Shown here: in pieces, positions 1 through 64,000 of the stretch
Layout of the letters: each line of letters begins with the position of its first letter
How positions within the stretch are numbered: position 1 is the first letter of the stretch
Origin: a virus
Taxonomy: Duplodnaviria > Caudoviricetes
IMG/VR virus record: IMGVR_UViG_2869221657_000003
Coordinates: 20,732-84,731 of that record
Length of the DNA stretch: 64,000 nucleotides
Reading direction: 5' to 3' (one strand)
The notes under the pieces: model-generated
Told to the model about the DNA's origin: nothing
The model's database searches: none
What the model saw: the letters and a program-made list of their open reading frames with translations, nothing else
Translations under genes and position numbers: made by a program

Positions 1-1
1 T

Positions 2-385
2 ACCGCTAGCGATTGGGATGTGCTTGCTGAACAAGCGTGGCATGTTCGGGATCACGCACGCCTTATCGGCAAGACCGCCGTAGGGGCGGCTGTGCTCTCT
101 CACCGGAAGCATATTCACGTCGGGTGCAATGTTGAGCATAAATACCGCGCGCATGATGTTCACGCGGAGGTTAATGCTCTTACCTCTATGGCTGCTGCCG
201 GTGACGGTAGGGCTATTGCAGTGGTTATCACTGCGGATCGTGAGAAGTTCACGCCGTGTGGCGGATGTATGGATTGGATCTTTGAGTTGGGCGGTCCTGA
301 CTGCCTGGTGGCGTTTCAGGGCAGGCCATACGACGGATTTACCACTCACCGCGCCGACGAATTGATGCCGCACTATCCCCGGTGA
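2..385 (+). CDS. Cytidine deaminase-family protein (frame open at the window start, 5' partial)
   Basis: GCNVE, HAE and PCGGC zinc-deaminase motifs. Confidence 0.8.
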   Translation, partial: TASDWDVLAEQAWHVRDHARLIGKTAVGAAVLSHRKHIHVGCNVEHKYRAHDVHAEVNALTSMAAAGDGRAIAVVITADREKFTPCGGCMDWIFELGGPDCLVAFQGRPYDGFTTHRADELMPHYPR

Positions 386-720
386 GTGAGCGTGAATGCC
401 GCCGGGTAACTAAAGAGCGCTGTGAGGGGTTCTGTGAGCGGTGCTGCTACGGCGGCACCCTCACCCTCCACCATCGCAAGAAACGCTCTCAGGGCGGCTT
501 ATGGACGGCTGAAAACTGCGTCCAGTTATGCGGCCACGGTACGGCGGGGTGTCACGGGTGGGTTGAGCACAACCCCAATGCGGCTGCCGCCGAGGGATGG
601 CATGTGCGGCCTTGGGAGGACCCGGCTGCGATTCCCCTGCTTTGGCGGGGCTCTACATGGGTGCTTCTAACCCCGGAAGGGACTTTTACAGATGACGCAG
701 ACGTTGGACGCGGCCCGTGA
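382..720 (+). CDS. HNH endonuclease
   Basis: CERC...HHRKKRSQGG...NCVQLC...CH pattern; GTGA overlap with the upstream gene. Confidence 0.75.
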   Translation: MSERECRRVTKERCEGFCERCCYGGTLTLHHRKKRSQGGLWTAENCVQLCGHGTAGCHGWVEHNPNAAAAEGWHVRPWEDPAAIPLLWRGSTWVLLTPEGTFTDDADVGRGP

Positions 721-1171
721 TTGGCTCCGGGACCGGGTAGACGACGGCGAAGAATGCCCTTGCTGCCGCCAGTTCGCAAAGGTCTATAAGCGCAAACTGA
801 ATGCCGGAATGGCGCGAGTCCTAATCGCCATGTACCGAAAGGCCGGTACGGACTGGACCTACCTGCCGCACGTTGACCTTAAGGACGGCGAGAAGCGCCG
901 CACTGTGGGTCACAGCGGCGAAATGTGCATGACTCGCTACTGGGGGCTTATCGAGGCTTACCCGGACACTAAGCGCGAGGATGGCAGTTCGCGGGTTGGC
1001 TGGTGGCGGCTTACCCCGCTAGGGGTGGAGTTCGTCTTAGGTCGGACGCAGGTCCCGAAGTACGCGCGGGTCTACAGCTCCCGGTGCCTTGGCCTAACCG
1101 GCGATCCGGTGTCTATTACCGACGCGCTGGGAACTAAATTCAACTACGCCGACCTTATGGCTGGCGTATGA
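692..1171 (+). CDS. Hypothetical protein, CPCC zinc motif plus possible winged helix
   Basis: CPCC motif, WRLTPLG wing-like motif, coupled to neighbouring genes. Confidence 0.55.
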   Translation: MTQTLDAARDWLRDRVDDGEECPCCRQFAKVYKRKLNAGMARVLIAMYRKAGTDWTYLPHVDLKDGEKRRTVGHSGEMCMTRYWGLIEAYPDTKREDGSSRVGWWRLTPLGVEFVLGRTQVPKYARVYSSRCLGLTGDPVSITDALGTKFNYADLMAGV

Positions 1172-1845
1172 GCGAGTTCGGGAAGATTCACCGGAAGTTC
1201 TGGGAACACCGGAAAGTCAAGCAATGCAGCAACGGCGCTATCGGCCTATGGGCCAAAGCGAACTCATGGTGCCGGGATAATCGGTCCGCCGGAGTAATCC
1301 CGCTAGACGACGTTCTGCTACTGGGCACCCGCGAGGAAGCCGACGAACTGGTTAACGCCGGGCTCTGGCTTAAGGGTGTTCGGGGTGACCTGCCGGTAGC
1401 GATCTTCAAAGACTACGAGGAATGGAACGATGACGTTGAACCTGATACGGAGGCGGGGAATCTTGTCCGCCGCGTGGTTCCAGCTTCGCACCCTTCGGTG
1501 GTGCGGGCTCAGCTGGTACGCCAAGCATCTTCTCTACTCCGCGAGGGCTTAGACCTCGGAGTTGTCGAGGCCGCGCTAAAGCTCTGGCTCACTAAGAGCC
1601 TGTCACCGTCTCTGTTGCCGTCTTTGGCGTCTGAGGCGATGAAAGATGCGCAGCGTGCAGCCACGCTGAGAAACACGATCAATGAATGCCTTAAGTCGGG
1701 TCAGGTATCTCCGCTTAAGGCATATGGCTTTATCTTCACAGCTCCCGATCCGCCGGATGGTTTGGACGTTGAACAGCGTCGAGCTTTCATGGGTGGCGCT
1801 AAGCGGGACTGGCTGAGGGAACTCAAGGAAAGGGTGGCTGCCTAA
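1168..1845 (+). CDS. Putative replication initiator / helicase-loader-like protein
   Basis: N-terminus (KIHRKFW...AIGLW) resembles actinophage replication proteins; lies upstream of DnaB. Confidence 0.5.
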   Translation: MSEFGKIHRKFWEHRKVKQCSNGAIGLWAKANSWCRDNRSAGVIPLDDVLLLGTREEADELVNAGLWLKGVRGDLPVAIFKDYEEWNDDVEPDTEAGNLVRRVVPASHPSVVRAQLVRQASSLLREGLDLGVVEAALKLWLTKSLSPSLLPSLASEAMKDAQRAATLRNTINECLKSGQVSPLKAYGFIFTAPDPPDGLDVEQRRAFMGGAKRDWLRELKERVAA

Positions 1846-2147
1846 TGGGTGTCGCTTATCCGCGCCGCGATGACGCGGTGTATTACGAGGAATTTGACGG
1901 GTCGCTGGAATCCGCGCAGCGGGTTGCCAACCTGACGGGCCTTAAGGTCAACATCGCCTTATTGCCCGCAGACGGTTACCGCCTTGGCGACACAGTTCGC
2001 ATTAAGGAGCTGTCATTCGGTGCCCCAACCAATATCGTTACAGCAGAGGACGTTGTTGTAGCGACGGGCCGCTTGAATAAATCTTTGCGTATCACGGTCA
2101 TGGACCGTTGGACCTTCGCGGAAAAGTTCAGCAAGGATGGCAGTTGA
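1845..2147 (+). CDS. Hypothetical protein
   Basis: Coupled ORF (TAATG overlap upstream, TTGA overlap downstream). Confidence 0.6.
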   Translation: MGVAYPRRDDAVYYEEFDGSLESAQRVANLTGLKVNIALLPADGYRLGDTVRIKELSFGAPTNIVTAEDVVVATGRLNKSLRITVMDRWTFAEKFSKDGS

Positions 2148-3409
2148 GCGAACCGATGCCGCCTCACGACTTGGCGGCAGAGCAGTGCGTAATCGGATCG
2201 CTACTCATGTCACAAGCTGCACTTAACACAGTAGCCACGATGCTTACCGTGTCGGATTTCTACCGGCCCGTTCACGGTGAGATATTCGCGGCGGCGCTAG
2301 CCCTGGTGGCTGCCGGTGAGCCGGTCGACGCTATGACGGTCGCGCGTGAGCTTGAGACACGCGGCCAGCTCGCCAAGATTGGTGGCGCTCCGTACCTGCT
2401 GACCTGCATCGAGGTCACGCCTACGGCCTACAACGTGTCGTCGTACGCGCAGATCGTCTTGGACAAGGCCCAGCTCCGGCGGCTGTCCGAGCTGGGAACA
2501 CGGCTTAAGCAGCTGGCGTACACGGAGGCGTCAACGTCTGATGATGTTCACGCCCTGATGAGCCAGGGTGAGAAGTTTTTCCGCGAGCAGTACGAGCCGG
2601 ATAGAGCGTCATTGACGTTCGATCTGCTGGCTGATTCGTGGGAGGAATGGCTTGCCAGCTCTGAGAGTGTGATCCCAACGCCGTGGCCCTCACTGAACGA
2701 CAGTCTGAACGGCGGTCTACGTCGCGGTGCGCTCTATTGCATAGCCGCCCGGCCTGGTGTCGGTAAAAGTGTCGCAGCGTTGCAGATAGCGGGCCATACG
2801 TCGCATTGGGGATTCCATAGCGCCGTGTTCTCAATGGAAATGTCCAGAGATGAAGTGATGTCCCGGCGGATTGCTGACGGGGCGGGCGTCAATTTCAGCC
2901 ACATCATGCGTAAAAAGCTGGACCTTGAAGAACGAGCCCGGATTGACCGGTGGCTTAAGGAAAACCGGACCCTGCCTTTCGAGGTTAACGACCGGTCGCG
3001 GCAGACGGTCGAGCAGATCGTTAGTCACGCCCGGTCAATGGCAAAGGTTGATGTGCTGGTTGTCGACTATTTGCAGCTGATGGCTGCGACAGACAAAAAG
3101 GCGTCACGGGAGCAGCAAGTGGCTCACATGTCGCGTGAGTTGAAGATCGCGGCTAAGGAATTGAATGTGGCAATCGTCGCGTGTTCCCAGCTGAACCGTG
3201 GCCCGCTACAGGGCGGTAAGGTGCGCGCCCCGAATATCGGTGACTTGCGCGAGTCGGGCGCTATCGAGCAGGACTGCGATGTGGTTTTGCTGCTGCACAA
3301 CGACGAGGACGATCCCGGCATTCTGCAAATGATCGTGGGGAAGAACCGTAACGGGAGGATGGGCGATCTTGCACTCAGTTTCGAGGGGCATTACCAGCGG
3401 ATTTCATAG
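2144..3409 (+). CDS. dnaB: DnaB-like replicative helicase
   Basis: PPHDLAAEQCVIG N-terminus, Walker A ARPGVGKS, VVDYLQLM, SQLNR, DLRESGAIEQD, KNRNG. Confidence 0.95.
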   Translation: MSEPMPPHDLAAEQCVIGSLLMSQAALNTVATMLTVSDFYRPVHGEIFAAALALVAAGEPVDAMTVARELETRGQLAKIGGAPYLLTCIEVTPTAYNVSSYAQIVLDKAQLRRLSELGTRLKQLAYTEASTSDDVHALMSQGEKFFREQYEPDRASLTFDLLADSWEEWLASSESVIPTPWPSLNDSLNGGLRRGALYCIAARPGVGKSVAALQIAGHTSHWGFHSAVFSMEMSRDEVMSRRIADGAGVNFSHIMRKKLDLEERARIDRWLKENRTLPFEVNDRSRQTVEQIVSHARSMAKVDVLVVDYLQLMAATDKKASREQQVAHMSRELKIAAKELNVAIVACSQLNRGPLQGGKVRAPNIGDLRESGAIEQDCDVVLLLHNDEDDPGILQMIVGKNRNGRMGDLALSFEGHYQRIS

Positions 3410-3708
3410 TGAGCATTGAATTGCTTATGTCACCTAAGCCTCTTAGGTGGCAGGACGAGGCCAATTGCCACGATGATCCCCGATTCACGGGCGTTATGAA
3501 GACACTAACTCTTGCCGATAGGCGGGAGATGCGCGCTAAGTGCGGTGTCTGTGCCGTTTTCGATGAGTGTTGGACCTGGGCGCGCGATGAGCAGGTGACG
3601 GGTGTTTTCGCGGCGGGCTATAGGAGGTTTTCGCCAGATGAGTTACGTGATTCCAAAGAGGACTGTGGAAAAGCTGGGCCTGGGGACGAACCTTATGGCG
3701 CAGCTTAA
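3409..3708 (+). CDS. WhiB-like Fe-S transcription factor (divergent)
   Basis: WQDEANC...CGVCAVFDEC...GVFAAG, four-Cys WhiB pattern. Confidence 0.7.
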   Translation: MSIELLMSPKPLRWQDEANCHDDPRFTGVMKTLTLADRREMRAKCGVCAVFDECWTWARDEQVTGVFAAGYRRFSPDELRDSKEDCGKAGPGDEPYGAA

Positions 3709-3934
3709 CGACCGGTGCGCGGGCTGCGGCAATTCCGCTTATGGCGGGCGGCATGGTGCTTGCGAGCGCTGCGAGGGCGGCTACGAGGACGAAGACGAGT
3801 ATCCCCGTGATTGAGCCTGACGACGACTACATAAACCCGATAGGTGAACAACTCCCTATCGAAACAATTGTTGAGCTAGCCGCAGCGCACTTCGTTATCC
3901 GGCTCGCGCGAATCATTGGCTTAGGGGATGACAC

Positions 3935-4810
3935 ATGGCCGTTTTTTTGAGGACTTACACGCCCAGCGCTGGGACTTGGCGGAATGCTGCTGAGGTTTTC
4001 AAGTTTCCGGGCGGGGAGGTCCACCTTAAGAACATCATCCCGGAGGCCGACGAGAAGACGGTCTATATCGCGGATGTTCGTGGTGCGGACTTAGACGACC
4101 TTATGGCGGCTGCCTTGTGGGCGGACATAGCGCACGACCGCGAAATGTGGTTCGTGCTGAAACTGCCGTACCTCCCAGCGGCGCGGGCCGACAAGAGCGA
4201 TGGCACTCAGCCAATCGCTAAGTACGTCTATGCCAAGTTCATTGAGTCTATGGGCGCTGATCAGATCATCACGATTGACACCCATTCCGGGTTCGGTAAC
4301 GGCACTTGGTACGGGGCCGAACATGGCCTGCTGGACCTTAGCCCGCTGCCGTTGATTGACCGGGCTTTGGAGACTCAGGGGCATTGGCGCTACGACGGGA
4401 TTATCGCCCCGGATAAGGGCGCGGTGGATCGCGCTGGCGCGGTCGCTAAGCATTACGGGCTGGACCTGTATGTGGCCGACAAGGTGCGGGATTTCAACTC
4501 CGGGATTCTGCTGGACTACAAGCTGACGGTACCTAAGAGCGGCAAGTATCTGGTGGTTGACGATATCTGCGATGGCGGTTGGACCTTTACAGAGTTGGCG
4601 GACGCCAGTGGACTTGACCGCGCGCACCTTGACCTGTGGGTTACGCACGGCATTTTCTCCGGTAAAGCGAATCTGCTTACCCGTTATTACGGGCGGATTA
4701 TGACGACCGATTCTCACCCTGGGCATAACCGGGTGGGTGTGGCTTCGTCAATCGTGCCGACTTTCACTTACATGCACGAAACGATGGTTGAAGGGCTTAA
4801 ATATGTCTAG
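3935..4810 (+). CDS. Ribose-phosphate pyrophosphokinase-like protein; probable Adps (ADPR-PP synthetase) of NARP1
   Basis: FPGGEVH, LPYLPAARADK, APDKGA, VVDDICDGGWTF, THGIFS; directly coupled to the NAMPT-like gene. Confidence 0.85.
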   Translation: MAVFLRTYTPSAGTWRNAAEVFKFPGGEVHLKNIIPEADEKTVYIADVRGADLDDLMAAALWADIAHDREMWFVLKLPYLPAARADKSDGTQPIAKYVYAKFIESMGADQIITIDTHSGFGNGTWYGAEHGLLDLSPLPLIDRALETQGHWRYDGIIAPDKGAVDRAGAVAKHYGLDLYVADKVRDFNSGILLDYKLTVPKSGKYLVVDDICDGGWTFTELADASGLDRAHLDLWVTHGIFSGKANLLTRYYGRIMTTDSHPGHNRVGVASSIVPTFTYMHETMVEGLKYV

Positions 4811-6284
4811 GTTCGCGCCGGTAGCGGCACTCTTTGAAACCGATGCTTACAAGCTCGGTCATATCGACCAGTACGCGCTCAGCGGCAAGGTGAGCGGCGT
4901 GTACTCAAATTGGACTAACCGCAAGTCACGCTTGCCTGGCGTCGACAAGGTTGTCCACTTCGGATTGCAGGCGTATATCCAGGCTCACCTGGTAGACGCT
5001 TTCAAGCCTTTCTTCGCGGCTAATGAGGATGAAGTGGCGTTGCTCTACCGCGAGCGGGTCACTCAGGTTCTCGGGCCGGATGCTGCGGAGAGTATCGGTA
5101 CCGCCCATATTCGGGCGCTTCATCACCTGGGCTATCTGCCTCTGCGGTTCTGCGCGGTCCCGGAGGGCACCCTTGTGCCTATCGGTGTGCCTTCGTTCAC
5201 GGTGGAGAACACCTTGGACGATTTCTACTGGCTGACCAACTACGTCGAGACGGGCATTAGCGCCGGGGTGTGGCAGCCGTCTACGTCTGCGACCATCGCT
5301 AAGGAATACCGGCGCGTCATGGAACGTGCTGCTCTGCTGACGGGTGCGGATCGTGTCGGGATCGACTGGCAGATTCACGATTTCAGCTATCGGGGTATGT
5401 CGTCGCATGAGACGGCGGCGGCGTCCGGTGCGGCTCACCTGTTGAGCTTCACGGGCACGGATTCGCTGGTGGCTCTCGATTGGATCGACCGCTATTACGG
5501 CGGCGAGTACATCGCGGGGTCGGTGCCTGCTACTGAGCACTCGGTGATGTGTACCGGCATCGAGTCTGTGGGCGAGCTGGAGACGTTCTCCCGGCTGCTG
5601 GACCTGTACCCGACCGGCATTGTCAGCGTTGTTTCTGACACGTTCGATCTGTGGAAGGTGCTCACGGTTTACCTTCCGGCGCTTAGGGACAAGATTCTGG
5701 CGCGGGACGGCAAGCTGGTTATCCGGCCTGACTCGGGTGACCCGGAAAAGATCATCTGTGGTGATCCGTCTGCGCCGTATGGTTCGCCGGAGTGGAAGGG
5801 CGCGCTGGGGCTGCTCTACGACACGTTCGGCGGGTCTAAGAACGCTGCCGGGTTCATTGACATTGATCCGCATGTGGGTCTGATCTATGGCGACTCGATC
5901 ACGCTGGACCGCGCCAAGAGCATCACGGAGCGTATGCGGCGGTCGAACCTGTCGTCGGCCAATGTGGTGTTCGGTGTGGGTTCCTTTACGTACCAGCACA
6001 ATACGCGCGACACGTTCGGGTCTGCGATGAAAGCGACGTGGGCGAAGGTCGACGGCAAGGGCGTGAACCTGCTGAAGAATCCGATCACCGACGACGGCAC
6101 TAAGAAGTCTGCTACCGGGCGTTTGGCGGTGCTGCATGACTTGACCGGCGAGCTGGTGTTGGTGCAGGACGCCGACGCCTACGACGAGTCGGCCAGTGTG
6201 CTCCGTCCGATCTGGGAGAACGGCCAGTTTGTGAATCGGCAGACGTTCGCCGAGGTCAGGGCCAATTTGGCCCGTCAGCCCTAA
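4803..6284 (+). CDS. Nicotinamide phosphoribosyltransferase-like protein; probable Namat of NARP1
   Basis: TDAYKLGH, HDFSYRG, PATEHSVM, VSDTFD, IRPDSGDP, YGDSIT, RDTFGSAMKAT; ATG at 4803 overlaps the upstream gene. Confidence 0.88.
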   Translation: MSRFAPVAALFETDAYKLGHIDQYALSGKVSGVYSNWTNRKSRLPGVDKVVHFGLQAYIQAHLVDAFKPFFAANEDEVALLYRERVTQVLGPDAAESIGTAHIRALHHLGYLPLRFCAVPEGTLVPIGVPSFTVENTLDDFYWLTNYVETGISAGVWQPSTSATIAKEYRRVMERAALLTGADRVGIDWQIHDFSYRGMSSHETAAASGAAHLLSFTGTDSLVALDWIDRYYGGEYIAGSVPATEHSVMCTGIESVGELETFSRLLDLYPTGIVSVVSDTFDLWKVLTVYLPALRDKILARDGKLVIRPDSGDPEKIICGDPSAPYGSPEWKGALGLLYDTFGGSKNAAGFIDIDPHVGLIYGDSITLDRAKSITERMRRSNLSSANVVFGVGSFTYQHNTRDTFGSAMKATWAKVDGKGVNLLKNPITDDGTKKSATGRLAVLHDLTGELVLVQDADAYDESASVLRPIWENGQFVNRQTFAEVRANLARQP

Positions 6285-6375
6285 TTCTGTTTGTCCGATT
6301 TTCCGGACAGTTTGGACTGTTTCCGGAGTACGGCTGCTGTACTTGATCCATCGCAGCAACAACTTGGAGGTTTAA

Positions 6376-6600
6376 ATGAGCACTGTCGCAAAGACGACTA
6401 AGCAGAACGGCACGGTCACTCTGGAGTTCCCGGAGCAGCTGGCCCCGTTCGTCAAGATCGGCCTCAAGAACATCGGGGTGAAGCTGGCCCAGGATGACCA
6501 GTTCCACACGAATGACAAGAGGTCGCTGTCGGCCAGCGTGGCGTCCATCGGGCTCGCTGACATTTATGACTCGATGACTCAGGCTGGGGTGTTTTACTAA
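6376..6600 (+). CDS. Hypothetical protein
   Basis: GGAGG RBS, coupled to PNKP. Confidence 0.6.
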   Translation: MSTVAKTTKQNGTVTLEFPEQLAPFVKIGLKNIGVKLAQDDQFHTNDKRSLSASVASIGLADIYDSMTQAGVFY

Positions 6601-7559
6601 TGACCCTGACGCTTACCGCGATGCGGGGTTATCCGGGTTCAGGTAAGTCCACTAAGGCGCGGGAAATCGCTAACGAAACCGGCGCGGTAGTTGTTTGTCG
6701 GGTCGAGCTGCGGAAGATGCTCCACGATAACTACTTCACTGGGAATAAGGACCGTGAGGCCGAGGTCACTGTTGCGGAGCGTGCGCAGGTTAGCGCGTTC
6801 CTGAAGAACGGTACGTCGGTGATCGTGGATGCCACGCATTTGGAGCCGTCTTACCTGCGTAAGTGGGCGAAGATGGCGAGCCAGTACGGCGCGAAGTTTG
6901 AGCGCGTCGACATGGACACTCCGGCGGCGGACTGCATCCGGCGGGACCATGCACGCCAGCTCACTAAGACTGCTGGTCGCGTGGTCGGCGAAGACGTGAT
7001 TAAGCGGATGGCTAAGCGTCACCCGCAGAAGAACTGGCCGGATATCCAAGCGCCGCCCACGTTCACGCCGGTGCCGGTCGAATGGGTCGACGGACTGCCT
7101 GAGGCAATCATCGTGGATATCGACGGCACGGTGGCCCATATGGACGGGCGTTCGCCGTACGACTACACACAGGTCCACACGGACACGGTTGACGAGCATG
7201 TTAGGTGGCTGGTCAATCTGGCTGCGTCTATCCGCTACGACTCGGTTGTAGAGGCGCGCGACCTGCCATATCCGCGTGTCCTGTTCGTCTCGGGTCGGGA
7301 TGATTCCTGCCGGGACGAGACGGTCAAGTGGTTGGCGAACCACGGCATTCAGTTCGATGAGCTGCACATGCGGCCTACCGGCGCTAAGGACGGCAATGGG
7401 AACAAGTTGCCTGACTACCTGGTGAAGTCGACGCTGTTCGATGAGAACATTCGCGGCAAATACAACGTCCGCTTCGTGCTGGACGACCGTGACCAGGTTG
7501 TGAACCTGTGGCGCTCGCTGGGGCTTAAGTGCCTGCAAGTTCAGCCGGGGGACTTCTAA
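6600..7559 (+). CDS. Polynucleotide kinase / 3'-phosphatase (T4 Pnkp-like)
   Basis: N-terminal P-loop GYPGSGKST, HAD motif VDIDGT, SGR, LDDRDQVV. Confidence 0.92.
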   Translation: MTLTLTAMRGYPGSGKSTKAREIANETGAVVVCRVELRKMLHDNYFTGNKDREAEVTVAERAQVSAFLKNGTSVIVDATHLEPSYLRKWAKMASQYGAKFERVDMDTPAADCIRRDHARQLTKTAGRVVGEDVIKRMAKRHPQKNWPDIQAPPTFTPVPVEWVDGLPEAIIVDIDGTVAHMDGRSPYDYTQVHTDTVDEHVRWLVNLAASIRYDSVVEARDLPYPRVLFVSGRDDSCRDETVKWLANHGIQFDELHMRPTGAKDGNGNKLPDYLVKSTLFDENIRGKYNVRFVLDDRDQVVNLWRSLGLKCLQVQPGDF

Positions 7560-7610
7560 CCAGGCGGGCCGCATATTTGAAATGAGGCAGCAGTAGAACA
7601 CCTGCTAACA

Positions 7611-7991
7611 GTGCCGATGAAGCGACCGCCCCTAACCACCAATCAGGCGTGGCAATCCCACTGGCGGAAACGTTCAGACGCAAAGAAGCAAGTAGAAGAA
7701 ACAGTAGGTTGGTTGGCCCGGCAGGCGGGCTTAAAAGACTTAGGTCCGTCTGTCGTGTCAATCACCTGGTACGCCCCGGATAGACGCAACCGGGATTCGG
7801 ACTCACTAGCGGAGTTCCAAAAAGGTGTATTAGACGGCCTGGTGAAAGTCGGTGTTTGGCCCGACGATCACAGCGATTACGTCATACAGACGCGGCTAGC
7901 CGTAACTAAGGCAGAGACACGAAACCCTCGTATTGAGATAAGGATTTGGGAAGTTGACGACACCAGAATTGAGATGGTGGGAACTGGCTGA
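7611..7991 (+). CDS. rusA: RusA-like Holliday junction resolvase
   Basis: PDRRNRDSDS...KGVLDGL...WPDD acidic motif pattern. Confidence 0.85.
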   Translation: MPMKRPPLTTNQAWQSHWRKRSDAKKQVEETVGWLARQAGLKDLGPSVVSITWYAPDRRNRDSDSLAEFQKGVLDGLVKVGVWPDDHSDYVIQTRLAVTKAETRNPRIEIRIWEVDDTRIEMVGTG

Positions 7992-8292
7992 GTGCCAGTA
8001 CATCGGCATTGAGGCATTCTACGCCGAAGGGCAAGGCCACAAGATGACTGAGGCTAAGAAAATCTGCGCCGGGTGCCCGGTCGTTAGCGAGTGCTTAGAG
8101 GCCGCGCTAATCGAGGAAAGCGGCCTTGACTACAACCACCGCTTCGGGATGCGCGGCGCGTTGAGCCCCCGTGAACGGTGGGCGCTAGCTAAGGAACGCG
8201 GTGAGGACACCGAGTTCGATAACGGCGAGCCGGTTTATTGGCCTGTCGAAATGGAGCCTGTTTATTGGCCCGTCGAGTTGGAGGTTGCGTGA
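7954..8292 (+). CDS. WhiB-family transcription factor
   Basis: WWELAEC...AKKICAGCPVVSEC...FGMRGALSPRER. Confidence 0.85.
   Translation: MTTPELRWWELAECQYIGIEAFYAEGQGHKMTEAKKICAGCPVVSECLEAALIEESGLDYNHRFGMRGALSPRERWALAKERGEDTEFDNGEPVYWPVEMEPVYWPVELEVA
8227..8280 (+). repeat. 27-bp imperfect tandem duplication (EPVYWPVEM / EPVYWPVEL)
   Basis: gagccggtttattggcctgtcgaaatg followed by gagcctgtttattggcccgtcgagttg. Confidence 0.85.
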
Positions 8293-8663
8293 GTAAGTCG
8301 CCAGGACGAATCGTCAAGCGCATGGGATTGGGCCAGGAGACTATTCAGGTAAAGAACCTGAGTGGTATTCGTACCCGCCTTATCCCGGAGTTGGAGATTC
8401 CGGAACTTCCGGGCGCAGCCTGCAAGGGTGTGGTTACCGGCCCTGAGAATGACATCTTCCATCCCGGCCCTGGCGCTGGTGGCCGCAATAAGCGTGACGC
8501 CGCTAAGGCGATGTGCGGGGGTTGCCCGGTTAAAGCGGCGTGCTTGGAGTACGCGCTTGATTGGGACTCAAGCCATGACTATTACGAGCGGTCCGAAGGT
8601 GTGTGGGGGGGAACCACTGAGGCGGAACGCAAGGAAATCCTTAAGGGGAGAAATGCTGCTTAG
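8289..8663 (+). CDS. WhiB-family transcription factor
   Basis: GAAC...AKAMCGGCPVKAAC...GVWGGTTEAER; GTG start in a GTGA overlap. Confidence 0.9.
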   Translation: MSKSPGRIVKRMGLGQETIQVKNLSGIRTRLIPELEIPELPGAACKGVVTGPENDIFHPGPGAGGRNKRDAAKAMCGGCPVKAACLEYALDWDSSHDYYERSEGVWGGTTEAERKEILKGRNAA

Positions 8664-8898
8664 CACGAAAATCAAGCTGGACTGCGGGGGTGTGCTTAGC
8701 TACTCGCTCAATCCGAAGTACGGCACGCATTGTGTGTACGTCGACAAGGGGTGCGGCCAGAGTGATTTGTCCGCCCCTATTGTTTTCCTGCCCGGCGAGG
8801 CGATCAATCTGCTTGGTCCTCACCGTGACGCTAACCCGGAGGTTCAAGAGCTAATCCGTTGGCTCTCTAACCTGCCAAGTGGTCAGCGGTGGTTCTAG
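8653..8898 (+). CDS. Hypothetical protein
   Basis: GGAG RBS, coupled ORF. Confidence 0.5.
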   Translation: MLLSTKIKLDCGGVLSYSLNPKYGTHCVYVDKGCGQSDLSAPIVFLPGEAINLLGPHRDANPEVQELIRWLSNLPSGQRWF

Positions 8899-9443
8899 AG
8901 CCACGCTGCCGCGCCGGTAAGCGCTGTGTGAGCCGTACGCCTGACGGCCCCGCCATCACGGCGCTACGGCCCCTGTGTGACGGGTGCGTGCGCGACGTGC
9001 AGAAGTGCCTTGACGAGCTGCCCACCTATCTCGGCCTGTTGGACAAGTACAAGGGCTACATCCCACGTTCGGTAGGCCAGTCCAAGGTTAAGGGCTCCGC
9101 TGAACCTAAGGCTCCGCTGAACCTGACGGTCATGGATTTGATCGCAGAGATAGGCGCGCTGATCCGCCGGGTCGACGGTTACCAGATTCGGGACCTGATC
9201 ACCCTTACCGGCGGGCTGGAGATAGCTCTTGATGTCCGCGCGGCCCATTCCAAGGCTGACGGCATTATCGGGCTACAGCGGATTTGGGAGCGGCGGCGGG
9301 TGCCGTGTCCTGAGTGCAAGCTGCCAACTTTGGGCGGTTGGGTTGGTGAAGAAAAAATCTACTGCACAAATTCTGACTGCGGGACGACTCTGACTAAGGC
9401 GCAATATGAAGACTACTGCGAGGTTAAATCCCGTAAGCGGTGA
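8889..9443 (+). CDS. Cys-rich actinophage hypothetical protein (zinc-binding)
   Basis: C-x5-C, CDGC, CPEC, C-x4-C motifs. Confidence 0.6.
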   Translation: MVLEPRCRAGKRCVSRTPDGPAITALRPLCDGCVRDVQKCLDELPTYLGLLDKYKGYIPRSVGQSKVKGSAEPKAPLNLTVMDLIAEIGALIRRVDGYQIRDLITLTGGLEIALDVRAAHSKADGIIGLQRIWERRRVPCPECKLPTLGGWVGEEKIYCTNSDCGTTLTKAQYEDYCEVKSRKR

Positions 9444-10284
9444 GCGGGTATGTCACGAATGGCCCACATGTGAGCGCAAATACTACGCTAAAGGGTATTG
9501 CTTCTTTCACTACCAACGGATTAAGAACGGCGTGCCGTTCGACGCGCCCTATAACGTTAGGCCGAATAGGGCTGCTGAGCACGGGTTGCAGGGGTATCGC
9601 CGGGGATGCCGGTGCCCAGTTTGCGGTGAAGCAAAGTCAGCCCACAACCGAAAGCATTGGCACGGCCCCCGTCCCCGCGTAGTGGAGTTTGATTGCCAAT
9701 TCTGCGGCAAACGGGGCATTGCAGATAAACGGACCAGGGCTATGTTCTGCTCCCGCGCATGTTCCGCCAGGGCTGCCGCTTGGCAGATGGCCGGTCCCCG
9801 TCCGTTGGTTAAGTGGGTAGGCGACCCGCTGGCAGAAAAGAGGGCCAAGCTTAATACCCACTCGCGCGGCGACAAGGTGTTAATCGCCGGGTATTGCGTG
9901 ATCTGTGATGGCTCGTTCATCTATGCGAGCCGTTGGAGGCGGACCTGCTCGGACGAGTGCGCGGAGCGGTTAGAGGAAAATGGTAGGCGCGCGGCTCGCG
10001 CCCGCCGCCGCGCCCGTTTGAGGGACGCGTTTGTTTCGTCGGTATCTCCTATCGAAATATTCAAACGCGACCACTATTGGTGCTACTTGTGCAATAGGCG
10101 CACTAGCGATGATGCGAAGGTGCCTGATCCACTCGCGCCAACCATTGACCATGTGATTCCCCTTGCAAAGGGTGGGGCGCATGAACCCGGAAATTGTCGT
10201 ACCGCTTGCTTTGAATGCAACGTGCGTAAGGGCGACCGGGATGTTAACGAAATGCCGACTGGTGAATACCAGTTGGCGGGATAA
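9440..10284 (+). CDS. HNH endonuclease with N-terminal zinc fingers
   Basis: C-terminal CYLC...TIDHVIPLAKGGAHEPGNCRTACFECN. Confidence 0.9.
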
Positions 10285-10294
10285 GGAGTATTAG

Positions 10295-10672
10295 TTGGCT
10301 AACGTCGATATCAGGATTGAGGGCAACCTAACCGCCGATCCGGAACTGCGCGTTTTGGAATCCGGGGTGTCGGTCGCTCAGTTCTCGGTGGCGTCTACGC
10401 CGCGCGTCAAAAAGGGCGATGAGTGGGTTGACGGTGAAACCGTGTTCCTGCGCGTGTCTGTTTGGCGTGAGCTGGCTGAGGGTGTGACTGATCAGCTCCG
10501 TAAGGGCGATTCGGTGATTGTGGTCGGGAAGCTTAAGCAGCGTTCGTACACAAAGGACGGCGAAAAGAAGTCGGTCTTTGAGGTTGACGGCGAGTTCGTC
10601 GGTAAGAACATGCGGGCTAAGAAGAACCGCGAGGGTGGCGGCTATTCCGGTGGGGATAACTCCGGCTGGTAG
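10295..10672 (+). CDS. ssb: Single-stranded DNA-binding protein
   Basis: GNLTADPELR, FLRVSVWRELAE, KGDSVIVVGKLKQRSY. Confidence 0.95.
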   Translation: MANVDIRIEGNLTADPELRVLESGVSVAQFSVASTPRVKKGDEWVDGETVFLRVSVWRELAEGVTDQLRKGDSVIVVGKLKQRSYTKDGEKKSVFEVDGEFVGKNMRAKKNREGGGYSGGDNSGW

Positions 10673-10701
10673 GTCGCTTAACCGCTACGAAAGGTTGCTT
10701 T

Positions 10702-10920
10702 GTGTCTCACGAAAAGACTTCTGTTGTGCTGCGCAAAATTGACCGGGCGGCGAAAGTGCGGGGGATGACCTTCGTCTTTCGCCGTCCTGGCGGTAATCAC
10801 AGCATTTATGACTTAGACGGCCATATGGTCACGATCCCCAATGGGTCGAAGGTGACGCGTGTGGAGTGTGTTTACCAGCAGTTGCAGGACAAGTTAGGGC
10901 GGGGTTGGTGGCGTGAGTAA
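10702..10920 (+). CDS. HicA-like (dsRBD-fold) protein
   Basis: 72 aa; GGNHSIY...VTIP matches the HicA G-x-H hairpin. Confidence 0.65.
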   Translation: MSHEKTSVVLRKIDRAAKVRGMTFVFRRPGGNHSIYDLDGHMVTIPNGSKVTRVECVYQQLQDKLGRGWWRE

Positions 10921-11326
10921 ACGGATATTGGTAACTGGTTCGCGGGACTGGTCAAATTGGGAACTGTTGCACTTAGCGCTTTACGCGCAAACCAAGCATT
11001 TCGAGGACGCGATTATCGTCCACGGGTGCGCGCCTGGCGCTGACACTATTGCCCGCCGGTATGCGGGTGGCCGGGTCGGCGTCACAGCGGAGGGCCACCC
11101 GGCGGAATGGGATAAACCGTGCGGCACCGGCTGCTATCACAGGCCGCGCTTTAAGAACGGTAAGCCTTATTGCCCGCTGCAAGGCCACTTCCGTAATCAG
11201 CTGATGGTGGATCTTGGCGCGGATTTGTGCCTGGCTTTCCCGTTGGGGGAGTCGCGTGGCACTAGGGATTGTATGAAGCGGGCTGAGCGTGCCGGTATCC
11301 GCGTGATCAATTACGGAGATGACTAG
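10913..11326 (+). CDS. SLOG-superfamily (DUF2493 / YspA-like) protein
   Basis: RILVTGSRDW, VHGCAPGAD, RNQLMV, LAFP...GT motifs. Confidence 0.8.
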   Translation: MSKRILVTGSRDWSNWELLHLALYAQTKHFEDAIIVHGCAPGADTIARRYAGGRVGVTAEGHPAEWDKPCGTGCYHRPRFKNGKPYCPLQGHFRNQLMVDLGADLCLAFPLGESRGTRDCMKRAERAGIRVINYGDD

Positions 11327-11554
11327 ATGAGTGTTCTGCATTACCAGGGCCGGGTGAGCCCGCCCCACGATGAGCTACTTGGCCCCGACAAGTTTGGTGC
11401 CTATTACGCGCCTGTAGCTGACTCGTATGACCCTGTGGCGGATGTGACGGCGGTGACTGTGCGCCCGGCGCTGAAAGAGGCGCGAGAGGCGCACGTAGAC
11501 CGCCGCAAAGAGCGGGTGCTGATCTTGGACCGGATTCGGCGGCTGTTCCTGTGA
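11327..11554 (+). CDS. Hypothetical protein
   Basis: Coupled ORF. Confidence 0.55.
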   Translation: MSVLHYQGRVSPPHDELLGPDKFGAYYAPVADSYDPVADVTAVTVRPALKEAREAHVDRRKERVLILDRIRRLFL

Positions 11555-11594
11555 CAGCTGCGGCATGGATTGAGAAATTGGATCGGGAGATAGA

Positions 11595-12872
11595 GTGAGT
11601 TTCGACATTCCGGAGAACGTTAACTACGCGGCAACCATCGTTAAGGTGCCCGAACCGCTGCGCGTGGTCGGCTTGGACAACCTGGTTGCCATTCCGCTGT
11701 TCGGGTTTCAGTCGCTAACCCAAAAGGCTGACATTAAGGCCGGGGACCTCCGGGTGTTGTTCACTGCGGAGACGCAGCTTGATACTGAGTACGCGGCGGA
11801 AAACAACCTGTTCCGTGAGGCGACCCTGAACCGGGACGCCAACGAGACGGGCTACCTTGAGCCTAACGCCCGCGTTAAGGCGATCCGGCTGCGGAAGAAC
11901 AACAGCAATGCGCTGCTTATGCCGCTGTCGTCGCTGGCCTACACCGGCTATGACGTGTCGACGCTGCAACCGGGTGACACCTTCGACAAGCTGAACGGTC
12001 ACACGATCTGCCGTAAGTACGTGGTGCCGGGTAAGGCCGTGCAGGGTTTGCCTAAGGGTCCGAAGATTCGTTCGCGGGTTGACCAGAACATTTTCAAGAT
12101 GCATCTGGACACCGAGCAGCTGTTTAGGAATCTGCATCACTTCCGTGATCCTAAGTTCGTCGTGGTCACGCAGAAGTTGCATGGGACCAGCTGGCGCGGC
12201 GGTAACGTGCCGGAGCTGCGTGACAAGGGGCGGCTTGAGCGGTTCGTTAACAAGTGGCTGAAGATTTCCACGCCGGATACCCACTACAAGCACAACTTCG
12301 GGTCACGGCGGGTCATTAAGGGCCGTCCGGACAATAACCACTTCTACGACACCGACCTGTGGACCGAATACGGTAAGAAGCTTGACGGGATGATCCCTAA
12401 GAACTTCATCGTGTACGGCGAGCTGATCGGTTGGGTGGACGAGCGCAAGCCGATTCAGGCGGGTTACACCTACAACCTGAAGCCGGGTGCGTGCGAGCTT
12501 TACGTGTACCGGGTGGCGACGGTTAACGAAGACGGCATCATGGCCGATCTGTCGTGGGCTGGCGTTAAGGACTTCTGTGCGACGTTGGGGCTCAAGCATG
12601 TGCCGGAGCTTTGGTCGGGTTGGGTGATTACCGACGCGGACTTTGAGCACAACTTTGTCGAGCGCTGGTCGTCGCTGTATCTGGACACCCGCTACACGGA
12701 TAACCACGATAACGCGGTTCCGCTTAGCGATCCCAAGTCGGTGGACGAGGGTATCTGCGTGCGTATCGAGGGCCAGATTCCACGGGTGCTCAAGGCAAAG
12801 AGTCCGAAGTTCTTTGAGTACGAGACTAAGCAGTTGGACACTAACGAATTGAATATGGAGGATGCTGCGTGA
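11595..12872 (+). CDS. ATP-dependent RNA ligase (DRB0094 / Rnl3-like, probable N-terminal OB module)
   Basis: Motif I QKLHGTS, IVYGELIG, ELYVYRV, EGIC, LKAKS. Confidence 0.8.
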   Translation: MSFDIPENVNYAATIVKVPEPLRVVGLDNLVAIPLFGFQSLTQKADIKAGDLRVLFTAETQLDTEYAAENNLFREATLNRDANETGYLEPNARVKAIRLRKNNSNALLMPLSSLAYTGYDVSTLQPGDTFDKLNGHTICRKYVVPGKAVQGLPKGPKIRSRVDQNIFKMHLDTEQLFRNLHHFRDPKFVVVTQKLHGTSWRGGNVPELRDKGRLERFVNKWLKISTPDTHYKHNFGSRRVIKGRPDNNHFYDTDLWTEYGKKLDGMIPKNFIVYGELIGWVDERKPIQAGYTYNLKPGACELYVYRVATVNEDGIMADLSWAGVKDFCATLGLKHVPELWSGWVITDADFEHNFVERWSSLYLDTRYTDNHDNAVPLSDPKSVDEGICVRIEGQIPRVLKAKSPKFFEYETKQLDTNELNMEDAA

Positions 12873-13531
12873 CGCTGACTACCGAGGAATTTCGGGAGGC
12901 TTACCGGGCTGAGAAGCTTGGGCAGCTGCGGGCTGAGCGTGAGTTGGCTGAGCTGCGGACCGCTCAGGCTTTGCGCGAGGAGCGCCATTTCAACGCGACC
13001 GACGATATGGTGCGCCAGCACTATTTCATCGGTGCCGTGGATAGCGCGCACGTCAGCGCTTGCGCGCAGCACCTTGCATTCTGGGACCGTATCGACCCGA
13101 CGTGCGACATGAATGTCGAGATTCATTCGGGCGGCGGCTCTTGCTTGGCGGGCTTGAACCTGTTTGACACGCTGACCCGCTATTCGTTGCGGGGCGGCGG
13201 CAAGCACAAGCTGACTATCACTGTGCGTGGGTTGGCGGCGTCTATGGCGACGGTCTTGGTCCAGGCGGCGGATGAGCGCGTTATTGGCCCGGAGTCGTTC
13301 TTTATGGTTCACGAATTGTCCGGTCAGACGGCGGGCAAGATCGGTGAGCTTGAGGACACGATGGCTTACTACCGGAAGATGAACACCCGTATCGGCGAAA
13401 TCTATGTCGAGCGGTCTAACGGTAAATGCACTCCGGAGCAGTTCACAAAGTTGTGGACTCGGCAGGATGTGTGGCTGAACGCTCAGGAGGCGTTTGGTTT
13501 TGGTTTTGTGGATCGGATTGAGGGGGCTTAA
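12869..13531 (+). CDS. ClpP-like serine peptidase
   Basis: IHSGGGS, GLAASMA (Ser), FMVHE (His), QDVWL (Asp). Confidence 0.88.
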   Translation: MTLTTEEFREAYRAEKLGQLRAERELAELRTAQALREERHFNATDDMVRQHYFIGAVDSAHVSACAQHLAFWDRIDPTCDMNVEIHSGGGSCLAGLNLFDTLTRYSLRGGGKHKLTITVRGLAASMATVLVQAADERVIGPESFFMVHELSGQTAGKIGELEDTMAYYRKMNTRIGEIYVERSNGKCTPEQFTKLWTRQDVWLNAQEAFGFGFVDRIEGA

Positions 13532-13534
13532 GTA

Positions 13535-14038
13535 ATGGTGGATTGGGATTTCTCGGGGGTTGGCGCTAAGGCCCCCACGTTGCGGCCTGAGCGGGAGCCG
13601 GTCACTCCCGGCGTCAGTAAGGTGCAGGCGGTTAAGGCTCTGCGGGCCGAGTTCCCGAATCTGGGCCTTAAAGAGGCGGTCGACATTGTTGACGGTAAGG
13701 CTGCCCGTCCGGATGATCCCGAGGTTCAGTTGATTGAGCTGACTGACACCGAGCGCCGGGTGGCGGTCAAGGCGCTGTCCAGGGTCACCCTTAACCCTGA
13801 CGCCAAGGTTGACTTGATCGTGGACGCGATCAATAAGGTGCGTACCAGCGACCCGGAGGGCACCGTCCGTAAGTCGGTGGCCGGTCAGTACGCGTTCGCA
13901 GTCTCGCCGGGCACCTACCTGATCATCGAGACGGGCGACAACCCGCGCTACAAGTCCGCTAGCGAGCCTGAGGCGCGCGATATCAAGCGCTTTTGGTCGC
14001 GGGTTACCCCAGCCTCGTTTATGAGCCGTGGCGGGTAG
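13535..14038 (+). CDS. Protein with a ribosomal L7/L12 C-terminal-like motif
   Basis: KVQAVKALRAEFPNLGLKEAVDIVD resembles the bL12 CTD consensus KI-xIK-xR-xxxLGLKEAK-xVD. Confidence 0.65.
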   Translation: MVDWDFSGVGAKAPTLRPEREPVTPGVSKVQAVKALRAEFPNLGLKEAVDIVDGKAARPDDPEVQLIELTDTERRVAVKALSRVTLNPDAKVDLIVDAINKVRTSDPEGTVRKSVAGQYAFAVSPGTYLIIETGDNPRYKSASEPEARDIKRFWSRVTPASFMSRGG

Positions 14039-14378
14039 CTGGCCCTGGCCCGAAGACACTAAGGACGACCGGCTGCGCCGGATCATTGATCACTACCGGG
14101 ACGCGCTCGCTGATATCGACCTAGAAGCGTGCTTAGGGGTCGACAAGCTGATGGTTGATTACGGTCAGCCGTGGGTGTGTGACAACACGGTGGTGGACGT
14201 TAACGCGATGGTCCCGGCCCGGTGGTTCTTTGAGAAGTACGGCATCCCGGAGTGGAATATTCGGGATTGGTCGCGGCGGCATCCGGAGCGCATTCGGAAG
14301 CACAAGGCTGCGAATGGTCGGACTTTGTTTCGGGTGGGGGATGTCCTGACGTACAACGCCACAAAGGGTAGCCAATGA
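14028..14378 (+). CDS. Hypothetical protein with a C-terminal HTH-like region
   Basis: IRDWSRR...GRTLFRVGDV resembles a MerR/excisionase-type wing. Confidence 0.55.
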   Translation: MAGSWPWPEDTKDDRLRRIIDHYRDALADIDLEACLGVDKLMVDYGQPWVCDNTVVDVNAMVPARWFFEKYGIPEWNIRDWSRRHPERIRKHKAANGRTLFRVGDVLTYNATKGSQ

Positions 14379-14580
14379 AAATGATGGTTCAGGTTCTAAA
14401 CGTGCCCGACATGGATTGCTTAGAGCAAGCGGAGCTATTGGTGGAGCTTCGCCAGTCGGTTATCGACAAGATGCAGCAGAAAGGCCATCCGTTTGGCTCG
14501 GGCTATTCGGTGTGGGCTTTCTATGACGACTAGCGCTGTAGTTCTTTTGTAAGCGTGCTAATGTTTTTGTAGGGAGAACT

Positions 14581-15000
14581 ATGTCTTGGCTGCCCTTATC
14601 TGGTGCCGATGGGTTCTTTATCAGCGATCAGGGGAAGTTCAAATCTCCGACTGGCCGCATCTTGAGCGAGTTCACCATTAACGGCTCCACGCGGGCCGTC
14701 AAGGTTCGCAAAAAGACGGTTCAGGTACATCTGGCGGTGCTGACCACGTTTGTCGGTCCACGGCCCCCTGGGGGCGTTCCCTGGTGGTCGAATGGCGACC
14801 CTACGGACAACCGGCTGGTGAATCTGAAGTGGCATGTGCCGAACAGTGATGAGGCTGAGGTTTTGGTGCGGGTGAATCGCTGCCGGAACGGTCATGTCTA
14901 TTCGCGGGAGAACACGAAACATTGGGGCACCGGTCACCGGATTTGTTTGGACTGTGAAAAGGGCCATCCCCCGGTGACGCAACTTCCAGAGGTTCTGTAA
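14581..15000 (+). CDS. NUMOD4 / HNH_3-like protein, probably catalytically degenerate
   Basis: VHLAV...NGDPTDNRLVNLKW lacks the His expected before NGD; C-terminal CRNGH...CLDC. Confidence 0.65.
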   Translation: MSWLPLSGADGFFISDQGKFKSPTGRILSEFTINGSTRAVKVRKKTVQVHLAVLTTFVGPRPPGGVPWWSNGDPTDNRLVNLKWHVPNSDEAEVLVRVNRCRNGHVYSRENTKHWGTGHRICLDCEKGHPPVTQLPEVL

Positions 15001-15144
15001 AGAGGATTAGCGCGCCCGGTAAGGCTGGCTTTTAAACCGGAAGTCCTTATCGGTTCTGGCTGCGCTAGGGCGGTGCTCTCGGACGGCTGGCCTGAACGGG
15101 ACGGCTCTATCAGGGAGCACCGCCTTACTTACTTAGGGGGTGCA

Positions 15145-15414
15145 TTGAAGCCGTCCGACATCGCGTGGCTCGCACTCACTGGCGGGATCATCGCCTATGA
15201 GATTGCGTGTCCGCCGGGGGAGCTTCTTAGCGAAGGTTGGGACAGATACGTAGAGAGTCACCCGATCCTGGCGCGCGCTGTGCCGGTGATCGTGGCTCTG
15301 CATTTAATCAACGCACTTCCGGGTGGTTTAGACCCGTTTGTGGCGGTTGGGAGAATTTATCTTGACTGGTTTGGAGCTAGTTTCCGCCGTAATGCTTTTT
15401 ATCGGCGGCGTTAA
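15145..15414 (+). CDS. Small membrane protein
   Basis: Two hydrophobic segments; TTG start after a G-rich RBS. Confidence 0.55.
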   Translation: MKPSDIAWLALTGGIIAYEIACPPGELLSEGWDRYVESHPILARAVPVIVALHLINALPGGLDPFVAVGRIYLDWFGASFRRNAFYRRR

Positions 15415-15760
15415 CGGTACACCGTATATCTCGGGTGGCAATTCCCCGGCGGGTACTGATTGTAGTGGTTTAGCGTCGTGGGTTTCCAACATTGCTGTTG
15501 GCCGCGATCCGTTTAGCGGCAGGTTTGACACTCATAGTGAGGCGGCGGCTCTTAGGGAGCGTGGCTTTGTTGATGGGGATAAGCCTGGTGCTTTGGTGAT
15601 CGGTTGGAACTCTAAGCACACGGCGGTCACGTTGCCGGATGGCACAAACATTTCCTCAGGTGAACGTGGCGGCGTTGCGGTTGGTGGCGGGGGAGCTTAC
15701 CAGGCGCAGTTTACGCACCACATGTATTTGCCGGGGTCGGAGGAACGGGGAATTGACTAA
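15362..15760 (+). CDS. NlpC/P60-like cysteine peptidase with a hydrophobic N-terminus
   Basis: GTPYISGG...DCSGL...HTA. Confidence 0.7.
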   Translation: MTGLELVSAVMLFIGGVNGTPYISGGNSPAGTDCSGLASWVSNIAVGRDPFSGRFDTHSEAAALRERGFVDGDKPGALVIGWNSKHTAVTLPDGTNISSGERGGVAVGGGGAYQAQFTHHMYLPGSEERGID

Positions 15761-16139
15761 GGAAACGGTCTGCCAAGAGGCTGAGCGGATTATCAACGGG
15801 CAGCGTCAGCAGGACTATGGCGATACCGCGCAGAACTGGAACCGGATTGCTGAGCTTTGGTCGGCGTATCTAGGTACGAAGATTTCCGCGTTGGATGCGA
15901 TTAACTTGCTGCTGCTGATGAAGGTGTCGCGCGCTAAGCGTGGTTATCACCGGGATTCGTATGTGGACACTGCGGGCTATGCGGGCCTTGCTGAAAAGAT
16001 TAATTCGGCTGAGCAGCCAAAGGCGCAGGCGGTGCTGCCCAGTATCCACGACACTCACGTTTACACCGGCCCTATGGGCGCGGGTCTGGTCACCGATCAC
16101 ATGAAGGCTATGGCCGCTGGGCCAAAGGCGTTCGCGTGA
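15753..16139 (+). CDS. DUF6378-like phage protein
   Basis: RQQDYGD...RIAELWSAYL...MKVSR...DSYVDTAGYA. Confidence 0.75.
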   Translation: MTKETVCQEAERIINGQRQQDYGDTAQNWNRIAELWSAYLGTKISALDAINLLLLMKVSRAKRGYHRDSYVDTAGYAGLAEKINSAEQPKAQAVLPSIHDTHVYTGPMGAGLVTDHMKAMAAGPKAFA

Positions 16140-16921
16140 GCGCCAAGGTCCTAATCCTTGACATTGAGACGCAGCGCGCCATTGTCGAGACGTTCGGCCT
16201 GTTTAAGCAGTTCATTGGCATTGACCAGGTGCAGACCCCTACGCGGGTGTTGTGCTTCGCCGCTAAGTGGCGTGACGACGACAAGGTGATCTTCAAGGCC
16301 GCTTGGGCGGACTATGACGACGATGCTTACCGGCGCATGATGCAAGCCGCTTTCGACCTGCTGAATGAAGCCGATATCGTGGTCACTTGGAATGGTGACC
16401 GGTTCGACCTGCAATGGTTTGAAGCCGAGTTCATTCGCCTGGGTCTGGGCCGCCCGCTTCCGTACAAGTCGATTGACTTGATTAAGACTGTTAGGCGCTG
16501 GTTTAAGGGTGGGCTTATGTCCATGAAACTTGACTGGTCGTCTCGCATGATCCTTAAGGATCGCAAGGTTCATCACGGCGGGTCCGATCTTTGGTGGGAT
16601 ATCCGGCATGGGACGCGGGCTGAGCAGCGCGCGGCGCAGAAGCTTATGCGTGAGTACAACGAACATGATGTGGTTTTGACCGGTCGTTTGTTTGAACAGC
16701 ATTTGCCGTGGTTGACGAACCTGAATTTGGCTTTGTATGAGGACACCGTTGATGACGGTGAGTTGCATTGCACTAAGTGCAATGGCACGAACTTGAAGAA
16801 AGACGGCGTTAAGGCGTATGTCACTGCTGCGGGTGTCTATCAGATGCATCGTTGTAATGACTGTGGCGCGACTTCGCGCGGTAAGCGTATTCGGAGCACT
16901 ACTGAATTGAGGTCGGTGTGA
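16136..16921 (+). CDS. DEDD / RNase H-like 3'-5' exonuclease with a C-terminal zinc ribbon
   Basis: LDIET, TWNGDRFD, YNEHDV, CTKC...CNDC. Confidence 0.85.
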   Translation: MSAKVLILDIETQRAIVETFGLFKQFIGIDQVQTPTRVLCFAAKWRDDDKVIFKAAWADYDDDAYRRMMQAAFDLLNEADIVVTWNGDRFDLQWFEAEFIRLGLGRPLPYKSIDLIKTVRRWFKGGLMSMKLDWSSRMILKDRKVHHGGSDLWWDIRHGTRAEQRAAQKLMREYNEHDVVLTGRLFEQHLPWLTNLNLALYEDTVDDGELHCTKCNGTNLKKDGVKAYVTAAGVYQMHRCNDCGATSRGKRIRSTTELRSV

Positions 16922-17211
16922 GTTCATGGGCATTGCCAGCTGATCCGTTGGCTAAGCCGAAGTGGAGTGGCGTTATTTACGCTAAGAATCATCCTGAGGG
17001 GGGCCGTATCCGTGAGGGGTTCGGCCTTGACGGGTGGTTGGTGACTACGCCTCGCGGCGGTAAGCATTTCGGTCGCGGGTTTGCGCCGGGTTCGATTGCA
17101 CCGCGTCTGCTGCTAGTGGGAGACATTGATGTCTCCAAGGATTCGCTGCAAGCGTTGACCGTTCTTTGGTCCGACACGATGGTAACTGTTGGGCGGATCG
17201 GCACTGCGTAA
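16918..17211 (+). CDS. Hypothetical protein
   Basis: Coupled ORF. Confidence 0.5.
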   Translation: MSSWALPADPLAKPKWSGVIYAKNHPEGGRIREGFGLDGWLVTTPRGGKHFGRGFAPGSIAPRLLLVGDIDVSKDSLQALTVLWSDTMVTVGRIGTA

Positions 17212-17480
17212 TGAGCCAGAAGTTCGCTGTCTTAGCGGGGTCACTGGAGCGCGCTAAGGCGCTGTTCCGCGAGTTCGGCTGGGAGCAGGGTCACGATAGG
17301 GCTTTCGGGCGGTCTAAGTGGGGCGTGGATATTCGTGGGCAGAGGTTCGATTTGCTGCTGATTGATGAGACCGCACTGCCGCTCGATGGCGATACGTTTG
17401 CCGCGTGCCGCGCGGCGGTCTGTGGTGGAAACGCTTATGTGTTGCGGACTGTTCAGCCTGGGGATTTAGTGGGGAGATAA
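17211..17480 (+). CDS. Hypothetical protein
   Basis: Coupled ORF (TAATG). Confidence 0.55.
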   Translation: MSQKFAVLAGSLERAKALFREFGWEQGHDRAFGRSKWGVDIRGQRFDLLLIDETALPLDGDTFAACRAAVCGGNAYVLRTVQPGDLVGR

Positions 17481-17836
17481 AAGAGATGAAGCCTGTTGCG
17501 CGGCCTAATGTGATGCGCCAAATGATTTTGGGTGCTCTGCTCGATAATAAGCAGGTGTTTGTTCCGCCTGCCGATAAGGACTCGGGATTGCCAGGGTCTT
17601 GGCGTCCTACTTTGGCTAACAATGTATCTGCTTTGAATGTGGATCGCATGGCCCGTCGTTGGATTAAGTAATGGGTAAGCCTGGGGATACTTCGCCGGGG
17701 CTTGCTGCGGCGGCCGGTTTCGGCATTGTGAGTGCTGGGCTTGAGTATGCGCGCGCTAAGGGCGATGATCCTGGGCTTATTGATGAGCTTGAAGGTGTTC
17801 TGCTTATTCATGCTCGGCGGCTTGTGGATTTGGACG

Positions 17837-18058
17837 ATGAGTAGGGACGCTGCGCGGGCTCGGCAAGAGTTGCGCCGTTCTAACGCGGCTGTCCCGCACC
17901 GTAACCGTTATCGAGAGGCTAAGGCTGGCTTGATCACGCCTGGTGGGAATCCGGTTTGCCTTGTTTGTGGCGATTGGTATGGCCCGCCTTGGCGGCATGA
18001 TTGCGAGGTTGACGATGCCGGGGAACCTCCGGAAGAAAGGTGCAACGGGCAAGACTGA
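17837..18058 (+). CDS. Hypothetical protein with a CxxC motif
   Basis: ATG at 17837; CLVC...HDC. Confidence 0.45.
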   Translation: MSRDAARARQELRRSNAAVPHRNRYREAKAGLITPGGNPVCLVCGDWYGPPWRHDCEVDDAGEPPEERCNGQD

Positions 18059-18434
18059 GGCCGACTACCTGAGGGCTCGTCGCCGGGTGCTGCGTGAGTC
18101 GCAGATTTGCGCGTACCCGCCGTGCCGTAAGGCTATTGACCTGAACTTGAAGCCGATTTGTCAGTTCGTTGATACGTCACTGTTCACGGTTGAGACTGCG
18201 CATTTGATTCCGCTTACTTGTGGTGATGATTGCCGCAAGTTGAAGCACGCTCGTAAGTCTAATCCGTGGGGACCTTCGGCTAACCACAAAGTTCCGGTGT
18301 CTTCGTTGCCGCCGGATTCACCTTTGCTCGCCTCTGCTAAGAATCTTGAGCCTATGCATTTGAAGTGCAATAAGGATTTGGGGGATGGCGGCGTTACGCC
18401 TAGACATAAAACCTCTAGAGATTGGTTTGCATGA
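18015..18434 (+). CDS. HNH endonuclease, terminase-associated type
   Basis: YLRARRRVLRESQIC...C...SANHKVP...NLEPMHLKCN. Confidence 0.7.
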   Translation: MPGNLRKKGATGKTEADYLRARRRVLRESQICAYPPCRKAIDLNLKPICQFVDTSLFTVETAHLIPLTCGDDCRKLKHARKSNPWGPSANHKVPVSSLPPDSPLLASAKNLEPMHLKCNKDLGDGGVTPRHKTSRDWFA

Positions 18435-18655
18435 TGTCTGATATCGCTCCGGATGATAAGGGGAACATCCTTGTCGGTGAGCTTCGGATCATTCAGTACG
18501 TTGACCCGGATGGGAATCTGAATACGGTGGATTTCTCGCAGGGGCATGGCGGTGCTGAGCTTACGGAGGATCAGTATTCCAAGCTGATTGATTGGGCGCA
18601 CGCGTTCAATTTGGCTCCTAAGGTGGCCGCGATTCTTGCGGGGTCTAGTGACTAG
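18431..18655 (+). CDS. Hypothetical protein
   Basis: ATGA-coupled ORF. Confidence 0.55.
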   Translation: MMSDIAPDDKGNILVGELRIIQYVDPDGNLNTVDFSQGHGGAELTEDQYSKLIDWAHAFNLAPKVAAILAGSSD

Positions 18656-18753
18656 CGAGGTTTATCAGTCTGAGGTTGAGTGCCGTTGTATGGATTGTGA
18701 CGACATGATTCGTTTGGGTGATGAGGTTGTGGAGTTCGCGGGGGAGATGTTCC

Positions 18754-19098
18754 ATGCCGAGTGTGTTTAGTGAGCCTTTGCCGTCTGTGACGGAGAGTGA
18801 GCGTGCCAATGAGTTCATTGGGTGGGCTTACGAGGGCGGCTTTGACACCGCGCTTGAGATGTACCGCGAGCGCTATGGGGATGCACCGAACTATGCGGTG
18901 GACTCGCCGGATGGGGGGCACCTGGCGGCGATGACGTGGCTCAAGCGGGCTGTAGAGCTGCTGGAGGCTCGGGAAGCTGAGAAGCGCCGCACACCGTGCG
19001 CTAGTCCGACTGTGCGCCGCCAGGATGGCTGGAATGCGCCAGCGAGCACGCCGCGCAAGTTGTGCAGCGAGCCGATTGGGCTGCATGTCCGCGCCTGA
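18754..19098 (+). CDS. Hypothetical protein
   Basis: ORF immediately before the tRNA array. Confidence 0.5.
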   Translation: MPSVFSEPLPSVTESERANEFIGWAYEGGFDTALEMYRERYGDAPNYAVDSPDGGHLAAMTWLKRAVELLEAREAEKRRTPCASPTVRRQDGWNAPASTPRKLCSEPIGLHVRA

Positions 19099-19106
19099 GT
19101 TTGTTA

Positions 19107-19190
19107 GGTCGTGTGGCGGAATTGGCAGACGCGCCAGCCTCAAAAGCTGGTGGGCTTACGCCCGTGTGAGTCCGAGTCTCACCACGACTA
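19107..19190 (+). tRNA. tRNA-Leu(CAA)
   Basis: Cloverleaf: GGTCGTG/CACGACT, CCAGC-CTCAAAA-GCTGG, long variable arm. Confidence 0.92.
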
Positions 19191-19202
19191 CAACTGAATA
19201 GT

Positions 19203-19278
19203 GCTGCCTTAGCTCAGATGGTAGAGCAGCCGCCTCGTAAGCGGCAGGTCGGCGGTTCGATTCCGCCAGGCAGCTCCA
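19203..19278 (+). tRNA. tRNA-Thr(CGT)
   Basis: GCTGCCT/AGGCAGC, GCCGC-CTCGTAA-GCGGC, TTCGATT, encoded CCA. Confidence 0.95.
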
Positions 19279-19279
19279 G

Positions 19280-19357
19280 CGCGGGGTGGTAGCAGTTAGG
19301 TAGCTTCGCGGCCTCATAAGCCGAAGGTCACAGGTTCAATTCCTGTTCCCGCGACCA
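19280..19357 (+). tRNA. tRNA with CAT anticodon (elongator Met or Ile2)
   Basis: CGCGGGG/TCCCGCG, CTCATAA loop, encoded CCA; C1:G72 is paired, so not initiator-like. Confidence 0.85.
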
Positions 19358-19358
19358 T

Positions 19359-19433
19359 CTGGTTGTAGCTCAGCTTGGTTAGAGCGCTCGCTTTGGATGC
19401 GAGGGGTCGCATGTTCAAATCGTGCCAGCCAGA
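19359..19433 (+). tRNA. tRNA-Pro(TGG)
   Basis: CTGGTTG/CAGCCAG, CTCGC-TTTGGAT-GCGAG, TTCAAAT. Confidence 0.92.
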
Positions 19434-19447
19434 CACTAGGGGGTGTG

Positions 19448-19882
19448 GTGAAACGCTGCGGTAAATGCCAGCAGGAAAAGCCACACTCTGAGTTCAATAA
19501 AAATAAGTCAGCTAAAGATGGTCACCAGGGCCGGTGTCGGCCATGCCAGAAAATCACTGACCGGGCGCACTATCACGGTAGCGACAAGCGAAAGCTGGCG
19601 GTGGCTGCTCAGCGAGTTGCGGCAATTGCTAAGGCTCGGGCGTACGTCGATGGGTGCCTAGCGGCGCAACCATGCGTGGATTGCGGGGAGCGTGACCCTA
19701 TCGTGCTTGAGTTTGATCATGTGCGGGGTGTTAAGCGAAACAACGTTTCGGAAATGGTGCTGGCCGGTTTCGCCGTCCAGACGATAGCTCTTGAGATTGC
19801 CAAGTGCGAGGTCCGGTGCGCCAATTGCCACCGACGTGTTACGCACGCCAGGCGATTGCAAGCGGCTCAATTAGGAGGTTGA
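19448..19882 (+). CDS. HNH endonuclease inside the tRNA array
   Basis: CGKC...CRPC N-terminus, CVDC...LEFDHVRG...CEVRCANCH. Confidence 0.88.
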   Translation: MKRCGKCQQEKPHSEFNKNKSAKDGHQGRCRPCQKITDRAHYHGSDKRKLAVAAQRVAAIAKARAYVDGCLAAQPCVDCGERDPIVLEFDHVRGVKRNNVSEMVLAGFAVQTIALEIAKCEVRCANCHRRVTHARRLQAAQLGG

Positions 19883-19883
19883 T

Positions 19884-20015
19884 ATGACTGATAAGGACCC
19901 GATTAAGGTCGCTAAGGACAAGCTGAATGTGGTTCAGGAGTTGCGTGATCGCAATGAGTGGCCTAAGGCTGAGGCTCCGGACCCGGCTGATTCTGCGGCG
20001 AAGGTCGGCAACTAG
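19884..20015 (+). CDS. Small hypothetical protein (43 aa)
   Basis: AGGAGG RBS, ATG...TAG. Confidence 0.55.
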   Translation: MTDKDPIKVAKDKLNVVQELRDRNEWPKAEAPDPADSAAKVGN

Positions 20016-20019
20016 TGAG

Positions 20020-20365
20020 TTTCAAGTCTTGTAGGGATCACCCTAGCCTTGTGGGCTAGTGGGCCTACCGGTTAGTCCCATCGACTGAACGGGACCGGTG
20101 AGGGAAACCACCGTTATAGCCAACCGCACAAAACTTGGGTCGGTGCAATAGCGGATCGTCAGCCGCGCACACGACGCCTTTATAACCTAGGAACTGTAGC
20201 CCCTAAGTAAAGAGCGCTGACGGAAACCCATTCCGGGATGGGTAGCTACCCAGAGGACGGGTTATCAACTCGCGTGGCCCTGCGGCGAATTGGGCTGTGT
20301 CGGCATGATGCATAATGCGGGCGCATATTCGTTAACCAGGGGCGAAGGTAAATAATCCCTGGTTC
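20020..20365 (+). ncRNA. Candidate large structured ncRNA (GOLLD-like)
   Basis: No ORF in the track; many nested helices; located in a tRNA array next to an HNH gene. Confidence 0.5.
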
Positions 20366-20367
20366 TT

Positions 20368-20440
20368 ATCGCGCTAGCTCAATTGGTAGAGTCCCCGCCT
20401 CCAAAGCGGGTGGATGAGTGTTCAAATCATTCGTGCGGTG
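20368..20440 (+). tRNA. tRNA-Trp(CCA)
   Basis: ATCGCGC/GTGCGGT, CCCGC-CTCCAAA-GCGGG, TTCAAAT. Confidence 0.88.
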
Positions 20441-20496
20441 CTTTTAATGGTCATTCTATGGCCCATTATGCGGGTGTCTGCATCTTTGCGACATAT

Positions 20497-20571
20497 GGCC
20501 CTCTAGCCCAACTGGCAGGAGGCGCGCGCCTTAGAAGCGCGACAGTGAGTGTTCGAATCACTCGGGGGCCA
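20497..20571 (+). tRNA. tRNA-Leu(TAG), short variable loop
   Basis: GGCCCTC/GGGGGCC, CGCGC-CTTAGAA-GCGCG, TTCGAAT. Confidence 0.9.
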
Positions 20572-20643
20572 CGCTAAGTAGCTTAGTGGTAAAGCTCCCG
20601 ACTGTGACTCGGGCGTCGACTGTTCGATTCAGTCCTTAAGCCA
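20572..20643 (+). tRNA. tRNA-His(GTG), imperfect acceptor stem
   Basis: CCCGA-CTGTGAC-TCGGG, GACTG-TTCGATT-CAGTC. Confidence 0.8.
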
Positions 20644-20644
20644 C

Positions 20645-20718
20645 GCGCGGGTAGCTCAGTTGGTTAGAGCACTGCCCTGATAAGGCGGGGGTCCGGGGTT
20701 CAATTCCCTGCTTGCGTA
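20645..20718 (+). tRNA. tRNA-Ile(GAT)
   Basis: GCGCGGG/CTTGCGT, CTGCC-CTGATAA-GGCGG. Confidence 0.9.
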
Positions 20719-20785
20719 CGCGTTTATTTGTCAGTAGCGCGAGGTATTGACGTTTTATTGACCGGTAGCACAATTAGGCGGGTAC

Positions 20786-20929
20786 ATGTCAGATAAGACG
20801 TTTTATCGGTTATGCACAGCGTGGGTGATCTTTATGGCCGTGCTGATTACGATTCCGGTGGCTACCGGGGTTGTTGGGGTGGTTTACCACTTGTTTGATC
20901 CGGATTGCCCAACGGTGATCTGCACTTAG
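20786..20929 (+). CDS. Small membrane protein (47 aa)
   Basis: MSDKTFYRLCTAWVIFMAVLITIPVATGVVGVVY, one long hydrophobic segment. Confidence 0.55.
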   Translation: MSDKTFYRLCTAWVIFMAVLITIPVATGVVGVVYHLFDPDCPTVICT

Positions 20930-20971
20930 ATATACACACACGTATTCAATGCTGGCTTACTTGGGGGTGGA

Positions 20972-21664
20972 GTGTCTAAGGTTCTTAGCCTGTATGGCAC
21001 TCGTAGCTCACAGTTTTGGTCTGAGGCTCCGGCCAAGATGGACGCGTTGAATCTGCGTGCGATCTTCCCATCGGATAACGCGTTCGGCTTCCCTGATCTG
21101 GAGCGGTGTGATTGGGTGCCTGATTATCTGGGTGCTTGGCATATGCCGCGTCAGCGTGAGCGTGCAGCTCGGGAGAACGGCGCTATTCATTTCTTTTTGG
21201 ACGACTACCGCTTTGAGACTGCGTTTACGAGCCCTGAGAGGACCGTAGGCAGAGTTTTGGCGGTGGGTGGGGCACTGACCCCCGATTTCAGTTTGTGGCG
21301 TGACATGCCGCGTGCAGCGCAGATTTGGAACGTGTACCGGTCCCGTTGGTGTGGGGCGTTCTGGCAAGGCCAGGGCGTGAGGGTCATTCCTACTGTGTGC
21401 TGGGCTCGTCCGGACACGTACGACTTCTGCTTTGAGGGGTTGCCTCGCGGCGGCGTGGTGGCTGTGTCTGCGTTGGGTGTGCGTGCGACTGAGGAAGATC
21501 AGACGTGGTTCCAGATGGGGCTAAGTGAGATGGTGTCTCGGCTTGAGCCGGCGATTGTGCTTAGCTATGGGAAGTTGCGTTATGTGGAGGGTTTGGATTT
21601 GCCTGTGGTGAAAGAGTTTCCGACGTTTTGGGATGAGCGCCGTAAGGTGCTTAAGGGAGAGTAA
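20972..21664 (+). CDS. DUF4417-family protein
   Basis: HFFLDDYRFE, TPDFSLWRDMP, QIWNVYRSRW, VIPTVCW, FCFEG, AVS motifs. Confidence 0.85.
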   Translation: MSKVLSLYGTRSSQFWSEAPAKMDALNLRAIFPSDNAFGFPDLERCDWVPDYLGAWHMPRQRERAARENGAIHFFLDDYRFETAFTSPERTVGRVLAVGGALTPDFSLWRDMPRAAQIWNVYRSRWCGAFWQGQGVRVIPTVCWARPDTYDFCFEGLPRGGVVAVSALGVRATEEDQTWFQMGLSEMVSRLEPAIVLSYGKLRYVEGLDLPVVKEFPTFWDERRKVLKGE

Positions 21665-21744
21665 AGCAGGCCGTTAGAGTGCCGACTAGTCTTGAAAACT
21701 AGGTGTCCCTGTGAGGGGACTGGGGGGCGGGTCCTCTGCTCTCC
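21656..21744 (+). tRNA. tRNA-Ser(TGA)-like, non-canonical T-loop (possibly degenerate)
   Basis: GGAGAGT/GCTCTCC, CTAGT-CTTGAAA-ACTAG, long variable arm, G73; T-loop is G-rich instead of TTCGA. Confidence 0.6.
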
Positions 21745-21890
21745 GCTTCTAGCTGGTGTTGCTGTTCTTTTACTTGGCCGATTCGGAAGGTGTAGCCGAG
21801 TATGGCGGCGATTAGCAGGAATGCTGCTAGGTGCCATGTTTCGAGCGTTACTGGTAGATACCAGAATGCGGTGGTGATGTCACCTTCCAT
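21699..21890 (-). CDS. Putative small single-pass membrane protein
   Basis: MEGDITTAFWYLPVTLETWHLAAFLLIAAILGYTF; GGGGGA upstream of the ATG. Confidence 0.4.
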   Translation of the reverse strand: MEGDITTAFWYLPVTLETWHLAAFLLIAAILGYTFRIGQVKEQQHQLEAESRGPAPQSPHRDT

Positions 21891-21968
21891 TGTGGCTTTT
21901 CCCCCGGTTTCGGTTTTGTTTTCGCGTATGTTATCGCACCTGTGTGGTTCCTGCAAGGGTGCTGTGGT

Positions 21969-22044
21969 GCCGCTGTGGCTGAATGGTTAGGCTGCCGCCC
22001 GCAAAGCGGTTTATTCCGGTTCGATTCCGGGGGGGGGGGCGGCT
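21969..22044 (+). tRNA. tRNA-Cys(GCA) with an expanded G11 run
   Basis: GCCGC-CCGCAAA-GCGGT, CCGG-TTCGATT-CCGG; 11 G where about 6 are expected. Confidence 0.7.
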
Positions 22045-22056
22045 CTTTATTGACAT

Positions 22057-22129
22057 TGGCATGTAGCTCAATTGGCAGAGCACTAGATTGTTAATCTGGG
22101 GGATGCAGGTTCGACCCCTGCGATGTCAG
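22057..22129 (+). tRNA. tRNA-Asn(GTT)
   Basis: CTAGA-TTGTTAA-TCTGG, GCAGG-TTCGACC-CCTGC. Confidence 0.9.
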
Positions 22130-22139
22130 CTTTAGAAAG

Positions 22140-22212
22140 TGCGCCCACTAGGGATCGAACCTAGGACCCGAAGATTAAAAGTCTCCTGCTCTACCAACTG
22201 AGCTATAGGCGC
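22140..22212 (-). tRNA. Phage tRNA-Lys(TTT), opposite strand to the rest of the array
   Basis: Reverse complement: GCGCCTA/TGGGCGC, GGAGA-CTTTTAA-TCTTC, CTAGG-TTCGATC-CCTAG. Confidence 0.95.
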
Positions 22213-22223
22213 TTGCGGCACGA

Positions 22224-22571
22224 TCATACCCCCTGCGTTTCGGCCATCTCGTCGTAGGTGTCGAACAGCTCCGGCCAGTCATCTCCGGGCTGGAAGACGC
22301 TGCCGGGTAAGCGGTTCGTTACTACGGCTAGCCTCATGCCGATGTGCTCTATCCCTACGGTTGCAAGCCAGCCTGCGCAAGCCTGTTCCTTACCTTCGTC
22401 TGTCTTGTGGCAGGCGAAGATGGGTGAGCCTAAGGGGCGTTCGTGCCCGGCCTCTCCGGCGGTGCTGCGGAGCGCTTCGTAGCGTTCTGCGGGGAACTTG
22501 CCGGGTGGGGTGTCGCGCCGCCAGGGGCATTCGTTGCATGGGTAGCGCTTGTGCGGGAGTGATCCGGTCAT
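22224..22571 (-). CDS. DUF6283-like Cys-rich protein
   Basis: PCNECPWRRD...FACHKT...CAGWL. Confidence 0.75.
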   Translation of the reverse strand: MTGSLPHKRYPCNECPWRRDTPPGKFPAERYEALRSTAGEAGHERPLGSPIFACHKTDEGKEQACAGWLATVGIEHIGMRLAVVTNRLPGSVFQPGDDWPELFDTYDEMAETQGV

Positions 22572-22578
22572 GTCCTAT

Positions 22579-22607
22579 ACAGTACGGGAGCCGTACGCCT
22601 TTGTCAA
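22579..22607 (-). promoter_or_regulatory. SigA-type promoter, leaderless mRNA, overlapped by GTAC-N7-GTAC
   Basis: TTGACA-17-TACTGT with 7 nt between the -10 and the ATG at 22571. Confidence 0.8.
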
Positions 22608-22880
22608 CTACCTATTAGCCCAATAGCGCAATTCGATCTCTTTATCTTGGCACTTCTCGACTAAGGGCCTTAGGTCGGCTATCTCCTCGCGGAGAACTTC
22701 AATGACGATCTTTAGTTGGTCGAATTCGTGTGCTGCCTTGCGAATGTTTTGGGTGGCTTGCCACAAGGTCGGCCAGCTGCTTTGAACGTCCGACATCACG
22801 CGTCGGTGATAGTCGGGCTGGGGACCTTGATCGGTGATCGCGGCCTCTAGCTGCTCTAATGCCGCCTTAAGGTCACTCAT
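22608..22880 (-). CDS. Hypothetical coiled-coil protein
   Basis: Coupled leftward ORF. Confidence 0.55.
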   Translation of the reverse strand: MSDLKAALEQLEAAITDQGPQPDYHRRVMSDVQSSWPTLWQATQNIRKAAHEFDQLKIVIEVLREEIADLRPLVEKCQDKEIELRYWANR

Positions 22881-23206
22881 TCCTGCACCACCCAATGAAT
22901 GCGAGCCGCTAACAGTTCCGGCTTATCCTCGCGGCCAAGTTCCGCATAACGGATAACCAGGTGGTTGTAGAAGCCGCGCACTTCATCCTCATTCCGGGAT
23001 ATGGACGATATGCGGGGTTCAAAGCCCTTTTCGGACCAACGCACGGCCCAGATCGGCCCGCCCGCGTAGACACCGGCCACGCCGGTTGTGCTGCCGGGCT
23101 TGTGCTTGTCTTTGCATTCCTGGCACCAGCCGCCCCTTAGTAGGGACTTGCCGCCAATCTGGCACTTAATGCAAATGCCTACGCCTATAGGCTTAGCCTT
23201 AGTCAT
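22877..23206 (-). CDS. Hypothetical protein with a zinc motif
   Basis: CIKC...CQEC. Confidence 0.55.
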   Translation of the reverse strand: MTKAKPIGVGICIKCQIGGKSLLRGGWCQECKDKHKPGSTTGVAGVYAGGPIWAVRWSEKGFEPRISSISRNEDEVRGFYNHLVIRYAELGREDKPELLAARIHWVVQE

Positions 23207-23441
23207 CTTCGTTCCACCTTTCGCCCGCGTACGTTGGGTCAAACCAACTTGGCGGGGTGTCTGTGTCGGGGTACTGCTGGCGGATCGCGTCGATGCGTGG
23301 CTGGACCCGTTCGACGTATGTGCCGTAGTGGCGTGTGCAGCGGGGGTACAGCTCGCCGCTGCCTGATAGGGCTTCGTAGCGGTTCACCGGCCCCTGGCAT
23401 GGCCCGTACTCGTCAATGTGGGCGTCTACGCAGTTGTCCAC
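23199..23441 (-). CDS. Hypothetical protein
   Basis: C-x9-C...RCTRH; coupled ORF. Confidence 0.6.
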   Translation of the reverse strand: MDNCVDAHIDEYGPCQGPVNRYEALSGSGELYPRCTRHYGTYVERVQPRIDAIRQQYPDTDTPPSWFDPTYAGERWNEDD

Positions 23442-23470
23442 GGTCTAGCACCTTTCGTCACTGTGACAGA

Positions 23471-24331
23471 TTAGGCTGCGTCGGCCTTGACCAGGCCCAG
23501 CTGCTTCAACACGGCTGGCACAAACTTCCCGGCCTGACTGTCGCTTGAAATGACTGGGATGTAAATCGAGTATGGGGGAAAGTCGTCCATGTCTTGAGCG
23601 GCGTGGACGGGCATACCGTAGCTGCCGCTGTGCGCGATGCCGCAGGCCCTACGCACTTCGCTTGAGTGGTTGTGCATTGCGTTGAAGATGTGACTCCGCA
23701 GGAATGACGGGTGAGTCAGTGCGTACATGAACATGCCCACGTCGAACGGTTCACCGGCCCGCTTGAGCTTAACGGCGGTGCGAGCCCAAACCTTTGTGCC
23801 GCCGCGAGAGCCCCGGACGTGATTGTCCGCCCAGATTTCAGCTTGCAGGCCGCATGTCTCGATGGCTTCAACTAGCGCCATCATTGACTGGCCGTTCTTC
23901 TTAATGGCGTCAGCGCTAATGCCGCAGTTGTACGAGATATTCATAATGAGTGTGACGATGTTGGACTTGCCGGGTTCGTCGGTGGGGAAGTACGTCACCA
24001 TGCATTCGGGGGTGCCGTCCACGAATCGGCCCATGTCTACGAATGACCCGCTGGTGTCGTAGAACTCGTCAAAGACTGGCCGGATGAGGTCGCCAGCGAC
24101 GTGTGAGACGTGATCGTGTGCGAGGTTGATTGCTTCAACGCCGTCTCGCGGTAGACCCCGGCGGGCCATAGCGTCGGCTTCTTTCATGTTGGCGGCACCG
24201 TAGAACGTGCTGTTCATTGCCGCGCTGCGGTGGTCGTGCTCGCGGTTATGGTCGATTAGCTCGGTGAACGATTCAAACATGACAACTGAGCGGTTGCGTC
24301 CGTCTTCCTCTACCCGCCTGTCAACGCGCAT
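23471..24331 (-). CDS. vWA-like partner protein of a MoxR-type AAA+ ATPase, paralogue 1
   Basis: Shares D.xGS.VDMGRF.DGTPECMV and later motifs with 26520..27359. Confidence 0.6.
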   Translation of the reverse strand: MRVDRRVEEDGRNRSVVMFESFTELIDHNREHDHRSAAMNSTFYGAANMKEADAMARRGLPRDGVEAINLAHDHVSHVAGDLIRPVFDEFYDTSGSFVDMGRFVDGTPECMVTYFPTDEPGKSNIVTLIMNISYNCGISADAIKKNGQSMMALVEAIETCGLQAEIWADNHVRGSRGGTKVWARTAVKLKRAGEPFDVGMFMYALTHPSFLRSHIFNAMHNHSSEVRRACGIAHSGSYGMPVHAAQDMDDFPPYSIYIPVISSDSQAGKFVPAVLKQLGLVKADAA

Positions 24332-24393
24332 GGTTAAGCCACCTTAGAGTTTTTGGAATAAGTTTTGTTTAGGAGAGGGAAACGGAGAGGCGA

Positions 24394-24771
24394 CTATTCG
24401 CCGCCCCTCCGTTCCACTATCTCGATCACCTTGTCAAGAACGGGCAGGGTGTCCCCGTTCCTGTCTGCGCCACCAGTCACCACAACCACGCCGCAGAGGC
24501 GATCAATGCCGACAGCATCAGGGTTCAGAGCCCACCAAAGGGCTGTGGCCTGCGTGTTTATCGGCTGGGATTGAAGTTTACCGTGTTCACCAAGCATGAA
24601 CGCGACATCTGCCCGTTCGGCGTTCGCGTCGGTCCATCCGTAGACGGCCTCAAGGTCGTCACCGATTGTGCTGCGCATGAACCGGTACAGGTCCATATCG
24701 TCGCCGGGCACGGCCACGACTTCGTGTGTACGGTCCGTCTTGAGGACCAAGACTTTGGTTTCGCTGCTCAT
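24394..24771 (-). CDS. DUF3846-like protein
   Basis: EHGKLQSQPINTQAT...LCGVVVVTG. Confidence 0.7.
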   Translation of the reverse strand: MSSETKVLVLKTDRTHEVVAVPGDDMDLYRFMRSTIGDDLEAVYGWTDANAERADVAFMLGEHGKLQSQPINTQATALWWALNPDAVGIDRLCGVVVVTGGADRNGDTLPVLDKVIEIVERRGGE

Positions 24772-24778
24772 GTCACCT

Positions 24779-24807
24779 ACAGTACGTCAGCCGTACGCTG
24801 ATGTCAA
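24779..24807 (-). promoter_or_regulatory. SigA-type promoter, leaderless mRNA, overlapped by GTAC-N7-GTAC
   Basis: TTGACA-17-TACTGT with 7 nt between the -10 and the ATG at 24771. Confidence 0.8.
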
Positions 24808-25037
24808 GCCTTTGATTTTGGGGGTTTCGGGGGAGGCGGTTCCGGGTTAAACCGGGGGTTGCCTCCAGCTGCGATAACCTGCAAGTTGCCACGCGGAAAC
24901 TTAGTAACGAACTCAAGTTCGTTGTATGAGTAGCCGGTGGCTTTAGCTTCGCGTATCAGATCATAGAGGGCGATGATGGCGGCGGCTATCTCGAAGGTTT
25001 GGGCACCTATGGTGTCTAAGGTGGCGTCAGTAGCCAT
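24804..25037 (-). CDS. Small HTH-like protein
   Basis: LIREAKATGYSYNELEFVTKFPRGNLQVIAAG. Confidence 0.5.
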   Translation of the reverse strand: MATDATLDTIGAQTFEIAAAIIALYDLIREAKATGYSYNELEFVTKFPRGNLQVIAAGGNPRFNPEPPPPKPPKSKA

Positions 25038-25221
25038 GCTCGGAGAGTACACGCTCACCATCGTTTACCTCTCTTAAGCGTTGGTCGATTTTGTCGATTC
25101 GTTCCTGGCGCTGTGTGATCTCTTGCACTAGTTCGATGCGCTCTTGTGTGAGTCGCAGGCGTTCCTGCTGGAGCATGAGCGCGGCGGCGCTGTTGGGGAT
25201 GTCAGGGAGGACGTTAGACAT
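25027..25221 (-). CDS. Small coiled-coil protein
   Basis: Gln/Glu/Arg-rich heptad pattern. Confidence 0.55.
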   Translation of the reverse strand: MSNVLPDIPNSAAALMLQQERLRLTQERIELVQEITQRQERIDKIDQRLREVNDGERVLSEHGY

Positions 25222-25229
25222 GCGTACAA

Positions 25230-25499
25230 CTATTTCACAGCCTCAGCCAGCGCCTTAGCTAGATGCTCAAAGTAGGGCAGTACCGGCTGGTTGCATAAAT
25301 CCAGTCTGACCAGCGTGTTCTTGATGACCATCTGCTCGGATGCGGACACGCCTTTGGCTACTTCTACTACGACTTCCAGGGGGATGCTGTGCCACTTCCA
25401 CGGGCCACCGTCCGGTGTGTCGATGTGGAACGTATGGTGTAGGTCTACGCCTTTCTCGTCTAGGAAGGTGTCGATCCACTTGCCGAACGCGGTCATCAC
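25230..25499 (-). CDS. Hypothetical phage protein
   Basis: WIDTFLDEKG...EQMVIKNTLVRLD...FEHLA; coupled ORF. Confidence 0.6.
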   Translation of the reverse strand: MMTAFGKWIDTFLDEKGVDLHHTFHIDTPDGGPWKWHSIPLEVVVEVAKGVSASEQMVIKNTLVRLDLCNQPVLPYFEHLAKALAEAVK

Positions 25500-25675
25500 G
25501 CAACCGCCATCGCGGCGTCGGTCATAGGCTTGAGGCCCAAGGTGCCCTTGCTGGTCACGGGTGCCTCCAGCTGGGGGTGTGGCTCACTGGGGAACGTGTA
25601 GCTCACGGTGCCGTCTTCGGCCTGGTGCATGACGGTGAAACCTGTCGGGCTGACCCACTTCACGGTGTTTGTCAT
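25496..25675 (-). CDS. Hypothetical protein
   Basis: Leaderless ORF downstream of a promoter. Confidence 0.5.
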   Translation of the reverse strand: MTNTVKWVSPTGFTVMHQAEDGTVSYTFPSEPHPQLEAPVTSKGTLGLKPMTDAAMAVA

Positions 25676-25682
25676 GGTTGCC

Positions 25683-25712
25683 ACGGTACGGCTGCCGTAC
25701 TCGGGGTGTCAA
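25683..25712 (-). promoter_or_regulatory. SigA-type promoter, leaderless mRNA, overlapped by GTAC-N7-GTAC
   Basis: TTGACA-18-TACCGT with 7 nt between the -10 and the ATG at 25675. Confidence 0.75.
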
Positions 25713-25860
25713 GTTTTTCGGGATTGCCAATTTTTTGGATTCGCAATTTCCTTAGCGCGCGTTAGGTGCGCCAATTTTTCAATTTCCAATTTTTCCAATT
25801 TCTTGGGGGCGTGCCGGGGCCGGTGCGGAACCGAGCAGCACTCACCGAACGGGGGCGATG

Positions 25861-26355
25861 ATGGGCGGACGTGGCGGCGGCGGATCGGGCGGCGGCTCAG
25901 GATCGGGCGGTAACAGTAACGCGGACTTGCCACTAAACGACCAGGGCAAGCTAAGCGACCTAAGCGATAAGGGGACCGCTAGCGAAGCTGCGGACGCGCT
26001 AGGGCTAACACCTGACGAGAAAGAACACTTTGAGAACGGGGCGGACGCTAATGACCGGCGGATGCCTAAGCCCGCTAAGCCGGGGGCGGGTAAGAAACCG
26101 AGCAGGTCCGTCGACGCTGGCGAACTGGCCGACGCTCACAAGCGGGCCGTTGCGGCATACGCACGCAAGCACGGGCGTAAAGCGGCACGGGCATACTCAC
26201 GCGGCGCTTACTGGTCACTGGTACGCGCAATCAAGACAACGCTCGCGGTTGCGTCCACGGGTGGTCAGGTTGCGAGCGCACCAACGCACGCGGCGGTCAA
26301 CTCGGCGCTACTCGCGGCCTACTGGACCGATAAGTTCAAAAGGGCGGCACGCTAA
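25861..26355 (+). CDS. MGGRG-leader, Gly/Ser-linker basic protein
   Basis: MGGRGGGGSGGGSGSGG N-terminus; the only plausible rightward gene in the leftward region. Confidence 0.65.
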   Translation: MGGRGGGGSGGGSGSGGNSNADLPLNDQGKLSDLSDKGTASEAADALGLTPDEKEHFENGADANDRRMPKPAKPGAGKKPSRSVDAGELADAHKRAVAAYARKHGRKAARAYSRGAYWSLVRAIKTTLAVASTGGQVASAPTHAAVNSALLAAYWTDKFKRAAR

Positions 26356-26470
26356 ACCGTCAGCGCTATCCGTAAGGGTGGCTGTAGTCAACGCTAAGCG
26401 ACTAACGGGCGTGCCCTAGTGGGAATGGATGCCGGAAACGCTTAGAAACGCACTGAGACGCCAATGCAGA

Positions 26471-26501
26471 AACGCCCCGCCTGGTAATCAGGCGGGGCGT
26501 T
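26471..26501. terminator. Hairpin between convergent genes
   Basis: aacgccccgcctg-gtaat-caggcggggcgtt. Confidence 0.75.
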
Positions 26502-26519
26502 CCGTACTGCGGTTTGGCG

Positions 26520-27359
26520 CTAGGCGATACCCAACCGCTCTAGCACGCGGGTAACCGTGCGCTCGGCGCTGTCCTGGCGCTCGCCCAGGCGCACAGCGGG
26601 CAGATACACAGCGTTCTCCCCGTAGCTTTCCTCTACGTGTACCGCGCCAGTCTCAACGCAACCGTAGCCCGCGCCGACACCGTAACGACGTTGCATGTCG
26701 GGAGTAAGCCGGTGCATAGCGTTAAAGCACAGCGCGCGCAACATGCTTGGATCGGTGAACGCGTACATCACGGACCCCATGTCCAGCGGTTGACCAGCGG
26801 CACGGATACGCACAGCGATACGGAAATGGTGGGCAATCTCGCGGCCATTACTGCGGCCAATGTTGGTGGAGTCAACCCACAACTCAGTAGCACGCCCGGA
26901 CGTTTCAATCGCTTTGATCAGCGCCACAACCAAACGCCCGCGCGTCTCAAGTTCCTCCTTGTCGATGCCGCCGGATGCATTCACGTTGCTAACTATGGTC
27001 ACAACGGGCGTGGTCTTGGGCTTGTCCTCAAACACACTGTCGACCATGCATTCGGGCGTGCCGTCGAGAAAACGGCCCATGTCCACATATGAGCCGGTCA
27101 CGTCGTAAGTGCTGAACATGTCGATCTCGGTGACCTGGCGCATGGCGCTATCCACCATTGCCTTAGACGTGTCCAGCACGCGGACACCAAACTCGGGCAA
27201 TCCTGCCTTAGCGCGGGCCGCAGCCTCGCCCACACTGGCGCAATTAGAGAAAGACCGGCGGCATCGCTGGTAGCCAACGTTAGCGGCCTGGTAATCGGCG
27301 AACTCAGCAAGGCTCGGGTACTGATGAACCAGCAAGTTTCGGTTCTCAATGATCTGCAT
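26520..27359 (-). CDS. vWA-like partner protein, paralogue 2
   Basis: DVTGSYVDMGRFLDGTPECMV; immediately downstream of the AAA+ gene. Confidence 0.6.
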   Translation of the reverse strand: MQIIENRNLLVHQYPSLAEFADYQAANVGYQRCRRSFSNCASVGEAAARAKAGLPEFGVRVLDTSKAMVDSAMRQVTEIDMFSTYDVTGSYVDMGRFLDGTPECMVDSVFEDKPKTTPVVTIVSNVNASGGIDKEELETRGRLVVALIKAIETSGRATELWVDSTNIGRSNGREIAHHFRIAVRIRAAGQPLDMGSVMYAFTDPSMLRALCFNAMHRLTPDMQRRYGVGAGYGCVETGAVHVEESYGENAVYLPAVRLGERQDSAERTVTRVLERLGIA

Positions 27360-27479
27360 GGTGTGCCCTTTCTGAGCGCGTGGTTGTGGTGTGAGTGTCA
27401 GAGTACAGTACCCGTACTCAAACGCAAGCGACCCGGCAAGACTAGGTGTCTTACCGGGCCGCTGTGCGCTAAGCGTGGC

Positions 27480-28697
27480 TTAGGCGGACACCTTAGACCA
27501 GGTGGCATCATCCATGCCCTTTTGAAGGGTCCAAGCCACTGCCTTATCCCAATCCAAGCCTTGCGCGAGCAGGGCGGACATGTTCTGAGATGCACGCGGG
27601 GTGATAGTCACGCCCGTGATTGCCTCACGCTTGACGTTCTTACGAACCTTTTGCACGTAGGCCACGGCCCGCTGTGTCACGTCACGCGGCGCACCCTTAG
27701 CAAGTGCCGCCATCATTTCGATGTTTTCGTCAATCTCGATGGTCAGCGCGATGAACCGATCCTTAAATTCGGCGCTGAATTTCTGAGCCGCCGGGAACTC
27801 CCAGGTCGGGCCGTCACCGTAAGTGTTGGTAGCGGCAATGATGACATGCTTATCGGTCAAGCGGACAATCTCACGATTGGGCAAGCTGATAAAGCGGTTG
27901 GACAACAGCGAGTTGAGCGCGGCCTGAATGCCGGGATGCGAGCGGTCCAGCTCGTCAGTCAACAGAATGCCGCCCTCAGGGTTAACGGCCCAATCGTAAA
28001 CAGCGGTAGGGATGAACTCGCCCGTGGCGGACATGTAGCCGCGCAGCTCGCTAGCGGTGCTTTGCAAGTGAAAGCCGATCACGTAGAACTCGCGGCCAGT
28101 AGCCTGGGCAACCTGCTCGCACATGTGAGTCTTACCCACGCCCGGAGCGCCGACCAGCTGCACATTGCAACCAGCCGCGATGGCGGTCAGCACGTCGCCA
28201 AACTGAGCATGGGTAACCCCGTCCACTTCCCGACGCTCAGTGTCGGTAAGGACGATGGTCCGCTCAGGCATAACCACGCCCTCTACGACCTCACGCGCAA
28301 TGCGTTCGACCTCGGCGCGGTCAATCTGCGGGCGGCCCAGAATGTCCCACAGTGCGTCGCGGGCATCTTTACTACCGCCCGTCTCGGTGCCGCCGGTCGC
28401 AACGGTTTCGGTAGCGGCCCGCGTGTCGACATTCTCGGTAGCGGTCTCGGTAACCGTCTCAGTGCCGCCCGTCTCGGTGGTGTTCTCAGTGCCGCCAAAC
28501 GTCTCAATGCAGGTATGCAGGTATTGAGTGCCGATCACCTGACCCTGATCAGCTGCCTTAGTGACCATGTTCTTAACGATCAGGTGCTCAGCGCCGTCCT
28601 GGTCCGTTGCCAGGTAGAACGGTCCCTCATTACCGCACTTGGCGCACGGCGTGCGAAGGGTGCGGATGGATTGCTTGGTAAGTGTGGTGACAGACAT
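27480..28697 (-). CDS. MoxR / CbbQ / CobS-type AAA+ ATPase with an N-terminal zinc motif
   Basis: Walker A GAPGVGKT, Walker B LLTDELD, AATNT, FKDRF; N-terminal CAKC. Confidence 0.85.
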   Translation of the reverse strand: MSVTTLTKQSIRTLRTPCAKCGNEGPFYLATDQDGAEHLIVKNMVTKAADQGQVIGTQYLHTCIETFGGTENTTETGGTETVTETATENVDTRAATETVATGGTETGGSKDARDALWDILGRPQIDRAEVERIAREVVEGVVMPERTIVLTDTERREVDGVTHAQFGDVLTAIAAGCNVQLVGAPGVGKTHMCEQVAQATGREFYVIGFHLQSTASELRGYMSATGEFIPTAVYDWAVNPEGGILLTDELDRSHPGIQAALNSLLSNRFISLPNREIVRLTDKHVIIAATNTYGDGPTWEFPAAQKFSAEFKDRFIALTIEIDENIEMMAALAKGAPRDVTQRAVAYVQKVRKNVKREAITGVTITPRASQNMSALLAQGLDWDKAVAWTLQKGMDDATWSKVSA

Positions 28698-28812
28698 GGT
28701 GTTGACCTCTCGGTGGTTGGTGGTTGTGGTGAGTCTTTACCGTACACCACGCGTACCCGATTGGACAAACGTTAGGGTACTTAAGTCGTACTTAGGGCGT
28801 GTTGCGGACGCC

Positions 28813-28846
28813 AAAACCCCCCGCTAGCTGGGCTAACGGGGGGCTA
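28813..28846 (-). terminator. Intrinsic terminator (leftward)
   Basis: Reverse complement CCCCCCGTTAGC-CCA-GCTAGCGGGGGG-TTTT. Confidence 0.65.
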
Positions 28847-28863
28847 AGGGTGCTTAGGTGCTG

Positions 28864-29124
28864 CTAGGCGTTGGACTCCAGCCATTCAAACACTGTGATC
28901 AGACGCGTATCACCACGCGCCCATTGCTCGGTAGGCAGACAGTGATCCCGTACCGCTAGGTGAACCTTTGACCCGTGCCAGCCGATCAGAATGCGTTGAC
29001 CGAGGTGCCGGTTGTAGATCACGACGCTTGCGCCGCGCTTGGCGTCGATTGGGTCAGGCTTAGGTGCTGTGACTGTCCAGCCGTGAGCGCGCGCAACGCG
29101 TGCCACTTCTGTGCGGATGCTCAT
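28864..29124 (-). CDS. Hypothetical protein
   Basis: ATGA-coupled leftward ORF. Confidence 0.5.
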   Translation of the reverse strand: MSIRTEVARVARAHGWTVTAPKPDPIDAKRGASVVIYNRHLGQRILIGWHGSKVHLAVRDHCLPTEQWARGDTRLITVFEWLESNA

Positions 29125-29306
29125 TCGTCGGTGCTGCTCATGCTCGCCACGGTGAGGATTGCGTTTAGCGCGCACGCCCAACCGATACCGGCGCACCACT
29201 TCACAGCGGTAGTCGTCTCGGGCCACAGGCCAGCGACAATCAGGAACGCTGCGCCGAACACGGATAGGCAGATTGCCGCCGCCGCTTTCTTGATATTGGC
29301 GTTCAC
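29121..29306 (-). CDS. Small two-TM membrane protein
   Basis: Two hydrophobic segments; GGAGG upstream. Confidence 0.55.
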   Translation of the reverse strand: MNANIKKAAAAICLSVFGAAFLIVAGLWPETTTAVKWCAGIGWACALNAILTVASMSSTDE

Positions 29307-29475
29307 TGGCTGGCCTCCGTGTCCTCAGCTAGGCACTCTGCGCACAGCGACCGGAGCGACGTTCTGGCCTGCCGAAGCCGCGTAAGCGCCTTTTCGGTCA
29401 CTTCGCCCTTCTCTAGATCCCGAATAGCCCAACCGATCGCTAAGGCCGCGCCATGCGTCACGTTGTCGACCTTGC

Positions 29476-29766
29476 TCACTGGTCAATCTCCGAATCTGTG
29501 TAGGTGTCGCAATCGTTGAGATAGACATTCCCGCTGGGGTCCTGGGTCACGGTGCAACGCAATACCGGGTCAGCGTGCGCCTTAGGGGTCAGTAGCGCCA
29601 CTGCCAGTAGCGCTAGCACGGTCACAGGCACGACGAACCCGAAGAAAAAGCGCCAGTAGGCGCGCCACGTTGCGGACATGTGCCAATGCGTCTCGGTCAC
29701 GGTAGTGATGCCCTCAGGGCTGGTTACGGTGCGCTTGCGGATAATCACAGAATCCCGCCCTTCCAT
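29476..29766 (-). CDS. Membrane / secreted hypothetical protein
   Basis: FFFGFVVPVTVLALLAVALLTPKAHA, signal-peptide-like. Confidence 0.5.
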   Translation of the reverse strand: MEGRDSVIIRKRTVTSPEGITTVTETHWHMSATWRAYWRFFFGFVVPVTVLALLAVALLTPKAHADPVLRCTVTQDPSGNVYLNDCDTYTDSEIDQ

Positions 29767-29914
29767 TCGCCATCATTCAGGGAATACCAAACGTCAGCGC
29801 TACGCCCATCCTTAAGGCGAATCGTCACGTACGGCTGCCTGTTGTAAAGCGCCGCTGTGCCTTGCCCGTCCGCCATAGCGTTAAGGGTGTCCAGTAGCGC
29901 TTGCAAGTGTTCGT

Positions 29915-30202
29915 TCACAGGGCACCGGCCCAAGACAGCATTTCCTCAATGTCATCAGCGGTAGGCATGGCGTCCGGGTCGCTGTGGTCCGCGTAGTCGT
30001 CCATGTAGGCGCTATGCACGTCGGCAATGTCCTGGGCGATCTGCTCGGCGCTATCCGTGAACATCAGGCGCGGCTTGTTAGTGATGGCGGACTCAAGCGG
30101 GCTCAGTGTCCCGTAGTACGTGCGTGGCCCGTAGTTGACGGGCTCACTGTCCCAGCGCCCTTGCCCTGCGCCTACTAGTGCGAAGTCCTCATATGCGCTC
30201 AT
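29915..30202 (-). CDS. Hypothetical protein
   Basis: GGAGG RBS; first gene after the promoter-like element at ~30250. Confidence 0.55.
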   Translation of the reverse strand: MSAYEDFALVGAGQGRWDSEPVNYGPRTYYGTLSPLESAITNKPRLMFTDSAEQIAQDIADVHSAYMDDYADHSDPDAMPTADDIEEMLSWAGAL

Positions 30203-30716
30203 GTGTCGCGCCTCCTATGTGGTGGTGAGTGGTTGTGGTGAGCCCTCACCGTACGCCACGCGTACGCATACATGCAACAAGCGACACGCACTAGGTACAG
30301 CACACGTACGCAACGCCACCTCAGTGCCACGTAGGCACGTCAACACGCACACACCCTTGCCAGCACTAGCGCACGCCCTTACAGGCGCTCACAGGGGCGC
30401 TAAGCACGCACGCGCCAGCAACGCACACACAAGCGCACCGCAACCACGCCCTAGGTACGCCCCTAGTACCCGATCCCCTAACACCCCCTACGAGCCCCTA
30501 ATGCCCTAGTGCTAGCAGACCGGCTAACCCAATGAACAGGGCGAGACACCAGGCCATGCGTTGTTTCGCACACACACAGCCTGACCAGCGCAAAGCTAAG
30601 CAAAACGTGTGACTAAGACACACACCACAATGTTTGCTGAGCCAGCTATGTGTAACCGGGCCGCAGTGCTAACAGTGCAGCTCAGGGCATGTTTCCGCGG
30701 CCTAAGGTGACCTAAG

Positions 30717-30795
30717 CGACCCCCCTGGGGGGTGTCCAGCGCGTTAGCCGCCAGCTCTCCTCGTACGGCCAGCGATCCCTCTCTCTCTGGGATTT
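30717..30795. other. Probable packaging / cos end region
   Basis: Non-coding; CCCCCCTGGGGGG palindrome and a CTCTCTCTC tract just upstream of the terminase operon. Exact cut site not determinable. Confidence 0.4.
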
Positions 30796-30861
30796 CAGGC
30801 CATAACTAAGCGACCTTAGGTGCTCTAAAACTGCTGGTCGCACCCAATTTTGGAGGTTTTC

Positions 30862-31224
30862 ATGGGTGGTCGGGGTAGTTCGGGCTCTGCGGGGGCCGGT
30901 TCGCGTGACCGGAGTTCGCGGAAAGCGACTCGGGAAGCTTATGCGGCCAAATTGACGACTGCGCCGAGGTCCAACAGGGATTCCGCTCATTTTCGGGAGC
31001 TTGCGGAGTATCACGGGTGGACTCGGAGCGCTTTTGAACGGCATGGCCGGTCTGAATATGTCTCCTATGTCAAGGGTGACCTCAAGGTTGGTATTCATTT
31101 CACGCCAACTGGGCGTTTAGGTTCGGCGACTCTGACTAAGGGTGGCTTTGAGACTGCGCGGGTGCTCCCGAAGTTTGGAAATAAGCGGTCCAAGGTCAAT
31201 GCGATGTTGATAGGAGCTAAATAA
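30862..31224 (+). CDS. MGGRG-leader basic protein, first gene of the packaging operon
   Basis: GGAGG RBS; MGGRGSSGSAGAGS N-terminus; coupled to TerS. Confidence 0.7.
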   Translation: MGGRGSSGSAGAGSRDRSSRKATREAYAAKLTTAPRSNRDSAHFRELAEYHGWTRSAFERHGRSEYVSYVKGDLKVGIHFTPTGRLGSATLTKGGFETARVLPKFGNKRSKVNAMLIGAK

Positions 31225-31619
31225 TGCCGCCACGTAAGCGGGCTGTACCTAAAAAGGACTTTCCACCTGGCCTTTTGGAGGCTGGGCAGGAGCTTTGGAT
31301 GAGCATTAGTGCGGAGCGTCAGTTGGATGCCGCGTCAAAGGTTCTTTTGATCAATGCTTGTCGCATCGCTGATCGGCTTGATGCGCTTGATTCTGAGATT
31401 GATGGCCGGTTGGTTTCGTTTAATGCGCGGGGTGATGAGGTTATTAACCCGCTTATCTCTGAGCATCGCCAGCAGTACACGACTTTGGCGAACATTTTGT
31501 CGAAGATGGGGCTGGGGGAGTTGCCTAAGCCGAAGCAGGGCGGGTCTCGTTGGGATGAGTTGGCGGCGAAGCGCGCGGAGCGTGCTGCTGCCCAGGCCGA
31601 CGCCGCGAGGGTGGCGTAA
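31224..31619 (+). CDS. Terminase small subunit
   Basis: GQELW...ACRIADRLD...INPLISEHRQQ...LGL; upstream of TerL. Confidence 0.85.
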   Translation: MPPRKRAVPKKDFPPGLLEAGQELWMSISAERQLDAASKVLLINACRIADRLDALDSEIDGRLVSFNARGDEVINPLISEHRQQYTTLANILSKMGLGELPKPKQGGSRWDELAAKRAERAAAQADAARVA

Positions 31620-31771
31620 TTGCCCGGAATGATGTTCAAGCCCGCTGGCTGGTATTCGTGCGGCTGCTGCCATGAGGCGCAGAACCGCCATGAGGGCCGG
31701 GCTTATGAGAAACGCAATTGGCAGCGTGAAGCTGAGGCCGAGCGAGAGGACTTTGGTGATGTTTAGTGGCA

Positions 31772-33331
31772 ATGACGGTTATCGAGTCGATCCCGACTCA
31801 AAGGCCGGTCGAATCTGAGTCCCAACTTTGGACGCCTATTGATGACAAGCTTACCGAATGGCGGTCTAAGGGTCTAGTTGGCGATCAGAAGCCGCGTCTG
31901 TCGAATTATCCGACGTTCTTTACGTCGCTTGAAGACGACGGCATGGACTTCATTGAGGCTTATGGCTATGACCTGTTGCCGTGGCAGGAAGCTTTGTTTA
32001 GGGCTTCTCTTGGCCGCACTCCGGAGGATTTGTGGGCGTGCCGTCAGGTATGTCTGATCATTCCTCGCCAGCAGGGCAAGACGGAGCTGCTTGAGGCGCG
32101 GGAGTTCTACGGCCTGTTCGGGCTGAATGAGAAGATTTTCCATACTTCGCAGCAGGCTAAGACTAATACGCAGGCTTGGCAGGCGTTAACGAGTCGGATT
32201 GATTCGTATCCGGACCTTGAGGAATTGGTTCTGCCGCATAAGAACGGCGGCGAGGAAGTTTCGATCCGGCTGCGGAAGCGGGATGACAATCCTGAGCCGG
32301 GCTATGTGCGGTATATCGCTCGTTCTCCTAACTCTGGTCGTGGTTTCCGTGATATCGACCTGGTGATGTGCGATGAGGCTTATGCCTTGTCTGCTGCTGA
32401 GATTGCGGCGCTTGGTCCTACTCAGCGTGCTAACCGGAATCCGCAGACTTGGTTTACGAGTTCTGCTGGTACGGAGGATTCGGAAATCCTGACCGGTATT
32501 CGGGATGCGGGTATTGCCCACGCTAACGAGGCTTTGTTGTTCGCGGAGTGGTCCCTTGAGGAAGGGGCTGATCCTTCGGACCGGACGTTGTGGCCTGTGG
32601 CGCAGCCGAGCTTGGGTGCTCCGTTCTGCACGCTTAGGAATCTTGAGTCTGAGTTTGTTGGTTTGCCGTTTGTCGAGTTCGCCCGTGAGCACATGGGTAT
32701 GTGGGATGACCCGCGAGTTAACTCGGTTATTCCGTTTGATAAGTGGGAGGACTGCAAGCTAGAGGACTTGGCGGATGGCGAGCAGCCGTCAGTTGAGGTT
32801 TTGTGGACTGTCGCTTGTGTGGATGTGGCCCCGGATCGAGCTTGGGCTTCTGTTGCTTTGGCTGGTAAGCGTCCGGATGGTAAGTCGCATGTTGAGGTTA
32901 TCGCTGCGGATAAGGGCACGAATTGGATTGTGCCGACGATGCAGCGCCTTATTAGTTCTGCTACGCCGCCGAGGGCGGTTGCTTTGCAGGCTGGTGCGCA
33001 GGCTGGCGCGTTTTATGCGGAGCTTGAGCAGATTGGCTACAAGGTTCACATGTTGACGCCTCAGGAGGTTGCGGCGGCTACGGCGAAGTTTTATGACGAC
33101 GTTGTTAGCGAGAAGCTGACCCATCTTGACGATGAAACGTTGGTGCGCGGTTTGGCCGGGGCTACGAAGTATCCCATTGGAAAGATTGAGCATGGCGGTT
33201 GGGGCTGGCTTCGTAAAGGTACGAGCGTCGATATCACTGGCATTGTCGCGTGTTCTTACGCGAACCGAATTTTGACTTTGGAATCGGCTGAGGAAACTTT
33301 GACGAAGAAAAAGCGATACAGGATGGTTTAA
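31772..33331 (+). CDS. Terminase large subunit
   Basis: PRQQGKT Walker A, VMCDEA Walker B, ACVDVAPD nuclease motif, VDITGIVA. Confidence 0.95.
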   Translation: MTVIESIPTQRPVESESQLWTPIDDKLTEWRSKGLVGDQKPRLSNYPTFFTSLEDDGMDFIEAYGYDLLPWQEALFRASLGRTPEDLWACRQVCLIIPRQQGKTELLEAREFYGLFGLNEKIFHTSQQAKTNTQAWQALTSRIDSYPDLEELVLPHKNGGEEVSIRLRKRDDNPEPGYVRYIARSPNSGRGFRDIDLVMCDEAYALSAAEIAALGPTQRANRNPQTWFTSSAGTEDSEILTGIRDAGIAHANEALLFAEWSLEEGADPSDRTLWPVAQPSLGAPFCTLRNLESEFVGLPFVEFAREHMGMWDDPRVNSVIPFDKWEDCKLEDLADGEQPSVEVLWTVACVDVAPDRAWASVALAGKRPDGKSHVEVIAADKGTNWIVPTMQRLISSATPPRAVALQAGAQAGAFYAELEQIGYKVHMLTPQEVAAATAKFYDDVVSEKLTHLDDETLVRGLAGATKYPIGKIEHGGWGWLRKGTSVDITGIVACSYANRILTLESAEETLTKKKRYRMV

Positions 33332-34975
33332 ATGATTGATCTTCCCGACGAGATCGCGGATGGCGATGTTCGGAAGCTCATTGAGAATGAGTTTTGGCCG
33401 GAGTTTATTCGGCGGCGCGAGGGGCTTGACAAGATTGCGCGGTGGGTGCGGGGCGATCAGCCTGATTACCTGATTCAGAATGCTAGCCAGGAGAAGCGGG
33501 CTTTGCTTAAGCTTGCTAAGACTCCGTGGTTGGGTCTGGTGGTCACTCACTTTACGCAGGCTTTGTTTGTTGATGGCTATAAGGCTGAGGGTGCTAAGGA
33601 CAACTCGGCGGGGCCGTGGCAGACGTGGCACGCGAACAACATGCAGTCTCGGCAGATTGCGATTCACCGGGCGGCGCTTACCTACGGGTATTCGTTTGCG
33701 CGGGTGTTGCCGGGTGTGGCGCTTGACGGTGCCGACCAGGCTGAGATTCGTGGGGTGTCGCCGCGCCGTCTGCTGGCTTTGTATGAGGACCAGGTTAATG
33801 ACGAGTATCCGAGGTATGCGCTGGAGCTTGCTAACAACGGCAAGTCGGTGCGGCTTTATACGGATGAGTTCTATTACGAGCTAAAGATGTCGTCGCCGGG
33901 TAGTTTCCCGCGTGAGCAGACGATTAGGAAGGTTCGGCACGGTGTGGGTGTGTGCCCGTTCGTGCGGTACGTGAACATGATGGATTTGGACGGCTTCACT
34001 ATGGGTGAGGTCGAGTATCTGATTCCTGTTGCGTCCAAGATTGACAAGACTGATTATGACCGGTTGTTGGCTCAGCATTACAACTCTTGGAAGGTTAAGA
34101 CCGCTACTGGTATTGACGACCTTGACGCTGAGGCGACGGACGATGAGCGGTCGCGGGCGAAGCTGATCCTGGCGCATGACGATATTTTGATGCATGGCAG
34201 CCATGAGGCGCGCTTTGGCACTTTGCCGGAGACGAGCCTTGATGGGTTTATCGCGGCTCATACGCAGGATGTTGAAATCCTCGCTACGAACGCTCAGGTG
34301 CCGGTGTGGGTCCTTAATGGTTCTCTCGCCAATCTTTCGGGAGACGCGCTTACAGCGGCCACTAAGAGCACTATTCAGAAGCTTTACGAGCGTCAGATTA
34401 CGTTCGGCTCCGCGCATAACCAACTGTTGAGGTTGGCGGCGCATGTTGAGGGTGATTCTGAGGGTGCGCGTGACTTTACGGCTTCGGTGTCGTGGCAGGA
34501 CACGTCGGTGCGTTCGTTGGCTCAGGCCGTGGATGCGTATGGCAAGGCCGCGACGATGCTGGGTATGCCGAAAGAGTTCCTGTGGGGTCTGATTCCGGGC
34601 ATTACGCAGTCGGATGTTGAGCGGATGCGCGAGCACTACAACGACGACGACGAGATGACGCAGATGCTTCTGTGGTGGACGCCTAACGGTCCTGGGGGCA
34701 AGTTCGCCGCCGACATTGAGGTTGATACGCAGACGCAGATCATTGAGGCCCAGGGCGAGGTTCAGTCTGAGCAGATTGACCAGCAGGCGGCTCATGCTGC
34801 GGATGCTGCGGAAAAGGCTCAGGCGGCGGCTAAGTCTCAGGCGGTGGCGGTGGCTAAGGCCACCCCTGCCGCTCCGGCGGCTGGCCGTAAGACGGCTTCT
34901 ACGTCTAAGCGGACGCCTAAAAAGTCGGGCGGCGTGAACGGTAACGATCCGTCATCGAGGTCTAAGGCTGCATAA
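33332..34975 (+). CDS. Portal protein (SPP1 Gp6-like)
   Basis: Position after TerL; AHRAALTYG-type, NLSGDAL and W-x-D motifs. Confidence 0.9.
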   Translation: MIDLPDEIADGDVRKLIENEFWPEFIRRREGLDKIARWVRGDQPDYLIQNASQEKRALLKLAKTPWLGLVVTHFTQALFVDGYKAEGAKDNSAGPWQTWHANNMQSRQIAIHRAALTYGYSFARVLPGVALDGADQAEIRGVSPRRLLALYEDQVNDEYPRYALELANNGKSVRLYTDEFYYELKMSSPGSFPREQTIRKVRHGVGVCPFVRYVNMMDLDGFTMGEVEYLIPVASKIDKTDYDRLLAQHYNSWKVKTATGIDDLDAEATDDERSRAKLILAHDDILMHGSHEARFGTLPETSLDGFIAAHTQDVEILATNAQVPVWVLNGSLANLSGDALTAATKSTIQKLYERQITFGSAHNQLLRLAAHVEGDSEGARDFTASVSWQDTSVRSLAQAVDAYGKAATMLGMPKEFLWGLIPGITQSDVERMREHYNDDDEMTQMLLWWTPNGPGGKFAADIEVDTQTQIIEAQGEVQSEQIDQQAAHAADAAEKAQAAAKSQAVAVAKATPAAPAAGRKTASTSKRTPKKSGGVNGNDPSSRSKAA

Positions 34976-34991
34976 CTGAATAGGGGGTGGG

Positions 34992-36056
34992 TTGGCCGAC
35001 GACGCGGAAGATAAGAAGCGCAAGGCCGCTGCACTCCCCGAACTGACGCCGATTCCTGCTCTTGCTGCTTGGTATGCGACTCAGCATGTCCAAGCGCAGG
35101 AGGGGATCGCGGCGTCTGTGTCTTCGGGGTTGGCCCTGTTGTGGCCGATCATTAATTTGGGCGATCTGGACAAGTCGACACCTAGTTGGCTGCACGCAAC
35201 CACGCTGCAAATCGAAAAGGGCTGGAATGAGTCAGCCGAGCGAGCGTATGAGTACGTGCAACAGGCTTTGTTGTCGGTGGAGCCGGATGCTACGCCACCC
35301 GCGAGGGTGGAGACGAAGTTTCCCGTGCAGGAAATCCAAACTGCGATGCGGGTTCGCGGACCGGTTGAGGTTAAGCGCCAGATTGCGCGCGCTGTGCCTG
35401 AACAGGACGCGATGGAAGCCGGTAAGAAAGCCTCTGATGGTGTGGGGGCTACTAAGGCGACTGACGGCGGTCGCACTCAGGTCTTAGAGCTTGTGCGGAG
35501 GGAAGCCCCTAAGCGGCTTTCTCGGGGCAAGCCTATCGGGTATGCCCGTAAGACTGACGGTAATCCGTGCTATTTCTGCGCCATTTTGGCGTCACAAGGT
35601 GCGGTGTATTTCTCTGAGTCCAGCTTTGACCGTTCTAACTCGATGATTCGAGAGGTTAAGTGGACTAGCAATAAAGACAAGGGCACGCGGCGCGCTTTCA
35701 TAGGCGATGGCCCGGCGAAGGTGCATGACCATTGTCAATGCACGATGCGTCCGGTATTTAGCAAGAGTGATTCTTTAGATGATCGCGCCAAGTATTTCCG
35801 TGACCAGTGGATGAAGCACGGCAGGGGCGGGAAGGGGTCGGACGGTAAATATCGTTCGGCTGAGAACAATTTCCGCCGTAATTATGTGCCGCCACCACCT
35901 TACAGCGCAGATGTGCTGGATTTGAGCGAGCGTCGGCAGATTATCTCCGATGTTCAAAATAACCGTGAACTTTTGTTGGCTCGCGGGTTTAAGGCGGATT
36001 CGCCAAACGTCAAGTTCCTTGACGACTCGATTAGAAAACTAAGCGCTTCAGCTTAG
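34992..36056 (+). CDS. MuF-like / capsid maturation protein
   Basis: YARKTDGNPCYFCAILASQG...HDHCQC. Confidence 0.75.
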   Translation: MADDAEDKKRKAAALPELTPIPALAAWYATQHVQAQEGIAASVSSGLALLWPIINLGDLDKSTPSWLHATTLQIEKGWNESAERAYEYVQQALLSVEPDATPPARVETKFPVQEIQTAMRVRGPVEVKRQIARAVPEQDAMEAGKKASDGVGATKATDGGRTQVLELVRREAPKRLSRGKPIGYARKTDGNPCYFCAILASQGAVYFSESSFDRSNSMIREVKWTSNKDKGTRRAFIGDGPAKVHDHCQCTMRPVFSKSDSLDDRAKYFRDQWMKHGRGGKGSDGKYRSAENNFRRNYVPPPPYSADVLDLSERRQIISDVQNNRELLLARGFKADSPNVKFLDDSIRKLSASA

Positions 36057-36107
36057 GACGCGGGACAGTCACGCGTTTTTATTGACTGGCTTTTAAAGGA
36101 TTAATCA

Positions 36108-36707
36108 ATGTCTGAACTAGATAACAACCCTGACGACGACGTTACTAACGAGGGTGGCGATCCGGCGGATAACACTCCGGAGAACACTTTCAAAGCTATT
36201 ACCTCTCAAGATGATTTTGATAAGGCCGTAGCTCGTCGTGTTGCGCGTGAGCGTAAGAAGTACGAGGGATTTGAGGACTTCAAGGCTAAGGCTGAGCAGT
36301 TCGAAAAGCTTGAGGCTGAAAAGGGTTCTGATATCGAGAAGCTGACTCGTCGCGCCGAAAAGGCTGAGCGCGATTTGGCTTCGCTAACGGAGAAGCTGTC
36401 TAAGGCTGAGCGCAATGAGACGGTCCGCGATATTGCTGATGAGCTGGGCCTGCCTAAGAAGCTGGTTAAGCGTGTTCAGGGCGATACCGAGGAAGATATT
36501 CGCGCCGACATTGAGGACCTTTTGGAGGGTCTACCTAAGGGCGAAACGAAGGACGATCCTGAGGATAAGGGCAATAAGAAGCCCCCTTCGCAGGCTCCTA
36601 AGGCTCGTATGACCTTTACCGCGCCGGGTGATGAGTCGGATCAGGGGCTAGAAGTTAGCGCCGACGACATTCTGAAAGACCTCCCGCGTGGCGGTGGCGT
36701 GGGTTAA
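36108..36707 (+). CDS. Capsid scaffolding protein
   Basis: Acidic coiled coil, ITSQDDFDKAVARR; precedes the MCP. Confidence 0.85.
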   Translation: MSELDNNPDDDVTNEGGDPADNTPENTFKAITSQDDFDKAVARRVARERKKYEGFEDFKAKAEQFEKLEAEKGSDIEKLTRRAEKAERDLASLTEKLSKAERNETVRDIADELGLPKKLVKRVQGDTEEDIRADIEDLLEGLPKGETKDDPEDKGNKKPPSQAPKARMTFTAPGDESDQGLEVSADDILKDLPRGGGVG

Positions 36708-36767
36708 TCCCGCCCCGCATTTCTAACCATATTCCATTTTCCAAATAACTAAATAGAGGAGATTGTC

Positions 36768-37928
36768 TTGGCTACTCCTGGACACATTTTCGTTAAGCCG
36801 GAACTTGTCGCTGAAATCGGCGTCAAGCAGCTTCAGCGCGAGATCGTGCTGCCCGGCCTTGTGTGGACTAACCCGCTAACGAACTTCGGTGGTTCTAAGA
36901 ACGACACCATTACGGTGCGCGTGCCTGCTATCACCACGGCTCATCGGCGTGATCTGCGTAGCGATGACCGTACGGTTATTGCTAGCGAGCTGATCGAGCA
37001 CAGCTTCGGTGTGACGCTTGATAAGCACATTTACCAGGCTTTGAAGTTCACGGATGAGCAGCGCACGTTGGATATCCGCGACTACACGTCTCAGGTGCTT
37101 ATGCCTCAGGTCAGCGCGGTTGCGTATGAGCTTGAGGATTACATCGCTGAGCTGATCGAGGGTGCTCCTTACGAGGAAACCATTCTTATTGATCCGAGCG
37201 ATACGGTTCCGGCGTTTATCACGGCTGATCAGCGTATGGGTGAGAACTTTGTTCCTACCGATTCGCGGACGCTGGTTGTGGGTTCGGCTGTTGCCGCTGC
37301 CCTGGCGAAGGATAAGCAGTTCCGTCATGCCGACTGGAGCGGTGATCAGGCTAATACGGCTCTGCGTGAGGCGCATGTGGGTCGTTTGGCTGGTATGAAC
37401 GTGATCAAGTCTTTGGCGATTGCGCCGGATAAGGCTTATCTGTGGCACCGGACCGCTTTCATCTTGGCTTACCGTACGCCGGTTGTGCCTGAGGGCGCTA
37501 AGGCTGGTGCTTCGTTCTCGGCTAATGGCATCGCTCTGCGTTGGCTGGCTGACTACGACTACTCGCAGCTGGGCGACCGGACCCTGTTGGACGTGTTCAC
37601 GGGCCGCAAGGTTGTGACTGAGGTCGACGGTTCGTTTGTGCGCGCGGTGGAGCTTCAGCTGACCGCTACGGGCATTTCGATTGTTCAGGGTGCCGCTGTG
37701 TCGCTTGCGACCACGACGGGGACCAAGCAGTTGAAGGTTCGTGACGATAACGGCACCGACGTTACGGCGCGTTGCACGTTCTCTAGCGCGACCACGGCTA
37801 AGGCCACGGTGAGCTCGGGCGGCAAGGTGACGGGTGTTGCTTCGGGCACGTCGGTTATCACGGCGTCTTACGTTCCGCCGCAGGGTGGTTCGGCTAAGAC
37901 GGCCACCACGACGGTCACTGTTCCTTAA
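36768..37928 (+). CDS. Major capsid protein with a C-terminal Ig-like (Big_2) domain
   Basis: Position and size; ATVSSGGKVTGVASGTSVITAS Ig motif. Confidence 0.9.
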   Translation: MATPGHIFVKPELVAEIGVKQLQREIVLPGLVWTNPLTNFGGSKNDTITVRVPAITTAHRRDLRSDDRTVIASELIEHSFGVTLDKHIYQALKFTDEQRTLDIRDYTSQVLMPQVSAVAYELEDYIAELIEGAPYEETILIDPSDTVPAFITADQRMGENFVPTDSRTLVVGSAVAAALAKDKQFRHADWSGDQANTALREAHVGRLAGMNVIKSLAIAPDKAYLWHRTAFILAYRTPVVPEGAKAGASFSANGIALRWLADYDYSQLGDRTLLDVFTGRKVVTEVDGSFVRAVELQLTATGISIVQGAAVSLATTTGTKQLKVRDDNGTDVTARCTFSSATTAKATVSSGGKVTGVASGTSVITASYVPPQGGSAKTATTTVTVP

Positions 37929-37939
37929 GGGACTAGCTG

Positions 37940-38419
37940 ATGGCGGGTCTAGCGACGGTAACTGAGCTTCAGACCCTCATGTCTAAGACGTTCGCCGAGG
38001 GGAGCGATGAGCTAGCGCAGGCTGAGCTTGTTCTAGCCATCGTTTCCTCTTGGGCAAGGGTGGTGTCCGGTCAGTCATGGCCGGATGCCCCCACGGGCGT
38101 TCCGGATGATGTGCGGGCTGTTGTGTTGCAGGCGTCCCGCCGGGAGCTTAAAAACCCTGACCGCGTTATTTCGCGGCAGATGGGTCCGTTCAACGTCACG
38201 TTTTCAAGCCCGCCGGATGGGTTCTTCTATCCGGCTGAGTTGGCTATTCTCAAGCGTTTTCGGCGCTCGGGTGGTCTGCGTACGGTGAGCGTTTCTCGCG
38301 GCGAGGATGGACGGCCTTGGGCCGGGAAGGTGGGTTATCTCCACTACGGCGAGGGTGACGGTATTTTCCCGTTCTGCTCGGGTGATGAGGGGTACGGTGA
38401 CCCGGTTCCGTGGAGCTAG
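37940..38419 (+). CDS. Head-to-tail adaptor
   Basis: LATVTEL...NPDRVISRQMGPF...FFYPAELAIL. Confidence 0.8.
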   Translation: MAGLATVTELQTLMSKTFAEGSDELAQAELVLAIVSSWARVVSGQSWPDAPTGVPDDVRAVVLQASRRELKNPDRVISRQMGPFNVTFSSPPDGFFYPAELAILKRFRRSGGLRTVSVSRGEDGRPWAGKVGYLHYGEGDGIFPFCSGDEGYGDPVPWS

Positions 38420-38736
38420 AAACTCTGAATGTTTATCGGGGACCTACCGATAGGTACGGGAATCCGAACAAGGATATCCACGGGACTGTTGACGGTGCGT
38501 TCGCTTGGGGTGGGCTCCGCTTCGGCGGGACCATCGCTGGCGGTAAGGCTGAAAGTAGTTCCGCATCGCCTCAGCTTTACGTGAGGCGGGGCGCTGACCT
38601 CAAGTATCGAGACCGTGTTGAGCGGGCTAATGGGGAAACCTATGTGGTTGGCCGGTGCGCGTGGGATCAGGACTTTCCGCTCGATGGCTACGACTTCGGT
38701 TACGTAGTTTTTGAGCTTGAAGCGGGGAATCTCTAA
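38410..38736 (+). CDS. Head-to-tail stopper
   Basis: DRYGNP, DLKYRDRV; synteny. Confidence 0.7.
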   Translation: MELETLNVYRGPTDRYGNPNKDIHGTVDGAFAWGGLRFGGTIAGGKAESSSASPQLYVRRGADLKYRDRVERANGETYVVGRCAWDQDFPLDGYDFGYVVFELEAGNL

Positions 38737-39158
38737 TGCCCGCGTCCGGTCACCGGTTGACCGATATTGACATTCCTGAGCCGAATAAGGCTCTGGCGGC
38801 GCTGTTGCTTAGCAGGAACATGGAATTGCTTATGGGAATCCTTGGGCAAGAGGTTGTTCTTCGCTATCGGGCGAAGGTTGCTAAGCGCACGGGCCAGCTG
38901 GCCGCGTCTGCGAGTTCTCATGTGCAGATCGGTGGTCATAAAAACGACCGCTGGGTTGGCAGGGTCACTATTGGTGGTGATATGGCGGTGGCTAAGTGGT
39001 TTAGTCCCCGTAACCCTAACCCTGGCGACTTGTTCTATTACGGCGTCCTCCATGAGCACGGCGACGGTGGCAATCCCCCTTCGGGTTGGGACTTTCCGGC
39101 GCATAAGGACTTGAAGGCTGTTGTTGAGAGCATGAATTTTGCGCAGGGGGTTAACTAG
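38736..39158 (+). CDS. Neck / tail-completion protein
   Basis: KRTGQLAAS, LHEHG; synteny. Confidence 0.65.
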   Translation: MPASGHRLTDIDIPEPNKALAALLLSRNMELLMGILGQEVVLRYRAKVAKRTGQLAASASSHVQIGGHKNDRWVGRVTIGGDMAVAKWFSPRNPNPGDLFYYGVLHEHGDGGNPPSGWDFPAHKDLKAVVESMNFAQGVN

Positions 39159-39661
39159 TGGCTTTGGTGCTGCCTGACTGGTATGAGGATTCGTTCGTTA
39201 ACGTCGAGAATTTGTTAATCGACTTGTTCGGCGATCTTTTGCCTGATTGCGAGACGGGGTGCTGGGCACCTGATGATTGGTTGGATAACAAGCTGCCAGT
39301 TAAGCCGGTGATTTGGTTCTTCCGGCTGCCTGGTGGGCGCGTGGACTGGTCCGGTCGTAAAGACGAGTGCCAGGTTCAGGTCATGGTGGTCACGGGGAGC
39401 CGTGATGATTCGTGGCGGCTAATGGATTTTGTGCGTTCGATGCTTCTGCCCATGCAGGGGGATAAGTACAAGATGGCGGACGGTTATACGGCTCACATTC
39501 ATAAAGCCGATGAGGTTGCCGGTCCGCAACTGTTGACACCGGGCCAGCGTATCGACACGCGCGTTGTGACGGCCACTTTTCAAGTCTCAGTGTCGATGAA
39601 ATCCGCGAAGAATTACAAGCAAAAGCTCTATGAGCTTTGGCAACGGCTGCGCGGTTCTTAA
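39158..39661 (+). CDS. Tail terminator protein
   Basis: Synteny before the major tail gene; RLPGG motif. Confidence 0.7.
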   Translation: MALVLPDWYEDSFVNVENLLIDLFGDLLPDCETGCWAPDDWLDNKLPVKPVIWFFRLPGGRVDWSGRKDECQVQVMVVTGSRDDSWRLMDFVRSMLLPMQGDKYKMADGYTAHIHKADEVAGPQLLTPGQRIDTRVVTATFQVSVSMKSAKNYKQKLYELWQRLRGS

Positions 39662-39688
39662 CCCACAACTAAATAAGGACAACTTAAT

Positions 39689-40585
39689 ATGGATTTTTAC
39701 ACGATTAAGGATGCGCAGGCCGACCTTGCTCTAGCGCCCCTAAACCTGACCGTGCTTTTGGCTCCGTATGCGACGACTCCGGCTTTGACGCTGGAATCGC
39801 CTACGGATGGGTCTCTGACTATTCCTGATGGGTATAAGTCGGTTGGTCATTTCGAGAAGCAGGCGGGTTTGACGCTCGGTAATGAGTTCGATTCTAAGGA
39901 TATCGACGCTTACGGTGAGCCTGAGCCCATCCGCACGATTATCAATAAGAAGACGACGACGTTCGATTTCGCCATGTTCCAGAATCAGCGCAATGTGCTG
40001 GAGCTGATTCATACGGCGGATTTCTCGCATGTCGAGCCTTCGGCGTTCGGTGGCATTGTTCTTGAGTCGCCCAAGGTGCCTAAGAACATTTACTACCGGG
40101 CGATTTTGGTTGGTCTGGATGACCGCAACGACCGTGAGGTTTGGCTTTACTGGCTGATGCCGAAGGTGAAGCTGGACAAGCTGGACAACCAGACGTTTAA
40201 CGACGACAACGTTCTGACCTACAAGCCGACTTTGAAGGCTTTCAAGGATGACACGTTGGGTTATTCGGTGGCTCAGGGGTTCGCTGGTCCGGGTTGGCGC
40301 GACATTGTGGCGCTGGCTGGTTTTGGTCGGGCTCTTACGGCTCTGACGATCACGCCGGGCACGGGCTCGGTGACGGCGGCTACGGGTGCTTCGCACACGG
40401 TTCAGCTGCTTGTGGAGGGCGACAACGGCATTAACTACACGCCGGATGTCAAGTTCACGTCGAGCGCTCCTACGAAGGCCACGGTTTCGGCCAGTGGTTT
40501 GGTGACGGGTGTTGCTTCGGGCACCACGACGATCACCGCAACCAAGGGCGCGTTGACGGCTACGGCGACCATCACGGTTACCTAA
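39689..40585 (+). CDS. Major tail protein with a C-terminal Ig-like domain
   Basis: Synteny; ATVSASGLVTGVASGTTTITAT. Confidence 0.9.
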   Translation: MDFYTIKDAQADLALAPLNLTVLLAPYATTPALTLESPTDGSLTIPDGYKSVGHFEKQAGLTLGNEFDSKDIDAYGEPEPIRTIINKKTTTFDFAMFQNQRNVLELIHTADFSHVEPSAFGGIVLESPKVPKNIYYRAILVGLDDRNDREVWLYWLMPKVKLDKLDNQTFNDDNVLTYKPTLKAFKDDTLGYSVAQGFAGPGWRDIVALAGFGRALTALTITPGTGSVTAATGASHTVQLLVEGDNGINYTPDVKFTSSAPTKATVSASGLVTGVASGTTTITATKGALTATATITVT

Positions 40586-40679
40586 GTCGTTTTGTTTGGG
40601 GGGAATGAGGGAGGTAGTCGTTTGGCTGCCTCCCTCTCCCTTTTGTGTTCAAAACTAGTTTATAAGGGGATTATTTTTT

Positions 40680-40961
40680 ATGTCTGATTCTGACATTAAT
40701 GAGATGGTTGGCTCGCTGTTTAAGGAACTGCTTGATTCGGTTCGCGTTCCGGAGCCTCTTGAGGTTGCGCCTGGCTTGGTTGTGAGTAACCCGACTAAGA
40801 AGCAGGCTAATGAGCTTATGAAGGCCACGACTGAGGAAGATGCTCAGCGGATCATCTTTGGTGATCAGTTCGACCGTGCTATGGATTTGTTTGATCCGCA
40901 GCCCATCCAGGTGTGGAACGCGTTCATGGAAAAGTATAACGAGCACTTTTTTCGGAAGTAA
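40680..40961 (+). CDS. Tail assembly chaperone (G)
   Basis: Between the MTP and TMP genes; ends at CAC TTT TTT CGG AAG TAA. Confidence 0.85.
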   Translation: MSDSDINEMVGSLFKELLDSVRVPEPLEVAPGLVVSNPTKKQANELMKATTEEDAQRIIFGDQFDRAMDLFDPQPIQVWNAFMEKYNEHFFRK

Positions 40962-41505
40962 ACGCTTAGATCAGATCGCTTACGTCGCTCATGTTGTTGA
41001 GCGGTATTGGAAAGCGATCAACTGGGATTTTCAGCAGATTCTAGGTGTTAATGCGTGGGATTTCTTTGCCGCTCCGTGTCGCTGCGGGCAGTGTCGGGAG
41101 CGGCACGGGGATCGGTTGACTTCACGCTATTCCTCCCGGCGAAGCTGGGATCAGTTTCTCATGTTCTATGAGGCGCTTTTGGAGTGGCGTGGTTCCTATG
41201 TGCAAGCCCTGTTCCTTAGCGACCCTGACGTTATCAACTCTCAGGCGGACGCCTCTGACGAAGACTGGAAGCCCAAAAAGCCCGGTCTGTGGCAGTGGAC
41301 TAAGGAAATTGACGCGATGTTTCATGTCGCGGATCAGGTGCAGGCTGGTCGTATCCGTGATCCGGATCATTTCAAGCCTTATCCGAGGCCGGTAATCCCT
41401 GCTGAGGTTGAACGAAAGAAGCGTAAGGAACGTAAGTCGAGTTCGGGTATCGAGGCTGCTATGGCGCGTGGGCGTGAGGCGGCTAAGTGGAACTACATAA
41501 CTTAA
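40948..41505 (+). CDS. Tail assembly chaperone (T part, frameshift extension)
   Basis: Overlapping open frame with no evident own start, directly before the TMP. Confidence 0.7.
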   Translation, partial: FFGSKRLDQIAYVAHVVERYWKAINWDFQQILGVNAWDFFAAPCRCGQCRERHGDRLTSRYSSRRSWDQFLMFYEALLEWRGSYVQALFLSDPDVINSQADASDEDWKPKKPGLWQWTKEIDAMFHVADQVQAGRIRDPDHFKPYPRPVIPAEVERKKRKERKSSSGIEAAMARGREAAKWNYIT

Positions 41506-41530
41506 TAACAATTTAATAGAGGGGGCACCT

Positions 41531-44500
41531 GTGAGTGAATTTGTTGCCGCCCAGGCGTCGGTGCTTATGGTGCCGTCGCTTGGGAAGGGTGCCAATAGTT
41601 TCCAGACCAAGCTCCGCACGCAGCTTGAAAAGGTCCGCGCTTCTGTCGACGTTGAGGTTAAGGCTGACACGGCGAAGATGGTTGCTGAAGTTACGGCGAC
41701 TAAGAAAGCGCTGGAAAAGGACGCGGTTGTTGTGCCGGTCCATTACCGGACGAGTCGGCAGAGTAAGAGCGACCTTGACAAGCTAAAGCAGAACCTTTCT
41801 GAGGTTGGCGACAATTTCGATAAGGTTTCCGATAAGTTCCGCCGGAGTTTGGTCCTGAATCTTCAGGTTGCGGGCATGTCGCAGATTCGGGCTTTGATTC
41901 CTCTGTTGGGCGCGGTGAATGCGTCGATTGTGCAGCTCGCGCAGTCGGCGCTTCTGCTGCCCGGAATCTTGGCTGGTGTCGGTACTTCGCTTTTGACGAC
42001 CGTTCTGGGTGTTAAGGGGCTGGGTGATGCGTTTAAGGCGCAGGCTAAGGCTTCTAAGGATTCAGTGGAGGCGTCGCGCCAGCAGCGGGACGCTAACAAT
42101 GCGGTGCGGGATTCTACGCGTGATCTGAATTATGCGATCCGTGATGCCAAGCGGAATCTTGAAGACTTGAACGACCAGCTGCGTGATGCGCCGTTGGACG
42201 AAGCCGAAGCGATGATGAATCTGCAAGAGGCTATGGCTGAGATGGCCGACACGTCGGGCAAGACGGCTTTCCAGCGCCAAAAGGATGCTTTGCGGGTTGA
42301 GAAGTCTGAGGCGTCTCTAGCTGAGACGCGTAAGCGCAATGTGAGGCTACAGCAGGATGTTAACGAGGCCAACAAAAAGGGTATTGCCGGTAATGATCAG
42401 GTTGTTGCGGCTACGGAGCGTTTGACTAAGGCGCTTGAGGCTGCGACGGATCATAAGGGTTCGGTTCAGGACCTCGCGGATGCGATGGCGAAGTTGTCTC
42501 CGAATGCGCAGGCGTTTGTTACTCAGGTGCGGGCGTTGGGTGATGTTTGGAGCGATCTGCGCAAGTCTGTCCAGGATCGGCTGTTTGACCATCTGGGCGA
42601 AGATTTAACCTCCCTGTCGGCTATCACCTTGCCGAACGTGGAAGGTGGCTTACAGCGTGTTGCAGCGGCCATTAACGGCAATCTCCGTACGGCGATGGCT
42701 TCGCTCGGGTCGGATTCAAGCCAGGGGTTCTTGTCGCGGATTTTTGGTAACACTGCCGATGCGCAGGCGATGTTTGATCGGGCTATCAATCCTCTGATTG
42801 ATTCGTTCCTACGGTTGGGTGCGGTCGGGTCGGATTACTTGCCTCGTTTGTCGGACGGTTTCGGCGATGTTATGGCGCGGTTTGACAGGTTCATTGCGCG
42901 GGCTGAGGCTGATGGGTCGCTGGACAAGTGGATCAATAACGGTATTGACGCGTTGAAGCAGTTGGGTAACTCGCTGGTCAATGTGGCGTCGATTATGAAC
43001 TCTGTTGCGGATGCTTTCACTAATTCTGGTGGTAAGACGTTCGGGCAGTGGCTACAAGACAACACGAAGCGCCTAGCGGATTTCCTTAAGGGTCCAGAGG
43101 GTCAGCAAAAGTTGACCAAGTTCTTTGTTGACGCACGTACTGAGTTCGCAAAGTGGGAGCCGGTTCTTAAGACTATTCCGGGGATCATTAAGAACATCGC
43201 GTCTGCCGGGCGTGATTGGGCCAATGGCATGTTGCCGTTCCTTAACACGATTGGTCCGCTGCTTAGGGATCATCCGGGGTTGGTTAATACGATCTTCACG
43301 GCGTACATGTCATGGAAGTCGATTTCTCCGATTGTCTCGGGTATCAACCTGATGCTGGACAATGACTCTGGCATGGTGGGCGCGGCCAAGCGGGCGGCTA
43401 AGGCTGTCGGCACCGCGTCAAAGGGTGGCTACGCGAGTGGTGGCCTGTCGGGTGCTTTGAGTGGCTTGGCGACTCTGGTGTCTCCGGGTGGCGTTGTGAT
43501 GCTCGGGTTGACGGCGGTTACTAGTTACCTTGCGTACGAGTACCTACAGGCTCAGCAGGACGCGGCGGATGCCGCGCAGCATCACGCGAACATGGTTTCA
43601 CAGCTGCGTACTGAGTTGGATAGCCTGACGGGTTCGTTGACGCAAAAGGGTCTGATCGACGGGCTTAACAAGCTCAAGGGTTGGACTGACGTTAACGAGC
43701 GTGATGGTCAGGCGCGCGATGTTCCGAAAGAGGCTGAAGGTCTCATTGGTCGGGAGCTTCTGAATGGGGCTCTAGACCCGACCAACCAGGGGGCGCGCGA
43801 CCAGGCGGACGCGAAGCTGCGTGAGATTGTCAAGCAGGGTGTCTCTGATCCTAATTCCTTGGCGAATGATGGCACGCTGTCTGCTCAGATGAAGTCGGGC
43901 AACTTCTCGGCTGATGACCTTGTGTCGGCGCTGATGGGCGACCAGGCGCAGATCGAACGGTTTAAGAAACTGGGCGGTCCTGGCGGTCCTGGCTACACGC
44001 TGTCGGATATCAAGTACGGCCACAAGGGCGGGCTGCCGTTTGGTTTGGACGATAAGCCGGGCTTGTCGGAGCGGGCTCGCAATGCTCTTGACGTTAACAA
44101 GGCGATCAATGAGCACACCGATAATGCGTTGTCTGTGGGTAGCGATATCCGGGCTCAGAATCAGTCGATTACGGGTCCTGCTCGTATCATTCCCGGAAAG
44201 CCTAATCCGTTCTCGGACTTGGGTATTCGTCATGTGCAGTGGGATACCGACCTGAGCGGTGGTGCCGCTATCGAGGTTAACCAGTCGCCAAGTGAGTCCC
44301 TGATTGAGGACATTAAGAAGAACGGCGGCACTGTCGAGCCTTTGGCTGGCGGCAACGGCGCGATCATTCATCTTGATCCCGATAGGGCAAAGCTCTACGT
44401 GGAGAAGGGGTTTGCGGCGGGCGGGTTGCAGGCTGGTCCTGGCACCGGTACGTCTGATTCCATTCTGGCGAAGGTGTCTAATGGCGAGTTCATTTCGCGG

Positions 44501-46567
44501 GCTCAGTCGGTGCGCAAGTATGGTCCGGAGTTCTACGACGCCCTTAACCGGGGGTTGATTGATCCTTTGGATTTGCCGGGCTTCGCGGGTGGTGGTTTGT
44601 TCGGTAGCGGGTTCCGGCTTGGGCCGGATATTGCGCCGCCGGATGTGCCGGATGTTCCTTCGCTGTTTGATCCTCCGGGCTCTGGGCCTTCACAGGCTGG
44701 CGGTACTCAGTTGGGGCCGTGGGTGGTTCCGCAGGGTGTGTTTGACGCGAGTCGGACGTTGGGTCCTCTTGGTCCTAATCCTGGGTCTAGTGATCCGCCG
44801 CGCCTGCCTGGTGCGTTGCCTGGTGTTCCCGCCTCTGGCGGGTTGGCGGGTAGTGCGGCGGCAGGCGTTAAGGCGGCTAAGCCGTCTGCGCCTTGGGCTC
44901 CGGCGGCGGATTCGTCAAGCAGCAGTGCTTGGTCACCTGAGCAGCATTTGAGCGATACGGCGACTTCGCCGGGTCCTGGCAACGATCAGGGCTTCGGTGG
45001 GGCGGCTACGACCGCTGATCCGGGCGAGACGAAGAACATGTTTGGGCTGACGCCTAGTGATGGTGATCCGTTGGGCCTTAGTGGTCTTCCGGATAACTTG
45101 CAGCCAGTCAGCATCCTTGACCAGATCGGGGAGGTTCTACTTAGTGCGGTGTTGGGGTTCTTCGGGATTGATCCGACGTACTTCAATATCGGCAAGCGCA
45201 TCTTCACCGGGGTCACCGGTACAGGTAAGAACGGCAAAAAGAGGAAGGGCAAGGGCGAGCCCACAGATGAGGTTGATGGTGTCAATGGCATCATCGCCAA
45301 TCACAAGGGCCAGATGGATGCCGAAATGCCGGGATTCGTTGGAACGCTTAGCTCTTTCGCGGGTGCGCCTGATCATGCGGGCGGTGCCGGTGGCCTGAAG
45401 CAGAATGCGCGGACGCTTCGTAATGAGTTGTTCGCTAAGTATCCGATGCTTAAGGATATCGGCGGTTTTCGTCAGGATGCGTTGCCGGAGCATCCATCTG
45501 GGCGTGCGTTGGACATTATGATTCCGAAGTGGGATTCCCCGGAAGGGGCTGCTCTGGGGGATCAGATTCTCCAGGACGTTATGTCTCAGCCGGATTTCTA
45601 CGGCGCTATCTGGCGCGGGAAGTCCTACGGGTACGGGAACTCGGGGCCGATGCCTTACACGCAGGGCGGTAACGATCCGACTCAGGGTCATTACAACCAT
45701 GTCCATGTGTGGCTGAAAGAGGTTGCTCAGAACGCGGCTAAGTACGCTAACGGTGGCCTGTTGAGTGGAGATGGCACGGGTCGGTCGGACTCGATGCTGG
45801 CGCGGGTTAGTAACGGCGAGTTCATCACTCGCGCGGCGAGTGTCGCCAAGTACGGTCGCGGGTTCTTTGACGCGATCAATGCTGGTGCGATTGACCCGGC
45901 GTTGTTGCCTCGCTTTGCGGACGGTACGCCTCCGTTGTTGCCGTTGGGTATTGGTTCTGCTGCTACGGCGGCTCCACCTGTTTCTACGCCTATGGCGAAT
46001 ACGGATCAGACGGGGTTGGGCCAGCCTCAGGCTTCGGCTGGTGGTGTTGACCTTGCGGGCCTAGGCGGTTCGGCTAAGCCGGGTGCTATGGGTCCGGATG
46101 GTGGCGCTAATCCGCGTGGGCAGCTCGGGGCGGCTCCGACGAACATGGACCACAACAACCCTGCTTTGTCTAAGGGCATTAAGGGTGCGTGGAGCACGAT
46201 TGGCTCGTTGGCTGCGCAGGCGGCTTCGCTGGCGGTTGCTGGTGCCTCTGGGGGTGCCGGTGGGCTTGGCGGTGGTGCCGCTGGCTCGGGTATCCAGGCT
46301 GCCGCCGAGATGGGCGGGCAGTGGGCGTCGGGTGCGATGAACATTCTGTCCAGCTTGCTTGTCGGGACGGCTCCGGGCTCGGGTGGCACGACGCAGAACG
46401 CTTATGGCGCTCCGGTGTTACCTCAGGGTCCTCCGCAGTCTCAGCAGGGCGGTCCAGCGATTGTTAACAACTACGGCGATATCCACACTGCGGACTACAG
46501 CGAGTTCCATCGCGGTCAGGAACGCATGTTGGCGCAGCAGGTCGGTCCCGGTCTGCCTATGCGCTAA
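41531..46567 (+). CDS. Tape measure protein with a C-terminal putative muralytic domain
   Basis: 1678 aa, Ala-rich; two GxGxSDS...SNGEF repeats; EHPSGRALD...HYNHVHV peptidase-like motif. Confidence 0.95.
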   Translation: MSEFVAAQASVLMVPSLGKGANSFQTKLRTQLEKVRASVDVEVKADTAKMVAEVTATKKALEKDAVVVPVHYRTSRQSKSDLDKLKQNLSEVGDNFDKVSDKFRRSLVLNLQVAGMSQIRALIPLLGAVNASIVQLAQSALLLPGILAGVGTSLLTTVLGVKGLGDAFKAQAKASKDSVEASRQQRDANNAVRDSTRDLNYAIRDAKRNLEDLNDQLRDAPLDEAEAMMNLQEAMAEMADTSGKTAFQRQKDALRVEKSEASLAETRKRNVRLQQDVNEANKKGIAGNDQVVAATERLTKALEAATDHKGSVQDLADAMAKLSPNAQAFVTQVRALGDVWSDLRKSVQDRLFDHLGEDLTSLSAITLPNVEGGLQRVAAAINGNLRTAMASLGSDSSQGFLSRIFGNTADAQAMFDRAINPLIDSFLRLGAVGSDYLPRLSDGFGDVMARFDRFIARAEADGSLDKWINNGIDALKQLGNSLVNVASIMNSVADAFTNSGGKTFGQWLQDNTKRLADFLKGPEGQQKLTKFFVDARTEFAKWEPVLKTIPGIIKNIASAGRDWANGMLPFLNTIGPLLRDHPGLVNTIFTAYMSWKSISPIVSGINLMLDNDSGMVGAAKRAAKAVGTASKGGYASGGLSGALSGLATLVSPGGVVMLGLTAVTSYLAYEYLQAQQDAADAAQHHANMVSQLRTELDSLTGSLTQKGLIDGLNKLKGWTDVNERDGQARDVPKEAEGLIGRELLNGALDPTNQGARDQADAKLREIVKQGVSDPNSLANDGTLSAQMKSGNFSADDLVSALMGDQAQIERFKKLGGPGGPGYTLSDIKYGHKGGLPFGLDDKPGLSERARNALDVNKAINEHTDNALSVGSDIRAQNQSITGPARIIPGKPNPFSDLGIRHVQWDTDLSGGAAIEVNQSPSESLIEDIKKNGGTVEPLAGGNGAIIHLDPDRAKLYVEKGFAAGGLQAGPGTGTSDSILAKVSNGEFISRAQSVRKYGPEFYDALNRGLIDPLDLPGFAGGGLFGSGFRLGPDIAPPDVPDVPSLFDPPGSGPSQAGGTQLGPWVVPQGVFDASRTLGPLGPNPGSSDPPRLPGALPGVPASGGLAGSAAAGVKAAKPSAPWAPAADSSSSSAWSPEQHLSDTATSPGPGNDQGFGGAATTADPGETKNMFGLTPSDGDPLGLSGLPDNLQPVSILDQIGEVLLSAVLGFFGIDPTYFNIGKRIFTGVTGTGKNGKKRKGKGEPTDEVDGVNGIIANHKGQMDAEMPGFVGTLSSFAGAPDHAGGAGGLKQNARTLRNELFAKYPMLKDIGGFRQDALPEHPSGRALDIMIPKWDSPEGAALGDQILQDVMSQPDFYGAIWRGKSYGYGNSGPMPYTQGGNDPTQGHYNHVHVWLKEVAQNAAKYANGGLLSGDGTGRSDSMLARVSNGEFITRAASVAKYGRGFFDAINAGAIDPALLPRFADGTPPLLPLGIGSAATAAPPVSTPMANTDQTGLGQPQASAGGVDLAGLGGSAKPGAMGPDGGANPRGQLGAAPTNMDHNNPALSKGIKGAWSTIGSLAAQAASLAVAGASGGAGGLGGGAAGSGIQAAAEMGGQWASGAMNILSSLLVGTAPGSGGTTQNAYGAPVLPQGPPQSQQGGPAIVNNYGDIHTADYSEFHRGQERMLAQQVGPGLPMR

Positions 46568-46587
46568 AGCGCGATAAATCGAGCATA

Positions 46588-46623
46588 AGGGCACCCGGCT
46601 TTCTTTTGAGAGCCGGGTGCCTA
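46588..46623 (+). terminator. Hairpin after the TMP gene
   Basis: gggcacccggct-...-agccgggtgcct followed by attt. Confidence 0.7.
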
Positions 46624-46660
46624 TTTATGCCTGAAATTTACAACTTAATAGGGGGGGTGG

Positions 46661-47548
46661 TTGATGTCGGACTATCTCAAGATCGAGCTAATTGGTCGAG
46701 ATGATTCGCATTGGGTGTTGTCCGGGCCGGGGGCGGGCGAACAGAAAGTAACCCTTTCACCTGGTTCTCTGGAGCAGTTCTTTGATGCTCCGGTTAAGAC
46801 TCTGTTTGTTCCGGGGCCGTTTGGTGAGGAATACGCGGGTAAGCGTGCTCAGCGCCGCGAGATTGTTTTCACGGTTCAGGCGTGGGATGAAGACCCTGAA
46901 ACCTGGTCGACTGTCGATTCGGCTTGGCGCTGGGCGTGGGATTACGACGAAGAATCAACTATCCGGGTCACCACCAGTGATGGTGTTCGCTGGCTGAAGG
47001 TGCGCCTTTTGGAGGCTCCTAAGCCTTATTACGAAAAGGACCCGCATATCACTGCGGATAACCCAATCGTTATGACGGTTACGGCGACGTTCCCGTATTG
47101 GCAGGAAGAACCTAGGACTTACGTCTGGACGACGTTAGAAATTAATGACCGGACGACTTTCCCGGTTCGCAATGACGGTGATGTTCCGGTTTGGCTGCGG
47201 TGGACGTTGACCGCGCCCGGCTTGTGGACTTTGCCGGATTTCAGCTGGCGCAATGACATGTACTCGCGGGGGGATGAGGACGCGGGGCGCACGATTGTGC
47301 TGCCGGAGCTGCGGGCTGGTGAGCATGTGTCGGTTGATTCCGACCCGCGTGTGCAGACGATTGTGTCGGCGAATGGTATGCCGACGCAGAACCGCTGGAA
47401 GGGCAACGATCTTCTTTATCCGCTAATGCCCGGTAAGGGCGCGGACATTCCTGTTCGGGTTCAGAATGCGACTACTGGTGCGGCGTGCAAGCTGGTTGTT
47501 TCGCGCTGGTTTTCGCGTCCGTGGTCGCGGCCTAAGGCTCGGCGCTAA
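46661..47548 (+). CDS. Distal tail (Dit)-like minor tail protein
   Basis: First gene after the TMP; typical size. Confidence 0.8.
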   Translation: MMSDYLKIELIGRDDSHWVLSGPGAGEQKVTLSPGSLEQFFDAPVKTLFVPGPFGEEYAGKRAQRREIVFTVQAWDEDPETWSTVDSAWRWAWDYDEESTIRVTTSDGVRWLKVRLLEAPKPYYEKDPHITADNPIVMTVTATFPYWQEEPRTYVWTTLEINDRTTFPVRNDGDVPVWLRWTLTAPGLWTLPDFSWRNDMYSRGDEDAGRTIVLPELRAGEHVSVDSDPRVQTIVSANGMPTQNRWKGNDLLYPLMPGKGADIPVRVQNATTGAACKLVVSRWFSRPWSRPKARR

Positions 47549-49311
47549 TGGCGGGCGGGTGGACGGACATTCTGTCCAAAGCTGGCGGCAATGCGTGGTC
47601 GGCGCTAGATGCGATTGATGCGGCGGCTGCGGAAGTTCGGCAGGGCAATGAATCGCTAAGGCGAGCTAAGCCCCTGATCCGTTTGTGGATGAACGATCCG
47701 GACGGTGGGGCGGGCCTGGTCTATGTCGGTCGCGTCGATTACGACGACACTATTCGTGGATCGTTCCCTTTTAAGAACAACACGCCATCTCAGGGTGTTA
47801 TTGAGCTGCGGGACGAACACTATTTGGCGATATGGCTCAAGCAGTTGCCTAATAATCCGGAGCTTAAGAAGAACGTTGTTATCACAGTTGACTTTTACGG
47901 CGGCAAAAAGCGCTGGTCGGGAATGCTTGATCGGTGGACGATCAAATCTAAGGACCATGTTAAGTATCTAGAGGTCACGTTTAACGACGACCTTACTATG
48001 CTGCAATACCTGCTGTGTCCGCCTAATCCGTTCTTGCCGATTCCGGCATTTCAATTTCCGCGCGTATTTGGCCTGGCCGGACCGGCAAAGTGGGCAATTT
48101 CTGTCGTAATTTTGCTCAATCTAATTCGGGTTCAGACGAGTGTCTATGGGCTCCCTGATGATCCGTTTAGTTTGGACTCTTGGGGCGATGCTCTCGACTG
48201 GTCGGACTGGCAGTGTTTCATTAAGGCTAACCCGTTCAACCTTGACGATAGTGCGGTGTGGACGTTCCTGTCCGCGCGTATGAATCCGGTTGACTCGGTG
48301 ATCGCGGACGCTCTTGACGATGCGCAGTTGACTATTACCTACCGCCGCGTTCTTACGGTTGATGGTGAAACAGCGAGCGGCTTTATTGGCGCTAACGCGA
48401 TTAAGAATGGCGCGCTGGTGTTTGAGGTAGTCGACAACAGTAACGCGACGGCGCTGGAGGGCACGTTCTTTGAGGGGACCATCATTGATGGCTTCGTTCG
48501 GAGTGTCCTGCTTTACGGTGGCGGGTTTGTTGAGGACACGCTTAGTGTTGTTGGTGGCGATCAGACGTTGCAGCCTGATGAGTATTACCAGTCCGGGTTC
48601 CTTGGAACTATGGCGAAAATGCCGTGGCTGGTTATTCGGGATACTGAGTGGACGCCTATTGAGTCGTCTGACTTGTCTTGGGGACCGGCTAAGAACGTTA
48701 GCGTCGTGGTTGGTGGTGATAATCCGGCTGCGGATGCTGTCGCCAAGCTGATTATTGAGACGACCGGCAACCTGCTTGGCTATTTCCTGCTTGGCGGGTT
48801 TAGCTCGGCGGGCTCTATCGCGTCGGACATCATTATGCCGTTCCTGGTCGGAACCATCGCGGCCTGGCTGCATTGGAAGAACACCGGTAGGGCTACGCAG
48901 CTTGGTTGGGTCCATTACTGGGAGCTGTATCAGCAGGGCGCGGAGTCAAATAGCTGGTCGCTGGCGGCTCTATCGGCTTTGCGTGGCGGGTTCCTGGTCG
49001 GCAAGGCCGAGACGATGCATTTGATGGCCCTACACGATTCGTGGGTCATTCCTGGCGTCCATATTGATATCGGGCAGCGAATGGGCTCTACCGTCAATTC
49101 TAAAGGCGTTGAAGGCATCATCTGGGTTAACCAGCTTGAGGAAATGACAGCTGCTTGGGATCACTCTGGTGGGGGGTCTACGCCTTTGTCGTGGGTCCTT
49201 AAGGCCGGTAAGTCTGATCGGGCTATGAGTGTGGGCGAGCGTGTCGCTCGCATCTCTAAGAAATTGAGTGAAGCCGTGAACAACGTGGGTGTCCACATCG
49301 TTCAGGGCTAA
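47548..49311 (+). CDS. Minor tail / baseplate hub protein
   Basis: Second gene after the TMP; PLIRLW...FKNNT...KRWSG. Confidence 0.8.
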   Translation: MAGGWTDILSKAGGNAWSALDAIDAAAAEVRQGNESLRRAKPLIRLWMNDPDGGAGLVYVGRVDYDDTIRGSFPFKNNTPSQGVIELRDEHYLAIWLKQLPNNPELKKNVVITVDFYGGKKRWSGMLDRWTIKSKDHVKYLEVTFNDDLTMLQYLLCPPNPFLPIPAFQFPRVFGLAGPAKWAISVVILLNLIRVQTSVYGLPDDPFSLDSWGDALDWSDWQCFIKANPFNLDDSAVWTFLSARMNPVDSVIADALDDAQLTITYRRVLTVDGETASGFIGANAIKNGALVFEVVDNSNATALEGTFFEGTIIDGFVRSVLLYGGGFVEDTLSVVGGDQTLQPDEYYQSGFLGTMAKMPWLVIRDTEWTPIESSDLSWGPAKNVSVVVGGDNPAADAVAKLIIETTGNLLGYFLLGGFSSAGSIASDIIMPFLVGTIAAWLHWKNTGRATQLGWVHYWELYQQGAESNSWSLAALSALRGGFLVGKAETMHLMALHDSWVIPGVHIDIGQRMGSTVNSKGVEGIIWVNQLEEMTAAWDHSGGGSTPLSWVLKAGKSDRAMSVGERVARISKKLSEAVNNVGVHIVQG

Positions 49312-49438
49312 TTGGAATGAACACCCGCGTACCTACTGGCGTGGGCAGCTCATGTAAATGCTGCCGTAAATCGAGTCCGGGTTGTCCGTCCATGCCGAGG
49401 GACGTAAAGGCATGGCACAAAACTTAAGAGGGGGCGAG

Positions 49439-49885
49439 TTGGCTAAGACGCAGGCCGAATGCGATTTGGACGACCCAAGGGAAATGTTTGCGTGGATGTT
49501 TGCGGCTGGCGTTCCTGACGAGCGATCTAGCGGCAAGTTCCCTAATCAGCCGTTGATTCCGCCGATGTGTTATGGCGCGCTTAGCGAAATGCTCTACAAG
49601 ATGGGTGCCCGGTTCCATCCGGAGGAACAGCAGTTGTGGGTTGAAGCGGGCAGTGGTCCGCATAGCAATTTCCAGGTTGCTAAGACTACGGACGTTAAGC
49701 CGGAAGAAATTGCGCCCAATGTCGCGGAGATGGTCAGTGATCAGTATCCGGACCTTGCAAAGAGGTTGGCGGATGTAACGCCGGAGACGCATAAGGAAGC
49801 TCTGGCTGAGATTTCTACGAAGTTGCTGGCGAATTTGGATCAGCTGAGGGCGGCGCGCGCCCGCTTGGAGGGGGGCGAGTCGTAA
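49439..49885 (+). CDS. DUF2744-like minor tail protein
   Basis: TQAECDLDDPREMFAW...LYKMGARFHPE. Confidence 0.7.
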   Translation: MAKTQAECDLDDPREMFAWMFAAGVPDERSSGKFPNQPLIPPMCYGALSEMLYKMGARFHPEEQQLWVEAGSGPHSNFQVAKTTDVKPEEIAPNVAEMVSDQYPDLAKRLADVTPETHKEALAEISTKLLANLDQLRAARARLEGGES

Positions 49886-51046
49886 ATGGGCTCTCTGCCA
49901 AACCAGGCCGCTGGTCTAGATGGCGGTGCGTGGCTGGCTCATTGGGTCAGCCAGAACGATCTAAGCAAGCTTGCGCACCGTACCGAGGATGAGATTCGGG
50001 ACTATTTCAACGGTTTGATGGGATTGTCGACGCCGTGGGTCAATGCAGCCCAGGCTTTCTTTCAGGGCATCCTTAAGGGCTTTCAGAACCTTGAGCATTT
50101 CCTGGCGTTGATGGTTCAGTCGATCACCGGGGCAGCCAATCAGGGTCTTACGTACCTGGCGGGCTATATGCATGACCGCTGGGTTGACCTAACGACGCTG
50201 TTTACCAAGATTCAGTCGCTTCTAGATGCGATTGGTCAGGCTTTCTGGGAAACCTTAGATACCGGTTTTGGTATCACCGACACTTTCAATGCGATTAAGG
50301 GTCTGCTGGGCCTTGGTCGTGGTGCTCAGGAAAGCGCTGACACTGCGAACATTGGTGTGCAGATTCTTAAGTTGCAGGGCAATCCTGGCGTGACGGGTTA
50401 TGACGAGTTTGATTACCCGTCTGCGGGCACTTTGCCTAGCGCTATCTACGATTTGTATGCGGGTGGGCCTGGCGGTGGAAGTTACGGCCCTAGCGGTAGT
50501 GGATTCCTTACGTGGAAGTCGTCTGGTACTTCCTTGCGGTGGAATATCTATCGACATAAGGCTTCGACCCTTTCTACGGATTACGGGTCTGTCACGGCGG
50601 TGTGGGCTAGGAGTGTCCCGTCCGCGATGATCAGCAACGACGGTTATGGCTATTTGTGTGGCCGGTTTAGTAACACGTCTTCTGCGACGCATGTGCGGGC
50701 TCGCGTTAGTGACACGCAGGTTCAGATTCAGGCGGTCGTGGCGGGCGCGGTAACCAATATTGGTTCTCCTGTATCGGTGACTACTAAGAGTGGTGACACT
50801 TGGGAATTTCGTTACGGCAATAAAGCTACTGCCAATAAGTACGAGTTCAAGGTAATTCAGAACGGCACGACTGTTCTAACGGTTAACGACAGTAGCCATG
50901 TATCGGTGCTGGAGTCGTCGCCTGGTGCTGGCGATTTTCGCCAGTGTGGTTTTGGCGGTCAGGCGAGCCTTTGGTGGCCCGCTTTGTCGGTGCCTGGGCA
51001 GGCTGGTCCCCCGTTGATGGCGGGCTGGACGTGGGCCGATCAATAA
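49886..51046 (+). CDS. Minor tail protein
   Basis: Helical N-terminus, beta-rich C-terminus; synteny. Confidence 0.7.
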   Translation: MGSLPNQAAGLDGGAWLAHWVSQNDLSKLAHRTEDEIRDYFNGLMGLSTPWVNAAQAFFQGILKGFQNLEHFLALMVQSITGAANQGLTYLAGYMHDRWVDLTTLFTKIQSLLDAIGQAFWETLDTGFGITDTFNAIKGLLGLGRGAQESADTANIGVQILKLQGNPGVTGYDEFDYPSAGTLPSAIYDLYAGGPGGGSYGPSGSGFLTWKSSGTSLRWNIYRHKASTLSTDYGSVTAVWARSVPSAMISNDGYGYLCGRFSNTSSATHVRARVSDTQVQIQAVVAGAVTNIGSPVSVTTKSGDTWEFRYGNKATANKYEFKVIQNGTTVLTVNDSSHVSVLESSPGAGDFRQCGFGGQASLWWPALSVPGQAGPPLMAGWTWADQ

Positions 51047-51055
51047 GGGGGGTTT

Positions 51056-51316
51056 ATGAGTGTGTTTGTTGATGGGCATTGCCATCTTGATAGCGCTTCG
51101 GTGATGTTTTCCGTGCTGGAGGAATTGGCTGGCGGGAATGCGGCTAAGTACCGGGGGCGTGTCCAGGTTTGGCCGGTGGGTGAAGCGGCTTCGTGGTCAC
51201 TGGAGCTGCACGACGCTAAGGACCGGCTTACGCAAGCCGTTATTGGTGATCACCTGATTTTGACGTACGGGCTTCTAGTGAAGGTCACGGACGAGGAATA
51301 TCGGGAAGGGGCGTAG
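51056..51316 (+). CDS. Hypothetical virion-region protein
   Basis: RBS and synteny. Confidence 0.55.
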   Translation: MSVFVDGHCHLDSASVMFSVLEELAGGNAAKYRGRVQVWPVGEAASWSLELHDAKDRLTQAVIGDHLILTYGLLVKVTDEEYREGA

Positions 51317-51613
51317 ATGGCCCGCCAGGTATTCATTGAGCGCCTACGGAAAGACCCAATCGAGCGGTTGGATTACACCTTCCCGTGGGGTGGGTTTCTA
51401 GCCCCTATTGATGACCACATCGTTGATGCGGAAATGCTGATTGAGGGCGATCCACAGTTGCAGGTTTGGCTGTCGCAATTCTCTGAGTTTGACGCAACGG
51501 TCGGCATTAGTGGCGGCACCTTGGGTGCTAAGCCAGCTGTTTCGTGCGTGATTACGACGAGCGCGGGCCGCGTCTTTAAGCGGTCTATCCAAGTCGCAAT
51601 TATTAAGCGATAG
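51317..51613 (+). CDS. Virion structural protein (KDP...LDY..W family)
   Basis: KDPIERLDYTFPW; paralogous to the C-terminus of 52776..53489 (KDPNARLDFGVDW). Confidence 0.6.
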   Translation: MARQVFIERLRKDPIERLDYTFPWGGFLAPIDDHIVDAEMLIEGDPQLQVWLSQFSEFDATVGISGGTLGAKPAVSCVITTSAGRVFKRSIQVAIIKR

Positions 51614-51626
51614 GGAGTAGTTATTT

Positions 51627-52007
51627 ATGTCGGGCTTTACTGTTTATTTTGTTAATCATGTGTTGGAACACTGCCTGGGTGGGGTTCTTTGGACTCCACC
51701 AACGGACGTGTATTTGAAGCTTCATAAGGACGATCCCGGCCCTGATGGGTCGGCTAACGCGTCTGTTGTGACGACCCGTAAGCGTGTCTCGTTTTCATCG
51801 GCGTCGGGTGGCGCTATCACGGTGACTAACGACATTAGTTGGACGATGGCGTCTCCGGAGAGTATCGGCTGGCTTAGCGGGTGGGATTCCCTGAGTGCCG
51901 GTAATTGTTTGTTTACGGTGAAGCTGGAGGCTTCTAAGAACCTGTTTTCTGGTGATACGGCGAATCTTCCGGCTGGGCTGACGTTGCGGCTATCGGCAGG
52001 TGCGTAG
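51627..52007 (+). CDS. Minor tail protein
   Basis: YLKLHKDDPG...WDSLSAGNCLF motif. Confidence 0.65.
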   Translation: MSGFTVYFVNHVLEHCLGGVLWTPPTDVYLKLHKDDPGPDGSANASVVTTRKRVSFSSASGGAITVTNDISWTMASPESIGWLSGWDSLSAGNCLFTVKLEASKNLFSGDTANLPAGLTLRLSAGA

Positions 52008-52765
52008 TGGCAGTATTTTTTGACGCTACGGGGGCGGGTGATCTTTATTCAGCTCCGCAGATTTCTTTGGTCGATCCGTCTATTTCGTGGAAGCACACTG
52101 CTAGCGGTTCGCAGATCGGGGTGCTTGTCGCTCTGGGGTTCTGGGGTGCCGGTGCTGTTCTGAGCGATTTGACGCGGACTGTTAAGTACGCGGGCGAGAA
52201 GATGATTTCTCTGGGTGTCGAGCAGTGGGACACCGTTGATGGTTGGACTGAGCTGTTTGGCCTGACTGATGTCCAGGCGGGCACGGCGACGGTCACGGCG
52301 AAGCTGACTGGTGGGCCATTGGCTACAGGGCGGCGGCTACGTGGCGGGTCGGTGTCATATACCGGCGTAGACGATTTCGTGACTGTTGCGAAGGCTCACG
52401 GGGCTTCTACAGGGCCGCTACTCATGTCGAACACGGGGCCGCTGGCGTCTCGCGTGGTTCAGGCGTTCGCGTCGCGGTACGTGGGCTTTACGGCCTACAA
52501 CCAGACTCAGCGGTACTTGAGTAATACGGGAGTCGCCCTGGTTATTGGGGACGGGGCTGGCACGGGTGGACCTACGTCGTTCTCTACGGCGCGTTCCGCT
52601 TCGGGCGGCTGGTCTGGAGTCTCTGTTGTCGCAACTCCTGCCGACAGCGTTTTGACCGCTGGCAGCTTGTCTGGAGACACGTCGTTCTCCGTGCCCGGCT
52701 TTCGCCGTTTAGCGCGACCGGGGATGCCACGTCGGACGCTGCTGCGTAACCCACCAGAAAGGTAA
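52007..52765 (+). CDS. Minor tail protein, beta-rich
   Basis: Resembles the repeated domains of 54001..56439. Confidence 0.65.
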   Translation: MAVFFDATGAGDLYSAPQISLVDPSISWKHTASGSQIGVLVALGFWGAGAVLSDLTRTVKYAGEKMISLGVEQWDTVDGWTELFGLTDVQAGTATVTAKLTGGPLATGRRLRGGSVSYTGVDDFVTVAKAHGASTGPLLMSNTGPLASRVVQAFASRYVGFTAYNQTQRYLSNTGVALVIGDGAGTGGPTSFSTARSASGGWSGVSVVATPADSVLTAGSLSGDTSFSVPGFRRLARPGMPRRTLLRNPPER

Positions 52766-52775
52766 GGGGGTTTAA

Positions 52776-53489
52776 TTGCCGACGCTTTTTACAATGAACG
52801 CGGATATCAACGATTTTGTAGCGGGCGCTTTTACGGGCGCTGCCGGTGCGAAGATCATCTTCACCCTTAACGTTGGTGGTCTCGTTAAGGTTACGGACAC
52901 TGAACGTATTTCACTGTTGTCCGTTAAGCCGGTGGTCGGGTATATCCGCTCGGACGGTCGCATGTATGACTCGCCAGCTATTTCGGCTTCGCCTTTTGAT
53001 GTTGGCGACCCCGGCAAGCTGGGTGTGCGGCTACTTGCTAACGCGGCCACCTTCCTTTATCCGGGCGACGTGTCTTATCACGTAGTCGGGTATCGGTTGG
53101 TCGATGGTGTGATGACCAAGTTTATCGAGTTCTACACCGGGGCTGTCCCGGCTTCCGACTCGGCGGCGAACTTGGCTGATTTCATGCCTAATCCGGCTGC
53201 GCCTGAGGGTGCGGTGAAGTTTAAGGACCCTAACGCCAGGCTCGATTTTGGTGTCGATTGGGGCGGGGCGCTACTTGGCGGCGATGTGATCGTGTCGTCA
53301 ACGTGGATTATCTCTGAGACTAACGACGGAATCCTTGTTATTGATGACGATTCGTTTACAGCGACTCGGGCGACGGTTTGGTTGACCGGGGGAGCTGTTG
53401 GGTTCACATACAAGGTGACTAACCGGATCGTGACGGCTGCTGGCCGTATTGATGATTGGACTTTGCGGGTCAAGATTCTTGATCAGTAA
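52776..53489 (+). CDS. Minor tail protein
   Basis: Synteny; C-terminal KDP domain. Confidence 0.65.
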   Translation: MPTLFTMNADINDFVAGAFTGAAGAKIIFTLNVGGLVKVTDTERISLLSVKPVVGYIRSDGRMYDSPAISASPFDVGDPGKLGVRLLANAATFLYPGDVSYHVVGYRLVDGVMTKFIEFYTGAVPASDSAANLADFMPNPAAPEGAVKFKDPNARLDFGVDWGGALLGGDVIVSSTWIISETNDGILVIDDDSFTATRATVWLTGGAVGFTYKVTNRIVTAAGRIDDWTLRVKILDQ

Positions 53490-53537
53490 GTCTTGCGTTT
53501 ACAACTTAATCCAAAAATAGAATAGAGGAATAAAAAT

Positions 53538-53960
53538 ATGGCTGCTGGACAGTGGGTTTTTACTAACAACACTCGTACCAAGATTCTCGATGGCACTTTC
53601 GCCTCGGGTGGTTCTTACAAGATGTGCTTGCTTACCAGCTCTAGCAATATCAGTGCGTCGTCTACGTCTTATGCCAGCCTGACTGGTGAGGTTGGTACGA
53701 CTAACACGGGATATGCGACTGGTGGCATTTCGGTTATTCCGGTTCTGTCGGGTACTACGTCGGTGACGTGGAAAACGAATAACCCTCAGTGGACTGCCGG
53801 TTCAGCTGGCCTTACGGCGAAGTTTGGCGCTATTTACAAGGTCGGTGGCGACGTTGTGTGTTACGTGCCTCTTGATTCGGGTGGCGCTGATGTGACTACG
53901 ACTAGCGGTAACACGCTGACGGTGGATTGCACGACGAATCCGGTCTTCACGCTGGCCTAA
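53538..53960 (+). CDS. Minor tail protein
   Basis: Ser/Thr/Gly-rich beta protein with a strong RBS. Confidence 0.65.
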   Translation: MAAGQWVFTNNTRTKILDGTFASGGSYKMCLLTSSSNISASSTSYASLTGEVGTTNTGYATGGISVIPVLSGTTSVTWKTNNPQWTAGSAGLTAKFGAIYKVGGDVVCYVPLDSGGADVTTTSGNTLTVDCTTNPVFTLA

Positions 53961-54000
53961 GGCAACCCCTTGTTTTCCCTAATGGAAAGGGGGTGAGTTT

Positions 54001-56439
54001 ATGGCGGCTGTTTTTGATGTAGCGGCGGGATCGGCGTTTCTAACTACGTCGGCGCTTACCTTTTCTGCGACGGTGACTGCGGGCACGACGGTCCTGGCGT
54101 TTGTCGGGTTCACTAATACGTCGAACAACTCGTCTATGACGGTGACGTACGGCGGAACTGCTATGACGCAGATCGGGACGCCGTTCCTGTTTGGGACGCA
54201 CGTCTATTCAAGTGCGACGTATTACGACCAGTTGGCGGTGTTCAAGCTAGAAAATGCGCCCGGCGGATCGCAGAATGTTGTGGTCACGCCTGGCGTGTTC
54301 GTTAGCTCTGGCCTAAAGATCGGTCTGGTTTCCTATTCAGGCGTCGGATCGGTTAGTGCTAAGCAGACGGCTACCGGCACGGGTACCGGCATGTCGCAGA
54401 CTGTTACGTCGTCGCCTGGGAATGTTGTTGTTCAGGCATTCCAGTGTCCGTTTGGCACGGGAACGGTCAGTGGCTACAACCAAACGTCGCGGTGGAACGT
54501 AACTACCTCTAGTTACAACACGGCGATGATCGTTGGTGAGGCGGCTGGCGCTTCTAGTGTGACGTTCACCGGCACACAGAATGCGGCAAACCTGTATGGC
54601 GGTGTGGCCGTCGAGCTGACGCCTGCCGCGACGGTTATCACGCCGTCTCCGGTGACTATCTCGCTGACTGGTGGGACGCCACCGCTGAATGGGCAGACGG
54701 TGATTATGCCGACTGCGGCGTCTTTGTCGCTTGTGCGTGGGACGCCTTTGGTTGCGGGCACTTCGTCTATGGCGTTCGATTCAGTGGCGGGCTCGGCTGT
54801 TAATGGTGCCGGTTTGTCGCTTACGGCGACGGTCACAGCGGGTAGTACAGCGTTGCTGTTGGTCAACTTTACGAACGCGGCGAACAACACGACGATTTCT
54901 GCCACTTTCGGCGGTACAGCGATGACGCAGGTCGGGACGCCTCAGTTTGTCGGTACTACTTCTGGCGGCGGATACACATATTACAGCTATCAGACGGTGT
55001 TTAAGCTGCCGAATGCGCCGGGCGGCGCTAAGGCTGTCGTTATCACTCCGGCTGTGACTAGTCAATCTGGCATTAAGGCTGCAATTTTAGCTTATGTCGG
55101 TGTGGGCGACGTCGGTAACGTTCAGTTCGCCAGTGGTACTGGCCCGAATCTGTCGCATACGTTTTCTTCGGCGTCTGGGCACATCTTGGCGCACGGTTTC
55201 TTTGCGCCGCTTGGTACGGGCGTATTGAGCGGTTATAGCGGTCGTGAGCGTTATGACGTGGCTACTAGTGCTTGGAATGTGGCTTCGGCGTTTGGCGATA
55301 TCGACGGGGCGAGTACCGTAACGGTTTCGGCGACGGCGAGCGCGAGTGGTCCGTGGGGCAGTATTGCCGTCGACCTGACGCCCGCTAACCCGAATATCAC
55401 GGTTAAGCCGACCAGCGCGGTGTTGACGTTGCAGGGCGGTTCGTCGTCGCTGTTTGGTTACATGCTCGGCGGCAAGTTGGGGGCTGGGCAGAACGTCATC
55501 GTTCAGGTCATCGGCGACTCGACTGCTTATGGTTCTTTGGACGAGCAGTGGTCAAGTCAGTACGGTTGGCCCGGTCGGTTGTGTATTGCTTTGGGGCAGT
55601 ATTACAACGCTAACGTTCGGGTGTTGGCATGGAATTATCCGTCCAATACGGCGTATAACCCGGCGGTCACTATCTACACCAGTTTGAGTCCTTCGGCTCC
55701 GACGATCACGCTTATGTTGGGTGGTTGGCCTGGCGCTACGGGCGCTAACTATCTGGGGCAGCAGGCGGCGATGTTGCCTGTGTCTAACCCGGATGTGGTG
55801 TTGATCAATACTGGCTTTAACGAGACGAGCCTTAGTGCGTACCTGACGAATTACCAGAGTTTGATGACGGTTGTTAACACTCGGTGCCCTGGTGCCCCGA
55901 TTATTGTTACGACGCAGAATCCGACGACGATTGCTAATGAGCAGTTCCATTCGTTGACGTTCGCTCAAATCTTCGGCGGTTTAGTTAATCTGTTTGTTCC
56001 GGGTAGCACGCTGCCGTTGGTGCCAGCTTTGCAGCAGTCGCCAGTGTTTAGCAATACGTGGATTCTGGATACTAAGCAGATTCCGGGCTGGACTGCTTCG
56101 GATTTGAACTCTGACGGGTTGCATCCGAACGCGTCCGGTTATGCGAAGCAGGCGGCCTATATGTTCGCTCAGCTGGTGCAGACCAGTACCGATATTGGCG
56201 GGAATCAGCCGGTCATGGTCCGTCCGACTTCTGCTGCCCTTTCGCTCACGCGGGGGACGGCGACGTTGGGCCGGAAGGTGTTGCCGACTGGTGCCGTGTT
56301 GACGCTTCAGGGCGGCTCTAGTGGTGTCGCTATTGGGCAGTCGAATCTGTTGCGTTTGATTCCGGGTAGGCCGGGTGTCTATTTCTGGAGCCTGGTTACG
56401 CCCAGAGAGCGGATGGATGTTGTGCCTTCGGGCAGGTAG
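54001..56439 (+). CDS. Tail fibre / receptor-binding protein with two beta repeats and an SGNH (GDSL) hydrolase domain
   Basis: VIGDSTAYG (block I), INTGFNE (block III), DGLHPNASGY (block V). Confidence 0.8.
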   Translation: MAAVFDVAAGSAFLTTSALTFSATVTAGTTVLAFVGFTNTSNNSSMTVTYGGTAMTQIGTPFLFGTHVYSSATYYDQLAVFKLENAPGGSQNVVVTPGVFVSSGLKIGLVSYSGVGSVSAKQTATGTGTGMSQTVTSSPGNVVVQAFQCPFGTGTVSGYNQTSRWNVTTSSYNTAMIVGEAAGASSVTFTGTQNAANLYGGVAVELTPAATVITPSPVTISLTGGTPPLNGQTVIMPTAASLSLVRGTPLVAGTSSMAFDSVAGSAVNGAGLSLTATVTAGSTALLLVNFTNAANNTTISATFGGTAMTQVGTPQFVGTTSGGGYTYYSYQTVFKLPNAPGGAKAVVITPAVTSQSGIKAAILAYVGVGDVGNVQFASGTGPNLSHTFSSASGHILAHGFFAPLGTGVLSGYSGRERYDVATSAWNVASAFGDIDGASTVTVSATASASGPWGSIAVDLTPANPNITVKPTSAVLTLQGGSSSLFGYMLGGKLGAGQNVIVQVIGDSTAYGSLDEQWSSQYGWPGRLCIALGQYYNANVRVLAWNYPSNTAYNPAVTIYTSLSPSAPTITLMLGGWPGATGANYLGQQAAMLPVSNPDVVLINTGFNETSLSAYLTNYQSLMTVVNTRCPGAPIIVTTQNPTTIANEQFHSLTFAQIFGGLVNLFVPGSTLPLVPALQQSPVFSNTWILDTKQIPGWTASDLNSDGLHPNASGYAKQAAYMFAQLVQTSTDIGGNQPVMVRPTSAALSLTRGTATLGRKVLPTGAVLTLQGGSSGVAIGQSNLLRLIPGRPGVYFWSLVTPRERMDVVPSGR

Positions 56440-56687
56440 TTAATTTCTGTGCGGCCTAATGCCCGCCAATCTTGTTTGTTGGGTTGGCGGGCATTGCCGT
56501 GCCTATTTATGGGGGAGTTAAAGATGATTGAGCGTCTTGCAGGCCCGCCCGAAGTTCGTTGCATCCTCTGCGGAGCGCCTGCCGGATGGGGCGATGGGCA
56601 TCCGAACGTTAAGCACTCGCTCTATGTCGGGCTGGCGGCGCTGGAATACCGCATCGAGCGCCTGACGCGGGCCGTTAAGGCGGCGGT

Positions 56688-57629
56688 ATGTCGCTAAGTG
56701 TTGCACCAACGATGATGACCCTCGCTTTGAGTGTGGGTAGCAGGCTTGATATTCCAGCCACGCGGCTGCGCGGTATTTATCCGCCGGGCACGGTGGCTTG
56801 GCTAGTTATCGAGGATGATGCGGGCGCGGAACTGGCTGCTTTTGATGGCGATGTCACCGCTACGGGTATTTCGTTTAGCGAGGACCCTGAGGATGTCAAT
56901 GACATTCCGCATGGGGCGAACTTTCGCCTGTTTGTGCAGCGGCCTAATGAGGCCGAGAGCGTGAAGGCTTATGGAACTGTTGTGCGGGCTGAGCCCCGGT
57001 ATCCGCTCAAGACGACGGTTGTCAGCCCTGAGGATGCCGCTAAGCAATATACGGCGAACTTCCAGCAAGCTTCTGTCGGCCCTAAGTGGAAGTCGATGGG
57101 TGGCAGTGGGCTAGCTATTCACAACTGGGGTGTGTTGGGTAGGCCCAATACGCTCGGCCCAAATTATACGTTTAATTCGGCTGCCAGTGCGCGTTGGTTG
57201 TACGAGATGAATATGGATTCGATCACTGTTGTGTTTCGGGTTTGGAGTCTCGGCGCTGGGAAGATGAACGTTCTGGTTTGTGGCGATTACGCGTTGAATA
57301 GTTATGTGGGCATTCAGTTTGATACTGGCCCTATCAATAACAGGGTTCGTGTGATTACTGGTGCTGGCCCGCTTTCGTGGCATCACCAGGGGTCTTCCGT
57401 CAATAACACGGTGGGTAATGGCGAGTATTACACGCTTAAGTATTTCCACCCAGGAAAGCAGATCGCCTTGTATAAGGGGACGAATTTGACGCCGCTCATT
57501 TCGTGGGTGGATGAGTCAAACATTGTTCCTCATGGTGAGGGTTTCCGGTACACGGGTCTTTCGTGGAATACCAGCGTTCTTACTCCGGGCGTGGAGCCCA
57601 GTGAGTGGGAAGCAAGGGACGGGGTTTAG
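56688..57629 (+). CDS. Minor tail / baseplate protein
   Basis: Between the tail genes and lysin A; beta-rich. Confidence 0.6.
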   Translation: MSLSVAPTMMTLALSVGSRLDIPATRLRGIYPPGTVAWLVIEDDAGAELAAFDGDVTATGISFSEDPEDVNDIPHGANFRLFVQRPNEAESVKAYGTVVRAEPRYPLKTTVVSPEDAAKQYTANFQQASVGPKWKSMGGSGLAIHNWGVLGRPNTLGPNYTFNSAASARWLYEMNMDSITVVFRVWSLGAGKMNVLVCGDYALNSYVGIQFDTGPINNRVRVITGAGPLSWHHQGSSVNNTVGNGEYYTLKYFHPGKQIALYKGTNLTPLISWVDESNIVPHGEGFRYTGLSWNTSVLTPGVEPSEWEARDGV

Positions 57630-58817
57630 TTGGCTCTTTTGGGGCATTTGACGGTTAATTCCAGTCCCGATGATGTAGCCGAAGCGATCATTAAGGAGAC
57701 GATTCGCCGGGGGTATCAGCCGGAGGAATCTATTGCTGCCGATTCCACGGGCCGTCAGGAGTCAGGGCTTCGGCCTAAGGCTGTTAACGGCGCGTGGCGG
57801 GGCATCTATCAGCAGGATGCTAGTTATCCGGGTCGGGATGACCCTAACGAGAACATTCGCGCATTCCTTGATCGCTTGGACGTTAAACGTAAGAGCGCTG
57901 GTGCGTCGTCGGATATCTGGAAGAACATTTTTTGGTTGCAGCAGCGTCCGGGGGAGCGGACTGCCGATTTGGCTTTCGCTAATGGTCGGCAGGCTTATCT
58001 GACTGAGATTCGCTCTAAGCGGGACGCTGCGGTTGCGGACTATAAGAAATATGCGGGGGTGGCTGTGGCTGATAATCGGCCAGATTTTAATGAATTTGCT
58101 TTGTGGTCGCCGAATTGCTCAGGTCGCAACGGCACTAAGGTTGACCTTTTCCTTTTGCACACGCAAGAGGGGGGTGGTGGCGATAGTGCCGCTGAGGATT
58201 TGGCTAAGTATCTAGCGAATCCGGCTAGTCAGGTTTCTTACCACTACACCGGTAGTCAGGCGGCGGATAACGGCGTCACGGTCGTTGATTGCGTGGATAC
58301 CGACGACGCGAGTTGGTCGGTGCTTGACGCTAATCCGCGCTCTATCAATTTCTGTTTTGCGGGCGCGCGGGCTTCTGATTCGCGGGATGTGTGGTTGTCG
58401 CGGAGTCGTGTTATCGACGTGGCTGCTTATCTGGCTGTGCAGGATGCTAAGAAGTATGGCTTTACGGCGCGGGTGCTCAAGCCTCCGTACAGCTCTAATC
58501 CGCCGGGTATTTCGGATCACCGGTATGTGACTCAGTGGTTGAAGATCGGCACGCACACGGACGTGGGCGATAACTTCCCGTGGGATTACTTTGAGCAGCG
58601 AGTGGCTTTCTGGGCTGGCACGGCGACTACGACGCCTACCACGCCGACGACGCCAACTGCGCCGGTTAAGCGGTTCCCTAAGGATTACACCGACCGGGAG
58701 CTATTGGAATACATCGCGGCGCAGTTGGGGCCGTGGCCTCAGCTCGGGCAGAACGCCAAGGGTGAGAATCTAACGCTGGTCGACGCATTCGCTGAGTTCA
58801 AAAAGGCGGCGGCGTAG
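57630..58817 (+). CDS. Lysin A (amidase-2 catalytic domain)
   Basis: LLHTQEG, SYHY, WSV..AN..SIN, HTDVGDNFPWD. Confidence 0.92.
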   Translation: MALLGHLTVNSSPDDVAEAIIKETIRRGYQPEESIAADSTGRQESGLRPKAVNGAWRGIYQQDASYPGRDDPNENIRAFLDRLDVKRKSAGASSDIWKNIFWLQQRPGERTADLAFANGRQAYLTEIRSKRDAAVADYKKYAGVAVADNRPDFNEFALWSPNCSGRNGTKVDLFLLHTQEGGGGDSAAEDLAKYLANPASQVSYHYTGSQAADNGVTVVDCVDTDDASWSVLDANPRSINFCFAGARASDSRDVWLSRSRVIDVAAYLAVQDAKKYGFTARVLKPPYSSNPPGISDHRYVTQWLKIGTHTDVGDNFPWDYFEQRVAFWAGTATTTPTTPTTPTAPVKRFPKDYTDRELLEYIAAQLGPWPQLGQNAKGENLTLVDAFAEFKKAAA

Positions 58818-59851
58818 TGGCTAAGGGTCCAGACGGCAAGTGGATCGGATACGGGCCGGGCGACTCTGGCGTTCCGGTGGAGGAAGCCCAGACGCGGCTT
58901 AAGGCGCGGTTTTCCTACGCTAAGGGGCTTAACCCTTCGCGCAGCTACACCGGTGATCTGTTGCCGGTGCTGGTGGAGTACCAATTCCGGGTCAATGTTG
59001 GGTTGGCGGCTAACGGTAAGCGTCTGCTGCGGACTGACGGGATTCTGGACTTCGCAACGCAGTTCGCGCTTGGTGTGGCCCCGGTGGCGCTCGCGGCGGT
59101 CAAGCCCCTGTTGTTCACGGTGCATGGGACGGCTCAGCCTGACCCGTTCGGGCCGGGCCTGCCTGCCGACACTGCTCGCGCGGTGCTGGATAAGTGGGAC
59201 TGGCAGCCGATTGGTGACTATCCGGCTGACGCGTTCCCGATGTGGCCGTCGATCCTGAAGGGTGTCGCGGCGCTGCGGGTGCAGATTCGTAAGGCGCTGG
59301 CTGCTAACCCGAATCGGAAGCTTGGCTTTGCCGGGTATTCACAGGGCGCAATCGTGGTGTCGCTGGTCCTCAAGTACGACTTCATGGCTGAGGGTGGCGA
59401 GTTCAATGCCGCGTTCAAGGCCGGTCAGGTTATCCGGGTCGTTACGTGGGGCAATCCGATGCGCGAGCTGGCGGTTCAGCATTGGGACGGCGCTGGCGAG
59501 GTCGCTCCGGCTACTTCGTGCGGCATTCTCGATGACCGTGTTGTGGGTACGCCGTCTTATTGGCGGGAGTACGCGCATAAGGGCGATCTGTACGCGGACT
59601 GTGAGCCGCCGGGTAACCAGCGGGGCGATAACAAGCGCGCCGTTTGCAAGATCATCATGTGGCACGACGTGCTTAAGGGTGACGACAATATTTTGTCGCA
59701 GATCGCGGAGCTGCTTGGGCAGCCGGTCCTAAACGTCATTCCGTTGTTCCAGTCTGTTGTGGACGCGGGGATGTTCTTTGGGGCGGGGATGAACTCGCCG
59801 CATTTCACGTACGACATTCGGCCAGCTATCGAATTTTTGAGGGGTATCTAA
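58817..59851 (+). CDS. Lysin B (cutinase-like esterase)
   Basis: VHGT, GYSQGA nucleophile elbow, GNPMR; N-terminal PG-binding-like region. Confidence 0.92.
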   Translation: MAKGPDGKWIGYGPGDSGVPVEEAQTRLKARFSYAKGLNPSRSYTGDLLPVLVEYQFRVNVGLAANGKRLLRTDGILDFATQFALGVAPVALAAVKPLLFTVHGTAQPDPFGPGLPADTARAVLDKWDWQPIGDYPADAFPMWPSILKGVAALRVQIRKALAANPNRKLGFAGYSQGAIVVSLVLKYDFMAEGGEFNAAFKAGQVIRVVTWGNPMRELAVQHWDGAGEVAPATSCGILDDRVVGTPSYWREYAHKGDLYADCEPPGNQRGDNKRAVCKIIMWHDVLKGDDNILSQIAELLGQPVLNVIPLFQSVVDAGMFFGAGMNSPHFTYDIRPAIEFLRGI

Positions 59852-60274
59852 GTGTTGGTTTATGACGAAGTTTTGCCGGTGCTCAGTGATGAGTTTACGG
59901 GTGACGAGGTTGCAATTCTGGCTGCGCGCGGGGGGAGGGTTGACCGCGCGTTCCGCCGCAGTTATGCGTGGGCTAAGCACGCCCTAGCCACAGGCGAGCT
60001 GAAGCGGCTCACGGTAGTTGTGGAGCTTAACCGGGATTCGTGGGTTCACACGCTGGGGGCGGTTAATTCGGCTCTGTCGGGTGAGCGGTTGCCCGTTGGG
60101 GCGGCGTTCAAGGTTGACGCTCCGGTTGACGAAATTGGTGGGCAGAAGCTTACGAATGTGCTCGATGCACTTAATGAGCTGACCCCTCCGGTGGTTCCTG
60201 TTGTTCCGGCTTCAAAGGTGAAGCTGGAACCTAAGCCGGAGCCCGTTAAGGATGAGAAGAAAGAGGGGGAGTAA
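59852..60274 (+). CDS. Hypothetical protein in the lysis cassette
   Basis: Coupled ORF. Confidence 0.55.
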   Translation: MLVYDEVLPVLSDEFTGDEVAILAARGGRVDRAFRRSYAWAKHALATGELKRLTVVVELNRDSWVHTLGAVNSALSGERLPVGAAFKVDAPVDEIGGQKLTNVLDALNELTPPVVPVVPASKVKLEPKPEPVKDEKKEGE

Positions 60275-60526
60275 ATGAGGATTTTCGGTCGTAAGCCGAG
60301 CGAGATTCGGAAGGCGCTGGTGGCGTTTTCCGCTGCGACGTTGATTCTGCTTTTGGCTCTGCCGGTGGCTGGTCTGCCGGTGGCTGTGGCGGGTGCTATC
60401 GCTGGCGGTGTGGGCTTGTTCACCGGCTTGTCGGTGTACCTGTCAAAGCCGAACGTTGAGGCGGTCATTGACCACCTTGACGACGTTAAGCCTCCGGTGG
60501 TGGTTCCGCCGGTCATTACGGAGTAA
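60275..60526 (+). CDS. Holin
   Basis: Two TM helices, RKALVA N-terminus, downstream of the lysins. Confidence 0.75.
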   Translation: MRIFGRKPSEIRKALVAFSAATLILLLALPVAGLPVAVAGAIAGGVGLFTGLSVYLSKPNVEAVIDHLDDVKPPVVVPPVITE

Positions 60527-60528
60527 CG

Positions 60529-60969
60529 GTGATGGGGGAAACGGCGGAAACGGTTGACTGGACCGTCATGCTGACGACGAACTTTCCGACGATTGCGCTT
60601 ATCGCTACGTTGGCGTTCGGCGTCTTTATGATCGTTCGTTTCCTGGCTGGAACTCTTGAGTCGATGGGTGGCGTTGCCGGGAAGCTGGGCACTTGGCTCC
60701 GCTCCCGGCGCGCTATCAACAAAGCTGAATCAGATGACATGCGTAAGCGTATTTCGTATCTTGACGGGCAAGTGCGAGCGCTGCGGTACAGGGATGAGTG
60801 TTACTTCGCGTACATGATGACGGATGCCGATTGGCACCACGACTTTGAGTTGGTGGCGCGCGCTAAGGGGTGGGCACCGGACATTAAGCAGCACATTTCG
60901 TTTCTGGAGTTCCGCGACAATTGGATGCGCCAGCGCGGTTTGGAAAAGGAATTTGTTTTATGGACGTAA
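60529..60969 (+). CDS. Membrane protein (lysis accessory)
   Basis: N-terminal TM followed by a coiled coil. Confidence 0.6.
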   Translation: MMGETAETVDWTVMLTTNFPTIALIATLAFGVFMIVRFLAGTLESMGGVAGKLGTWLRSRRAINKAESDDMRKRISYLDGQVRALRYRDECYFAYMMTDADWHHDFELVARAKGWAPDIKQHISFLEFRDNWMRQRGLEKEFVLWT

Positions 60970-61226
60970 CCCTCTATTCTCCGGCGGCACCGTGTAGCAG
61001 CTGCCTCGTAACTAAGCTTGCGCTTAAGAAGGCTGGCATCCCGTTTGTGGCGGTTGTTGCCGACGATGAACAGATTCAGAGGTTTAAGGATGATGGGCAC
61101 ATGCAGTTCCCGGTCGTTGTCGTTGATTGTGGCGACGGCGCAACGTGGACATGGAGTGGCTACCGGCATGAGGACATCTTGCGACTCAGGGATTTGATGC
61201 AGGAAACGCCGCGCTTAGCGGCATAG
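60960..61226 (+). CDS. NrdH / glutaredoxin-like protein
   Basis: VTLYS...CSSC...GIPF...QFPVV. Confidence 0.8.
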   Translation: MDVTLYSPAAPCSSCLVTKLALKKAGIPFVAVVADDEQIQRFKDDGHMQFPVVVVDCGDGATWTWSGYRHEDILRLRDLMQETPRLAA

Positions 61227-61233
61227 ATAGACT

Positions 61234-61290
61234 CGGGCACTCGCGCTCCCCCTTATTCCCCTGGGGTTGAGCGCGGGTGCCCGTTTTTTT
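61234..61290 (+). terminator. Intrinsic terminator ending the late operon
   Basis: cgggcactcgcgctc...gagcgcgggtgcccg followed by T7. Confidence 0.85.
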
Positions 61291-61294
61291 GTGT

Positions 61295-61594
61295 CTAAAC
61301 GGCGGGCGGAAACTTGCCGTACACGCCTGTGTCTAAGTCTCCGGCTATGAAAGCTTGGTTTTGGTCGTCGGCGCGTTTGGCGGTGGCGGCTTGCTCTCGC
61401 CGGTATGCGGCCCTACGCGCCTCTATGACGCGTTCATACTCGCCGGAGTCGTGGTCCATGCGGTTATAGGCCCAGAGGACGCCAGCGAAGCACGCAGCGC
61501 CCAATGCCCACCACTTGAGAGCAGCGAACAGGATGACGACAGTGCCACCGACGACGAGTGCGCGAATCATACGGGCACCGTATCCCATGCCCAC
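61295..61594 (-). CDS. Small membrane protein
   Basis: Two N-terminal hydrophobic helices. Confidence 0.6.
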   Translation of the reverse strand: MGMGYGARMIRALVVGGTVVILFAALKWWALGAACFAGVLWAYNRMDHDSGEYERVIEARRAAYRREQAATAKRADDQNQAFIAGDLDTGVYGKFPPAV

Positions 61595-62307
61595 ATCTGC
61601 CGGTGAGTGTCCACCAGGTAGGTGTTGACCTTCGCCATGTCGGGCTTTTCGGGCAGCTTGCTTGTCTCCCCGGCCTCTGCGATGCGGTCGCGCCAGAACT
61701 CGATTTCCTCTAGGCAGCGCGCCTGGCTGTACTCGCCGTTACGGACACCTAACAGGAACTCCCGCGCCAGGTCATGCATAGGCATGGTCATGGTCTGCCG
61801 GGTCAGCATTTCGTGACCTTGGATCAGCAGCCGGATCGCGTGGAAGCACGCCTTAGTGTCGAATCCGTGCGCCTCGATCAGCTCAGGCCGGTTGGTGCGC
61901 GGCGCTTTCTCGCCCTTGATCCGCGCGGCCATGCTCTCCGCATAGCCGACGTGCGTAGTGGCGATGATCCGCGACAGGAATAGCTCACGGTTGGCCTGCA
62001 ACCCGATTGTGTCGGGCATGGTGAGCGTCGGCGTGAACAGCAGCGTCATCATCGTTGGGTTGCCCTTAACGACCTGATAGACGTACTGCCGGAGCGGGTA
62101 ATAGGTTGTCTCGCTGTCGCCAGCGGTGGACTTGACCCCTTCGGGCTTATCCCGGTCCCTGATGGCGTCCTTAGCGGACTTTAGGCCGATGATGACCTCG
62201 GGCGGGTCTGCGTAGACGCCTATGTAGTCGTGGTCTGACTGTGCGTTGTTTAGCCCGTGGGCGTATGACCCGATTTCGCCGATGATGTATGGCTTGATTT
62301 CCTGCAT
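61567..62307 (-). CDS. Pol-beta-superfamily nucleotidyltransferase (RlaP / PF10127-like)
   Basis: GSYAHGLNNAQSDHD motif, KGNPTMM, HAIRLL; GGGGGAG RBS before ATG at 62307. Confidence 0.82.
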   Translation of the reverse strand: MQEIKPYIIGEIGSYAHGLNNAQSDHDYIGVYADPPEVIIGLKSAKDAIRDRDKPEGVKSTAGDSETTYYPLRQYVYQVVKGNPTMMTLLFTPTLTMPDTIGLQANRELFLSRIIATTHVGYAESMAARIKGEKAPRTNRPELIEAHGFDTKACFHAIRLLIQGHEMLTRQTMTMPMHDLAREFLLGVRNGEYSQARCLEEIEFWRDRIAEAGETSKLPEKPDMAKVNTYLVDTHRQMWAWDTVPV

Positions 62308-62396
62308 ATGAAGCTCCCCCTTAATGAAGCTAGCCCCGGCGGGTGCCCCTCCCAAGGCACCCAGCCGGGACCAGCGGCCCCCGACCCCCGATTGGT

Positions 62397-62837
62397 TTAG
62401 GACTCGACTTTTGCCGGTTCCTTGGCTGTGGGTGCAGCAGCCTTTTTGGCGGGTGCACCCGCAGCCTTTTTGGCGGCTTCCCCGACTGGCGACCCGGCGG
62501 CTTTCCATGCCCGCACAACTTCAGCGGAGACGCGGCCACGATCCGCAACGTCGTGCCCGTTGGCCTGTGCCCAGGTCCGGATATCCCCGAGGGGCAGACC
62601 TTCCTCCCCGCCGGAATGCGTTGCCCTGCCGCCCCGCTTGGCGCGGGTCGTGGTGGCCCGGCCTACGCGGGTGGCCTTTTCGGTCCACTTCGCCTGATCC
62701 TTGTCGAACGCCTTTGCGTTCTTTTCGGACAGGTCCAGGTGGTATCCGATGCCGTCGACCGTCCACTCACGTTCCGTGGTGGCCTCGACCTCAGGCTCCA
62801 GATCGTCAAACAGTGTGACGGTTACTCGCTTACCCAT
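62397..62837 (-). CDS. lsr2: Lsr2-like nucleoid protein with a Lys/Ala/Pro-rich tail
   Basis: DDL...DGIGYHLDLS dimerisation domain; IRTWAQANGHDVADRGRV AT-hook. Confidence 0.92.
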   Translation of the reverse strand: MGKRVTVTLFDDLEPEVEATTEREWTVDGIGYHLDLSEKNAKAFDKDQAKWTEKATRVGRATTTRAKRGGRATHSGGEEGLPLGDIRTWAQANGHDVADRGRVSAEVVRAWKAAGSPVGEAAKKAAGAPAKKAAAPTAKEPAKVES

Positions 62838-62909
62838 TTCGGTCCCTTTCGTTTCGGCTTCTGAGTACGGGCTGCGTACACGGTAAGCAATCTATTCCTG
62901 ATCCGTCAA

Positions 62910-63230
62910 CTAGTGGTGGATCGGATTAGTCGCTAATTGGGCGATGAACAGCACTAACATGGTTAGAACTGCGATGAGGACGATACTACCGATGATGATT
63001 TGTTTGGCGGTAACGCGCCGACGCGTAGGCCGGTTGTGGGTGAACGGGTCTGCCCACGGAGCGCCGCGCCGCGCGGGCGCATAGTGTGAGTAATGGTCGC
63101 GGCGGGATTTCTCAAACGCACCTAAGTGGCTCAAGGGCTTTTGGAAGGTGCCCAGCAGCGCCAAGTAATCCTGGCGCTGGCGCTCGGCGGCTCGCTCCAG
63201 CTCGCGGATGAAATCTTCGGTATCGCGCAC
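62910..63230 (-). CDS. C-terminally anchored membrane protein
   Basis: IIIGSIVLIAVLTMLVLFIA TM segment. Confidence 0.6.
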   Translation of the reverse strand: MRDTEDFIRELERAAERQRQDYLALLGTFQKPLSHLGAFEKSRRDHYSHYAPARRGAPWADPFTHNRPTRRRVTAKQIIIGSIVLIAVLTMLVLFIAQLATNPIHH

Positions 63231-63542
63231 GCGCGTATCCCCTTCCGTACTTAGTTACACCAGTTATCGAGACTGTTCACTTGCCCAACGTGTGTTCCGT
63301 TGGAACGACGTGTTAATTGATTTCGTTTAGCAACCCCGTGCTCAAGGTCACGTTTGGCGGGTTGTTGTCGTCGCGGTAGCCGGGAACGGTACTAGCGAGG
63401 GTCTTTAAAGAGAATGCGCGTTTTTCGACCCAAACAGAAATATTAGAAACTTTCTCACGCAAGTCTTAGAAACGAGGCCTTGACATCGCTGACCAGGTAT
63501 GCGGTCGGAAAGGTGCCTTAACCTGCGACTACGGGGTTCGTA

Positions 63543-63563
63543 GGTGACACTTTGGTTGACACC
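63543..63563. repeat. Probable integrase arm-type direct repeats
   Basis: GGTGACAC and GTTGACAC, about 12 bp apart, ~50 bp inside the junction. Confidence 0.55.
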
Positions 63564-63605
63564 TGGCGCAAAAATAGGCTTCTAGCTGCGGCGGAGCAAC
63601 TGGAA

Positions 63606-63626
63606 CTACGGCTTAAAAGTCCGTAG
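63606..63626. other. att core: CTACGG inverted repeat around the tRNA-Lys anticodon loop
   Basis: CTACGGA-CTTTTAA-GCCGTAG on the minus strand; tRNA homology stops here. Confidence 0.75.
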
Positions 63627-63650
63627 CTCTACCGACTGAGCTATAGGGGC
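63613..63650 (-). pseudogene. 5' half of host tRNA-Lys(TTT), truncated at the anticodon loop
   Basis: GCCCCTA-TA-GCTC-AGTCGGTA-GAGC-T-ACGGA-CTTTTAA, then no T-arm or acceptor 3' strand. Confidence 0.85.
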
Positions 63651-63771
63651 GCGTCGCACACAATACTGCCTTCGCAGTGGTTGCTCGTTTTGGGATTGCG
63701 GCCGCCGTGCCCTAAGCTAACGACGCTCTCACGTGCACTCGTTGTGAGTACCCCGGAGTGATTCGGTTCTG

Positions 63772-63844
63772 GCCCCCATCGTCTAGTGGCCTAGGACGCC
63801 GCCCTTTCACGGCGGTAGCACGGGTTCGAATCCCGTTGGGGGTA
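63772..63844 (+). tRNA. Host tRNA-Glu(TTC)
   Basis: GCCCCCA/TGGGGGT, CTTTCAC loop, TTCGAAT. Confidence 0.95.
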
Positions 63845-63891
63845 CGCGCACGGCGGTAACGTCGGAGCGAGCAGTACATGCAGGAAAGTAA

Positions 63892-63968
63892 GGCCCTGTG
63901 GCGCAGTTGGTTAGCGCGCCGCCCTGTCACGGCGGAGGTCGCGGGTTCGAGTCCCGTCAGGGTCGCCA
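63892..63968 (+). tRNA. Host tRNA-Asp(GTC)
   Basis: GGCCCTG/CAGGGTC, CTGTCAC loop, encoded CCA. Confidence 0.95.
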
Positions 63969-64000
63969 TGCTTGTGGTGAGGCACTTGTCGATGGATTGA

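Follow-up and report, generated by a model that had tools for sequence, protein, structure and literature searches.

In polycistronic precursors that combine mRNA and tRNA, spacers and leaders are cut by RNase P and endoribonucleases; they are usually short and not conserved. The tRNA cluster of phage T4 encodes small stable RNAs, known as species 1 and 2, which share a transcript with the tRNAs and are set free by the enzymes of tRNA processing. GOLLD (RF01998) and ROOL (RF03087), encoded by phages and prophages and often found beside tRNA islands, are RNAs of unknown function, and many GOLLD members exceed 800 nt (bioRxiv 10.1101/2024.12.08.627333).

The noncoding segment described here, located in the tRNA array of a mycobacterial prophage, functionally resembles most the spacer and leader RNAs of mixed mRNA/tRNA operons and, more loosely, the non-tRNA RNAs of phage tRNA clusters. 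Like such spacers it is bordered by a coding region and a tRNA gene of the same strand, adjoins an RNase P site and contains a single-stranded, A/U-rich stretch with hairpins on either side. Unlike them, it contains a module of about 95 nt with 76-100% identity across subclusters, and its tail is unusually long. With species 1 and 2 of T4, compared by description only, it shares the position of a putative non-tRNA RNA inside a phage tRNA cluster. As in the case of GOLLD, the segment is found in a prophage and has tRNA genes on both sides. However, it comprises only 352 nt, and whereas the 3' domain of GOLLD is universally conserved, the 3' 245 nt of the segment are without homologue. It also lacks the large multi-domain architecture of GOLLD and ROOL, with about 95 nt being conserved, and these in cluster L phages only.

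Genomic setting

The window, i.e. the whole stretch of 64,000 nt that was analysed, corresponds to positions 208207-272206 of G000:C33, a contig of a Mycobacterium genome (6.07 Mb, 78 contigs). In a megablast search, region 18000-23000 matched cluster L mycobacteriophages (Lclasvirinae), a few Streptomyces phages and nothing else, with identities of 78-84% over small fractions of the region. The region is accordingly a divergent cluster L-like (Lclasvirinae) prophage. The following features were assigned around and within the segment:

Upstream of the HNH gene, plus strand: genes for tRNA-Leu(caa), tRNA-Thr, tRNA-Met and tRNA-Pro (ARAGORN)
19359-19434, plus strand: tRNA-Pro, overlapped by the HNH ORF
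19397-19882, plus strand: HNH endonuclease gene (phrog_2255, E 1.7e-34)
19884-20015, plus strand: ORF of 43 aa (phrog_10206, E 4.9e-22) with an AGGAGG ribosome-binding site in front
20016-20367: noncoding gap of 352 nt between the 43-aa ORF and tRNA-Trp
20029-20092, plus strand: conserved core P1-P3 (blastn, shared MFE architecture)
20096-20119, plus strand: P4 hairpin, CGGUG-AGGGAAAC-CACCG, directly followed by single-stranded UUAUAG
20124-20333, no strand assigned: orphan stretch, no relative detected
20334-20364, plus strand: terminal hairpin AACCAGGG-(15 nt)-CCCUGGUU, a perfect 8-bp inverted repeat present in the MFE and centroid folds
20368-20441, plus strand: tRNA-Trp(cca) (ARAGORN; Rfam tRNA 52.4 bits)
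Downstream of the gap, plus strand: tRNA-Trp, tRNA-Leu(tag), tRNA-His and tRNA-Ile, then a DUF4417 gene
22139-22212, minus strand: tRNA-Lys(ttt), a leftward tRNA

All neighbours of the gap are encoded on the plus strand, i.e. four tRNAs, the HNH gene, the 43-aa ORF, four further tRNAs and the DUF4417 gene. The rightward tRNA genes of cluster L phages are clustered and likely expressed in lytic growth (PMC10865867). The tRNA genes of these phages also matter for lysogeny: their "tRNA-dependent lysogeny" needs a leftward tRNA, to which the minus-strand tRNA-Lys(ttt) of the window corresponds (PMC10865867). The leftward tRNA-Lys(ttt) unit may end near 21705-21720, where the minus strand has a hairpin and T-run resembling a terminator. 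In the cluster L-like contig L103 tRNA-Lys(ttt) is found on the array strand, as reported for Baudelaire.

The initial annotation of the segment had seen no ORF in it, and indeed every one of the six frames of 20016-20367 is interrupted by stops, and ORFs from start to stop reach 25-36 aa at most. Its statement that the segment ends 3 nt before tRNA-Trp was correct in that the segment adjoins this gene, but ARAGORN and Rfam place the start of the tRNA at 20368, so that position 20365 is 2 nt before it. The HNH gene, named there as the neighbour, is located upstream as described but does not adjoin the segment directly; the 43-aa ORF lies between the two. Release of the segment's 3' end by RNase P at tRNA-Trp is a reasonable assumption. 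Given that its 5' end is undefined, we consider it more probable that the segment forms the 3' portion of the HNH/43-aa-ORF transcript than that it is an RNA of its own.

In view of the overlap of its ORF with tRNA-Pro, the HNH gene probably starts further downstream than 19397. Its closest relatives are merely 55-60% identical (L001:2068-2499, L100:428-1102 and L103:351-776). A related HNH gene separates tRNA-Pro from the conserved element in MS810, Finemlucis and the Logan contig L103. Several cluster L genomes carry related HNH genes inserted at this one spot, between tRNA-Pro and the conserved core, while other members are without them; such presence and absence is the pattern of a free-standing homing endonuclease. 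The 43-aa ORF gave tblastn matches in 58 cluster L phage records (60-77% identity), and in LeBron the stop codon of this gene forms the start of the conserved element. A profile of the 43-aa ORF detected no relative in genome and metagenome contigs, and exact-protein look-ups for three neighbouring genes found nothing on record. In the window the 43-aa ORF comes after the HNH gene and not before tRNA-Pro, indicating that the region has been rearranged.

A conserved element at the start of the tRNA block

When the 352 nt were compared with 50,697 phage records (blastn, word size 11), positions 20034-20092 were the sole matching part, with 76-86% identity to the versions of MS810, DyoEdafos, Chaser and Bromden. 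The core version of Faith1 matches 64 cluster L records at 91-100% identity. This core is kept in cluster L while other nearby noncoding sequence is unalignable. Its upstream border coincides with the end of the preceding feature, and in every case a tRNA gene lies downstream, i.e. the core heads a tRNA block. The preceding features are:

43-aa ORF: LeBron and the window
tRNA-Pro: Faith1, Crossroads and Tourach
HNH gene: MS810, Finemlucis and Logan contig L103

The core is present in a single copy in the window. With no match in Rfam, no feature assigned to it in the annotation of nine phage records that were inspected and no description found in the literature (where likewise no cluster L RNA-seq was found), the element of about 95 nt appears to be previously undescribed.

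The covariance model R1, built from five sequences including that of the window, found the element in 15 cluster L loci, but neither in 31 IMG/VR loci with related HNH genes nor in the L5 phage Aegeus. The score of 92.5 bits for the window follows partly from the construction of the model, because the window is part of the seed alignment. The window carries a P1-P2-P3 core that ends in CGACUGAACGG and heads a tRNA block, followed by P4 and then UUAU. The element likely folds into the four predicted helices P1-P4, composed as follows:

P1, enclosing P2: GUAGG/CCUAC in the window; (A)AGGG/CCCU(U) elsewhere
P2: hairpin CUAGCC-UUGUG-GGCUAG in the window
P3: CGGU/AUCG (one G.U pair) in the window; UCGGU/ACCGA elsewhere
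P4, window: CGGUG/CACCG, then UUAUAG
P4, LeBron and DirkDirk: CGCAG/CUGCG, then UUAUCA
P4, DyoEdafos: CGCGC/GCGCG, then UUAUAA
P4, L103: weak CCG/CGG, then UUAUAU

P1 of the window is slipped and compensated relative to the (A)AGGG/CCCU(U) form. P2 reads CUAGCC/GGCUAG in one group of variants and CGCC/GGCG in a second; MS810 has a G.U pair in this helix, LeBron has a U.G pair, and Chaser and DyoEdafos have U-U mismatches. As the G.U pairs fall on the plus strand, we assign the conserved element to this strand. P3 is followed by the invariant CGACUGAACGG, which marks the start of the tail. Across three lineages the pairing of P4 is kept through two-sided changes at three of the five pairs, without mismatch, and in four lineages UUAU follows P4 at tail position 17-21. 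P4 is absent in MS810, Chaser and Crossroads. The closest relative of the HNH gene (60% identical) led to Logan contig L103, which contributed a new variant of core and P4 and no tail variant.

The predicted MFE structures of individually folded variants exhibit the same architecture in seven of eight cases. In an alignment fitted to model R1 and leaning towards it, with about nine variants of closely related phages in 3-4 lineages, 85.4% of the cells are paired compared to 77.0% in shuffles, none of 500 reaching the observed value; for slid partners the values are 34-56%, and the pair count of helix 4 is contaminated by phages without P4. With the unfitted alignment as input, RNAalifold returned a covariation term of 0, and the core folds with z-scores of modest size (-0.3 to -1.9).

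Every helix named in the initial annotation is present in the sequence. Comparative support exists for two only, namely CTAGCC/GGCTAG and the hairpin GGT-GAGGGAAAC-ACC; the latter, described there as a GGT/ACC hairpin with a GAAA loop, is P4. The helix ACCGG-GTCCC/GGGAC-CGGT is specific to the window and competes with this hairpin for one CGGT. The suggestion of a new motif holds for about 95 nt (20029-20123), which are conserved and show some covariation among homologues, but not for the remaining three quarters or so of the segment (20124-20367), for which no homologues were found.

The stretch between the element and tRNA-Trp

The stretch of about 245 nt at 20124-20367 gave no blastn match (word size 11) in the 50,697 phage records. 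In 800 Mycobacteriaceae genomes only chance matches of 20-37 nt to the segment were detected. Exact 20-25-mers of the segment do not occur in IMG/VR and genome contigs, and an exact 20-mer search of metagenome contigs resulted in five chance matches of 20-26 nt. An nhmmer comparison with 80 IMG/VR HNH loci gave no relative of the 3' part. The term orphan therefore denotes that no relative was found in the collections searched, which may lack near-identical records and in which the scans with exact words see close copies only.

The site occupied by this stretch varies strongly among the phages. In ten variants the distances from the core to the next tRNA are 5, 8, 8, 36, 61, 64, 72, 92, 126 and 275 nt, with unrelated inserts. 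This variation and the unrelated fillings indicate that the site directly after the core is a hot spot of insertion and deletion, of which the window is an extreme case. The terminal hairpin of the window (20334-20364) ends 3 nt before tRNA-Trp. In five variants (the window, Faith1, DyoEdafos, LeBron and L103) unrelated hairpins end 3-5 nt before the tRNA. The tail of L103 (positions 835-890, run SRR20462245) closes, directly before tRNA-Leu(tag), with a long, palindromic, terminator-like hairpin that carries a U-run.

A weak second LeBron-like module is formed by GGGUAGCU at 20240 and GUUAUCAA at 20261, and this pair of 8-mers hints at a duplicated P4-type module; at least two 8-mers shared with the LeBron tail were also obtained in 129 of 5000 shuffles. 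An internal duplication of the two halves of the segment was considered and was not convincing.

Folding energy and transcription signals

The dense base pairing attributed to the segment in the initial annotation does not exceed that of random sequence on the plus strand. The plus strand has an MFE of -124.2 kcal/mol compared to -121.1 +/- 5.8 kcal/mol in 100 dinucleotide shuffles (z -0.54). Positions 20124-20367 likewise exhibit no excess folding energy on this strand. In sliding windows of 120 nt across 19000-21100, the gap gave z-scores of +0.7 to -1.9, similar to the flanking HNH gene and tRNAs; as true tRNAs score no better, this test is weak in both directions. The orphan tail is a caution in this respect: helices drawn by hand in a sequence of 55% G+C do not show a structured RNA.

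A consensus scan of 20016-20367 detected no promoter and no intrinsic terminator. For the latter a G+C-rich hairpin with a U run was sought; the terminal hairpin is followed by CUUAUCG.

Proposed role and alternative explanations

We favour, with about even confidence, the interpretation that the segment is a co-transcribed leader or 3'-UTR of the rightward tRNA operon, consisting of a conserved processing and stability cassette and a lineage-specific, probably neutral expansion. It would then be a transcribed spacer connecting the HNH/43-aa-ORF message to the second tRNA block, acting as 3'-UTR and pre-tRNA leader together. Positions 20029-20123 would represent a conserved plus-strand cis element of cluster L, made up of P1-P3, P4 and a single-stranded UUAUA. 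At the exposed, A/U-rich UUAUA an endoribonuclease may cut, so that mRNA and tRNA precursor come apart, and exonucleases may be slowed by the hairpins that remain at the 3' terminus thus created. Transcription across the segment and the cleavage sites are what we infer from this arrangement, and the assignment of a nuclease site and a stabilising role to the cassette is conjecture. Positions 20124-20367 would be a lineage-specific expansion at an indel-prone site, probably without sequence-specific function, whose terminal hairpin could cap the 3' end left by the RNase P cut at tRNA-Trp. Against a neutral spacer it can be argued that 245 nt are long for a compact phage genome.

The element of about 95 nt, with its covarying hairpin, marks the start of a tRNA block across cluster L mycobacteriophages. 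As these phages are genetically tractable, it offers a cheap test case for the separation of mRNA and tRNA in mixed operons, and also for the question why the adjoining 3' spot gains and loses sequence freely.

Alternatively, the approximately 350 nt, or the 95 nt plus tail, might be released by the tRNA-processing enzymes as a stable trans-acting RNA, which we consider unlikely. By analogy to the RNAs of the T4 tRNA cluster, such an RNA could possibly serve as a decoy or sponge for a host RNase, a tRNA enzyme or a defence protein. Its location within the tRNA array, the end at an RNase P site, the conserved structured 5' module and a terminal hairpin suited to the protection of a 3' end are consistent with this explanation. 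Furthermore, the tails of Faith1, the L107 contig and LeBron look like one frame with variable hairpin lengths, as in many functional RNAs. However, there is neither a defined 5' end nor a promoter, the largest part is unique to this prophage, and the tails of MS810, Chaser and Crossroads comprise just 5-8 nt; the plus strand also shows no excess stability, and Rfam contains no relative. It is quite improbable that the module of about 95 nt and its variable hairpin tail, which in the window has expanded the whole to 352 nt, form an undescribed phage RNA family that is released by RNase P and acts in trans during lytic growth. Such a family may, for example, titrate an RNase of the host, a defence enzyme that modifies or cleaves tRNAs, or the prophage's Ro60-like protein.

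Another explanation, which we regard as rather doubtful, is that the core acts as DNA, i.e. as a recognition and cleavage region or recombination junction for HNH homing endonucleases, with the tail as debris of co-conversion or repair. In MS810, Finemlucis, Vetrix, Lewan and L103 the HNH gene is located exactly between tRNA-Pro and the core, and in phages without it tRNA-Pro is directly followed by the core; the mosaic gene order around the core and the indel hot spot right after it point in the same direction. On the other hand, the compensatory changes in P4 and the strand-specific G.U pairs indicate pairing at the RNA level, L1 phages such as LeBron, without an HNH gene at that site, show the same degree of conservation of the core, and an allele that carries the endonuclease usually has a disrupted or diverged homing site.

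It is improbable that the orphan 245 nt are the remains of decayed tRNA genes or of a small gene between the core and tRNA-Trp. The position and size would fit: LeBron has tRNA-Lys and tRNA-Tyr at this place and Aegeus tRNA-Tyr and tRNA-Phe before tRNA-Trp, and 245 nt equal two or three tRNAs. A 14-mer at 20189-20202 corresponds, with one mismatch, to the first bases of tRNA-Leu(tag) of Chaser and LeBron, and 20258-20283 is loosely similar to a T arm and acceptor end. Nevertheless, the Rfam tRNA model finds nothing inside the segment at E<=10, and ARAGORN detects no tRNA with default and only implausible ones with relaxed settings. Aligned locally to 97 cluster L tRNAs, the stretch reaches best scores of 20-27, which is within the range of shuffled sequences (mean 23-27, maximum 29-36). 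A decayed gene is contradicted by the six-frame peptides, which match nothing beyond the core.

An antisense RNA transcribed from the minus strand across 20016-20367 is very unlikely. The minus strand does fold better than its shuffles (-126.2 compared to -112.7 +/- 5.2 kcal/mol, z -2.61, 2 of 100 as good), aided by a helix of 10 bp around 20185-20208, which includes G.U pairs and is not possible on the plus strand; since both strands and several windows were tested, this z-score of about -2.6 is weak. A weak sigma-70-like site (CAGACA-16-TAGAAT) at 20480-20453 of the minus strand points into the gap, but promoter-like sites occur at chance rate (2 found, 2.0 expected). In addition, the neighbouring genes are all on the plus strand, as are the G.U pairs of the conserved core, and the leftward tRNA-Lys(ttt) unit appears to end near 21705-21720.

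Rfam was searched with the whole window at gathering scores and with 19900-20500 (601 nt) at E<=10 and permissive filters. Both searches gave tRNAs only; no GOLLD, ROOL, YrlA, tmRNA, group I or II intron or self-cleaving ribozyme was found in the segment. The spacers of five cluster L loci matched no Rfam family either. Calls of a tmRNA by relaxed ARAGORN were permuted, low-quality artefacts. The compact GOLLD variant proposed in the initial annotation, or a ROOL variant, has next to no chance of being correct: the context alone fits (a prophage with adjoining tRNA genes), but of 4227 Rfam models none besides that of the flanking tRNA rose above noise at E<=10, the segment has less than half the size of GOLLD, and it is mostly unconserved (about 245 of 352 nt without homologue).

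Other candidate RNAs of the prophage and of cluster L tRNA arrays

The prophage itself contains a Ro60-like gene and three stem-framed RNAs approximately 17 kb upstream of the segment, which is a likeness to YrlA/Ro60 systems. The locus (L101:1001-2790, on G000:C33 about 4-6 kb before the window start) comprises an ORF of 477 aa, putatively DUF2828/Ro60-like, and three RNA units that share the frame GUGGAC...GUCCAG, its 5' strand being followed by ACAGCAAU in each. A tRNA-like T arm and a weak match to YrlA (28.3 bits, E 0.006, gathering score 69) were detected in the middle unit. Altogether, this looks like a phage Ro60/Y-RNA locus. The segment differs from YrlA (RF02553), which gave no match in 19900-20500 at E<=10. 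A Y RNA was rejected as a candidate for the segment, which contains neither the GUGGAC...GUCCAG frame nor the ACAGCAAU handle seen in the upstream units.

In Chaser an abiF RNA motif (RF03085) was detected between tRNA-Gly and tRNA-Lys (L090:2863-2899, 40.5 bits, gathering score 37), which is unannotated in the record; the window has no counterpart at threshold.

Chaser (L090:1372-1590), Bromden (L093:803-1020) and DyoEdafos (L102:701-795) have an unannotated block of about 220 nt in common, located between tRNA-Pro and the core, with 93-94% identity. No match to this block was found in Rfam. About 95 nt of it are also present in the M. chelonae phages Aegeus and Baudelaire, between tRNA-Ile and tRNA-Pro (87.5% identity). 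The block may correspond to a further, distinct conserved RNA in the tRNA arrays of cluster L.

Follow-up and report, generated by a model that had tools for sequence, protein, structure and literature searches.

A prophage in a wild mycobacterial genome splits the host tRNA-Lys(UUU) gene and carries the only intact copy in the assembly

Introduction

How does a lysogen read its AAA codons when a prophage has cut the host gene for tRNA-Lys(UUU) in two? This question is raised by a 64,000-nucleotide stretch of DNA, hereafter the window, which corresponds to C33:208207-272206 of a 6.07-Mb assembly (78 contigs, 100% complete) and in which, close to the end, one half of a tRNA gene of the host runs into phage DNA. 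The original prediction, made from the window alone, offered two alternatives: the other prophage junction rebuilds the gene from a 5′ half and promoter supplied by the phage, or the lysogen relies on a tRNA-Lys(UUU) encoded by the prophage, in an arrangement of complementation or addiction.

Lysogeny of the second kind has been described by Guerrero-Bustamante and Hatfull (mBio 2024; PMC10865867) as “tRNA-dependent lysogeny,” in which a tyrosine integrase joins attP to an attB in a tRNA gene across a core of about 10 bp, leaving that gene broken. The phage makes good the loss with a tRNA of its own of the same isotype, without which the lysogen does not survive, as was shown experimentally (PMC10865867) for Fionnbharth, a K4 phage, and for phages of Cluster L, at attB-4, which in M. 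smegmatis is the only gene for tRNA-Lys-TTT. Across subclusters L1-L5 the cores measure 9-17 bp, and tRNA-Lys-TTT is typically the sole leftward tRNA (PMC10865867).

Results

The host tRNA-Lys(UUU) gene is divided between two junctions 78.6 kb apart

The 5′ half of the host gene occupies 63613-63650 on the minus strand and comprises the 5′ strand of the acceptor, the D arm, the 5′ strand of the anticodon stem and the anticodon loop. Read from 63650, it runs GCCCCTA-TA-GCTC-AGTCGGTA-GAGC-T-ACGGA-CTTTTAA; these are tRNA positions 1-38, with the anticodon loop CTTTTAA as the last element, and they match without a difference the first 38 nt of tRNA-Lys in the relative G011, where the gene is intact. 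As had been predicted, this half abuts phage DNA, and no T arm follows the junction at 63613. The place of the tRNA 3′ half is taken by phage DNA (63577-63612, minus strand, beginning GCCGTAGTTCCAGTTGCTCC...) that bears a faint likeness to it (GCCGTAG-TTCCAG as against TCCGCAGGTCCCAG). Infernal aligned this hybrid only by deleting the whole T arm, and even then two pairs of the acceptor were non-canonical and the anticodon stem contained an A.G pair. The score was 30.1 bits, just above the Rfam threshold of 29; the neighbouring real tRNAs for Glu, Asp and Phe score 63-72 bits. ARAGORN called no tRNA at the window junction.

The 3′ half of the gene (TCCGCAGGTCCCAGGTTCGAGCCCTGGTGGGGGCACCA) lies outside the window, 78.6 kb away, at C33 193181-193230. 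When the two halves are joined, they give, base for base, the intact tRNA-Lys(UUU) of G011, the closest relative, in which the gene stands in the same Lys/Glu-Asp-Phe neighbourhood. An empty site was found in the public sequencing run X1, where a contig at least 99% identical over the host flank passes from the core to the tRNA 3′ half and on to the host flank, carrying an intact tRNA-Lys and no prophage. Of two further runs, X2 covers conserved tRNA pieces only and X3 comes from a more distant relative.

Both junctions contain a common core of 12 bp. One copy is at 63613-63624 (TTAAAAGTCCGT on the plus strand, ACGGACTTTTAA in the sense of the tRNA) and the other at C33 193219-193230, which is 14,976-14,987 bases before the start of the window, so the two copies are 78,600 bp apart. 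We set the limits of the core by the first mismatches on either side of the 12 bp, which separate host from phage sequence. The inverted repeat that the original prediction had described around the site, CTACGG (63606-63611) and CCGTAG (63621-63626), is present. Outside the core, attP retains scattered identity to the tRNA, with GA(G/A)CT on its 5′ flank and xCCGxAG-TxCCAG on its 3′ flank, a pattern that binding sites of the core type would explain, as would descent from a core that was once longer.

The insert resembles a divergent Cluster L phage

Positions 1-63612 of the window are part of a 78,600-bp prophage, as judged by synteny, by its integrase, repressor and Lsr2-like genes and by the spacing of the cores; the remainder, which includes the genes for the integrase, the repressor and the Cro-like protein, is found in the 14,975 bases that precede the window. 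The integrase, Int B, is a 437-amino-acid tyrosine integrase (L002:372-1685; PF00589 at E 3e-19, with an N-terminal SAM-like domain) located just inside the far junction, its start 141 bp from the core. It shares 65% amino acid identity with the integrase of Snenia, a Cluster L phage that is itself not listed in PMC10865867. The integrase is followed by a phrog_950 gene, the repressor (phrog_1746) and a divergent Cro-like gene, while the end of the prophage in the window carries an Lsr2-like gene, an RlaP-family nucleotidyltransferase and a small ORF in the order of Snenia genes 33-35.

The structural genes are syntenic with those of Chaser, Bromden and Krypton555 at 77-79% nucleotide identity, a value that spans about 55% of the 24-kb structural segment compared with Cluster L. 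Identity to Cluster L phages is 72-77% in the integrase region, and the tRNA region is 70-75% identical to GuuelaD, JoeDirt and others; no sequenced phage showed 80% or more nucleotide identity to the prophage. By these measures the insert appears to be a divergent Cluster L-like temperate mycobacteriophage.

The arm-like repeats noted in the original prediction were recovered as a putative arm-type pair in the P arm (63543-63563, plus strand), with GGTGACAC at 63543-63550 and GTTGACACC at 63555-63563. By k-mer analysis, the reconstructed attP has a perfect GTTGACACC and an imperfect GGTGACAC to the left of the core, and two further copies of GTTGACACC lie 106 and 119 bp past the core on the integrase side, outside the window. 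Such paired repeats are as expected for the arm-type sites of a lambda-like integrase, and we regard them as putative sites of this kind.

Two other features of the prophage were recorded. The RlaP-family nucleotidyltransferase (61567-62508, minus strand), whose family belongs to an RNA repair pathway, sits beside the Lsr2-like gene near the prophage end, and together with the tRNA set it may be linked to the countering of anticodon nucleases. In addition, L002 11112-11220, some 4 kb ahead of the window, weakly matches YrlA, a Y RNA-like family, at 28.3 bits where the gathering threshold is 69.

A second element uses the same tRNA gene

At the far junction, 22 bp past the tRNA 3′ half, comes the end of a second tyrosine integrase (461 amino acids, only 22% identical to that of the phage). 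This integrase is part of a 7.1-kb element (C33 186085-193223, about 15.0-22.1 kb before the window) that also carries HTH, DUF2742 and AAA_25 genes. Each edge of the element has a copy of the tRNA 3′ half, running from TTTAA to CCA, and the two copies (C33 186085-186127 and 193181-193223) form a perfect direct repeat of 43 bp. The element is a canonical, tRNA-restoring integrative element of the phiRv2 type, standing in tandem with the non-restoring phage. Run X1, from a near-identical isolate, is without both the prophage and this element. A serine integrase was considered as the cause of the non-restoring insertion and rejected, as both integrases at the locus are tyrosine recombinases.

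Elsewhere in the genome, two isolated fragments of 26-31 bp (G000 C9 4034-4064 and C10 106499-106524) are 96-97% identical to the region of the tRNA-Lys anticodon stem-loop. A Pfam scan of the nearby ORFs, two per locus, found no integrase; the fragments may be old att scars or secondary sites.

The only intact tRNA-Lys(UUU) gene in the assembly is that of the phage

The prophage encodes an intact tRNA-Lys(UUU) at 22139-22212 on the minus strand (69.2 bits; originally placed at 22140-22212), and it is the only one of the 10 phage tRNAs in that orientation. The distance to the integrase-side junction is about 37 kb, and that to the junction in the window about 41 kb. Compared with the tRNA-Lys of other phages, its sequence has 97.3% identity to that of Cluster L members including Faith1, GuuelaD and Finemlucis; for Phrank and Krueger, both K6 phages, the value is 90-92%.

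Whole-genome ARAGORN listed three Lys genes, namely Lys(CUU) on contig C7, the phage Lys(UUU) and a 74-nt tRNA-Lys(ttt) at C33 193181-193254, in which the host 3′ half is preceded by phage sequence. The last of these is discounted on structural grounds below, and the phage copy is thus the single intact Lys(UUU) gene in this 78-contig, 100% complete draft. Four relatives whose genomes are complete or nearly so, three being assembled in 1-5 contigs, each have exactly one full-length copy, at this locus; the unpublished genome G025 underlies none of our claims. AAA makes up 19% of host Lys codons and is present in about 79% of long host ORFs. This codon usage, together with the single copy in the relatives, gives indirect support to a need for Lys(UUU). 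When public sequencing runs were compared with the junction stretch, none contained more than 38% of its words, and no RNA run of the strain was found. We infer both expression of the phage tRNA in the lysogen and its necessity for viability there.

Alternative explanations and the most probable reading

The ARAGORN call at C33 193181-193254 is what favours a working tRNA-Lys at the other junction, assembled from a phage-supplied 5′ half so that the host gene is not lost, and the phage-derived GACCCTG there does pair with five of seven positions of the acceptor 3′ strand, if two G.U pairs are included. The structure nevertheless rules the call out as evidence of a surviving host gene: the D arm is down to one base pair, acceptor pair 2-71 is A.G, and Infernal deletes the D arm and returns 27.9 bits, under the Rfam threshold of 29. 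Moreover, the attP of Snenia has no tRNA-like 5′ half at the corresponding place, and reconstruction of the tRNA was found for no Cluster L subcluster (PMC10865867). We therefore regard the call as an artefact and a rebuilt gene as highly improbable; the far junction holds the host 3′ half alone, and, to judge from these predicted folds, neither junction encodes a real, foldable tRNA. The first of the two alternatives originally proposed thus fails.

It is also very unlikely that a second host Lys(UUU) gene lies in unassembled DNA and leaves the phage copy dispensable, serving to supply codons in lytic growth or to defend against anticodon nucleases. The assembly is a draft, the countering of PrrC-like nucleases has been named as a possible extra role (PMC10865867), and RNA-repair-type genes of the RlaP family occur in the prophage as well. 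Against this, completeness is 100%, the relatives are uniformly single-copy, and M. smegmatis is reported to have one tRNA-Lys(UUU) gene (PMC10865867); a lytic role would also leave unexplained why tRNA-Lys alone points leftward, away from the array. A chimeric assembly, or an old att scar in place of a live insertion, is scarcely credible as the source of the junction. The tRNA-Lys-like fragments on C9 and C10 lend this idea some colour, but both junctions are on one contig, the halves are exactly complementary with the 12-bp duplication in common, and the integrase and repressor, the structural genes and the arm sites all seem complete.

Very probably, then, this is a natural lysogen living by tRNA-dependent lysogeny, in which the prophage splits the host's single tRNA-Lys(UUU) gene and supplies a copy of its own. 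The locus combines an adjacent tyrosine integrase, an attB within a tRNA gene, a short core and a cognate phage tRNA, which are the sequence marks of such lysogeny; the gene is split, both junctions fail, one intact copy is found in the phage, and the phage is kin to Cluster L. The host tRNA appears single-copy and needed, with the small doubt that a draft assembly leaves. In the mechanism we propose, a 78.6-kb phage of the Cluster L kind with a lambda-type tyrosine integrase would have recombined its attP, a 12-bp core between paired arm-type sites, with the host's single tRNA-Lys(UUU) gene (attB-4). The 12 bp shared by attP and attB would cover only the 5′ side of the anticodon stem and the anticodon loop, and because nothing more is shared, the 5′ half of the tRNA comes to lie at one end of the prophage and the 3′ half at the other. 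Host AAA codons would then be read by the prophage tRNA-Lys(UUU), transcribed leftward and apart from the lytic tRNA array.

Reliance of the lysogen on the prophage tRNA, the second of the original alternatives, accordingly fits everything that we tested: no other intact Lys(UUU) was found in the assembly, the relatives have one copy at this locus, and published Cluster L phages behave in this way. Of the two words first used for the arrangement, dependence in the sense of complementation is supported, while “addiction” is apt only in part, since excision, if precise, would restore the host tRNA-Lys gene. Losing the phage tRNA by deletion or decay with the prophage still integrated should be lethal. 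The original observation is confirmed; the mechanism itself is not new and has already been published for Cluster L phages and for this site.

Candidate promoters of the phage tRNA-Lys(UUU)

Directly upstream of the phage tRNA, as first described, is a DUF6283 gene (22224-22571, minus strand; PF19800, E 4.9e-26), which is also the neighbour of tRNA-Lys in Finemlucis. The promoter-like element reported before this gene is real as sequence: TTGACA (22607-22602) and TACTGT (22584-22579) are separated by 17 nt on the minus strand (22579-22607), and the element holds the dyad GTACGGCTCCCGTAC (22582-22596). Only 7 nt separate its end from the ATG of DUF6283, so that the transcript would be leaderless. 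A generic sigma-70 scan of 21900-23300 returned no promoter. Its −10 rule is stricter than the mycobacterial TANNNT, so the scan carries little weight, and it missed this element because TACTGT matches TATAAT at three of six positions.

The dyad recurs across the prophage. We found 11 copies of GTAC-N7-GTAC in the window (positions 6328, 22582, 24782, 25686, 27403, 28742, 28777, 30251, 30295, 30455 and 62865), where 0.61 would be expected, and three more in the rest of the prophage (L002 289, 2547 and 5572), giving 14 in total. Several follow TTGACA-N5 and overlap the −10 hexamer, in the form TTGACA-N5-GTACGGCnGCCGTAC-TGT, before leaderless leftward genes; others lie before int, one such copy being inside the attP arm, and upstream of the Lsr2-like gene. 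This geometry resembles that of an operator, and the set looks like an operator-like regulon. Binding of the dyad by the immunity repressor, should it occur, would silence the promoter upstream of DUF6283 in the lysogen. Published work was searched for operators of Cluster L phages and for RNA-seq of lysogens, and nothing specific was retrieved.

Much closer to the tRNA is a −10-like hexamer, TATGAT (22223-22228, minus strand), whose first base lies 16 nt upstream of the tRNA 5′ end and which shares bases with the stop codon of DUF6283. We compared this region in eight phages (this prophage, JoeDirt, GuuelaD, Archie, Snenia, Finemlucis, DyoEdafos and the K6 phage Phrank), and in all eight a TANNNT starts 12-17 nt before the mature 5′ end of tRNA-Lys-TTT. 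The hexamer mostly occurs as cTGnTACACT, and six of the phages share cTGnTA(C/G)ACT in spite of upstream sequences, and even upstream genes, that differ. The proximal hexamer is likely the native promoter of the tRNA-Lys itself. On the published plasmids, Cluster L tRNAs were driven by the Fionnbharth promoter, and their native promoter was not defined (PMC10865867).

These two elements suggest a two-tier control of the complementing tRNA-Lys, which we put forward tentatively and consider rather doubtful: the conserved proximal promoter would act together with the upstream TTGACA-17-TACTGT promoter of the 14-site GTAC-N7-GTAC regulon. Under such control, the proximal TANNNT promoter would keep the essential tRNA on during lysogeny.

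Discussion

The closest parallels to this prophage are Cluster L phages such as LeBron, Gabriela, Whirlwind, Chaser or Baudelaire. They have in common with it the tRNA-Lys-TTT target, the integrase family, a short core (12 bp here, 9-17 bp there), a tRNA that is rebuilt at neither junction, a leftward tRNA-Lys-TTT set apart from a rightward array, and the gene order Lsr2-like, attP, int, repressor. The prophage differs in being resident in a wild genome, whereas those lysogens were made in the laboratory in M. smegmatis; in its divergent lineage (below 80% nucleotide identity to any sequenced phage); and in standing in tandem with a second element at the same tRNA. In Cluster L the dependence on the tRNA was shown by experiment, while here it is predicted from the sequence.

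The K4 phage Fionnbharth and the K6 phage Cain also use attB-4, with cores of 10-11 bp and a complementing phage tRNA-Lys-TTT (PMC10865867), but they belong to another phage cluster with another genome architecture, and the single tRNA of K4 lies beside the integration cassette rather than some 37 kb off. Canonical integration, as by Boilgate (K8, with a 38/43-bp core at attB-4) or L5 (at tRNA-Gly), likewise involves a tyrosine integrase, a tRNA target, arm-type sites and a crossover in or near the anticodon loop. There, however, attP holds the whole 3′ half of the tRNA and the gene is rebuilt, whereas here only 12 bp are common to both sites. Lj965 of Lactobacillus johnsonii is similar in that the tRNA is left unrebuilt at the junction and a cognate tRNA is encoded (PMC10865867), but its host belongs to an unrelated phylum and dependence was never tested there.

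Earlier demonstrations of tRNA-dependent lysogeny relied mostly on lysogens made in the laboratory and on plasmids that integrate; our findings very probably extend it to a mycobacterial genome from the wild, where one and the same tRNA hosts both a divergent Cluster L-like prophage and a canonical integrative element. Automatic annotation would list a tRNA-Lys(UUU) at the junction, as ARAGORN does, and would miss that the sole working copy is phage-borne. The conserved −10 element before the tRNA is a testable candidate for the native Cluster L tRNA promoter that published work left undefined. If the GTAC-N7-GTAC dyad proved to mark promoters active in the lysogen rather than an immunity operator, it would define the lysogenic transcription programme of Cluster L. 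For the cell, the prophage tRNA could not be lost by decay or deletion. Only precise excision would be safe, so the domestication of prophages at the tRNA-Lys locus should be slowed.
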